Shown: positions 1-32,000 of the stretch, piece after piece | Layout: each line of letters starts with the position of its first letter | Numbering within the stretch: the first letter of the stretch is position 1 | Assembly (NCBI GenBank): GCA_963718915.1 | Contig: CAVRAI010000013.1 | Location: 150,001-182,000 of the forward strand | Direction: 5' to 3' | DNA length: 32,000 nt | From: an uncultured Chloroflexia bacterium | GTDB lineage: Bacteria; Chloroflexota; Ktedonobacteria; Ktedonobacterales; JADMIN01 | Program-made: the position numbers and the translations under genes | Notes under the pieces: model-generated | The model's input: only the letters and a program-made list of their open reading frames with translations | What the model was told of the DNA's origin: nothing | The model's database searches: none

Positions 1-72
1 TACCTCTGGTGGTTTGGCATCGGCGCAACTCTCATCGGCACTCTGGGTGAAGTCTTTATTGATCGCCGGTAA
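1..72 (+). CDS. 3' end of a CDS entering from the left edge (hydrophobic C-terminus, function unknown)
   Basis: Frame 1 is open from the window edge and reads YLWWFGIGATLIGTLGEVFIDRR, with stop TAA at 70-72. Too short to assign a function. Confidence 0.3.
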   Translation, partial: YLWWFGIGATLIGTLGEVFIDRR

Positions 73-85
73 TCTGGTTGTGCCG

Positions 86-697
86 CTAAGCCTGCTCTTC
101 GAGACGCAGAGCGCGTCGCCAGTCGTCGGGGGTGTTCACGTTGAAGGCGGATAGTCCTTCTGGGTCTTCATGGCGGGCGGTCTCCATGTCAACTGTCACG
201 ACGGCAAGTTGCGCAAGGAGCGCATGGAGCGAGTGGTCGCTCGCTTTCAGCGCGCGCTCGACTGCTGGCAGACACCTGCGCGAATAGACAGCATGCAAGG
301 GCTGCATACGTCCATCGGTGTTCAACGCCACAGCATCAGCATCTGCGCGTGTCTCGGCGAGCGCCAGCATAGCCTGCGCTAAACCTGGACATATGAACGG
401 CATGTCGCAGGCGACCAAAAAGATGCGTGCGCTTGTGGAGACGGTAAGGGCGGTGTACAGCCCACCGAGCGGACCAATCGAAGGAAGAGCATCTTCGACA
501 ACTCGCGCTTCTGGCGCTAATGACGCCAGGGATTGTGGGCCAATCACTAACACCTCATCTACGGCAGGTGAAAGCCTGCGCACCACACGCGTTAGTAGTG
601 GCTCGCCCCCAAACGCCATCTCAGCCTTGTTCTCGCCCATACGTCGGCTTTGACCGCCCGCAAGGATCACTCCGATTTTGCCAGCCATCGCCACCAT
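86..697 (-). CDS. mobA: Molybdenum cofactor guanylyltransferase (MobA-like NTP transferase)
   Basis: 203-aa ORF. The N-terminal GVILAGGQSRRMGENKA matches the LAGGxSxRMG nucleotide-binding signature. A later VACDMPF motif and the length are typical of MobA. The start could also be the ATG at 688. Confidence 0.8.
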   Translation of the reverse strand: MVAMAGKIGVILAGGQSRRMGENKAEMAFGGEPLLTRVVRRLSPAVDEVLVIGPQSLASLAPEARVVEDALPSIGPLGGLYTALTVSTSARIFLVACDMPFICPGLAQAMLALAETRADADAVALNTDGRMQPLHAVYSRRCLPAVERALKASDHSLHALLAQLAVVTVDMETARHEDPEGLSAFNVNTPDDWRRALRLEEQA

Positions 698-718
698 TGC
701 CTAATCCGAACAAATCGC

Positions 719-1318
719 TCACACCGTCACGAGGTCCTTGATACGATCATACGTCGCCTGGCTAACAGGAACCAACAGAAGCTGGCTTATGGACGTGAAT
801 GAACCATGTGCGCTGCGATATGCAACGATTTTACGCGCGATTGAGGTGGTGATGCCCAGCGCATTGTGCAGGTCGGTCTCGGTGGCAACATTCAGATTCA
901 GTTTGCCGCCCAACTGGAGAGGTATCTGCTCGCCCAGCCGGGGAACGTAGATTGCCTGACCGTCGGCAAGCAGTGCGGCCAAATCGACGCGGGTGATGTC
1001 AGCGTTATCTAGCAGACCGCCCGCCGACTCCACCAGTTCGCGAACACGCGCGCCGCTATGCAGGCTATACACACCCGGCCGTAGCACGGCGCCGAGTACG
1101 TATCCCTCGATCTGCTGTGTGGTTCCTGGTCCGGTGATGGCAACTGTTGGATGAGCGCGCAGAAACGCTGGCGGCCAGTTCCCCGCGCGGTTGAGAGTTT
1201 GAACGGCAATGCCGATGCTCAGCGCGCTTATCAGCAGTAACAGGCACGCATTCATGTAACGCCATGCCAGTATTCTGCCAATTGGGCCACTGATGTAAAC
1301 TACGCGACGTCGCGCCAT
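719..1318 (-). CDS. comEA: ComEA-like DNA-binding protein (membrane anchor + SLBB-like region + tandem helix-hairpin-helix)
   Basis: 199-aa ORF with an N-terminal TM segment (CLLLLISALSIGIAV). The C-terminal LNLNVATETDLHNALGITTSIARKIVAYRSAHGSFTSISQLLLVPVSQATYDRIKD is a typical ComEA HhH pair. It stops 21 nt upstream of the mobA start, so co-transcription is likely. Confidence 0.8.
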   Translation of the reverse strand: MARRRVVYISGPIGRILAWRYMNACLLLLISALSIGIAVQTLNRAGNWPPAFLRAHPTVAITGPGTTQQIEGYVLGAVLRPGVYSLHSGARVRELVESAGGLLDNADITRVDLAALLADGQAIYVPRLGEQIPLQLGGKLNLNVATETDLHNALGITTSIARKIVAYRSAHGSFTSISQLLLVPVSQATYDRIKDLVTV

Positions 1319-1440
1319 ATACGTCTCACAACGCTAAACCATCTTTACGACAATCTGATTGCACCTGGGGAAGCTGAGCCAAGTATAGCAGGGTAGCAAT
1401 GACCTGGCAAGTGGGAGATACGCGGGAACCAAACGAAGTG

Positions 1441-1466
1441 GCCCCTGCATCGCGTAATGCAGGGGC
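1441..1466 (-). terminator. Candidate intrinsic terminator downstream of pruA
   Basis: Perfect 10-bp stem GCCCCTGCAT / ATGCAGGGGC with a 6-nt loop, 23 nt after the pruA stop. On the minus strand it is followed by CACTTCGTTTGGTT, only a moderate U-tract. Confidence 0.45.
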
Positions 1467-1488
1467 ATCCTGATGAGGAGAATATTCG

Positions 1489-3072
1489 CTAGCGGATTTT
1501 CTCGGAGATTGCCTTAGCTTGCGTGAAGAGCATCAGATAGTCACGTCCGCCCGCCTTGGAATCAGTCCCCGACATGTTGAAACCGCCAAAGGGATGGACA
1601 CCCACCAGCGCGCCAGTGCTCTTGCGGTTGATATAGAGGTTACCTACATGGAACTCACGCATCGCGCGGGCAATACGCTCGCGGTCGGTCGAGAAGAACG
1701 ACCCCGTTAACCCATACTGGGTGTTATTTGCGATTGCCAGCGCATCGTCGAAGTCACGCGCTCTGATAACCGCTAATACCGGCCCGAAGACCTCTTCCTG
1801 CGCAAGGCGCGCGGTTGGCGCCACATCCGCGACAACCGTTGGCTGGATGAAGTAGCCATCCTGTATGGCTGGCTCACCACCCGTGAGCACTCTACCTTCG
1901 TTCTGGCCAATCTCGATGTACTGCTGAATCTTCTGATAGGCGTTCTTATCGACCACTGGCCCCATGCCGTTGGCCTGGTCAGTCGTATCACCTACCCTCA
2001 ACTGCTTCGTCTTCTCTACCACTTTCTCGACAACCTGGTCATAGATAGCATCGACAAGAATCGCCCGCGAACAGGCCGAACACTTCTGCCCCTGGAAGCC
2101 AAACGCCGACGCCACGATAGCGCTGGCGGCGGCATCGAGATCGGCCGTCTCATCTACGACGATGCCATCCTTGCCGCCCATTTCGAGCACGGCGCGCTTC
2201 ACCCAGATTTGCCCCTCAGCGGGGTGCGCCGCCAGCTCGTTAATACGTAGACCAACTTCACGCGATCCGGTGAACGAGACGAAGCGCGTGAGCGGATGCT
2301 GGACTAGCGCATCGCCAATCGACCCGCCTGGCCCTGGCAGGAAGCTGACCACGCCCTTCGGCACGCCCGCCTCTTCCAGCAGGTCTACAAAGCGCGCGGC
2401 AATGAGCGCGGCAGTGCTGGCGGGCTTGAGAATCACGGTATTGCCTGTCACCAGCGCCGACGTCGTCAGGCCAACCATGATGGCGCACGGAAAGTTCCAT
2501 GGCGGAATGACTGCCCCGACACCGAGTGGGATGTACACCAGGTCGCTCTCTTCTTCGGGGATCTGTGTCAGCGGCTGCTTACCTGACAACCGAAGCGCAT
2601 CACGCGCATAGAATTCCATGAAGTCAATGGCCTCGGCGGTGTCGCCATCGGCCTCCGGCCAACTCTTGCCAACCTCATAGATCATCAGCGCGTTGAAGTA
2701 GAAACGGCGCTCGCGCATCAAATGCGCCGCCTTCAGGAGATAGCCCGCCCGCTCTTCGGCTGGTGTATACTGCCAGGTCTGGAAGCGCTTCCACGCGGCT
2801 TCGACCGCCTCGTTGACCTCTGCGACACCAGCTTTGGCGAACACCGCAAGCACCTGATCTGGATGCGCAGGATTGTTCGAAGTAAATGTCTCCGCCGTCA
2901 TGCGGCGCTCGCCCGCGATGATGAGCGGATACGTCCGCCCTAATTCTGACGCAACCTGGCGCAGGGCTTCCTGCTGCGCGCGGACATTCTCCTCGCGCGA
3001 AAAATCGGTGAAAGGCTGATTGGCAAAAGGTTCCAGCGCATCCACTGAAACACTCCCGGCAATGGTCGCCAT
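1489..3072 (-). CDS. pruA: L-glutamate gamma-semialdehyde (1-pyrroline-5-carboxylate) dehydrogenase, aldehyde dehydrogenase family
   Basis: Aldehyde dehydrogenase fold with catalytic Glu (LEMGGKD) and Cys in FGFQGQKCSACSR, the P5CDH-type signature. The start is moved to the ATG at 3072 (MATIAGSV...), which has an AAGGAGAG Shine-Dalgarno 8 nt upstream. The longer ORF-track start (3117) lacks one. Confidence 0.9.
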   Translation of the reverse strand: MATIAGSVSVDALEPFANQPFTDFSREENVRAQQEALRQVASELGRTYPLIIAGERRMTAETFTSNNPAHPDQVLAVFAKAGVAEVNEAVEAAWKRFQTWQYTPAEERAGYLLKAAHLMRERRFYFNALMIYEVGKSWPEADGDTAEAIDFMEFYARDALRLSGKQPLTQIPEEESDLVYIPLGVGAVIPPWNFPCAIMVGLTTSALVTGNTVILKPASTAALIAARFVDLLEEAGVPKGVVSFLPGPGGSIGDALVQHPLTRFVSFTGSREVGLRINELAAHPAEGQIWVKRAVLEMGGKDGIVVDETADLDAAASAIVASAFGFQGQKCSACSRAILVDAIYDQVVEKVVEKTKQLRVGDTTDQANGMGPVVDKNAYQKIQQYIEIGQNEGRVLTGGEPAIQDGYFIQPTVVADVAPTARLAQEEVFGPVLAVIRARDFDDALAIANNTQYGLTGSFFSTDRERIARAMREFHVGNLYINRKSTGALVGVHPFGGFNMSGTDSKAGGRDYLMLFTQAKAISEKIR

Positions 3073-3171
3073 TGATGGCACTCTCCTTTGAGGCAAAGAA
3101 CATCGGCGCGGATGCATCGTTTTCTCAACCGCTTTGCATCATGTGGCCCGAATTGTTACTCGAATGTCCTC

Positions 3172-3177
3172 ATTGTA
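3172..3177 (-). promoter_or_regulatory. Candidate -10 box (TACAAT) for pruA
   Basis: On the minus strand GCGGTACAATGAGG lies about 100 nt upstream of the pruA start. The -35 is weak (CTGCAA at 17-nt spacing). Confidence 0.25.
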
Positions 3178-3332
3178 CCGCGAAGCGTGTGCGCTTGCAG
3201 GCTGTCAGTCGTCTCTACACACGAGTCTCTGGCATCCTGTCACACATCTGAGGAATAATCATCACCGGGAGCGTACAATCGGCGAAGCCGACTGACGACT
3301 GTGGCGAATCTGGCATGAGGTGGATAGAACGT

Positions 3333-5975
3333 ATGAGTGAGACGGATTTTTTTACTCAGACAGCCCTTGACCTGGAATCCTGCGTGACGCCCGAACAGGA
3401 AGACGCCGCGCTCGGCGCCTATTTGTTGCTCTATCTTCGCCAGCACTTCGATGCGGATCGGGGCACATGGCAGGCATCCGATGACCGCGACACCCTGCGC
3501 CGTACCTGTCACGCCGTCGAGGTACTCCACCGGCTCAATTTTGATGCGCAGTCGCGCCAGATGATTCGGGACGGCGGTGACTGGCTCATCAACATGCCCT
3601 TTCGCGACCGGCTCAGTGCCGATGAGCGCGCGAATCTCCACCTCTATCCAAGTCGCTTCAAGACGCTCGCCTACCTGGATCGCTTCGACGACGACCAGGT
3701 GCGCGGTGACTTCGCCAACCTCCTGAGCAAAGCGGTCGGAGGCATGTTGCGCAATGTTGGCGAGTCAGATGTCCTCACCACATGCATCACGCTTGACACC
3801 TTGCTGACCCTCGAACGCCATGGGCAGCGGCGCGCCGTCTGCTCCGATGATCGATTGAACGCCGTCGTGGGCGCGCTGCTCCAGCAATTCAAGTCCTGGA
3901 AGCCGGGAAGACCAATCCCTCAAGCGCCATCGGCCAGCACCGCAAAACCACCGGCGCGTCGGCCAGTCACGCGGTGTGAGGTGGATAATCCCCGTGACCT
4001 GAGCTATGTGCTTGGCCTTTTGCTGCAGGTGGATAGATCAAGCCTCTCCGCGCTCCAGGTGAATCGCATCCTGTCGGAGCTGCTTCTGACGTTGAAACAA
4101 CGTGACCGCACGCGTCAGAGCGACATCGTGCCATCGCTCTACGTCGCGCTCCAGCTTGCCGAACACTTTCATGGCGACGAACAGGTACAGGTGGAAATCG
4201 CGAGCCTGCTGCACGATGTGCGCGACCTTTACCAGCGTCCCGATGCGGTGCGGCGATGGGATCTGGCGACACATACCCTGGTGCTACGCCTGTTACTGAC
4301 CCTGCATGACGCGATCAGTGGAGATAGCCTGTCACATTTTGTCGCCGCTCATCTGCTCCATGAGGCGGAGCAGCGGCGTGTCATCGCGCAAAACACACTC
4401 GAAATCGAGCTTACGACCGTCATTCGCGAGCGCATGCAGGTACGACTCGGGGGTGTCGAGGAACTATCGGGCGGCTTCACCAGCGATCACATATTCCGGG
4501 TGCCGTTCAGCTATTGGTTTCCCGTCCCTGGATTCGATGGCGACCGACCTTTCCTAACCGGAGCAGTGCCGACCACCTCGCTCATTATCAAGCGTAGCAC
4601 GAGCGACGCTTTCCACACAGCGACCACAAACTACAATCTGCTGCCACAGCGATTACGTGGGTATTTCGTGCGCCAGCCCGCTGAGTCACAGGTCTACAAG
4701 TCCGGGCTCTCCTCGTCGTATTACCTGCCGATGGAAGACCTGGCAGATATGCGCACCTTCTACGACGTGTTCAATGAGATGGATCAGCGGGCGGTCTCCG
4801 CAAGCCAGATGCGTCTGTTACAGATCGCCGCCGAACAGATCTGTCGTGTCTCGTTCGCGCTCTTCGGGGAGTCCGCCGATGGACACACTCCGTTTCCCGG
4901 AACACAGATTGCGCGTCTCTATCTCTCGCGCATCGAGAAGAGTCTGATGCGAGGCCTTGTCCGCGTGCCGTGGCTCAAAAACCTGATCCAGGGATTCCAT
5001 GTTGGTAACCAGCGGTATAAGGGATTAGACTACTACCTGGCGCTCATCAATCGGCATGCGACCTTGCTTCAGCCACACGCGCTCGGCCTGGCACATGGCG
5101 ATTTCCACGCCCGCAATATCATGGTGAGCGAGCGTGGGAATGAAGTCAAGCTCATCGACCTCGACAAACTCGACTGGTCAGGCGATTACCTGGCCGACCT
5201 GGGCAACTTGTTAACCGATATCTGTATCTATCGTCGGGTAAGCGAGCCAGAGAGCGACTATGGCCTGGCGCGAAACGACCTGGCGTTGAGCAAATCGTCC
5301 GAGCCAGGCCTTGCTGAGAATACCCTCCGCTATCCGTCCCTCGGACGTCCGGCCACCATCGCCTTTCAACTTTCCGTTCTAGAACAGATCGAAAGCTTTG
5401 CCAGTGAGTTAGGTGATACGTCATGGAAGCCGCGACTCTGGCTGGCCGCCGCAACCGCGCTCATCGTGCGTGTCGCATTCCACGCGGAACGGGAGGTGGC
5501 CGCCGTTCTCTTCGGTGAATCCGTGCGGCTGTTGCATGAACTGACGCGCTATCTGGAACAGGGCCAACAAAATCAGCAATTGCCGCCACTGCTGGCGCCT
5601 GCTGTCACCACAACTCCGACGTCTCCACAAAGCGATATGCCAGACTGGGCAATGCCGCACGCGATTCTGCGCGAGGTACACGAGGGATTGCGCGGGCTTG
5701 GCCTGCGCACGGAATGTGACCACGAGACAATCCGCTATTTTCCGCGGCGTAATGGACAAACGCCATTCGCATTGCTCGCGCCAGCACGACGCGACGGCAT
5801 CGCCCGTCTCTTCCTGCGAGCGGACTCGTCGCGACCACTGCCCGCTAGTCCGTTACAGGTCATTCCACCAAAACCCCAGCCTGATCCTTTGAATACCATT
5901 GTCATCATAACAGCGAGTAGCTCGCCAAGCGAAGTGCTAGCTCTGGCAAAAGTCTGCCTGGATGCGCTGAAATAG
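3333..5975 (+). CDS. Large multidomain protein: N-terminal alpha-helical repeat region + central APH/choline-kinase-type phosphotransferase domain + small C-terminal domain
   Basis: Kinase-like signatures: LSGGFTSDHIFRV (Gly-rich loop), IIKR (Lys), HGDFHARNIMV at about 5094-5126 (HxDxxxxN catalytic loop) and KLIDLD at about 5149-5166 (metal-binding Asp). The start is set at ATG 3333 (MSETDFF), with GAGGTGGA 8 nt upstream. ATG 3315 is an alternative. Confidence 0.7.
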   Translation: MSETDFFTQTALDLESCVTPEQEDAALGAYLLLYLRQHFDADRGTWQASDDRDTLRRTCHAVEVLHRLNFDAQSRQMIRDGGDWLINMPFRDRLSADERANLHLYPSRFKTLAYLDRFDDDQVRGDFANLLSKAVGGMLRNVGESDVLTTCITLDTLLTLERHGQRRAVCSDDRLNAVVGALLQQFKSWKPGRPIPQAPSASTAKPPARRPVTRCEVDNPRDLSYVLGLLLQVDRSSLSALQVNRILSELLLTLKQRDRTRQSDIVPSLYVALQLAEHFHGDEQVQVEIASLLHDVRDLYQRPDAVRRWDLATHTLVLRLLLTLHDAISGDSLSHFVAAHLLHEAEQRRVIAQNTLEIELTTVIRERMQVRLGGVEELSGGFTSDHIFRVPFSYWFPVPGFDGDRPFLTGAVPTTSLIIKRSTSDAFHTATTNYNLLPQRLRGYFVRQPAESQVYKSGLSSSYYLPMEDLADMRTFYDVFNEMDQRAVSASQMRLLQIAAEQICRVSFALFGESADGHTPFPGTQIARLYLSRIEKSLMRGLVRVPWLKNLIQGFHVGNQRYKGLDYYLALINRHATLLQPHALGLAHGDFHARNIMVSERGNEVKLIDLDKLDWSGDYLADLGNLLTDICIYRRVSEPESDYGLARNDLALSKSSEPGLAENTLRYPSLGRPATIAFQLSVLEQIESFASELGDTSWKPRLWLAAATALIVRVAFHAEREVAAVLFGESVRLLHELTRYLEQGQQNQQLPPLLAPAVTTTPTSPQSDMPDWAMPHAILREVHEGLRGLGLRTECDHETIRYFPRRNGQTPFALLAPARRDGIARLFLRADSSRPLPASPLQVIPPKPQPDPLNTIVIITASSSPSEVLALAKVCLDALK

Positions 5976-5999
5976 CCGCTAAATGGGAGACAGTGAAAC

Positions 6000-7451
6000 T
6001 CAGCCGACCAGGGAAGTCTGAGCGACTGACGGCTTGCCTGTTAGCTGTGTCCGGCGCTCTTCATAGGCGTTGATAACGGCGACGCGGCTTCTCTCGCCTG
6101 ACGAGCCCGGCCACGCGCGCATGACGTTCGTATGCACGGCATCGAGTAACATCAGTGGCATGTCGGAGATACGCGCGCCGTGGCGCTCTCCGCGTTCGCG
6201 TTTTGCTAGCGGTCCCAGATACATTGCCAGTTCGCGGTAGAGATCGGCCATCATGTCGGCAGAATCTTTGAACGCTCTCTCTTCGCCCAGGTTTATATTC
6301 ATGACAAGCTGGCAATCGGCGAAAAGTTGCGCAATAGCATCCGCAACGCGCGCGATCCGTCGTGGGTCGTCGGATGTCCAGGAGACATGCTCCCGCCAGT
6401 AGACTAGCAAGTACGGTTCGCGCCGCCGCTCCTGGCGACAAAATCCGTGGCGCATGCCCGTCCACAGCGCATCTAGCCGCTCCGGCGCCTGGCGCAGCTC
6501 TCGGAATAGCCCGGAATAGAGGTCATGATCGCTATCGTCGATAGGGTGGCCCACTGCGGTCGCCTGCAACATTACGCCCGCAAGCAGGAAACCGAGATAG
6601 TAGGATATAGCATTGGGAGCAGCCGCGGCATTCTGCGAGCAACCTGTCAGCAGATTCTTCAGGGCACGATAGCGCGAGCGATCATAACTGTTGGCCAGTT
6701 CCGCGCGGCGATCACGTCGACCAACAAGAAATGCCCCAATCACCGTGGCCATGGCGCGCACCGTGCCGAAATCGCCTCGCCCGGTCGCCGACGACATTCC
6801 GGACTGCAAGACCGAGAACCCGTCAAGAGACTCCCACTGGCTCACTGGCTGGCGGCGCAATTCACGGATGGCCCAGAGCGCTGCGTATTCGCCTGAGAGA
6901 CGCCAGGGCAGATTCCACAGATAGCCGATCATCAAGATAACGACCGCCGCAAACCAGAGTAGCACCTGCCAAAGCTGCGCCATGTAGATAGGCGGCTCCA
7001 GAAAGTAGACGAGCGTCACCCCAGTTGTAGCACACCAGCAGAGCAGGAATGGTCCAAGCGAGAGCAGGACAGCGCGCACCAGGGCAAGCGAGTGTTCCTG
7101 GCTAGCAATCTGCAAAGTTGTCGCGTTGAAACCGATCACGACCGCGATGATAACCGCAAGCGCCGTGAGGTCAGCGCCAAGGAATCCGCCAATGTCGACC
7201 CCACTTCCGGCGAGCGCCGAGGCTCCGCGTGCGAGCAGCGGCACATTGAAATCGAGCAGCGGCAACGCCCAACCTAAAACGCATCCCAACACCAGCAAAA
7301 GCGCACCGACAATCGTCAACACCGCACCGATACGTCGTGCGGGCCGTAAAGCCCAAGCAGTCATCCCATCCGCCACTTTCACCATATTGACGACACACAG
7401 CGGCCAGGCGGTGCGCCACCCCATACTCTCGCATGTCGCCAGAACAAACAT
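6000..7451 (-). CDS. Integral membrane protein of unknown function (4-6 N-terminal TM helices + about 270-aa soluble C-terminal domain)
   Basis: Long ORF with clear hydrophobic helices (IGAVLTIVGALLLVLGCVLGWALPLL, LTALAVIIAVVIGF, LLSLGPFLLCWCATTGVTLVYFL, VLLWFAAVVILMIGYLW). The start is trimmed to the ATG at 7451 (MFVLATC...) because the ORF-track start overlaps the end of nth. The exact start is uncertain (MVKVADG is an alternative). I recognise no family. Confidence 0.6.
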   Translation of the reverse strand: MFVLATCESMGWRTAWPLCVVNMVKVADGMTAWALRPARRIGAVLTIVGALLLVLGCVLGWALPLLDFNVPLLARGASALAGSGVDIGGFLGADLTALAVIIAVVIGFNATTLQIASQEHSLALVRAVLLSLGPFLLCWCATTGVTLVYFLEPPIYMAQLWQVLLWFAAVVILMIGYLWNLPWRLSGEYAALWAIRELRRQPVSQWESLDGFSVLQSGMSSATGRGDFGTVRAMATVIGAFLVGRRDRRAELANSYDRSRYRALKNLLTGCSQNAAAAPNAISYYLGFLLAGVMLQATAVGHPIDDSDHDLYSGLFRELRQAPERLDALWTGMRHGFCRQERRREPYLLVYWREHVSWTSDDPRRIARVADAIAQLFADCQLVMNINLGEERAFKDSADMMADLYRELAMYLGPLAKRERGERHGARISDMPLMLLDAVHTNVMRAWPGSSGERSRVAVINAYEERRTQLTGKPSVAQTSLVG

Positions 7452-7461
7452 CAGTAGCGCA

Positions 7462-8187
7462 TTAGCCCTTCGCCGTACGTGGTTTCTTGCTCGTCTTTGA
7501 CGGAAGCGACGTGGGCGCGGCGGCCAGATTCGCCTGTCCAGTGGGACAGAGAGCGACCAGCGTGCACTCTTCACAGAGCGGTCGGCGGGCCTGGCAAACC
7601 GCTCGTCCGTGATAGATCAGCATGTGCGAGAGTGGGAGCCAGTCTTTTCGCGGAACAAGCGCCATGAGATCCTGCTCGACGCGCACTGGATCATCACTGG
7701 TGGTGAGTCCAAGGCGGCGCGCCAACCGGCCCACATGGGTATCCACGACAACACCTTCCACGATGCCATAGGCGTTGCCCATTACCACATTCGCTGTCTT
7801 GCGCGCGACGCCGGGCAGGGCTGTCAACTCCACCATGGTATGCGGCACAACACCGCCGTACCGCTCGACCAGCATGCGCCCCGCATCCCGCAGGTGCTTC
7901 GCCTTGCTGCGGTAAAAGCCGGTCTTGCGAACATCCTGCTCAAGCTCTTCCAGTGGCGCATCGGCGTAGTCCGCTGCCGTTCGATACTTTTTGAACAAAG
8001 CAGGCGTCACAGAATTGACCAGCACATCGGTACATTGCGCGGAGAGAATCGTGGCGACAAGTAATTCGAGCGGCGTGTTGAAGTCCAGCGAACATTTCGC
8101 GTCGGGATAGAGCCGATAGAGTTCGGCGACGATCTCCTGCGCCCGCTTCTGATCAGCAGCCGACGACTTCGAGGATGGTTCAGCCAT
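7462..8187 (-). CDS. nth: Endonuclease III (DNA-(apurinic/apyrimidinic site) lyase / base-excision glycosylase)
   Basis: HhH-GPD core (LVATILSAQCTDVLVN, LTALPGVARKTANVV, VDTHV) and a C-terminal 4Fe-4S motif CQARRPLCEECTLVALC (C-x6-C-x2-C-x5-C). The start at 8187 (MAEPSS) has an AAGGAG Shine-Dalgarno. The 73-codon upstream extension in the ORF track is not supported. Confidence 0.9.
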   Translation of the reverse strand: MAEPSSKSSAADQKRAQEIVAELYRLYPDAKCSLDFNTPLELLVATILSAQCTDVLVNSVTPALFKKYRTAADYADAPLEELEQDVRKTGFYRSKAKHLRDAGRMLVERYGGVVPHTMVELTALPGVARKTANVVMGNAYGIVEGVVVDTHVGRLARRLGLTTSDDPVRVEQDLMALVPRKDWLPLSHMLIYHGRAVCQARRPLCEECTLVALCPTGQANLAAAPTSLPSKTSKKPRTAKG

Positions 8188-8283
8188 GTAGATATGCTCC
8201 TTGTTGCGCCATACAGCCCAAAGCCAGCCCCAGCACGTCAGTCGCCATACAGCATGAGTATACACCGCCCGCAAGGCATCGCG

Positions 8284-8312
8284 AAAATAGCACACTGCTG
8301 GTTGCGCGTCAA
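8284..8312 (-). promoter_or_regulatory. Candidate sigma-70-type promoter for nth
   Basis: The minus strand reads TTGACG (8312-8307), a 17-nt spacer ending in TGC, then TATTTT (8289-8284). That is a good -35 plus an extended -10. It lies just downstream of the giant GT-C ORF stop and about 95 nt upstream of the nth start. Confidence 0.4.
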
Positions 8313-8320
8313 GAAAGCAA

Positions 8321-11300
8321 TCAAAGCCGCACAATCTCCCATACGGGGCTGCCCGGCGGGCGAGAGACAATACGCTTGTCTCCATACAGAGTAACCTGTA
8401 CCACACTATCTTTCGGTGCAGTCCACGAAGGAGTCTGCTGCGAGCCTGCGCGTGAGGGGAGTGTGGCTTCGAAGTACCAGAAGAAGGTGCGAATGGCGCT
8501 TACCACCAGAAAAAGTAGCAGCAGCACCCGGCCAATCTGCTCCGGGGTCGTAAAAACGCGGACGCCATTCATACGATCAAGCACAATGGGCAGGTGACCC
8601 AGGAACGTGAAGATCTCATAGAGCGCTAACGCCGGGATGATACAGGTGGCTGGCAGAACGCTTGCCGCCTCGATAACGCCTGTCGAGGCTCCGATGGCGA
8701 TACTGGCGACCAGCGGCAGTGCCGTCAACAACAGGAGCGCCATGGCGGTCGGATTCTTCCAGCGCACCAGCAGAATGACCAGACCAATGATGAAGATTGG
8801 CGTGAGCAGCACTGGTATAATCGGCGATGAACCGACCGCCGGGTATCCAGATGTAAAGTCCTGTGAGATCAGGAGTCGCAGCACATCACCAATATTGTGC
8901 AGCACTTGTCCCCAAAAATCGAGCGAGAGTATGCCGGGGCCTGGGGTCGTCTGAACACTACTACGCGCGAGCAGGGGGCTGCCAGGCGGCAGTCCAACGC
9001 GCAAACTGAGGAAGTAGCCAATCGTCGGCAATCCTGAGACAAGGGCCATGCCTACCAGTACCGCCAGCTGCTGCCGCCAGTATTTGAAGAGATGTGGATG
9101 GCGCAGTCGCCACACCACCAGGAAGGTGAGCACAAGCATCGGCAGCAGCCAGAGGCCAGGAGCCAGATCGCAGGCCAGCCCGGTGCAGATGCCACAGCCC
9201 GCATAGAGCAGCAGTGCGCGTCGTCGCGTGCGTGTGTATTGCGCGTCCGCCTGCCCGCCTGGCTTAATCGCGGCAGCGGCTTGCCCGCTTAGGCGCAACG
9301 CTATCAGCAGCCAGAGCGTCGCGGTACACATGAGCAGCGGCAGCAGGATGACTTCCATCCCAGACCGGCTCAGCGAGACATGCCAGCGACTGGTGGCCGC
9401 GAGTAATGCCGAGAGCAGCGCTATGGTTGAGGCGCCCTTCCACTGCCCCTGGCGCAGAATTTCGCGCGCAAGCAGATAGATGACGTAAACCGTCAGCGTG
9501 CCGATCACCGCGGAGGGCAGCAGCGCCGCCAGCGGAGTCGGCCCAAAAACGTAGACCAGCGCTTTCTGGATGGCCACAAATGGCCCGTGCAATCCCTGCG
9601 GATCGGTGAGGACCAGTTTGAGATCGCTGCTGATTTCCTTGAGGGTGCTGATTTCCGCGCTTCCTGTTGGCAGCGGCGCAAGCAGATTGCCCAGACGAAG
9701 CAACCGAAGCATTGCGGCGACGATCAGCACCAAAATCAGCATCGCACGTTCCCAGAAGACCGTGTGCTGAGATAACCCCTCGCCCAGCGCGCCAGCGTAC
9801 CGGCGCACCACACTGAACCATCCCTGCTCATAAGGCGCAGCCCGTAGGAAGAGCAGCGGCGCGAAGGTGACCAGAATCTCGAAGAATTGCACGAAGAGAT
9901 CGCGGCTGGCATCCGACTCGCCAATCAGCAGGAAATTGCTCACCGCGTAGGTCAAGAGCGCACCCATCGCCAGCATGATGCCCTGCCTGCGGACAAACGG
10001 CTCGATGGCAAGTGGCGCCAGTGGCAGCAGCCAGATGACATACCAGGGCTGAAACCAGAATGTGATGAGCACCAGCGACGCGAACGTAATTTTCGCGCTG
10101 GCGGTTATGACATCGCGCAGATCGCTCTGGTCGCGCAGGGACCAGAGTCGCCGAATCTGGAAGAAAGCATAGAGGCCAAACAGTGAGTAAAATACCAGGC
10201 GCACGGTCTTATCAAGCGCTGGCCACTGGCTCGACGGCACGAGAACCTGAAGTGGAGCGGCGAGAATGCCGACGATGGAGCCGTTATAGTAAAGCGGTCG
10301 TAGCTGCTGGCCAAGCCCCGTGAAGGTAGCAAATCCATCCCAGTATGGCGCGTAAAAGACGACGACCATGATCAGCCCGATCACCGTGGCGCTCGCCAGC
10401 AAGCGGAACGCCGCACCCTTATCAATCTCGCCGACCGCCTGAATGGTTGCTCTAGTCGCGCGTGCGAAGACACTGCCTTCGCCTTTGTGCGCCTCCTCGC
10501 CATCGTCATTGAGGGTGGTTGGCGCGACGCCCCGTTTCGCGGCCAGATGCCGCAGTTCATACACCAGCCAGAGCGGCACAAAGACGGCTGACACATACTT
10601 GACCAGCGCGCCAAGTACCAGCAGCATGAACGCCGTCCGCGCGCGTCCGTGGAGCATGCAGAGAAACGCACCCAGCACGCAGACCATCATCACAATGTCA
10701 TTGTGGCCGTTCCCAATGGTCTCGAAGAGCAGTAGCGGACTCCATCCAAAGAGGACCAGAATACGCAGCCGACGCGCTGGGTAGAGACGACGCGCCAGCC
10801 AGTCTACCAGGATGAAGGCGGCAACCGCCGAGGCTGCCGCGATCACCTTGAAGATGAGCATGTTCAGGAAGAGATTCTCGCCAGAGACCAGCGACACCAA
10901 TGCCGTTATCAACAGCCAGACCGGGCCATAGGGCGCCTCTGGCCGATCAACACTCAGCCCTCCTGGGAGGAGTGAGGCCTTCGTCACCATGGGGTTGGCT
11001 TGAAAATGAACCTGAAGATAGCCTCGGGCGACATAGCCGTACAGGTCAGTCGTGGTGACTGGCTGCATCCAGATCATAATGAGAGCGAAGATGAGCGGGA
11101 ACCCAATCACGCTCCAGCGGACCAGGCGGTCGAGACGATCTCCGCCCGTTAACTGCTGTACCCGGCCAGCGGCGATCAGGGCAAAAAACTGCGAACCGAA
11201 CAGCAGAATAATCGCCAGCACGAATCCAAACGCGGCGATAGCGCTATAGCCGGTAATGCGCCCCATGTCATTGATGATATTTGGATTGTCGCTGGCATGC

Positions 11301-13072
11301 GGGTGACTCCACCAGAGTGTTAGGGGGAAGGCAGCTACCAGGCAGATGTAGACCAGCGTCGAGACCAGCCCACAGACCACGATGATGCGGAGCGGGGAGA
11401 CATCGGCAAGGGTATGGGCGAAGACGTCTTCTCCGCGCGGCGTAAAGCCTGGCAATGGCGGGGCATGCTGCCACCGCCGTCGCCACCGAACGGACAGTGC
11501 ACGGCGCGCCTTGGTAAATGCCACCCTGCGCGAGATGTGCTGTCGGGAGGCTTCAGCGGCTGGGACAGGCTCAGCGAGCACCGGCCAACGAACCATTGCC
11601 ACCGCCAGCACGCCAAAGACCGCCAGCCACGCGAGATTACGCCCGGTGAGAATCGCCACGGCCCATGGTTGCAGGTTGCGCAGCGCTGGCCAGATCATCG
11701 TCATGACTTGACCGAGCACCGCAACTGTAGCGGTTGTCGCGAGCAGCGCAACGGTGCTCCGGCGCGAGGGAAGCCGCACGCAGACCAGAAGTGGGATGAC
11801 CACCAGCAAATAGTGGGCGGGCAGCGCGAGAAACGACAGCATGAATGCCAGCAGAATCGCGCTGGAGCCTGCTATCAGCACGCGACCCCGTGCGATGGCA
11901 CGTTCGCCCGCACGGTCCGCTGACCCTGCGTCGATGGCGACTGCCTCATCGTTCGCCTCATCGGCGCCACCTGCTCGCGAGATGTTTGGTCGGCCAATGC
12001 GCCGGAAGGCAAGCCAGATAGCAACGTATGCTAGCGCCATCAAGACGAGCGCCATGACCATTGAGGTGGTGTCGGCATAGCCATCGAGCGCGGAGTGAAC
12101 GACCCGCGAGAGGTCAAGCGGCGAAAAGTCGGTGTGAACCGCCAGCCCGGGCAGCCAGCTGACCAGTAACTCGACGTTAGCGAAGAGACTCTCGATCTCG
12201 ATACCTCGACGCGCCTGATAGAGAATGGTCTCACGGATAGCGTTCCACCCCGCGCTGGCGAAGATGAGCAACGTCCACGCGGCCAGTGTGGCGCCAAACC
12301 ACACTACTCCGGTGGCCATGCGTCGCCACACACGCGGTATCGCCGCTTTGAGCGTGGGCGCGTCCGCCTGATAGACGAGATAGACGAGAAAGACGGGAAC
12401 CAGTAAGATCGGGAACCCTTTAATAAGCGTCGCCAGCCCCAGGGTGATGAAGGCAATAGCCGTCTGCCGATTTATCAGGGCAAGAATGGCTGCGAGACAG
12501 AGGGTTCCCGCCACGAGATCGAACTTCTGGAGCAACGCGCCGCTGGCAAAGACGAGCAGGAGATAGAGCAGGCCTGACTTCATCCCGTAACGGTCGCCGG
12601 GAATCAGCCGACGAGCCACCGCACGCACCAGCACTAGCGTCAGCAGATCGATCAGCAGCATCTCGATGCCAAAACTCAGGCCGTAGACGCTGTAGCGCTG
12701 CGGATCGGGCATTGGCAGCGCGGTTGGCGAGGCGACAAAGGCCAGATCGGGCCGGGGCGCAATCGCAGAGAATGGCAGGAGCGCCAGCGCTGGCGCCAGC
12801 AACAGCGCCATCGCCACCGGTGGATACTCGACCGGAAAATCGCGATAGGGCAGTTTCCCCACGGCGAATTCGCCAGCATATTTATAGAACTGTGGATCGC
12901 TGTAGTGCGCCCCGATAATCATGCCGAGCAGCAGCAGCAGGCGGGTAACCAGCCAGACCACCAGCAAGACGCGATCAGCCAGCACTGGTGACGTTGCCGA
13001 CACATCGAACCTGGCGCTCAGCCAACGCCACCAGCGCCGTCCCCGCAGCCGCATCGCAGATATCCTACTCAT
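8321..13072 (-). CDS. Giant polytopic membrane protein: apparent fusion of three GT-C-fold glycosyltransferase modules (GT87/DUF2029-like, MptB-like, ArnT/PMT_2-like)
   Basis: One uninterrupted ORF of about 1583 aa with dozens of TM helices.
- Module 1 has LPYRDFPVEYPP (about 12820-12855), typical of DUF2029/GT87.
- Module 2 has TTDLYGYVARG ... APYGPVW ... IGNGHNDIVM (about 10697-10717), as in polyprenol-phosphate mannosyltransferases of the MptB type.
- Module 3 (FGPTPLAALLPSAVIGTLTVYVIYLLAREIL...) resembles ArnT/PMT_2.
The start is set at ATG 13072, which overlaps the upstream stop as ATGAGTAG. Confidence 0.8.
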   Translation of the reverse strand: MSRISAMRLRGRRWWRWLSARFDVSATSPVLADRVLLVVWLVTRLLLLLGMIIGAHYSDPQFYKYAGEFAVGKLPYRDFPVEYPPVAMALLLAPALALLPFSAIAPRPDLAFVASPTALPMPDPQRYSVYGLSFGIEMLLIDLLTLVLVRAVARRLIPGDRYGMKSGLLYLLLVFASGALLQKFDLVAGTLCLAAILALINRQTAIAFITLGLATLIKGFPILLVPVFLVYLVYQADAPTLKAAIPRVWRRMATGVVWFGATLAAWTLLIFASAGWNAIRETILYQARRGIEIESLFANVELLVSWLPGLAVHTDFSPLDLSRVVHSALDGYADTTSMVMALVLMALAYVAIWLAFRRIGRPNISRAGGADEANDEAVAIDAGSADRAGERAIARGRVLIAGSSAILLAFMLSFLALPAHYLLVVIPLLVCVRLPSRRSTVALLATTATVAVLGQVMTMIWPALRNLQPWAVAILTGRNLAWLAVFGVLAVAMVRWPVLAEPVPAAEASRQHISRRVAFTKARRALSVRWRRRWQHAPPLPGFTPRGEDVFAHTLADVSPLRIIVVCGLVSTLVYICLVAAFPLTLWWSHPHASDNPNIINDMGRITGYSAIAAFGFVLAIILLFGSQFFALIAAGRVQQLTGGDRLDRLVRWSVIGFPLIFALIMIWMQPVTTTDLYGYVARGYLQVHFQANPMVTKASLLPGGLSVDRPEAPYGPVWLLITALVSLVSGENLFLNMLIFKVIAAASAVAAFILVDWLARRLYPARRLRILVLFGWSPLLLFETIGNGHNDIVMMVCVLGAFLCMLHGRARTAFMLLVLGALVKYVSAVFVPLWLVYELRHLAAKRGVAPTTLNDDGEEAHKGEGSVFARATRATIQAVGEIDKGAAFRLLASATVIGLIMVVVFYAPYWDGFATFTGLGQQLRPLYYNGSIVGILAAPLQVLVPSSQWPALDKTVRLVFYSLFGLYAFFQIRRLWSLRDQSDLRDVITASAKITFASLVLITFWFQPWYVIWLLPLAPLAIEPFVRRQGIMLAMGALLTYAVSNFLLIGESDASRDLFVQFFEILVTFAPLLFLRAAPYEQGWFSVVRRYAGALGEGLSQHTVFWERAMLILVLIVAAMLRLLRLGNLLAPLPTGSAEISTLKEISSDLKLVLTDPQGLHGPFVAIQKALVYVFGPTPLAALLPSAVIGTLTVYVIYLLAREILRQGQWKGASTIALLSALLAATSRWHVSLSRSGMEVILLPLLMCTATLWLLIALRLSGQAAAAIKPGGQADAQYTRTRRRALLLYAGCGICTGLACDLAPGLWLLPMLVLTFLVVWRLRHPHLFKYWRQQLAVLVGMALVSGLPTIGYFLSLRVGLPPGSPLLARSSVQTTPGPGILSLDFWGQVLHNIGDVLRLLISQDFTSGYPAVGSSPIIPVLLTPIFIIGLVILLVRWKNPTAMALLLLTALPLVASIAIGASTGVIEAASVLPATCIIPALALYEIFTFLGHLPIVLDRMNGVRVFTTPEQIGRVLLLLFLVVSAIRTFFWYFEATLPSRAGSQQTPSWTAPKDSVVQVTLYGDKRIVSRPPGSPVWEIVRL

Positions 13073-14558
13073 GGCGCACCGCCTCACGCGCCTCTTCTCC
13101 CCCGGTCGGTGTCACGAGAGCGCCGTCGGACAGGCGTACGAGCTTATCGCGCGACCCCTCGGCCGCTTCATCCGAGAGGGCGAGCGCCAGGGCGGGCAGC
13201 GTAACAAAGTAGAAGTAGGTTGTGAGGCTGCGCCATGCGAACCACAGCGGCGTCACCGCAAGCACAAATCCGAGACCCGTGCTGGGTCGCGGCTGGCGCC
13301 AGTAGACGATAAGACAGGCGCCGATTACCAGCACCTCTAGCGCGAGGTAGACGGGCGCGGGAGCCAACGGCAGTACACCCGCGAGCGAGAGGCGGACCAG
13401 ACCATTGCCGAGCGGGAACATCGGGTCGATCTGCGGCGCGAGCACGCCACGCGCCCACGCAGCAGGGTTGTTTACGACGAACGGCGCATTGATAATCGCA
13501 AAGACTGCCACACCGCCCACCAACCGCCGTACCGCCGCGCGCGCGCCAGAGCGACGCCAGACAAGCAGGAGATAGAACGGCGCGAAGAACCATGCCAGTT
13601 GCTTCGCGGCGAGCGCCAGCCCGAACGCCACGGTTGAGACCACAGGGCGACGCCACCAGCGCCAGGCAATGAATAACAGCAGGATGTAGAAGACGTCCAG
13701 GTCGCCGACCAGCGCCGCGTTGAGGAGTGGCGTATCGGCCAGCACAAGCAGCGCCAACCATACCCTGCAGTCAGGTGGTACCGAGCGTATCATCAGGATC
13801 GCCAGCGTCAGCAGGCAGAGCGCGAAAAAGAGCACGACACTCGGCAGCCCTGCCCAGACGAACGGCGCCAGGGGCAAAAAGGCCAGCGCAGGATAGCTGA
13901 CACGCGACTCGAACGCGCTCACGGCGTCGGGGTTGCCAACCGGCTGCTGGGCAAACACGGCCCGCAGCTCATCTTTCGACGGATAATCCGTCGGCGGTGT
14001 GCTGGCGAACGCGCCCTGCCGGAGCGGCGTAATGTTCGCGGGGTCTTGGTGGAGTGCGCGCATCGCTGCCACGATATCGGACGTGACGTAGGGGTTATGC
14101 CCGTCGAGCAGTTGCTGCGCCGCGTAGTGGTCGAGCGTGGTGCCGTCGTTGGCGTATTGGGGTGAGGAGAAGCTGGCGACGATAACCCTGGCGCTCTGGA
14201 AGATGCCCAGCGGCGCGACGAGCAATGTCAGGCAGAGGGCGGCAATCTGAACCTGGCGCCGATAGGGCCAGCGCCAGCGCGGCGGATTGACGCCCACAGC
14301 GGCCAACAGCAGCACGAGCGAGGCGGCCAGCGTGAGAAAGACGAGGATCCCGGTCAGGGTCGCGCCCAGCGCATGGGTGACGGGGTCGCGTGGTAGTTCC
14401 AGGAGATTCTGAAGCGCCAGCGCCAGTGCGACCAGCGTCAGACGCGCCGCGGTAGTCTGCCGGGGAACGACAATCCATTGTCGCGCCCAGCGGGCGAACG
14501 CGCCTGACTCGGTTGCCGCTCCCATCGACTCGGGCTGAGTACCCATGGGTTTACCCAT
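13065..14558 (-). CDS. GT-C-fold membrane glycosyltransferase (DUF2029/GT87-like)
   Basis: 497-aa polytopic ORF. It has a periplasmic-loop segment LLDGHNPYVTSDI ... SYPALAFLPLAPF, and later TM helices resemble GT87-type proteins. Its stop overlaps the start of the giant GT-C gene by 8 nt, suggesting translational coupling. Confidence 0.75.
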   Translation of the reverse strand: MGKPMGTQPESMGAATESGAFARWARQWIVVPRQTTAARLTLVALALALQNLLELPRDPVTHALGATLTGILVFLTLAASLVLLLAAVGVNPPRWRWPYRRQVQIAALCLTLLVAPLGIFQSARVIVASFSSPQYANDGTTLDHYAAQQLLDGHNPYVTSDIVAAMRALHQDPANITPLRQGAFASTPPTDYPSKDELRAVFAQQPVGNPDAVSAFESRVSYPALAFLPLAPFVWAGLPSVVLFFALCLLTLAILMIRSVPPDCRVWLALLVLADTPLLNAALVGDLDVFYILLLFIAWRWWRRPVVSTVAFGLALAAKQLAWFFAPFYLLLVWRRSGARAAVRRLVGGVAVFAIINAPFVVNNPAAWARGVLAPQIDPMFPLGNGLVRLSLAGVLPLAPAPVYLALEVLVIGACLIVYWRQPRPSTGLGFVLAVTPLWFAWRSLTTYFYFVTLPALALALSDEAAEGSRDKLVRLSDGALVTPTGGEEAREAVRHE

Positions 14559-14576
14559 AGTGGTGCAAACTCGGTC

Positions 14577-14960
14577 GCCCGCACGGGCTACGCTTGACAG
14601 ATGAACGCTTACCTGCTATACCAGCCTCATGCGCACGGGCGATGAACCCGTGTTTGGTGGCTTTCGGGCCAGTGCTCTTGGCACAATCGAATGTTCGTGG
14701 CGTTGCCGGGAGGAAGCCGTCCCGGTGTAAAACATTCACGGTTGCATCCCCCTTCCACGTATCTGGGAGCCTTAGCCCCCAGTAGTTCCGGTGGACACCC
14801 GGCAAGTAGCTCGGTGGAGTTCGCTCCGCCGAGAAGCCCCTAGCTTCAGCCGTGGGGAGTGTCACAGAGGTCGTCGTGCTCATGCCTTCTCCCGGCGCCT
14901 GGTCTGCCCGCCTCATCATGAGAGACCGTACGAAACTGCGCCGACTGCAACCAGCCATGG
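14577..14960. ncRNA. Candidate structured RNA / long 5' leader of the GT-C operon (unclassified; strand unresolved, most simply the minus-strand leader)
   Basis: This is the core of a 538-bp gap (14559-15096) without a convincing CDS. Local helices seen:
- 14810-14833: 10 bp with a tetraloop
- 14788-14802: CCGG/CCGG
- 14766-14781: GGGAGC/GCCCCC
- 14706-14725: CCGGGA/TCCCGG
- 14630-14648: CACGGG/CCCGTG
- 14671-14683: GTGC/GCAC
- 14577-14588
- GAATGTT (14689-14695) pairs with AACATTC (14731-14737), while the enclosed CGTGG (14696-14700) can pair with CCACG (14755-14759) outside it, which is pseudoknot-like. Confidence 0.35.
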
Positions 14961-15096
14961 CGACATCTGAGGCCAGCCACGGCCGCGAAGCTCACACAGT
15001 GATGACGCCTACTATAACGCCTCTACGCGATCAATCGTTCCTGAGTATCCACATCCAGTACTTCGTGATAGTGACGAGCGCTGCGAACTGTCTGAC

Positions 15097-15282
15097 TCAG
15101 GGCGCCTGGCGAAACGGCAGCATAATAATCGCGCCAAACGCCGCTACTGCTGGCACCGCATAGAGCAGCGCCTGGATGACATCATCCCGCGAGTTCGCGT
15201 GCAGAAACATCGTGAAGCTGGCAACGGCAAACCCCACACCGATTGCAAAGAGCAGAATGGTGCTGAGCATTCGCTTCGACAT
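15097..15282 (-). CDS. Small two-TM membrane protein (61 aa), unknown function
   Basis: MSKRMLSTILLFAIGVGFAVASFTMFLHANSRDDVIQALLYAVPAVAAFGAIIMLPFRQAP has two clear hydrophobic helices. A GAGAAGG Shine-Dalgarno-like element precedes the ATG at 15282. The longer ORF-track version adds an implausible N-terminus. Confidence 0.45.
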   Translation of the reverse strand: MSKRMLSTILLFAIGVGFAVASFTMFLHANSRDDVIQALLYAVPAVAAFGAIIMLPFRQAP

Positions 15283-15461
15283 GATCGCCTTCTCTACCTG
15301 CTGTATATATGAATCTTCCGAATATTCCCACAACAGTGGCCATATGCGCCGCCAGATTATACCATGTCTGCGGTTATGCGCACCATGCGCTATGACCAGA
15401 AAGTTGCCCAAACAGCTGGCGTGTCATTCCCAAAACACCCCCGCGCCCGTTATCGTCTTGT

Positions 15462-15475
15462 CTGAGGATCCTCAG
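15462..15475. promoter_or_regulatory. 14-bp perfect palindrome CTGAGGATCCTCAG in a divergent intergenic region (possible operator)
   Basis: Read directly from the sequence. It lies between the divergently oriented small TM gene and the lipoprotein gene, 45 nt upstream of the lipoprotein start. Confidence 0.25.
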
Positions 15476-15519
15476 CGTTCGAGCCGCTGATTCCGATATA
15501 TCGTTCATAGGAGGCCTGC

Positions 15520-16017
15520 TTGAAGCACTTGGTAAGGAGATATTTTCCGCTTCTTCTTTGTAGCTTGTTCATGCTGAGTATTCTGGCGGGCTGCAAAACA
15601 CTCACAGCAAACATTGCGCTGCCAACTGCGACGAAGGCAGCCGTAGCCATCACACTGCAGAATCTTGAATTTGATACGAGCGAGCCGCTTGGTATCCTCG
15701 TCAAGAACACTGGTTCAGCCGACGTCTATGCCCTCGATGGGCTTTCTGGTTGCACCGTCCTACAGTTGCAGCAATATGATTCCGACAAGAAGGCCTGGGT
15801 TGCGGCTGACCGATGTCATGAGACGATTCAGCCGCGCGTGTTGTTGATTCGCGCGGGGATGAGCGAACCGTTTACGCTCGCGCCCAACTCTCCCGGCGAT
15901 CCGAACGCCTGGGCGTCGGGCACGTATCGTATCGCGCTCACGTTCACAACGCAGTCGAATGGCGCATCTTCGACGCAGGTGGCTTTTTCGCCGGGCTTCA
16001 CCATCTCAGGTTCCTGA
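15520..16017 (+). CDS. Putative secreted lipoprotein (signal peptide with lipobox LAGC), beta-rich mature domain
   Basis: TTG start at 15520 with a TAGGAGG Shine-Dalgarno 5 nt upstream. The N-terminus MKHLVRRYFPLLLCSLFMLSILAGCKT is a classic type II signal peptide. I recognise no family. Confidence 0.7.
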   Translation: MKHLVRRYFPLLLCSLFMLSILAGCKTLTANIALPTATKAAVAITLQNLEFDTSEPLGILVKNTGSADVYALDGLSGCTVLQLQQYDSDKKAWVAADRCHETIQPRVLLIRAGMSEPFTLAPNSPGDPNAWASGTYRIALTFTTQSNGASSTQVAFSPGFTISGS

Positions 16018-16095
16018 GCCGATGGGCAAGCCGGCCGGAGCGAAATGAACTTTGATGGTTTAGACCGAACACCAGTATAACGGCGGGCGAGCAGA

Positions 16096-16137
16096 CCGTA
16101 GCATAAATGCTACGGCGAATTACCCGGATCATTCGCC
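16096..16137. promoter_or_regulatory. Two adjacent inverted repeats between the lipoprotein and dehydrogenase genes (terminator-like or operator)
   Basis: CCGTAGCATAAATGCTACGG (16096-16115) is a perfect 20-bp palindrome. It is followed immediately by GGCGAAT-N10-ATTCGCC (16114-16137). There is no U-tract after either. Confidence 0.3.
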
Positions 16138-16217
16138 GGCAGGCTCACAACGGTAAACTTCCCTCCAACATACTGTTCCAAAACGACATCAGAATCATTC
16201 AATTCATGGAGCGACAT

Positions 16218-17210
16218 ATGGAGAATCCCCAACTCGTCGTCAGCAACTTTACCTTCGCGCCAGACGATCAGCGGCGGATGGAGGAGGCGCTCGGCGCGGG
16301 TGCGTTGCTGCTGGTTCGTGGCGGACGTGACGCGCTACGCGAGGCGCTGGTGGCGCACCCCAAGGCCGATGTCGTCGCCAGCTTCTTCCCGCCCGCCGAC
16401 CTGCTCGCGCTAGCGCCCCATCTCAGGTGGATCGCGCTGCCCAGCGCGGGTGCGGACCATGCGATCCGGGCGGGCACCGTGCAGCCGGGCGGGCCGGTGG
16501 TAACCACCGCCAGCGGCATCCACGCGGCGCCCATCGGGGAGTTTGTGCTCTCGCTGATGCTGATGTGGGTGCGCCACTGGCCTCAGATCATCGACTATCA
16601 GCGCGACGCGACCTGGCCCGATGCGGCGGGACGCGAGCAGCTACACGGGCGCGAGCTGGACGGCGCGACGCTTGGCGTCATCGGTCTGGGCGCGATTGGG
16701 CGGCGCATCGCCCGGCTGGGTCACGCCTTCGGCATGCATATCGTCGCCACGCGGCGCAGCGCCAGCGCGGGGGCGAGCGACCCCGACGCCGATCTGCTGA
16801 TCCCGCCGGAGCGGCTGGGCGACCTGCTCGCAGCATCGGACTTTGTCGTCGTGAGTGTGCCTGCGACACAGCAGACGCGGCATCTGCTCGGCGCGAACGA
16901 GCTACGCATGATGCGGCGCGATGCCTTTCTGATCAACATCTCGCGGGGCAGCGCGATTGATGAGGCGGCGCTGATCGCAGCCCTGACGAATGGCATCATC
17001 GGCGGCGCAGGGCTGGATGTCTTCGAGACGGAGCCGCTGCCTGCCGAGAGTCCGCTCTGGCGGCTGCCCAACGTGATTCTCTCACCCCATGTGGCGGGCA
17101 ACACCGACCAGTACAGCCGCCGCTTCACCGACCTCTTCCTGGAGAATCTGGCGCGGTACCGTGCGGGCGAGCCACTACGCAACGTGGTGGATCTGGCACG
17201 GGGATATTAG
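16218..17210 (+). CDS. D-isomer-specific 2-hydroxyacid dehydrogenase family, NAD-binding (glyoxylate/hydroxypyruvate reductase or PGDH-like)
   Basis: Rossmann motif GVIGLGAIGRRIARLG. Catalytic region FLINISRGSAIDEAALIAAL ... GAGLDVFETEPLP ... ILSPHVAGNT (Arg/Glu/His triad context). The start is set at ATG 16218 (MENPQLVV), with GGAG 6 nt upstream. Confidence 0.9.
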   Translation: MENPQLVVSNFTFAPDDQRRMEEALGAGALLLVRGGRDALREALVAHPKADVVASFFPPADLLALAPHLRWIALPSAGADHAIRAGTVQPGGPVVTTASGIHAAPIGEFVLSLMLMWVRHWPQIIDYQRDATWPDAAGREQLHGRELDGATLGVIGLGAIGRRIARLGHAFGMHIVATRRSASAGASDPDADLLIPPERLGDLLAASDFVVVSVPATQQTRHLLGANELRMMRRDAFLINISRGSAIDEAALIAALTNGIIGGAGLDVFETEPLPAESPLWRLPNVILSPHVAGNTDQYSRRFTDLFLENLARYRAGEPLRNVVDLARGY

Positions 17211-17218
17211 GCGGCCGG

Positions 17219-17255
17219 ACCTCTCCCCCTACCCCCTCCCCGACACGGGGAGGGG
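17219..17255 (-). repeat. REP-like G/C hairpin element, copy 1
   Basis: ACCTCTCCCCCTACCCCCTCCCCGACACGGGGAGGGG has a 10-bp stem CCCCTCCCCG/CGGGGAGGGG with a 3-nt loop. The tail on the minus strand, GGGGGTAGGGGGAGAGGT, is shared with 25755-25777. Confidence 0.8.
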
Positions 17256-17296
17256 CCGCAAACGAACGTACATGCCGGTGGCGTGCGGTGCTTTGC

Positions 17297-18648
17297 CTAC
17301 CCTCGCCGCCGGGTGAGATACAGCTCGACCCAGGCGTCGGTGGCGCGCGAACGGCCCAGCGCGGTATGCAGCACGTAACGGGTGGCGTCTAGCGCATGGT
17401 CGTACTGCTTCAAGGGCAGCTCGGAGACCTCAGCCCCGGACCTCACCCCCAGCCCCTCTCCCGCGAGGAGAGGGGAGCCAGATGTCGTACTCACGTCAGG
17501 GGGATACTGGTACATGCCATATTCGGCGATGGTGTGGACGCAGCGCGGGGCGACGTAGAGGCCGCGTGTGCCGTCACTGCGGCGGCCCAACAGGCGGGTG
17601 ATGGTCTGGATGCCGGGACGCACCGCGTCCTCGGCGGGCAGGGCGCGAGATGGATAAGCCCAGCGCGGACAAGCGCGGTTTGCAGCGCGGCGATGTGCTC
17701 TGGCTCGTCGGGGCCGCAGTACCACGTCTCGACACCATAGCGCTGCGTCAGGTCCACCAATGCGGGCAGGACGACGGCATCGAGCGGGGCGCGCCGTTCG
17801 TACCACTCGTCGAGTTGCCAGGCGCGGTCGTCGCCATCGAGGCCGAAGATGCAGGCGGCGGTGGGGTTGGTGTAGCCCCAGTCCACCCCGCCGATGACGC
17901 GGGCATAGCGCTTCCCATCATCAGCCTCACGGATATGGCCATCGGTGGCGTCGGTGGCGAAGGCGTAGACCAGCCCCTCGAAGGCGGTGAAGAGGCCGAG
18001 CACCTCCTGGTCGTAGAGCGCGCCCGATAAGCCGAGGTCTTCGATGTAGTCGCCGGGCAGATGGGCGGCGTTGGCGCTGGTGGCGGCGCGGTAGAGCGCG
18101 TGGCTGGGCCGCGGATGCAGCTCGAAGTCGCGGGCGAAGCCGTCGCGGCCCTTGGGCGTGCCGGTGGCCCAGCCTGCCGTCTCGTAGCCTTGTTGCCGCA
18201 GTCGCGCCTTGAGCATCTGCCAGGCGTAGTAGCCACAAAGCGGCGCCTCATCCAGCCAGAACCAGGCGAGGTTGAGGCCGCGCACGCGGTCGGGTTGGTC
18301 GAGCGAGCGGAAGAGGATCTCGCTGCCGTTCTCCAGCCGCAGATGCCCTTCGACCTTGTGAAAGGTGTACTTCATCTCTTCAGGCAGCAGTGAGAAGAAG
18401 GTGCGCTGGGTGGCGTCGCGCAGCATCGGGTAGGTGGGCGCGCCGATGAGGCCGAGCGAGCCGGGCTGGTCAAGGGCGTAGGCGAGGGCGCGCAGGGCGC
18501 CAGCGGTGGTCTTGCCCGCGCCAACGCCACCGACGTAGAAGCTGAACCGCGCCTCGCTCGCCAGGAACGCCTGCTGCGCCGGGTTGAGCGTCCAGTCGGC
18601 GAGGATGGCGGCGGAGGTGCATAAAGGCTCGGATGTATTCTTTGGCAT
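17297..18648 (-). pseudogene. terL: Phage terminase large subunit, disrupted by a frameshift near 17640-17700 and carrying a REP-like insert
   Basis: The N-terminal ATPase has Walker A FYVGGVGAGKTT (about 18508-18534) and Walker B-like LAWFWLDEA. The nuclease-domain continuation (YPSRALPAEDAVRPGIQTI ... KQYDHALDATRYVLH) is in a different frame (ORF 17297-17806). The start at 18648 has a GGAG Shine-Dalgarno. Confidence 0.8.
17438..17482 (-). repeat. REP-like G/C hairpin element, copy 2 (inside the terL 3' fragment, in-frame)
   Basis: GGACCTCACCCCCAGCCCCTCTCCCGCGAGGAGAGGGGAGCCAGA has a 9-bp stem CCCCTCTCC/GGAGAGGGG. It is translated within the terL frame as SGSPLLAGEGLGVRS. Confidence 0.8.
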
Positions 18649-18705
18649 ACGGACTGTCTCCTCTAAGAGTAAGGTCTATAACAGCGGGTGAAGGCCGCGC
18701 GCTCG

Positions 18706-18714
18706 TGCTACAAT
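18706..18714 (+). promoter_or_regulatory. Candidate extended -10 promoter element (TGcTACAAT) upstream of the TIR-TPR gene
   Basis: TGCTACAAT lies 62 nt upstream of ATG 18776, and GGAGG precedes that ATG. There is no convincing -35. Confidence 0.3.
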
Positions 18715-18775
18715 GAACCAGCAAGCGGTATCGTCCGCTAACCAGCAGACGGACGCGCGAGGAGGGATGGGCATA

Positions 18776-19869
18776 TGGCAGAACAGTTGCGCGTCTTCGT
18801 CAGCCATAGCCACCAGGACAACGCCTTCTGCCAGCAGATCGTGCAGGCGCTGCGCGACGCGGGCGCGGATGTCTGGTATGACGAGCACAACCTGCGGCTG
18901 GGGCGTAGCTCACGAGATGATTCAGCGTGAGTTGGGCGCCGCCCGGTCTTTGTGTTGATTCTCTCGCAAGGCCGTCGTTGGCCTCGCAATGGGTGAAGCG
19001 CGAGACGGCTGGGCCTACGAGCTCTACGGCCGCGAACCGACGCGGCTGATGGTCTTTGTGACAGCCGGGCAGATTGAGCGCGCCGACTTCGGCACGGAGA
19101 CAGGCTGGCTGCTTCTTGCAGGACTTCAAGCGTATCGAGGCCCCGGCTCGCAACCTTATCCGCCTGCATGAGGCGGCTCGCCGTCTGCGTGCTGCACCTT
19201 GGCCTGACTCCGCTGGCGAGACGCCCGCCCCCGTCGCGCCGCAGCCGACGCGAGACTGTGGACGACCTGCTGACGCGCGGCAAGGCGCTGATGGCACAGA
19301 AGAAGTATGCCGAGGCGCTGCCGCTATTCGAGCGCGCTACCCAACTCGCTCCTGGTCGTTCGACGCTTGGGTGCCATCAGTCTCGCTTACGACGAATCGT
19401 GGACGCTATGAGGAGGCGCTGACTGTTATGAAGCGAGTCGGCGGCTATCGACCCGACCGACGCCAGACTTGGTTTAGCCTTGGCGCAGTGCTGCCTTACG
19501 CAATGGCGCTACGGACTCGCCCTGGCCGCCGATGAGCGTGCGCTGGCACTCGACCCGAACAATGCCAGAACCTGGTTCAACAAGGGCGCCGCGCTGCGCA
19601 AACTGCTGCGTTTCAAGGAGGCGTCGCTGCCTCCGACCAGGCGATGGCGCTGCCCCGAACGACGCTGAGGCTTGGTCAACAAGGGCATACGCTCGTCGAC
19701 TGAGGCGTCTTGCCGAGGCGCTGGTCGCCTATGAGAGAGGCGCTGGCCCTTGTCCCTGACTACGCTATGGCCTGGCATAACAAGGCAATCACATTGCGCA
19801 ATCGTTGGGCGGACGGCCGAGGCGGAGGCGGCGGAGCAGCACGCGGACGAGTTGCGCGCGAAGGGATAG
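18776..19869 (+). pseudogene. TIR-domain + tetratricopeptide-repeat protein, multiply frameshifted
   Basis: Frame A begins MAEQLRVFVSHSHQDNAFCQQIVQALRDAGADVWYDEHNL, a TIR_2-type start. Recognisable continuation pieces are scattered over all three plus frames:
- HEMIQRELGAAR
- PVFVLILSQ
- ASQWVKRE
- WAYELYGREPTRL
- TPR units: GKALMAQKKYAEALPLFERATQLAP, GRYEEALTV, ALALDPNNARTWFNKGAALRKLLRFKEA, APNDAEAW, ALALVPDYAMAWHNKAITL
The reading ends at TAG 19867-19869. Confidence 0.7.
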
Positions 19870-19877
19870 CGCCGCGC

Positions 19878-22334
19878 TCATGGCTGTGCCCCCTGCCCAT
19901 CTTGTCCCGCGTCGCCTCCTGGCTCACTTGGCTCGTCCTCTCCCTCAGGTTTTGGCTGGAAGCACTCCACGCAGAGCAGCCGCCCCTGCGCGTTGCGGAA
20001 CGTGGCATAAACATGCGCCCCGCCGGTGAACCGACACACCGACGAAGAAGACGCGGATGGAGATGATGGAGATGGCCGTGTGTGTACGGAGAGGGGAGCG
20101 CCATGCTCGCCAAGAAGCTCATTGGATGCCAAGTTGCTCATATTCCCAGCATGAGCTTCTTGGGCAGGATGAGCTTCTTGGGGCGGCAGATACCAGAGCC
20201 AGCTGCCCGCGTAACTCGCCTTCTTTGAGAGGATGTCGCAACGAGCGCGCGCCCGTCTCAACGTTGCTAGGCTCACCCCATGCTCTTGCGCATAGGCCTG
20301 GACGGCTGGCTCGGGCTGCGGGCCATCGGCCAGGAATGCCCTCAGCAGTTCCGCCGCGCGTGTCAGCGCTGGCTCTGTGGGAGCCGACACTTCCTCCTGA
20401 AGCAGCGCCCGCGCATCATACGGACTCTCGCCCTCCCAAGCAATGATGGGCGCGCCACTGGGTGACCCGACCACCCGATATGCCAGGGACGTTGGCGACA
20501 TGCCAAGGTTGTTCTTGGTGCTGGCGACTACCCGCCGCTCCGGGTTGTCAGGGTCGCACCCTACCAGCAGCCCCGACCGCGCCGCCCCGATGATGCCAAT
20601 GGAGCCGCCGCCCCGATAGAGCGCATGTCCACCCCCACCTTTATTGAGATGGCGAATAAGAAAGAAGGCGGCGCCAGTGCGCTCCGCCAGCCGGGCCAGC
20701 GGGGCCAGTACCCCACGCACATCCTGATCGCGGAAGGAATTGGTCTGGCTGTCCAGATATGCCATGAAGGGATCGAAGATGACCAGTTTGGCCTCCACCC
20801 GTTCGATGGCCCGCTCGATGAGCGTCAGGTCGCGGAAGCTGGGCTGGTGCTCGATGGGCGCGCCGTCCAGTGGGGTGAGTCTCACCGTCGTCACCACGAG
20901 GAGCCGGTCCGGGTCGCCGCCCGCCGCATCCAGCCGTGGGCGCAGCGTATCGGCGGGGTCGTCCTCGGCGGTGAAGTAAACCACGCCCGCCGGGCCGATA
21001 CCGGGGCTGCCGTCTGGCATCTCGTGTCCCGCGGTGATGCGCGCCGCCAGGTCGAGCGCGAGCAGCGTCTTGCCGTGCCCAGGGTCGCCGTCACAGATGG
21101 TCAGCTTGCCTTGATAGAGCCGCCCGCCCCAGATGGGACGCACCGGTGTCGGCGTTACCTCGGCCAGAAGTTGCCCAATCTGCTCGATCCGCCCAAGAGG
21201 CTCATCGTGCGCCAAGAAGCTCATGCTGTGGATATGAGCCTCTTGGTGAGCTTCTTGGACGTAGGCGCTGCCAAGTCCCCCCGACCTGCCCGAACTATCC
21301 TCAGACCGGCCCAGACCCAGCCAGACGACCAGCCGTGAGACAATGCGCACCCCATCAGCGCCATGACCCGAGAGTCGCGCCGCCAGGGACTTCCCACCCG
21401 TCACCGGGCTCCCCTCGGCCAGCTTGCGCGCCGTGCCACGCGCCTTCGCGCGCTGCTGCCACTCCTCATCGCCCGCGATCCGCGCCACCAGTCGAGTAAA
21501 GTGGTCCACCTCCTCCTCAGCCCAGCCGCCGCGCACGAGCAGCCCGGCGAGGTCTTTGGCCGCCTCATCGCGCTGGCCTTCGTCCGGCCAGTGCCGCGCC
21601 ACGAGCGCCACCGCCGCCACCCGCGCCACCGCCGCCCGCAACTCGCGCGCAGGCGCCACGCTCGGCTCGCCCTGGGTGCTGCTGATGCTGCCACGTTCCC
21701 AGCGCACCACCTCCCCGCTCGGATGCACCGAGGGCGGCACGACCGTCTGCCCGCCAGTTGACCGCAGCTCGATGAGCATGGTGGTGTGGTGGGCGGACCC
21801 CTCCCGGCGCTGCGCGCCACCCTCCCCGACACGGGGAGGGGAGCCAGAGCCGCCCATCCGCGCGAACGGTTCGGACATATCTGGTAGCCCCTCTCCCCGT
21901 GGGGGAGGGGTTGGGGAGGGGTCCGCGTACTTCGTCGTCGCGGGAAGCTCACCGACCACCCGATACCAGTAGTGGCTGGCCGGATTGCTCGCCCGTCCTG
22001 AGATCATCCCCGTCGGCGGCAGCAGCTGCTCCGCCGCTTCCCGTGCCTCGGGCGCGTCGCAGTCCACATCCACCAGCCCACCGCTCGGCTCCCCCAGCAG
22101 CACCCCGATGTTGTGATGCAATCCCCCGCCACCGCGCCCGCCAATCGGCCCGAACCATTTGGGCAGCTCGTCTTCGTCCAGGCGCATCGCCTGCCAGCCG
22201 GTCAGCGCCACCCCCTTCTGCCCCGGAATCACCGGCACCACCCGCCAGCCACGCCGGGTATAGTCTCGCGCCGCCGCCAACGCGACGTTCTCCGGCTCCT
22301 TCTGCTGCTCGTGCGCATCATGAGAGGCCGTCAT
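19878..22334 (-). CDS. Bifunctional PrimPol-type primase/polymerase + RepA/AAA_25-type helicase, with C-terminal wHTH-like and Cys-rich tail
   Basis: - The N-terminus DYTRRGWRVVPVIPGQKG..., LVDVDCD and VVPPSVHPSGE are PrimPol motifs.
- The central LTICDGDPGHGKTLLALDLAA (Walker A, about 21067-21090), LVIFDPFMAYL (Walker B) and FFLIRHLNK are AAA_25/RepA-like.
- The start at ATG 22334 has a perfect AGGAGG 6 nt upstream.
- The reading frame stays open despite the internal repeat insertions. Confidence 0.85.
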   Translation of the reverse strand: MTASHDAHEQQKEPENVALAAARDYTRRGWRVVPVIPGQKGVALTGWQAMRLDEDELPKWFGPIGGRGGGGLHHNIGVLLGEPSGGLVDVDCDAPEAREAAEQLLPPTGMISGRASNPASHYWYRVVGELPATTKYADPSPTPPPRGEGLPDMSEPFARMGGSGSPPRVGEGGAQRREGSAHHTTMLIELRSTGGQTVVPPSVHPSGEVVRWERGSISSTQGEPSVAPARELRAAVARVAAVALVARHWPDEGQRDEAAKDLAGLLVRGGWAEEEVDHFTRLVARIAGDEEWQQRAKARGTARKLAEGSPVTGGKSLAARLSGHGADGVRIVSRLVVWLGLGRSEDSSGRSGGLGSAYVQEAHQEAHIHSMSFLAHDEPLGRIEQIGQLLAEVTPTPVRPIWGGRLYQGKLTICDGDPGHGKTLLALDLAARITAGHEMPDGSPGIGPAGVVYFTAEDDPADTLRPRLDAAGGDPDRLLVVTTVRLTPLDGAPIEHQPSFRDLTLIERAIERVEAKLVIFDPFMAYLDSQTNSFRDQDVRGVLAPLARLAERTGAAFFLIRHLNKGGGGHALYRGGGSIGIIGAARSGLLVGCDPDNPERRVVASTKNNLGMSPTSLAYRVVGSPSGAPIIAWEGESPYDARALLQEEVSAPTEPALTRAAELLRAFLADGPQPEPAVQAYAQEHGVSLATLRRARARCDILSKKASYAGSWLWYLPPQEAHPAQEAHAGNMSNLASNELLGEHGAPLSVHTRPSPSSPSASSSSVCRFTGGAHVYATFRNAQGRLLCVECFQPKPEGEDEPSEPGGDAGQDGQGAQP
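20110..20181. repeat. 13-mer palindrome cluster A inside the PrimPol-helicase gene (2 direct + 2 inverted copies)
   Basis: CCAAGAAGCTCAT (20110-20122), CCAAGTTGCTCAT (20129-20141), ATGAGCTTCTTGG (20151-20163), ATGAGCTTCTTGG (20169-20181). Confidence 0.85.
21194..21259. repeat. 13-mer palindrome cluster B inside the PrimPol-helicase gene (same motif and same arrangement)
   Basis: CCAAGAGGCTCAT (21194-21206), CCAAGAAGCTCAT (21213-21225), ATGAGCCTCTTGG (21235-21247), TGAGCTTCTTGG (21248-21259). Confidence 0.85.
21817..21851 (-). repeat. REP-like G/C hairpin element, copy 3a (inside the PrimPol domain, in-frame)
   Basis: CCACCCTCCCCGACACGGGGAGGGGAGCCAGAGCC has the stem CCCTCCCCG/CGGGGAGGG. It is translated in the gene frame as GSGSPPRVGEGG. 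Confidence 0.75.
21884..21927 (+). repeat. REP-like G/C hairpin element, copy 3b (inside the PrimPol domain, in-frame, opposite orientation to 3a)
   Basis: GTAGCCCCTCTCCCCGTGGGGGAGGGGTTGGGGAGGGGTCCGCG. It is translated in the gene frame as DPSPTPPPRGEGLP. Confidence 0.75.
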
Positions 22335-22758
22335 CGTCCGCCTCCTGGTTCCCCTGGCTCTCTTCCTTGTCCATCGCGCCATCCGTCGCCTGCGCCTGGG
22401 AGACGGCGCGATCCCATGCGACGAAGCGCAGCAGACGTTGCACGCTCAGCACCGGGATCTGCATCTTCCAGAACGTCTCCGTGAGGCCGAAGCTCGTGTA
22501 CCGTGTGATTGGCCGCCCGTCACGCCGCAGATGCTCTGGGTCAGATACCATCTTCGGCTCCGGCCCCCACGCCACCGGGTTCTGGCACGCCTGGTAGGTG
22601 TCTAGCGCCAGCCCCGTTGCCACGCGCACGACCTCCTGGCCCGCCTCGGTCAACTCCTGGCGCATCTTTACCCGCAGCGCCTCCGCGCCCATCCGCCGCG
22701 CCTGTTCCGCCCACTCCGCCCATTCGTCCCACTGCCACGGCTCCCCGTCCCTGTCCAT
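22318..22758 (-). CDS. Hypothetical island protein (146 aa), first gene of the PrimPol-helicase operon
   Basis: ATG 22758 is preceded by AAGGAG at 6-nt spacing. The protein MDRDGEPWQWDEWAEWAEQARRMG... has an acidic/Trp-rich N-terminus and no family I recognise. Its stop overlaps the PrimPol start by 17 nt. The ORF-track 5' extension is made of REP sequence. Confidence 0.55.
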   Translation of the reverse strand: MDRDGEPWQWDEWAEWAEQARRMGAEALRVKMRQELTEAGQEVVRVATGLALDTYQACQNPVAWGPEPKMVSDPEHLRRDGRPITRYTSFGLTETFWKMQIPVLSVQRLLRFVAWDRAVSQAQATDGAMDKEESQGNQEADDDGLS

Positions 22759-22800
22759 CTCCGTCTCCTTCACCCCATCCTTCTCCGCACCGCCTGGGAA

Positions 22801-22848
22801 GAACCTCACTCCCAGTCCCTCTCCTCGTAGGAGAGGGGAGCCAGAGCC
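22801..22848 (-). repeat. REP-like G/C hairpin element, copy 4a
   Basis: GAACCTCACTCCCAGTCCCTCTCCTCGTAGGAGAGGGGAGCCAGAGCC. Confidence 0.8.
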
Positions 22849-22876
22849 TTCGCCATCCGGCACGATGGCCGCCTTT

Positions 22877-22925
22877 GCCCTCCCCGCGTCGGGGAGGGTG
22901 GCCGAAGGCCGGGAGGGGGCCGCCC
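22877..22925. repeat. REP-like G/C hairpin element, copy 4b (CCCTCCCCG-CGT-CGGGGAGGG subtype)
   Basis: 9-bp stem at 22878-22886 / 22890-22898. It is followed by the GGCCGAAGGCC mini-hairpin and GGGAGGGGGCC. Confidence 0.7.
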
Positions 22926-22927
22926 AC

Positions 22928-22975
22928 AAAAAACGGCGCCCACTACCCGCGCGAAACGGGATAGCGTGGCGCCGT
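22928..22975 (-). terminator. Rho-independent terminator closing the fad operon
   Basis: The minus strand reads CGGCGCCACGCTATCCCGTTTCGCGCGGGTAGTGGGCGCCG followed by TTTTTT. This is a GC-rich outer stem of about 9 bp, an inner 4-bp stem and a U6 tract. Confidence 0.7.
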
Positions 22976-23182
22976 ATTCGGGCTCACCAGCTCTTCAAGA
23001 CTTCAACGATGCATCAATGCTCAATACATCAATGCGCCTGTGACGCTGAGTGTAGAACGCGCGTTTCAAGTGTGCAAGGACGACAAGTAAGGAAGATCAC
23101 ACCCGCTTTCCCCAACCCGCGCAGGCGGGTTTTGTGGCGGAGCGCAGCGAGGCCCTTCAGGCGCGGTTTTAACCGCCAGCCC

Positions 23183-25570
23183 CTAATTCCGCACAGGCCG
23201 CCCAGTGCGCAGGAATGTCTCGATGCGCTCCTGCGTCTTCGGCATCCCCGCCAGGCTGACGAACGCCTCACGCTCCAGGTCGAGAATATCCTGCTCGGTG
23301 AGCGTGTCGTTCGCCGAGGCGGCTCCGCCGGTTAGCACATAGGCCAGCTTGCTCGCCACTACCGCGTCATGCTCCGAGACCTTGCCCTGGAGCCTGAGGT
23401 TTTCCACCTGCTGCTCCAGCACCAGCCGACCGCCCTCACCGGGCAGGCGGAAGGTTGGCGGCTCCGGCGGTTTCCACTCGCCTTTGTCCTTCGCCTCCGC
23501 CAGCGCCAGCGCGTCGGCCTTCGCGTCGGCCAGCAGATGCTCGCGGTCCAGCGTGATCGCGTCGGTCTTGCGCAGGAAGCCATAGGACATCGCATCGGCG
23601 GCGCTCGTCGCCACAGTTGCCACCGCCACGATCTCGAAGACATGGCGCGACGCCGCGAATGGCCCACGCTCCGGGGTCATCGTTTGCCAGCGCGCCAGCA
23701 TCTCCTTGCAGCCGCCACCGGCGGGCAGCAGCCCCAGGCCAACCTCGACCAGCCCCAAATAGGTCTCCGCCGCGGCGCGCACCCTCTGCCCGTGCATCAC
23801 AATCTCGCAGCCGCCGCCCAGCACCTGCCCCACCGGCGCAACGACGACCGGAACCGGACTGTATTTGATCGTCATGTTCGCCTGCTGGAACGTCGCGACC
23901 GCCTTCTCCATCAGCGCCCACTGGCGCATCTTCGCCCCCATAATGACCTGCGCCACATTCGCCCCAACGCTGAAGTTCGGCGCGTCGTTGGCGATGACGA
24001 TGGCGCGCCAGTTTCGCTGCGCCTCCTCGACCGCCGCGCGCATCATGCCAGCCACGTCATCGTCCACCGAGTTCATCTTCGTGTGGAACTCGACGCCGAG
24101 CACGCCGTCGCCCAGATCCACCAGCGACGCGCCACGATTCTCCTTCACCACGCCGTTGCTCTTCTTGAGCACGGCCATCGTCAGCGGCGTCGCCATGGCG
24201 GGCAGCGGCTGATACATCTGTGCGGTGAAGTCGTAGTACGAGCGCGTCGGCGACTGAGTATAGAAGCTGCCCGTCCCGTTGCCCAGCAACACCTCGACCA
24301 GCGGCGGCAGCGTCCGCCCCTCGGCGGTCATCCGCTGCGCCAGCGCCGCCACGCCCAGCGCGTCCCACGTCTGGAACGGGCCAACATCCCAGTTGAAGCC
24401 CCAGCGCATCGCGTTGTCAATATTGACGATATCGTCGGCGATCTCCGGCGCGACAGTGGCGGCGTAGAGCAGGGTGTCGGCGGTCAACTCCCAGGCTAGC
24501 CTGCCCGCGCGATCAGAGGCGCTCACCACTGAGCGAATGCGCTCCAGCGGGTCGGCATTCCCCTTGACGTTATCGAGCGAGGAGAAGTGCGCCGACTCCT
24601 GCGGACGATACTCCAGCGTCGCCGGATCAATCGCCAGAATTTCCGACTTGCCACCCGCGCTCTTGACACGCTTGTAGAAGCCCTGGCCGGTCTTGTCGCC
24701 GAGCCACTTGCGCGCCACCATTTCACGCACGAACTCCGGTACGCGGAACAGCTCGCGCTGCGGGTCATCGGGCAGGTTCTCGTAGAGGTTGTCGGCGACG
24801 TGCACAAGCGTATCGATGCCCGCCAGATCAGCGGTACGGAACGCCGCCGACTTGGGCCGCCCCATCGGCTGGCCGAGAATCGCGTCCACCTCATCGATGC
24901 GATAGCCCTCGTCAAGCATCCGGCGGATGGTCGACATAAAGCCAAACGTGCCGATGCGGTTACCGATGAAGTTCGGGCGATCCTTGCAGTAGACGATCCC
25001 CTTACCCAGCCGGTCCGTGCAGAACGCGCCCATAAAAGACATCAGCTCGGGATCTGTATCTGGCCCAGGCGCCAACTCCAGTAGCTTCATGAAGCGCACC
25101 GGGTTGAAGAAGTGGGTAATCAGGAAGTGGCGGCGGAAATCCGCACTACGGCCCTCAAGGAGCATCGCCGCAGGCAGACCTGAGGTGTTTGACGAGATGA
25201 TCGTACCAGGGCGTCTGACGGTCTCGATACGCGCGTAGAGGTCACGTTTGATGTCTAGCTGCTCGAAGACCGCCTCGACGATCCAGTCCACCTCGCCCAG
25301 CTTGGCCAGGTCATCCTCGGTGTTACCTACTGTCACCAGCTTCACGCTCTTTTGCGTATAGAAGGCTGAGGCTGGTTTCGCCTTGATGGCCCGTTCCAGG
25401 CCCGTCTGCGCCACACGGTTGCGGATAGCGCGGTCGGCGCTAGTCTGTGCGTCAGGCGCGACGATATCGAGCAGCAGCACGGGGATGCCAGCGTTCGCCA
25501 GATGCGCGGCGATGCCCGCCCCCATGATGCCCGCGCCGATCACCGCCGCGCGTTGAATGTTATAGCTCAT
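23183..25570 (-). CDS. fadN: Bifunctional 3-hydroxyacyl-CoA dehydrogenase / enoyl-CoA hydratase (B. subtilis FadN-type, about 795 aa)
   Basis: The N-terminal AAVIGAGIMGAGIAAHLANAG is the NAD Rossmann fold of 3HCDH. The C-terminal crotonase-like region has NFSVGANV and VVAPVGQVLGGGCEIVMHG. The start at 25570 (MSYNIQ) has a GAGGT Shine-Dalgarno. Confidence 0.9.
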   Translation of the reverse strand: MSYNIQRAAVIGAGIMGAGIAAHLANAGIPVLLLDIVAPDAQTSADRAIRNRVAQTGLERAIKAKPASAFYTQKSVKLVTVGNTEDDLAKLGEVDWIVEAVFEQLDIKRDLYARIETVRRPGTIISSNTSGLPAAMLLEGRSADFRRHFLITHFFNPVRFMKLLELAPGPDTDPELMSFMGAFCTDRLGKGIVYCKDRPNFIGNRIGTFGFMSTIRRMLDEGYRIDEVDAILGQPMGRPKSAAFRTADLAGIDTLVHVADNLYENLPDDPQRELFRVPEFVREMVARKWLGDKTGQGFYKRVKSAGGKSEILAIDPATLEYRPQESAHFSSLDNVKGNADPLERIRSVVSASDRAGRLAWELTADTLLYAATVAPEIADDIVNIDNAMRWGFNWDVGPFQTWDALGVAALAQRMTAEGRTLPPLVEVLLGNGTGSFYTQSPTRSYYDFTAQMYQPLPAMATPLTMAVLKKSNGVVKENRGASLVDLGDGVLGVEFHTKMNSVDDDVAGMMRAAVEEAQRNWRAIVIANDAPNFSVGANVAQVIMGAKMRQWALMEKAVATFQQANMTIKYSPVPVVVAPVGQVLGGGCEIVMHGQRVRAAAETYLGLVEVGLGLLPAGGGCKEMLARWQTMTPERGPFAASRHVFEIVAVATVATSAADAMSYGFLRKTDAITLDREHLLADAKADALALAEAKDKGEWKPPEPPTFRLPGEGGRLVLEQQVENLRLQGKVSEHDAVVASKLAYVLTGGAASANDTLTEQDILDLEREAFVSLAGMPKTQERIETFLRTGRPVRN

Positions 25571-25593
25571 GATGTACCTCGCATTATGGGTCG

Positions 25594-25640
25594 CCACCCT
25601 CTCCCCAGCCCCTCCCCTAAAAGGGAGGGGAGCCAGAACC
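25594..25640 (-). repeat. REP-like G/C hairpin element, copy 5a
   Basis: CCACCCTCTCCCCAGCCCCTCCCCTAAAAGGGAGGGGAGCCAGAACC, with an 8-bp stem at 25609-25616 / 25623-25630. Confidence 0.8.
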
Positions 25641-25668
25641 AGACCCAGAGGCCACAGCGGTCGCCTCA

Positions 25669-25785
25669 GTGCCCCTCCCCGCGTCGGGGGCTGGTGCGCG
25701 AGGCGAGAGCCTCGGAGCGTGCGTCAAGCACGCGCAGCGCCAGCGGCCCGCAGGGCGGGGGTAGGGGGAGAGGGCCAGGGCCAAA
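25669..25785. repeat. Composite/degenerate REP-like block, copy 5b
   Basis: It has three parts: a hairpin of the CCCCTCCCCG-CGT-CGGGGG subtype (25672-25690), an unrelated GCGTGC-GTCAA-GCACGC hairpin (25717-25733), and the tail GGGGGTAGGGGGAGAGG (25756-25772). That tail is identical to the reverse complement of 17221-17237. Confidence 0.65.
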
Positions 25786-25788
25786 CGC

Positions 25789-26979
25789 CTACAGCCGCTC
25801 GATGATCGTGGCGACACCCTGGCCGCCACCGACGCACAGTGTCGCCATCCCCAGCCGCTTGTCCAGCGTCTCCATATCGTTCAGCAGCGTCGCGATCAGC
25901 CGCGCGCCGGTGCAGCCCAGCGGATGGCCCAGCGCAATCGCGCCACCGTGCGGATTCAACTTCTCCTCGTCGATGCCCAGCTCGCGGATGACCGCCAGCG
26001 ACTGCGCCGCGAACGCCTCGTTCAGCTCGATCACATCGATATCGCTCAGCTGGAGATTTGCGCGTTGCAGCGCCTTCTTCACCGCCTTGACCGGGCCGAT
26101 GCCCATCACCTCAGGCGCGACGCCCGCGACCGCCATCGAGATAACGCGCGCCTTCGCTGGAATGCCCAAATCGCGCGCCTTCTCCGCTGACATCAGCACG
26201 ACACCGGACGCGCCGTCGTTGAGCGGGCTGCTGTTGCCCGCCGTAACACTCCCACCAGCGATAAACGCGGGTTGGAGTGCGGCCAGCGCCTCCATCGAGG
26301 TCTCGCGGCGCGGCCCCTCATCGGTCGTGAACATCGTGCCGTCCGGCAGCTGCACCGGGACGATCTCGCGGGCAAAGATACCGCTATCAATCGCCGCCAG
26401 CGCGCGCTGATGGCTGCGTAGCGCGAACTTGTCCTGATCCTCACGGCTGATACTGTACTGCTTCGCCAGGTTCTCAGCGGTGATGCCCATCGGGATGTAC
26501 GACTGGTTGAACTCATTGCTCAACTTGCCCGGCATGCCACACAACTCGATGCCCTGGTCATTGTTGATGAGCCTGGGGTTGAAGCTCGGATTGAAGCCGC
26601 CCATCGGCACTCGCGACATGCTCTCGACGCCGCCCGCGATGATAAGGTCACCCTGACCAAGCATGATGCTCTGCGCCGCCATGTTAACCGCTTGCAAGCT
26701 ACTGGCGCAGAAACGGTTGACGGTCGTGCCGCCAGCGTCGATGGGCAGGCCCGCCAACGCAGTGGCGATACGCGCCAGATTCATCCCCTGCTCGCCTTCG
26801 GGGAAGGCGCAGCCAAGAATCACATCCTCCAGCAGCGAGGTATCCAGGTTAGGAACCCGCTCCGCCGCGGCCCGGAGCGCGACGGCGGCGAGATCATCGG
26901 CGCGCACCGTGCGTAACGCGCCCTTGCCCGCGCGCCCAATCGGGGTGCGCACGGCGCTGACTATGACTGCTTCTGGCAT
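25789..26979 (-). CDS. fadA: Acetyl-CoA C-acyltransferase (3-ketoacyl-CoA thiolase)
   Basis: MPEAVIVSAVRTPIGRAGKGAL is a thiolase N-terminus. The active-site Cys context is VNRFCASSLQA. The C-terminal NPHGGAIALGHPLGCTGARL and GMATLCVGGGQG are thiolase signatures. The start at 26979 has an AGAGAGG Shine-Dalgarno. The ORF-track 5' extension covers a REP element. Confidence 0.92.
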   Translation of the reverse strand: MPEAVIVSAVRTPIGRAGKGALRTVRADDLAAVALRAAAERVPNLDTSLLEDVILGCAFPEGEQGMNLARIATALAGLPIDAGGTTVNRFCASSLQAVNMAAQSIMLGQGDLIIAGGVESMSRVPMGGFNPSFNPRLINNDQGIELCGMPGKLSNEFNQSYIPMGITAENLAKQYSISREDQDKFALRSHQRALAAIDSGIFAREIVPVQLPDGTMFTTDEGPRRETSMEALAALQPAFIAGGSVTAGNSSPLNDGASGVVLMSAEKARDLGIPAKARVISMAVAGVAPEVMGIGPVKAVKKALQRANLQLSDIDVIELNEAFAAQSLAVIRELGIDEEKLNPHGGAIALGHPLGCTGARLIATLLNDMETLDKRLGMATLCVGGGQGVATIIERL

Positions 26980-26997
26980 CGCAAGCCTCTCTATCGT

Positions 26998-27041
26998 TCT
27001 GGCTCCCCCTCTCCCACTAGGAGAGGGTCTGGGGGTGAGGT
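26998..27041 (+). repeat. REP-like G/C hairpin element, copy 6 (between the thioesterase gene and fadA)
   Basis: TCTGGCTCCCCCTCTCCCACTAGGAGAGGGTCTGGGGGTGAGGT. Confidence 0.85.
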
Positions 27042-27047
27042 AAGTAA

Positions 27048-27500
27048 CTAGCGTGGCTTCAACAGCACCCATTCAACGGTCATCTCGGAAATCGTCTGGC
27101 CAGCGCTATCAAATACCTGTACTGGAATCGTAAAGCGCGCCTTGCCCGCCTCCGCCACCTGCGCGCGAACCATTTCCTGATTGGCGCGCGAGAACTGCGA
27201 GACGGCGCGCAGATCGCCTCTTCCAGGCCGGACATAGGTAATCGAGGCGGCTGCCGCTATTGGCGCGTAGCCCTCGGCGGTCAGATCGCCGAAAGCCGCG
27301 AGCACCAGCCCGCCGGACGCCACCTCGCCCAGCCCAAACTGCGCCACCGCGTGAACTGTACCAACATGGTTCAGCCGCTCCTGCGCGGCAGGCAGAATCG
27401 CCTCAGCTGACTCGGCGTCAACCGCGGAGACATGCGCGCCAACATGATGAGCGAATGGCACCTGCTCAAACAATGTCCGGTCTATCGCCGTCGCATCCAT
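27048..27500 (-). CDS. Hotdog-fold thioesterase (PaaI/YiiD_C-like)
   Basis: 150-aa protein. The segment ERLNHVGTVHAVAQFGLGEVASGG aligns with the PaaI-type N-x-x-G-x-x-H-G-G region (partly diverged). Size and context fit an acyl-CoA thioesterase. The start at 27500 has a GGAAGGAG Shine-Dalgarno 8 nt upstream. Confidence 0.7.
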   Translation of the reverse strand: MDATAIDRTLFEQVPFAHHVGAHVSAVDAESAEAILPAAQERLNHVGTVHAVAQFGLGEVASGGLVLAAFGDLTAEGYAPIAAAASITYVRPGRGDLRAVSQFSRANQEMVRAQVAEAGKARFTIPVQVFDSAGQTISEMTVEWVLLKPR

Positions 27501-27538
27501 CGGGGATGCTCCTTCCATTTCGTCTCTCGCATATTCGC

Positions 27539-27586
27539 TCTGGTCTCCTCCTCTCTTCGCGGGAGAGGGGGATGTGGGTGAGGTCC
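27539..27586 (+). repeat. REP-like G/C hairpin element, copy 7 (between fadE and the thioesterase gene)
   Basis: TCTGGTCTCCTCCTCTCTTCGCGGGAGAGGGGGATGTGGGTGAGGTCC. Confidence 0.85.
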
Positions 27587-27596
27587 GCGTGGGCGC

Positions 27597-29372
27597 CTAC
27601 AGCGGATAGGCGCCCTTCTCGGTGACGATGCCCGCCAGCTCGCGCTGCAGGGGCACGATGTCAATCGAGGGATCGCCCAGATAACGGCGAATCTTTGCCA
27701 GCTCGTCACGGCGCTCGTCGCCCTCGAAGGTCATCGTCAGCGCGCCTTCCATTGCCGCGCGCGCCTCCGGCAGCAGCCTCAGCACCACCATCTGCGCCAG
27801 CAGCGCGTGCGTGTGCGCGTCCACGCCCCCCGCCTGCACCGCTTCGAGCGCGCGCCCGACCGCACTATCCATCGCGTAAAGCGCGATCATCTGGTTGGCG
27901 GCGAATTCGAGGAACTCCTGCTCCTCCTCCATCGTCGACATGAACTTCATCGCGCCCTTCATCACCGAGTAGATCGCGGCGCGCTTGGCACGCTCCACCA
28001 GGTTGACACACTCGCGCAGCGCGTCGGGCGTCTGCGCATCGGCGAAGTCGGCTGCCTGTCCACTCGATACCTGCGCCTCGACCTCCGGGAAGACCGAGAA
28101 AATGTCAATCTTGTTCGCCATCGCCCGGCGGAAGAGCGTCCCCGCCGTTACCAGACGGTTGACCTCGTTCGTCCCCTCGAAGATACGGTTGATGCGGTTG
28201 TCGCGGTAGACGTGCGAGATGGGGTACTCATCCATGAAGCCATAACCACCAAAGACCTGGACACCTTCATCGGCGCAGCGCGCCAGCGCCTCAGTTCCGA
28301 ATACCTTGGCGATGGAGCACTCGATGGCGTATTCCTCGATGGCGGCCAGTTGCGCCTGCCGATCCTCGCCCGCCGCCACGCGCGCATCTTCCACCATGCC
28401 CACGGTGCGCAGCGCCAAGGTTTCTGCCGCATAGACATCGGCGGCCATGTTGGCCAGCTTTTTCTTAATCATGCCGAAGCCCGCGAGCGGACGCCCAAAC
28501 GCTTTGCGCTCGTTGGCATAGGCGGCAGCCATGTCGAGGCACGAGCGCGCGCCGCCAGCGCTGCCCAGCCCGAGCTTCAACCGGCCGATGTTCAGGATAT
28601 TGAAGGCAATCTTGTAGCCTTTGCCAATCTCGCCGAGCACGTTCTCGACTGGTACCTGCACATTGTCGAAGTAGACCGTGCGCGTGGACGAGCCTTTGAT
28701 GCCCACCTTTTTCTCTTCGGCGCCCGTCGAGACACCAGGCCAGGCCGTCTCAACGATAAATCCGGTGTGCTTGGTGTCATCTACCTTGGCGAAGACGACC
28801 ATCACATCGGCAAAGCCTGCGTTGGAGATCCACTGCTTCGCGCCGTTGAGGATGTAGTGCTTGCCATCCTCAGAGAGCGTCGCTCGCGTGCGAATCGACA
28901 TGGCGTCCGACCCGACACCCGGCTCGGTCAGCGCGTAGGCGCCGATCAACTCGCCGGTCGCGAGTTTGGGCAGGTACTGGCGTTTCTGCGCGTCAGTGCC
29001 GTAGAAGACAATGGGCAGGGTGCCGATAGTGGTGTGAGCGCCGTGGGCCACGGCAAACGAGGCCTGGCGCATCTCGCTCGCAACCAGACTGCTGACGACC
29101 AGGCCAAGGTCAGCGCCGCCGTACTCCTCCGGCACGTCGATCATCAAGAGGCCCTGCTCGCCCGCCAGCTTGACTAGCGACGGCATCAACCCCGGCTCCT
29201 GCGCGTCGATCTCGTCCGACTTCGGCGTCACCTCACGCGCGACAAAGGTCGCCGCAGACTGCTGGATGTCGCGCTGCTCGTCGTTCAGCTTCTCCGCAGT
29301 GAGGAAATGCGCCTCCGTCACCGGCGTCATGAGGTAACTGGCCCCCGTCTCGGCCTTCGACTCTGTTGCCAT
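27597..29372 (-). CDS. fadE: Acyl-CoA dehydrogenase, long (about 590 aa) FadE/YusJ type
   Basis: ACAD N-terminal and middle domains (GAYALTEPGVGSDA, QWISNAGFADV) and the catalytic-base region YGFMDEYPISHVYRDNRINRIFEGTNEV. The extra C-terminal helical domain is typical of the Bacillus FadE type. The start at 29372 has an AAGGAGG Shine-Dalgarno. Confidence 0.9.
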   Translation of the reverse strand: MATESKAETGASYLMTPVTEAHFLTAEKLNDEQRDIQQSAATFVAREVTPKSDEIDAQEPGLMPSLVKLAGEQGLLMIDVPEEYGGADLGLVVSSLVASEMRQASFAVAHGAHTTIGTLPIVFYGTDAQKRQYLPKLATGELIGAYALTEPGVGSDAMSIRTRATLSEDGKHYILNGAKQWISNAGFADVMVVFAKVDDTKHTGFIVETAWPGVSTGAEEKKVGIKGSSTRTVYFDNVQVPVENVLGEIGKGYKIAFNILNIGRLKLGLGSAGGARSCLDMAAAYANERKAFGRPLAGFGMIKKKLANMAADVYAAETLALRTVGMVEDARVAAGEDRQAQLAAIEEYAIECSIAKVFGTEALARCADEGVQVFGGYGFMDEYPISHVYRDNRINRIFEGTNEVNRLVTAGTLFRRAMANKIDIFSVFPEVEAQVSSGQAADFADAQTPDALRECVNLVERAKRAAIYSVMKGAMKFMSTMEEEQEFLEFAANQMIALYAMDSAVGRALEAVQAGGVDAHTHALLAQMVVLRLLPEARAAMEGALTMTFEGDERRDELAKIRRYLGDPSIDIVPLQRELAGIVTEKGAYPL

Positions 29373-29539
29373 AGTTCCCGCCTCCTTTGTTGCGATGTTG
29401 ATGTCGGTTGAGCGATTGTCCGCAGCGTTCATGCTACGGAGAATTTCGCGCTAATCACCGGGCCTTCTGGCTCCGGCCCACTTCCCCAAAAACATTATCC
29501 GCTGGGCCGCCTCTTACACTGAGCCACTTTCTGACAGAG

Positions 29540-31351
29540 CTATGTTGCCGGTTTCTCCGCCGTGGAGGAGCTCATCTCGGCAATCGCCTCATCGCGCAGC
29601 ACGCGCCGTATCACCTTGCCAATGAGGCTCTTGGGCAACTCATCGCGGAAGACGAACTGCTTCGGTACCTTGTAAATTGCCAACCGCTCGCTGCAAAAAT
29701 CGCTCAACTCCTCGGCTGTCGCGTGCTGGCCCGGCTTCAACACAATGTAGGCGCGCACAGTCTCGCCGCGATAGGCATCGGGCACGCCTATGACCGCTGC
29801 CTCCTGTACCGCCGGATGCGCAAAAAGCGCCTCCTCGACATCGCGCGGGAAGATTTTGTAGCCGCCAGCGATGATGATGTCCTTGATCCGGTCGACTATG
29901 GTAAAGTAGCCATCCTCACTCATGACGCCGATATCGCCAGTACGCAGCCAGCCGTCTATCATGACCCTGGCCGTCTCGTCGGAGCGCTGCCAGTAGCCTT
30001 GCATCACCTGAGGCCCACGCACGACGATCTCCCCTGCCTCTCCCGGCGCGACGAATTCGCCACGCTCGTTGTCGAAGATGGCGCTGTCGGTGTTTGAGAG
30101 CGGCAGGCCGATGGTTCCGATACGCCGGTCACCAAACACAGGATTACAGTGTGTCACGGGTGAGGCCTCAGTCAACCCATAACCTTCGACGACGCGAGCG
30201 CCCGAGACCGCCTCAAACCGTGTCTGCACCTCCCTGGGCAGCGGCGCGGAGCCGCTTATGCAGACCTGGATCGAGCTGAGATCCTGCTTCGTCTTTTCCA
30301 CCTCACGCGCGAGCGCCAGATACATGGTCGGCACGCCTGGGAAGAGATCGGGACGATATCTCTTGATCGCCTTCAGTGTATCTTTCACTGTGAAGCGCGG
30401 CAGCAGCGCCATCGTCGAACCGCTGTAGATCGTCAGGTTCATGGCGACTGTTAGCCCGTAGACATGGAAGAACGGCGCGACACAGAGCGAGATGTGGCGC
30501 GAGCCTGCGGGCAGGTCATTCCATGCCCAGCACTGCAACGCATTCGCCAGCAGGTTCCGGTGCGAGAGCTTCGCGCCTTTCGCCACGCCCGTGGTTCCGC
30601 CGGTATATTGCAACACCGCGAGATCATCCGGCGCCGCTGGCTCAGGCAGGGCAAATACCTCGAACCCGTGACGCCCGTGCGACGGCCCGATGACATCCAG
30701 GAACGTATGGCTGCCGGGCTGAGCGCGGAAGGCTTTCATATCAACCTTCGGCTTCCCACGCTGCTCGCGGGCCTGCGCAACTCTGTAGCCAAGCGCCAGA
30801 AGCGGTGGGAAGTAGTCGGCGACATTCGCAAGGATGACATGCTCGACTGGGGTGCGTTCGCGAATAGGGGCAAACGCGGGGTAGAACTGATCGAGCATGA
30901 CAATCACCCGCGCGCCCGAATCACTGAGTTGATGCTCCAGTTCAGGCGGAGTATAGAGCGGATTGGTCGGCACGACAACCGCCCCGGCCTTGAGCGCGCC
31001 ATAGAAGGCAATGGGGAACTGCGGCGTATTTGGTAGACAGATCGAGATGCGGTCGCCACGCCTGATGCCCAGCCGCACAAGCGCGCGGGCGAAGCGTTCG
31101 ATGAGCGAGGCCAGCTGGAGGTAGGTCAATCGCGTGCCGTAGTACTCGACGGCGATATTTGCCCCATATTTCCGCGCCGCCTCGTCGATCAACCACGTCA
31201 GCGGCTGCTCAGGGATACTGACCGTCGCGGGCACGCTTGCTGAGTAATGAGCCTGCCACGGGCGCTTCATATACGCTGAGAGAGCGTCATCGCTCGATCC
31301 TTTGCGCGCTGGCGCCTTCGTATGTGCCTGACGCTCGTCGTCCATTGCCAT
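29540..31351 (-). CDS. fadD: Long-chain fatty acid-CoA ligase (AMP-binding enzyme)
   Basis: AMP-binding motifs LQYTGGTTGVAKGAKLSHRN (P-loop-like A3), YGLTE (A5), TGDIGVMSEDGYFTIVDRIKD (A8) and the C-terminal PKSLIGKVIRR (A10 Lys). The start is set at ATG 31351 (MAMDDE), with a GAGAGGTG Shine-Dalgarno. Confidence 0.9.
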   Translation of the reverse strand: MAMDDERQAHTKAPARKGSSDDALSAYMKRPWQAHYSASVPATVSIPEQPLTWLIDEAARKYGANIAVEYYGTRLTYLQLASLIERFARALVRLGIRRGDRISICLPNTPQFPIAFYGALKAGAVVVPTNPLYTPPELEHQLSDSGARVIVMLDQFYPAFAPIRERTPVEHVILANVADYFPPLLALGYRVAQAREQRGKPKVDMKAFRAQPGSHTFLDVIGPSHGRHGFEVFALPEPAAPDDLAVLQYTGGTTGVAKGAKLSHRNLLANALQCWAWNDLPAGSRHISLCVAPFFHVYGLTVAMNLTIYSGSTMALLPRFTVKDTLKAIKRYRPDLFPGVPTMYLALAREVEKTKQDLSSIQVCISGSAPLPREVQTRFEAVSGARVVEGYGLTEASPVTHCNPVFGDRRIGTIGLPLSNTDSAIFDNERGEFVAPGEAGEIVVRGPQVMQGYWQRSDETARVMIDGWLRTGDIGVMSEDGYFTIVDRIKDIIIAGGYKIFPRDVEEALFAHPAVQEAAVIGVPDAYRGETVRAYIVLKPGQHATAEELSDFCSERLAIYKVPKQFVFRDELPKSLIGKVIRRVLRDEAIAEMSSSTAEKPAT

Positions 31352-31394
31352 AACACCTCTCTGTGGATCGGATTGTGGCGGCAATATAGGAGTT

Positions 31395-31400
31395 ATTATA
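31395..31400 (-). promoter_or_regulatory. Candidate -10 box (perfect TATAAT on the minus strand) for fadD
   Basis: The minus strand reads AATTCTATAATAACTCC, 44 nt upstream of the fadD start, in the most AT-rich stretch of the window. No good -35 was found. Confidence 0.35.
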
Positions 31401-31428
31401 GAATTTGCGACGGGCGAATGGCGTGTAG

Positions 31429-31472
31429 CCAGCTAACGATTCAAATACGGTATACTAGACCCCAGCTAACAA
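31429..31472. promoter_or_regulatory. Direct repeat CCAGCTAAC(G/A)A x2 flanking a TATACT box in the fadD/regulator divergent region (possible operator)
   Basis: CCAGCTAACGA (31429-31439) and CCAGCTAACAA (31462-31472) are 33 bp apart, about three helical turns. TATACT lies at 31451-31456, between them. Confidence 0.3.
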
Positions 31473-31507
31473 CTTCGCGGTTGGGATTCAGGAAGGCGGT
31501 GTGACGC

Positions 31508-32000
31508 ATGCGAGTTCCACAGCCAGACCCGCTACAACTGCCAGCGAGCGCCGCGTTTGGCGATGTCGTCAGCTTTCTGCGGCGCAAGCATGGGCTGTCA
31601 CAGGGGCAGCTCGCACGTGCGGCGCGCCTTTCGCGCACATACATCTACCATCTGGAGACCGGCAAGCGCATTGCGCCATCGGTACGCTCCGTCAGGGCAA
31701 TTATGCGCGCGCTCGATCTGCATGGCGAAGATCGCCTGATGCTGGCGCAGGCGTTTGCGCATCTCACAGGTAGCTACCTGGATGATGAGAACGATACACT
31801 CGATCTGCTCGATCAGCGCGAGCTGGCGGCGCTGCTGGTGCGGAATAGCGCGTTCCCGGCGCATAGTCTCGACCGCCTCTGGCATATTAGCGCATGGAAT
31901 ACTCCCGCGCATGAACTGTTCGAGCTAAATCTCTCGCCCATGCCCGTCGAAAACACACAACTGCTCACTATCGTCTTCGATCCAAAGTATCGCGCGCGCT
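31508..32000 (+). CDS. XRE-family HTH transcriptional regulator with MmyB-like ligand-binding domain (3' end truncated by the window edge)
   Basis: Open frame from ATG 31508 to the window edge; it is absent from the ORF track because it has no stop. FGDVVSFLRRKHGLSQGQLARAARLSRTYIYHLETGKRIAPS is an XRE HTH. The following RELAALLVRNSAFPAHSLDRLWHISAWNTPAHELF resembles the start of MmyB-like (MltR) ligand-binding domains. Confidence 0.75.
   Translation, partial: MRVPQPDPLQLPASAAFGDVVSFLRRKHGLSQGQLARAARLSRTYIYHLETGKRIAPSVRSVRAIMRALDLHGEDRLMLAQAFAHLTGSYLDDENDTLDLLDQRELAALLVRNSAFPAHSLDRLWHISAWNTPAHELFELNLSPMPVENTQLLTIVFDPKYRAR

Follow-up and report, generated by a model that had tools for sequence, protein, structure and literature searches.

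Paired repeat clusters inside a PrimPol-helicase gene as candidate iterons of its own winged helix and probable origin of a small mobile element

The alpha protein of phage P4 combines primase and helicase with a winged helix at its C terminus that binds the origin, and it recognizes the same short repeat in ori and crr, both of which are required in cis; about 4.5 kb separates the two, and at least one of them lies outside the alpha reading frame. In phage lambda, the ori iterons lie inside the O gene and are translated as an interdomain region. The ori-lambda site consists of four tandem inverted-repeat iterons in one cluster together with a clear AT-rich region, and in lambdoid phages the iterons co-vary with the DNA-binding domain of O, which is N-terminal in a protein that is neither helicase nor primase. 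In SaPI elements, the iterons bound by the C-terminal domain of Rep lie immediately behind the rep gene (PMC7581432). The purified RepAM protein of pMEA300, an integrative element of Amycolatopsis, binds a set of identical 8-bp repeats, some direct and some inverted; it was described as unrelated to known Rep proteins, and pMEA300 has a pC194-like nick site, suggesting rolling-circle replication (PMC2440964). The PrimPol-helicase-WH protein of the Sulfolobus plasmid pRN1 needs a 100-bp stem-loop located 3' of its gene (PMC4234260).

The repeats described here are most likely docking sites for an element's own initiator, a known design in mobile-element replication; what is unusual is that they are written into coding sequence, and twice. 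They lie in the window (the whole 32-kb stretch of DNA analysed) within a minus-strand gene at 19878 to 22382, whose open reading frame translates into an 834-aa protein with a PrimPol domain, a helical domain, a RepA-like (AAA_25) helicase, a winged helix, and a Zn-ribbon-like motif. Pfam assigns Prim-Pol to aa 38 to 238 (2e-19) and AAA_25 to aa 408 to 583 (3e-31), the latter P-loop helicase core being encoded at 20634 to 21161 (minus strand), between clusters B and A. A homolog search found 745 homologs. A PDB sequence search gave no match, and a fold search returned generic RecA-fold helicases only, the nearest to the helicase fold being RSF1010 RepA (TM 0.67 to 0.69), RadA, and RecA. AlphaFold secondary structure places the winged helix-turn-helix (wHTH) at aa 670 to 731 (20190 to 20375, minus strand), with helices at 670 to 684, 691 to 700, and 705 to 714 and strands at 718 to 721 and 728 to 731 (hairpin 718 to 731); in this model the recognition helix, L705 to R714, lies inside the motif GVSLA706-T-L-R709-R-A-R. 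The Zn-ribbon-like motif C-x4-H-x15-C-x2-C (aa 783 to 807; 19962 to 20036, minus strand) was recognized by in-frame conservation among homologs, the pattern C..TGG.H.Y......GR..C..C being kept in P0003, P0004, P0006, P0007, P0008, P0011, P0017, and P0122; AlphaFold predicts short strands in this tail (aa 781 to 804). The protein is presumed to be the initiator by which the repeats of its own gene are recognized.

Like P4, the window gene has two separated clusters of one repeat, but alpha combines a Toprim primase with an SF3 helicase, whereas the window protein combines Prim-Pol (AEP) with AAA_25. ORF904 of pRN1 and related phage proteins share the order PrimPol, helicase, winged helix, with a ~100-bp palindromic origin 3' of the gene, and the origin sequence is unconserved among relatives while the architecture is conserved (PMC4234260). 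The window gene shows this order too, with a palindromic cluster 3' of the winged-helix coding region; the pRN1 helicase, however, belongs to superfamily 3 and not to the AAA_25/RecA fold, and its origin is intergenic and functions via stem integrity rather than repeated units. SaPI Rep is a self-loading initiator-helicase whose C-terminal domain reads element-specific short repeats after rep, with a specificity that varies by element and a primase that is co-encoded or fused (PMC7581432, citing Ubeda 2007), all of which resemble the present locus. The SaPI Rep helicase is of the DUF927 or D5/Primase_Cterm type rather than AAA_25/RepA-like, and the SaPI ori is intergenic, untranslated, and confined to one locus, unlike the two clusters 1 kb apart in the window. 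The RepAM gene resembles the window gene in that its coding sequence contains, at the 3' end, hairpin-capable repeats to which its own product binds (PMC2440964), in a single cluster rather than two.

Scanning the 32-kb window for the 13-mer CCAAGAAGCTCAT with 0 to 2 mismatches gave eight clustered copies, all within the gene of the 834-aa protein. Cluster A (20110 to 20181, encoding aa 735 to 758) contains plus-strand copies at 20110 and 20129 (0 and 2 mismatches) and minus-strand copies at 20151 and 20169 (both 0), and cluster B (encoding aa 376 to 397) contains plus-strand copies at 21193 and 21212 (1 and 0) and minus-strand copies at 21234 and 21246 (both 1). Each cluster has four copies, a direct pair at 19-bp spacing and then an inverted pair, the latter spaced 18 bp in A and 12 bp in B; the clusters are 1.08 kb apart. 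The first-pass annotation had described this layout correctly and had counted the motif eight times in one gene only; both clusters stand, although exact copies number just four, and its cluster B limits of 21194 to 21259 become 21193 to 21258. The two matches outside the gene, at 26813 and 29622, each carry two mismatches and are at chance level, and the window total of 10 matches compares with 0.66 expected, a total reached in 0 of 100 shuffles. In a gene with a GC content of ~0.68, both clusters are local minima (0.51 in A, the minimum of the gene, and 0.56 in B); the dips in GC content are in the clusters themselves, and no separate AT-rich tract or unwinding element was found adjoining either of them.

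To place the clusters in their family, we compared ~120 related loci anchored on the Walker A codon (motif GDPGHGK). A repeat cluster recurs ~900 to 1050 nt past this codon, cluster A being at +911 to +985 nt, and its sequence differs in almost every locus. The best 10-mer in the interval +850 to +1250 has on average 4.8 copies; for two control intervals taken from the same genes the averages are 2.7 and 2.9 (Wilcoxon, 2e-8 and 6e-7). At least four copies are present at the cluster position in 42 of 66 metagenome loci (6 and 14 in the controls) and, in an independent set of viral-contig loci obtained with an alignment-based scan, in 22 of 51 (4 and 3 in the controls; p ~4e-5). The locus motifs, different as they are, fit a common iteron frame, C-S-A-A-G-R-N-K-S-Y-C-A, and the usual arrangement is two direct and then two inverted copies; relatives L007, L029, L057, and L063 have direct copies alone. 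In short family members the cluster straddles or follows the stop codon (past it in L006, L007, L017, L077, and L078), and in long members it lies within the ORF (the window locus, L001, L009, L040, L094, and L096); a Streptomyces plasmid has direct and inverted repeats right behind the stop codon. The +900 cluster is absent from three small plasmids or circles, with none in the Subdoligranulum plasmid and none in a 4-kb faecal circle, and from most viral-contig loci below ~32% identity, and pATHE01 and Microbacterium phage Fregley yielded no Walker A anchor; the distant relatives without the cluster indicate that the feature is confined to a subfamily (helicase identity of ~33% or more). An upstream equivalent of cluster B, carrying the locus's own motif, is found in L001, L086, L087, L088, L008, and L023 and is absent from most of the family, and two separated clusters of one repeat occur in L001, L086, L087, and L088 as well as in the window. 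The downstream cluster is an ancestral family feature and the upstream one a derived second copy in the window's subclade; of the two segments that the first-pass annotation proposed to check as lineage-specific insertions, the family-wide downstream one is therefore not such an insertion.

Both clusters are translated. Cluster A directly follows the winged helix and forms the linker to the Zn-ribbon-like tail, and cluster B forms the one that joins the helical domain to the helicase, ahead of the AAA_25 domain; the Pfam and AlphaFold domain limits bear out the first-pass placement before the helicase domain and after the wHTH, and re-translation returned the same QEAH-rich linkers. The in-frame conservation of the Zn-ribbon-like motif means that translation really runs on through cluster A. 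AlphaFold gives pLDDT values below 50 at aa 360 to 403 (cluster B segment) and 736 to 779 (cluster A segment), and in the model both linkers would tolerate embedded repeats. Since QEAH occurs four times, the ORF is intact, and homologs retain the linkers, it might be supposed that selection acts on the protein, as a repeated peptide in two flexible linkers. This is the least credible explanation, with next to no weight, because one DNA word, which the window gene reads from either strand and in two different frames, is translated as QEAH, MSFL, and DEPL or NELL, peptides that are unrelated; moreover, the linkers of homologs lack conserved residues, the cluster is untranslated in short relatives, and disorder is predicted for the linkers. 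This pattern of frames and strands rules out a QEAH peptide repeat under protein selection. The two linkers of each protein have words common to each other and not to other proteins (permutation p=0.0002), and homologs do not keep the same amino acids with palindrome-destroying changes; the repeat is replaced wholesale.

The variable repeat sequence follows the winged helix. With helicase distance controlled, iteron distance correlates with HTH distance (partial Mantel r=0.32, p=0.0002); no such correlation is seen for the helicase core (r=0.01) or the pre-HTH helices (r=-0.02), in tests for which the consensus motifs were oriented by hand and whose statistics ignore shared ancestry. At the position of A706, just before the recognition helix, R or K accompanies an iteron ending in CCA at 16 of 16 curated loci, and other residues accompany TCA or GCA ends at 13 of 13 (29 of 29 for the rule as a whole); about a dozen further metagenome loci also fit, as do 12 of 14 viral loci, the exceptions being L113 and L114. 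At the TL-x-RA position, D is found with CGCCA, and E loci mostly have CCGCCA (one of them, L117, has CGCCA). The window locus and its closest relative, L087, have helicase DNA that is 80 to 98% identical, yet the identity drops to 0.33 exactly at cluster B, between flanks of 0.8 to 0.9, and is 0.40 to 0.53 from the wHTH onward; CCAAGAAGCTCA is replaced by CCGAAGGGGGCCA at both clusters, together with the winged helix. These comparisons point to the adjacent winged helix, not the helicase core, as the reader domain of the repeats. Taken together, the conserved position, the co-variation with the HTH, and the joint switch between the two loci argue for cognate binding sites (iterons) rather than dispersed elements or a protein repeat; with the shared iteron frame, they support the earlier proposal of in-gene iterons, with the protein's own wHTH as reader.

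The same observations bear on whether the clusters could be a MITE- or REP-like miniature palindromic element inserted in frame twice. Each cluster is a well-folding ~70-bp imperfect palindrome, and a separate REP-like hairpin family, GGGGAGGGG, is truly dispersed in the window; one pair of that family lies in frame within the PrimPol domain. The 13-mer unit, by contrast, has no copy beyond chance elsewhere in the 32 kb, and among 2.9 million viral contigs neither the exact repeat pattern nor a close relative of the whole 834-aa protein was found. A search of 185,579 reference genomes, a set that does not include the window's own genome, gave four matches to the palindromic 13-mer pair, all unrelated: a Gemmataceae terminator hairpin, a coding coincidence in Pseudacidovorax, and one conserved intergenic region of Dehalococcoidia in two MAGs. 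Dispersal at many unrelated loci was therefore not seen in the window, the viral contigs, or these reference genomes. Homologs have their clusters at the same two positions with a locus-specific sequence, and this positional conservation across the family decides against a mobile palindrome; independent insertions, in addition, cannot account for a repeat sequence that co-varies with the HTH and switches along with the wHTH. Such an origin of the clusters is thus highly improbable, and the miniature-element candidate is close to refuted by the combination of non-dispersal, conserved position, and HTH co-variation.

The palindromes might instead act as nucleic-acid structures (mRNA hairpins or a single-stranded hairpin at which the primase initiates) or as recombination sites, that is, crossover points of a helicase-wHTH cassette. 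Both clusters fold better than shuffles (z = -4.1 and -2.7), and the pRN1 origin needs an intact stem (PMC4234260). However, the spacers between the repeat units are non-complementary and of unequal length, which interrupts the stem and suggests that selection acts on the repeat units and not on a continuous stem. Neither are the arms of cluster B mirror-symmetric. The first-pass annotation had taken an A>G / T>C pair there as a compensatory change, but the G-variant copies are arms 1 and 3, which are not mirror partners about the palindrome centre, and in the predicted fold it is arms 2 and 4 that pair; on this geometry the argument was rejected. The four relatives with direct copies alone and the lack of an Rfam match for the clusters also tell against a structural role. 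As to recombination, the protein is indeed a mosaic with its breakpoints at the two linkers: its PrimPol domain is 81 to 88% identical to those of P0003 and P0005, compared with 50% for the helicase, which is 87% identical to that of P0002 and 70% to that of P0009. The island, though, has no recombinase, and most of the family has one cluster and not a flanking pair. Every form of this explanation leaves the recognition-helix co-variation unaccounted for, and we regard it as improbable.

Reading the clusters as iteron arrays cognate to the winged helix of the same gene, we consider that together they most likely serve a small mobile element as its replication origin. Real plasmids employ this type of module: over the portion of small plasmids that was covered, no replication-type gene other than helicase-wHTH is present. 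The step from binding site to origin is an interpretive one, and the repeats could bind their own winged helix while serving as operators or roadblocks, with replication starting elsewhere; protein bound within the transcribed region would then hold down the expression of helicase and tail, or handcuffing would set the copy number. All of the evidence for cognate binding applies equally to such operators, no AT-rich unwinding element is seen at the clusters, cluster B lies mid-transcript, and the in-gene position invites transcription interference, an idea also raised for the in-gene site of RepAM (PMC2440964). Nevertheless, a cluster behind the stop codon, as in the short family members and the Streptomyces plasmid, cannot block transcription of its own gene, and the promoter region (22383 to 23180) has no copy of the 13-mer. 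Furthermore, two direct and two inverted sites with a spacing of about two turns are the layout of a helicase-loading origin, and the 5- to 6-kb island offers no other repeat-rich candidate origin. An operator role is judged unlikely.

If the clusters are the origin, we infer a course of initiation in which the protein would bind them physically, each subunit docking its winged helix on one 12- to 13-bp site. The four sites of a cluster, two direct and two inverted, have direct neighbours mostly 18 to 21 bp apart, about two helical turns, with one pair in cluster B spaced 12 bp instead; this layout would set the subunits head-to-head and could nucleate two facing RepA-like hexamers. The helicase would then open the locally GC-poor DNA, and the N-terminal PrimPol domain would make the first primers. 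In the window's lineage the Zn-ribbon-like tail is encoded beyond cluster A, the ancestral cluster, so that translation takes in the repeats as a disordered linker. Cluster B, upstream, may offer another site for loading or may be auxiliary, looping to cluster A in the manner of P4 crr.

If this interpretation is right, it provides a sequence-level origin finder for PrimPol/Toprim RepA-like helicase replicons, a large and uncharacterised family known from Chloroflexota, from Actinomycetota, and from numerous contigs of metagenomic and viral source: one would search 900 to 1050 nt past the Walker A codon. It would also offer a first recognition rule, in which Arg or Lys before the recognition helix corresponds to C at iteron position -3, and Asp or Glu two residues on corresponds to CGCCA or CCGCCA; such a rule could predict incompatibility groups and permit orthogonal replicon design. 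DNA-binding arrays can ride in coding sequence as disordered linkers, a constraint to which gene finders and models of linker evolution are blind. Few replicating vectors exist for Chloroflexota, a poorly tractable phylum, and a compact module of gene plus origin would give vector work a practical start.

The host island (5 to 6 kb) looks decayed, with a frameshifted TerL-like gene and TPR fragments; the 32-kb window has no integrase and, in a tRNA scan, no tRNA, and a promoter and terminator scan of the window gave nothing relevant. Given this decayed appearance, the origin may no longer fire at the window locus. In L086 and L088, the gene stands solitary among housekeeping genes, which is odd for an active replicon. 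With low confidence, we put forward that the gene might be a self-contained replicon, a single ORF for primase, helicase, and origin reader with a two-part origin inside it, so that recombination could not separate initiator from origin, and that the unit running from cluster B through the helicase and wHTH to cluster A might move between PrimPol backbones as a specificity cassette. Were this true, it would explain the solitary copies in L086 and L088, the breakpoints at the linkers, and the joint switch of wHTH and clusters.

The PrimPol-helicase gene (19878-22382, minus strand) encodes an 834-aa protein in which Pfam places a Prim-Pol domain at aa 38-238 and AAA_25 at aa 408-583. With up to 2 mismatches allowed, the 13-mer CCAAGAAGCTCAT has 10 matches in the window, 8 of them within this gene (shuffle expectation, mean 0.66, with ten never reached), confirming the two in-gene clusters reported in the first-pass annotation. 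The downstream cluster A (20110-20181) carries copies at 20110+, 20129+, 20151-, and 20169-; the upstream cluster B, which lies at 21193-21258, one base lower than first annotated, carries copies at 21193+, 21212+, 21234-, and 21246-. Each cluster consists of a direct pair 19 bp apart followed by an inverted pair, and the in-gene copies have 0 (four copies), 1 (three copies), or 2 (one copy) mismatches. Within the gene, GC content is lowest at the two clusters (0.51 and 0.56 versus ~0.68). In the coding direction, cluster B is translated as YVQEAHQEAHIHSMSFLAHDEPLG (aa 376-397) and cluster A as PPQEAHPAQEAHAGNMSNLASNELLG (aa 733-758), the translations originally quoted being correct on retranslation. 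The word is translated from both strands, and its inverted copies use two frames (MSFL versus DEPL/NELL), so the 13-mer repeat is a DNA feature; this use of frames and strands, together with the existence of relatives that do not translate the cluster, excludes a selected peptide repeat.

An AlphaFold model of the protein from 19 homologs (mean pLDDT of 69) contains a PrimPol domain N-terminal to a helical domain (aa 245-355), a RecA-fold helicase (aa 416-653) whose fold is nearest to that of the hexameric RepA of RSF1010 (TM 0.67-0.69), a three-helix winged helix (H670-684, H691-700, H705-714, hairpin 718-731), and Zn-ribbon-like short strands (aa 781-804) bearing a conserved Cys/His/Cys/Cys motif. 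The pLDDT falls below 50 at aa 147-209, 360-403, and 736-779; the latter two segments coincide exactly with what clusters B and A encode, namely linkers predicted to be disordered, and aa 147-209 derive from another hairpin family, distinct from the 13-mer, that was inserted in frame. The Cys-x4-His-x15-Cys-x2-Cys motif (C.FTGG.H.Y......GR..C.EC; aa 783-807, 19962-20036, minus strand) follows the downstream cluster in most PrimPol-bearing relatives and is probably a small zinc-binding module.

Of the 745 homologs in the protein database, the nearest belong to metagenome genomes of Ktedonobacterales type. When the proteins are aligned, the two linkers of a homolog have words in common, and the words vary between homologs (TTKLVQP and LDKF in protein P0004, PDLPSC and DHEG in P0020, IGAH in P0011, SYGQ in P0008); shared linker 3-mers were 1.37 for self versus 0.30 for cross comparisons (permutation p = 0.0002). 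At the DNA level, close relatives have the same architecture in the same two places with unrelated repeat sequences: the window locus (W) has CCAAGAAGCTCAT, and the related loci L001, L086, L087, and L088 have CCAAACTTGTCCAAC, CGAAGGCCGCCAA, CCGAAGGGGGCCAG (cluster word CCGAAGGGGGCCA), and CCATAGGCGCTCA, respectively. All have a direct pair spaced by 18-21 bp and, beyond a gap of 8-15 bp, an inverted pair, a two-direct, two-inverted layout with a spacing of roughly two helical turns. A family-wide set of 66 loci (metagenome relatives of the helicase domain, contigs of named homologs, and the window) was anchored on the Walker A codon of the helicase, from which positions are counted. The best 10-mer (at most 1 mismatch, both strands) at +850 to +1250 nt had a mean of 4.8 copies, compared with 2.7 and 2.9 in two control regions of the same genes (Wilcoxon 2e-8 and 6e-7), and at least 4 copies were present in 42/66 loci versus 6 and 14 in the controls; an independent viral-contig set gave at least 4 copies in 22/51 versus 4 and 3 (p ~4e-5). 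The family thus carries element-specific site arrays at a fixed place adjoining the winged-helix coding region.

The downstream cluster is read through in frame in W, L001, L009, and L040, and straddles or follows the stop codon in L006, L007, L017, L077, and L078, since their open reading frames end at ~+930. Two more distant PrimPol-helicases within integrase-bearing elements (L094, from Rubrobacter, and L096) have the downstream cluster only, in frame between the winged helix and the Zn-ribbon. When queried with the downstream motif, the upstream cluster was found only in W, L001, L087, L088, L008, and L023, with L086 added by eye, and at this position the protein alignment shows a short linker in more distant homologs. 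Because of this restriction, the downstream cluster is taken as ancestral and the upstream cluster as a derived duplicate of this subclade; the proposal that both linkers are lineage-specific insertions therefore fails for the downstream one.

Single-strand folds of both clusters are better than those of shuffled sequences (z = -4.1 and -2.7), and RNA or single-strand hairpins, or else recombination sites, are an alternative function for the repeats. The inter-unit spacers in W and its close relatives are, however, non-complementary and vary in length, so selection acts on the individual units and not on one continuous stem. In addition, some relatives have direct copies only, most of the family has one cluster only, an Rfam search gave no match, and the island contains no recombinase. 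The "compensatory" base pair change that had been taken as selection on the palindrome does not hold either; the G variant occurs in arms 1 and 3, and these two do not mirror each other. In the predicted fold, arm 2 pairs with arm 4. These alternatives would also leave the co-variation described next unexplained, and we consider them quite unlikely.

The locus-specific motifs, aligned on their ends, share the frame C-S-A-A-G-R-N-K-S-Y-C-A. For 29 loci with clear motifs, represented by hand-oriented consensus motifs, the distance between iterons (single copies of the repeat) correlates with that between the 21-residue HTH segments when the helicase core is controlled for (partial Mantel r = 0.32, p = 0.0002, a statistic that ignores shared ancestry), and shows no correlation with the helicase core (r = 0.01) or the pre-HTH helices (r = -0.02). 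The key position is the residue just N-terminal to the recognition helix, A706 in the window protein (GVSLA-TLRRAR): the iteron ends in ...CCA in 16/16 loci with Arg or Lys at this position and in ...TCA or ...GCA in 13/13 loci with another residue. This rule is also valid in about a dozen additional metagenome loci and in 12 of the 14 assessable viral loci, the exceptions being L113 and L114. A second position (TL-x-RA) tracks as well, with Asp accompanying CGCCA, Trp accompanying TGCC(C)A, and Glu accompanying CCGCCA except at one locus, L117 (CGCCA). A swap of the C-terminal domain goes with a swap of repeat class, as L029, L046, L057, and L063, which have the same helicase and a MarR-like C-terminal DNA-binding domain (…SVRLTLSRMYEAREI…), bear tandem direct GATACAAGT at the same place (~+900 to +1000 nt). 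By these sequence comparisons, which use hand-oriented motifs and treat the loci as independent of shared ancestry, the repeat arrays co-vary with the recognition helix.

The closest relative of the window locus, L087 (encoding P0002), provides a natural swap. DNA identity between the two is 80-98% through the helical and helicase domains, drops to 0.33 exactly over cluster B (21257-21213), and stays at 0.40-0.53 once the winged helix begins; protein identity is 87% for the helicase and 44% for the winged helix. Both clusters of L087 have switched to one and the same new word; winged helix and clusters therefore change together, as a single unit. In P0122, a full-length near-identical relative, both new linkers (each with EGGQ and VAPFA) run in frame into the Zn-ribbon. 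The upstream linker contains two direct AEGGQ units in P0002 and one in P0122 (at least 90% identical), indicating that the arrays gain or lose units quickly. Insertion of a MITE into the gene, an alternative raised at first annotation, is hardly credible, chiefly because a conserved position goes together with a sequence that is specific to each locus and matches its HTH. Dispersal of the 13-mer unit was likewise not seen: the clusters occur neither elsewhere in the window nor in the viral contigs, and the one-genome-per-species GTDB set, to which the window's own genome does not belong, gave only 4 hits, all unrelated.

Family-wide position, locus-specific sequence, HTH co-variation, and the W/L087 swap support the first-pass reading of an in-gene iteron array or origin. 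On this comparative evidence, clusters A and B are very likely cognate binding sites of the gene's own winged helix, and they probably constitute a replication origin. An operator or roadblock, which would keep the binding and deny the origin function, seems improbable; the cluster lies after the stop codon in short relatives and a Streptomyces plasmid, and the promoter region has no copies. As an origin, the four sites of a cluster would be docked by winged helices, bringing RepA-like subunits together head-to-head; two hexamers would then load and open the DNA, which is locally poor in GC, PrimPol would prime after opening, and the second cluster, 1.08 kb off, could serve as a second loading site or looping partner. 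An initiator reading repeats at its own gene is an already known design, to which lambda O/ori-lambda and P4 alpha/ori-crr are parallels. The C-terminal domain of SaPI Rep helicases binds iterons directly downstream of rep (PMC7581432), pMEA300 RepAM binds direct and inverted repeats of 8 bp within a hairpin that lies in its own coding sequence, at the 3' end (PMC2440964), and the PrimPol-helicase-winged-helix protein of pRN1 requires a 100-bp palindrome 3' of the gene, conserved in form and not in sequence (PMC4234260). Unlike in these systems, both clusters here are translated, they bracket the helicase-winged-helix block, and the recognition rule is readable from natural variation. The helicases of P4 and pRN1 belong to SF3, whereas that of the window protein is RecA-fold and RepA-like, which places the window system outside both families. 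Full-text literature searches with related terms returned no description of origins in the PrimPol/AAA_25/wHTH family.

The gene lies in a 5- to 6-kb island between a 2-hydroxyacid dehydrogenase gene (16107-17210) on the left and a fatty-acid oxidation operon (from 23183) on the right, with no integrase or tRNA in the island. A TerL-like gene (Terminase_6N; 17491-18648, minus strand) is frameshifted, as relatives match it in two reading frames, owing to either pseudogenization or an assembly error; TPR fragments between it and the PrimPol-helicase gene (19168-19668, plus strand), matching in two different frames, resemble a degraded TPR gene that was inserted at a point where L001 lacks a spacer. 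In L001 (2865-4223), L095 (16496-18145), and L087 (~13850-15400), the PrimPol-helicase gene is likewise followed by a TerL-like gene, and a pair of this kind lacking an integrase is unusual as a minimal element. The PrimPol-helicase gene stands alone among housekeeping genes in two Ktedonobacterales MAGs (L086, 10001-12406, flanked by D-Ala-D-Ala ligase and HD hydrolase genes; L088, 10001-12670, flanked by carbonic anhydrase and an unknown gene) with both clusters intact and no integrase, terminase, or other mobile-element genes within 10 kb. In the window, the gene is intact and so is each of the eight sites, yet the element may be decaying.

Another family of short hairpins, this one truly dispersed, comprises CCCCTCCCC-N4-GGGGAGGGG and variants (~22-40 nt each); it is mostly intergenic and occurs at 17234, 17454, 21820, 21886, 22817, 22878, 25609, 27004, and 27550. 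One inverted pair (21817-21914) lies in frame in the PrimPol domain and encodes aa 147-209; W/L087 DNA identity there is 0.11-0.33, and homologs have similar "PLPRGEGEPE" peptides at this position. Direct repeats of 43 nt (17440-17482 and 22803-22845, 86% identical) bracket the TerL/TPR/PrimPol-helicase island, with a third, inverted copy at 27006-27041; these may be what is left of attachment sites, or just two members of the dispersed hairpin family. Two Dehalococcoidia MAGs (L083, 2540-2690; L085, 4530-4680) have in common a conserved intergenic region between amidohydrolase and luciferase-like monooxygenase genes, in which several CTTGGTC/GACCAAG repeats come after a CCAAGAAGCTCA/TGAGCTTCTTGG hairpin; this region, perhaps a regulatory site, is unrelated to the PrimPol gene. 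The protein itself is a mosaic: its PrimPol domain is 81-88% identical to those of P0003 and P0005, whose helicase is only 50% identical, its helicase is 87% identical to that of P0002 and 70% to that of P0009, whose PrimPol is 58% identical, and its winged helix is 27-44% identical to those of all homologs compared. The mosaic breakpoints coincide with the two repeat-encoded linkers.
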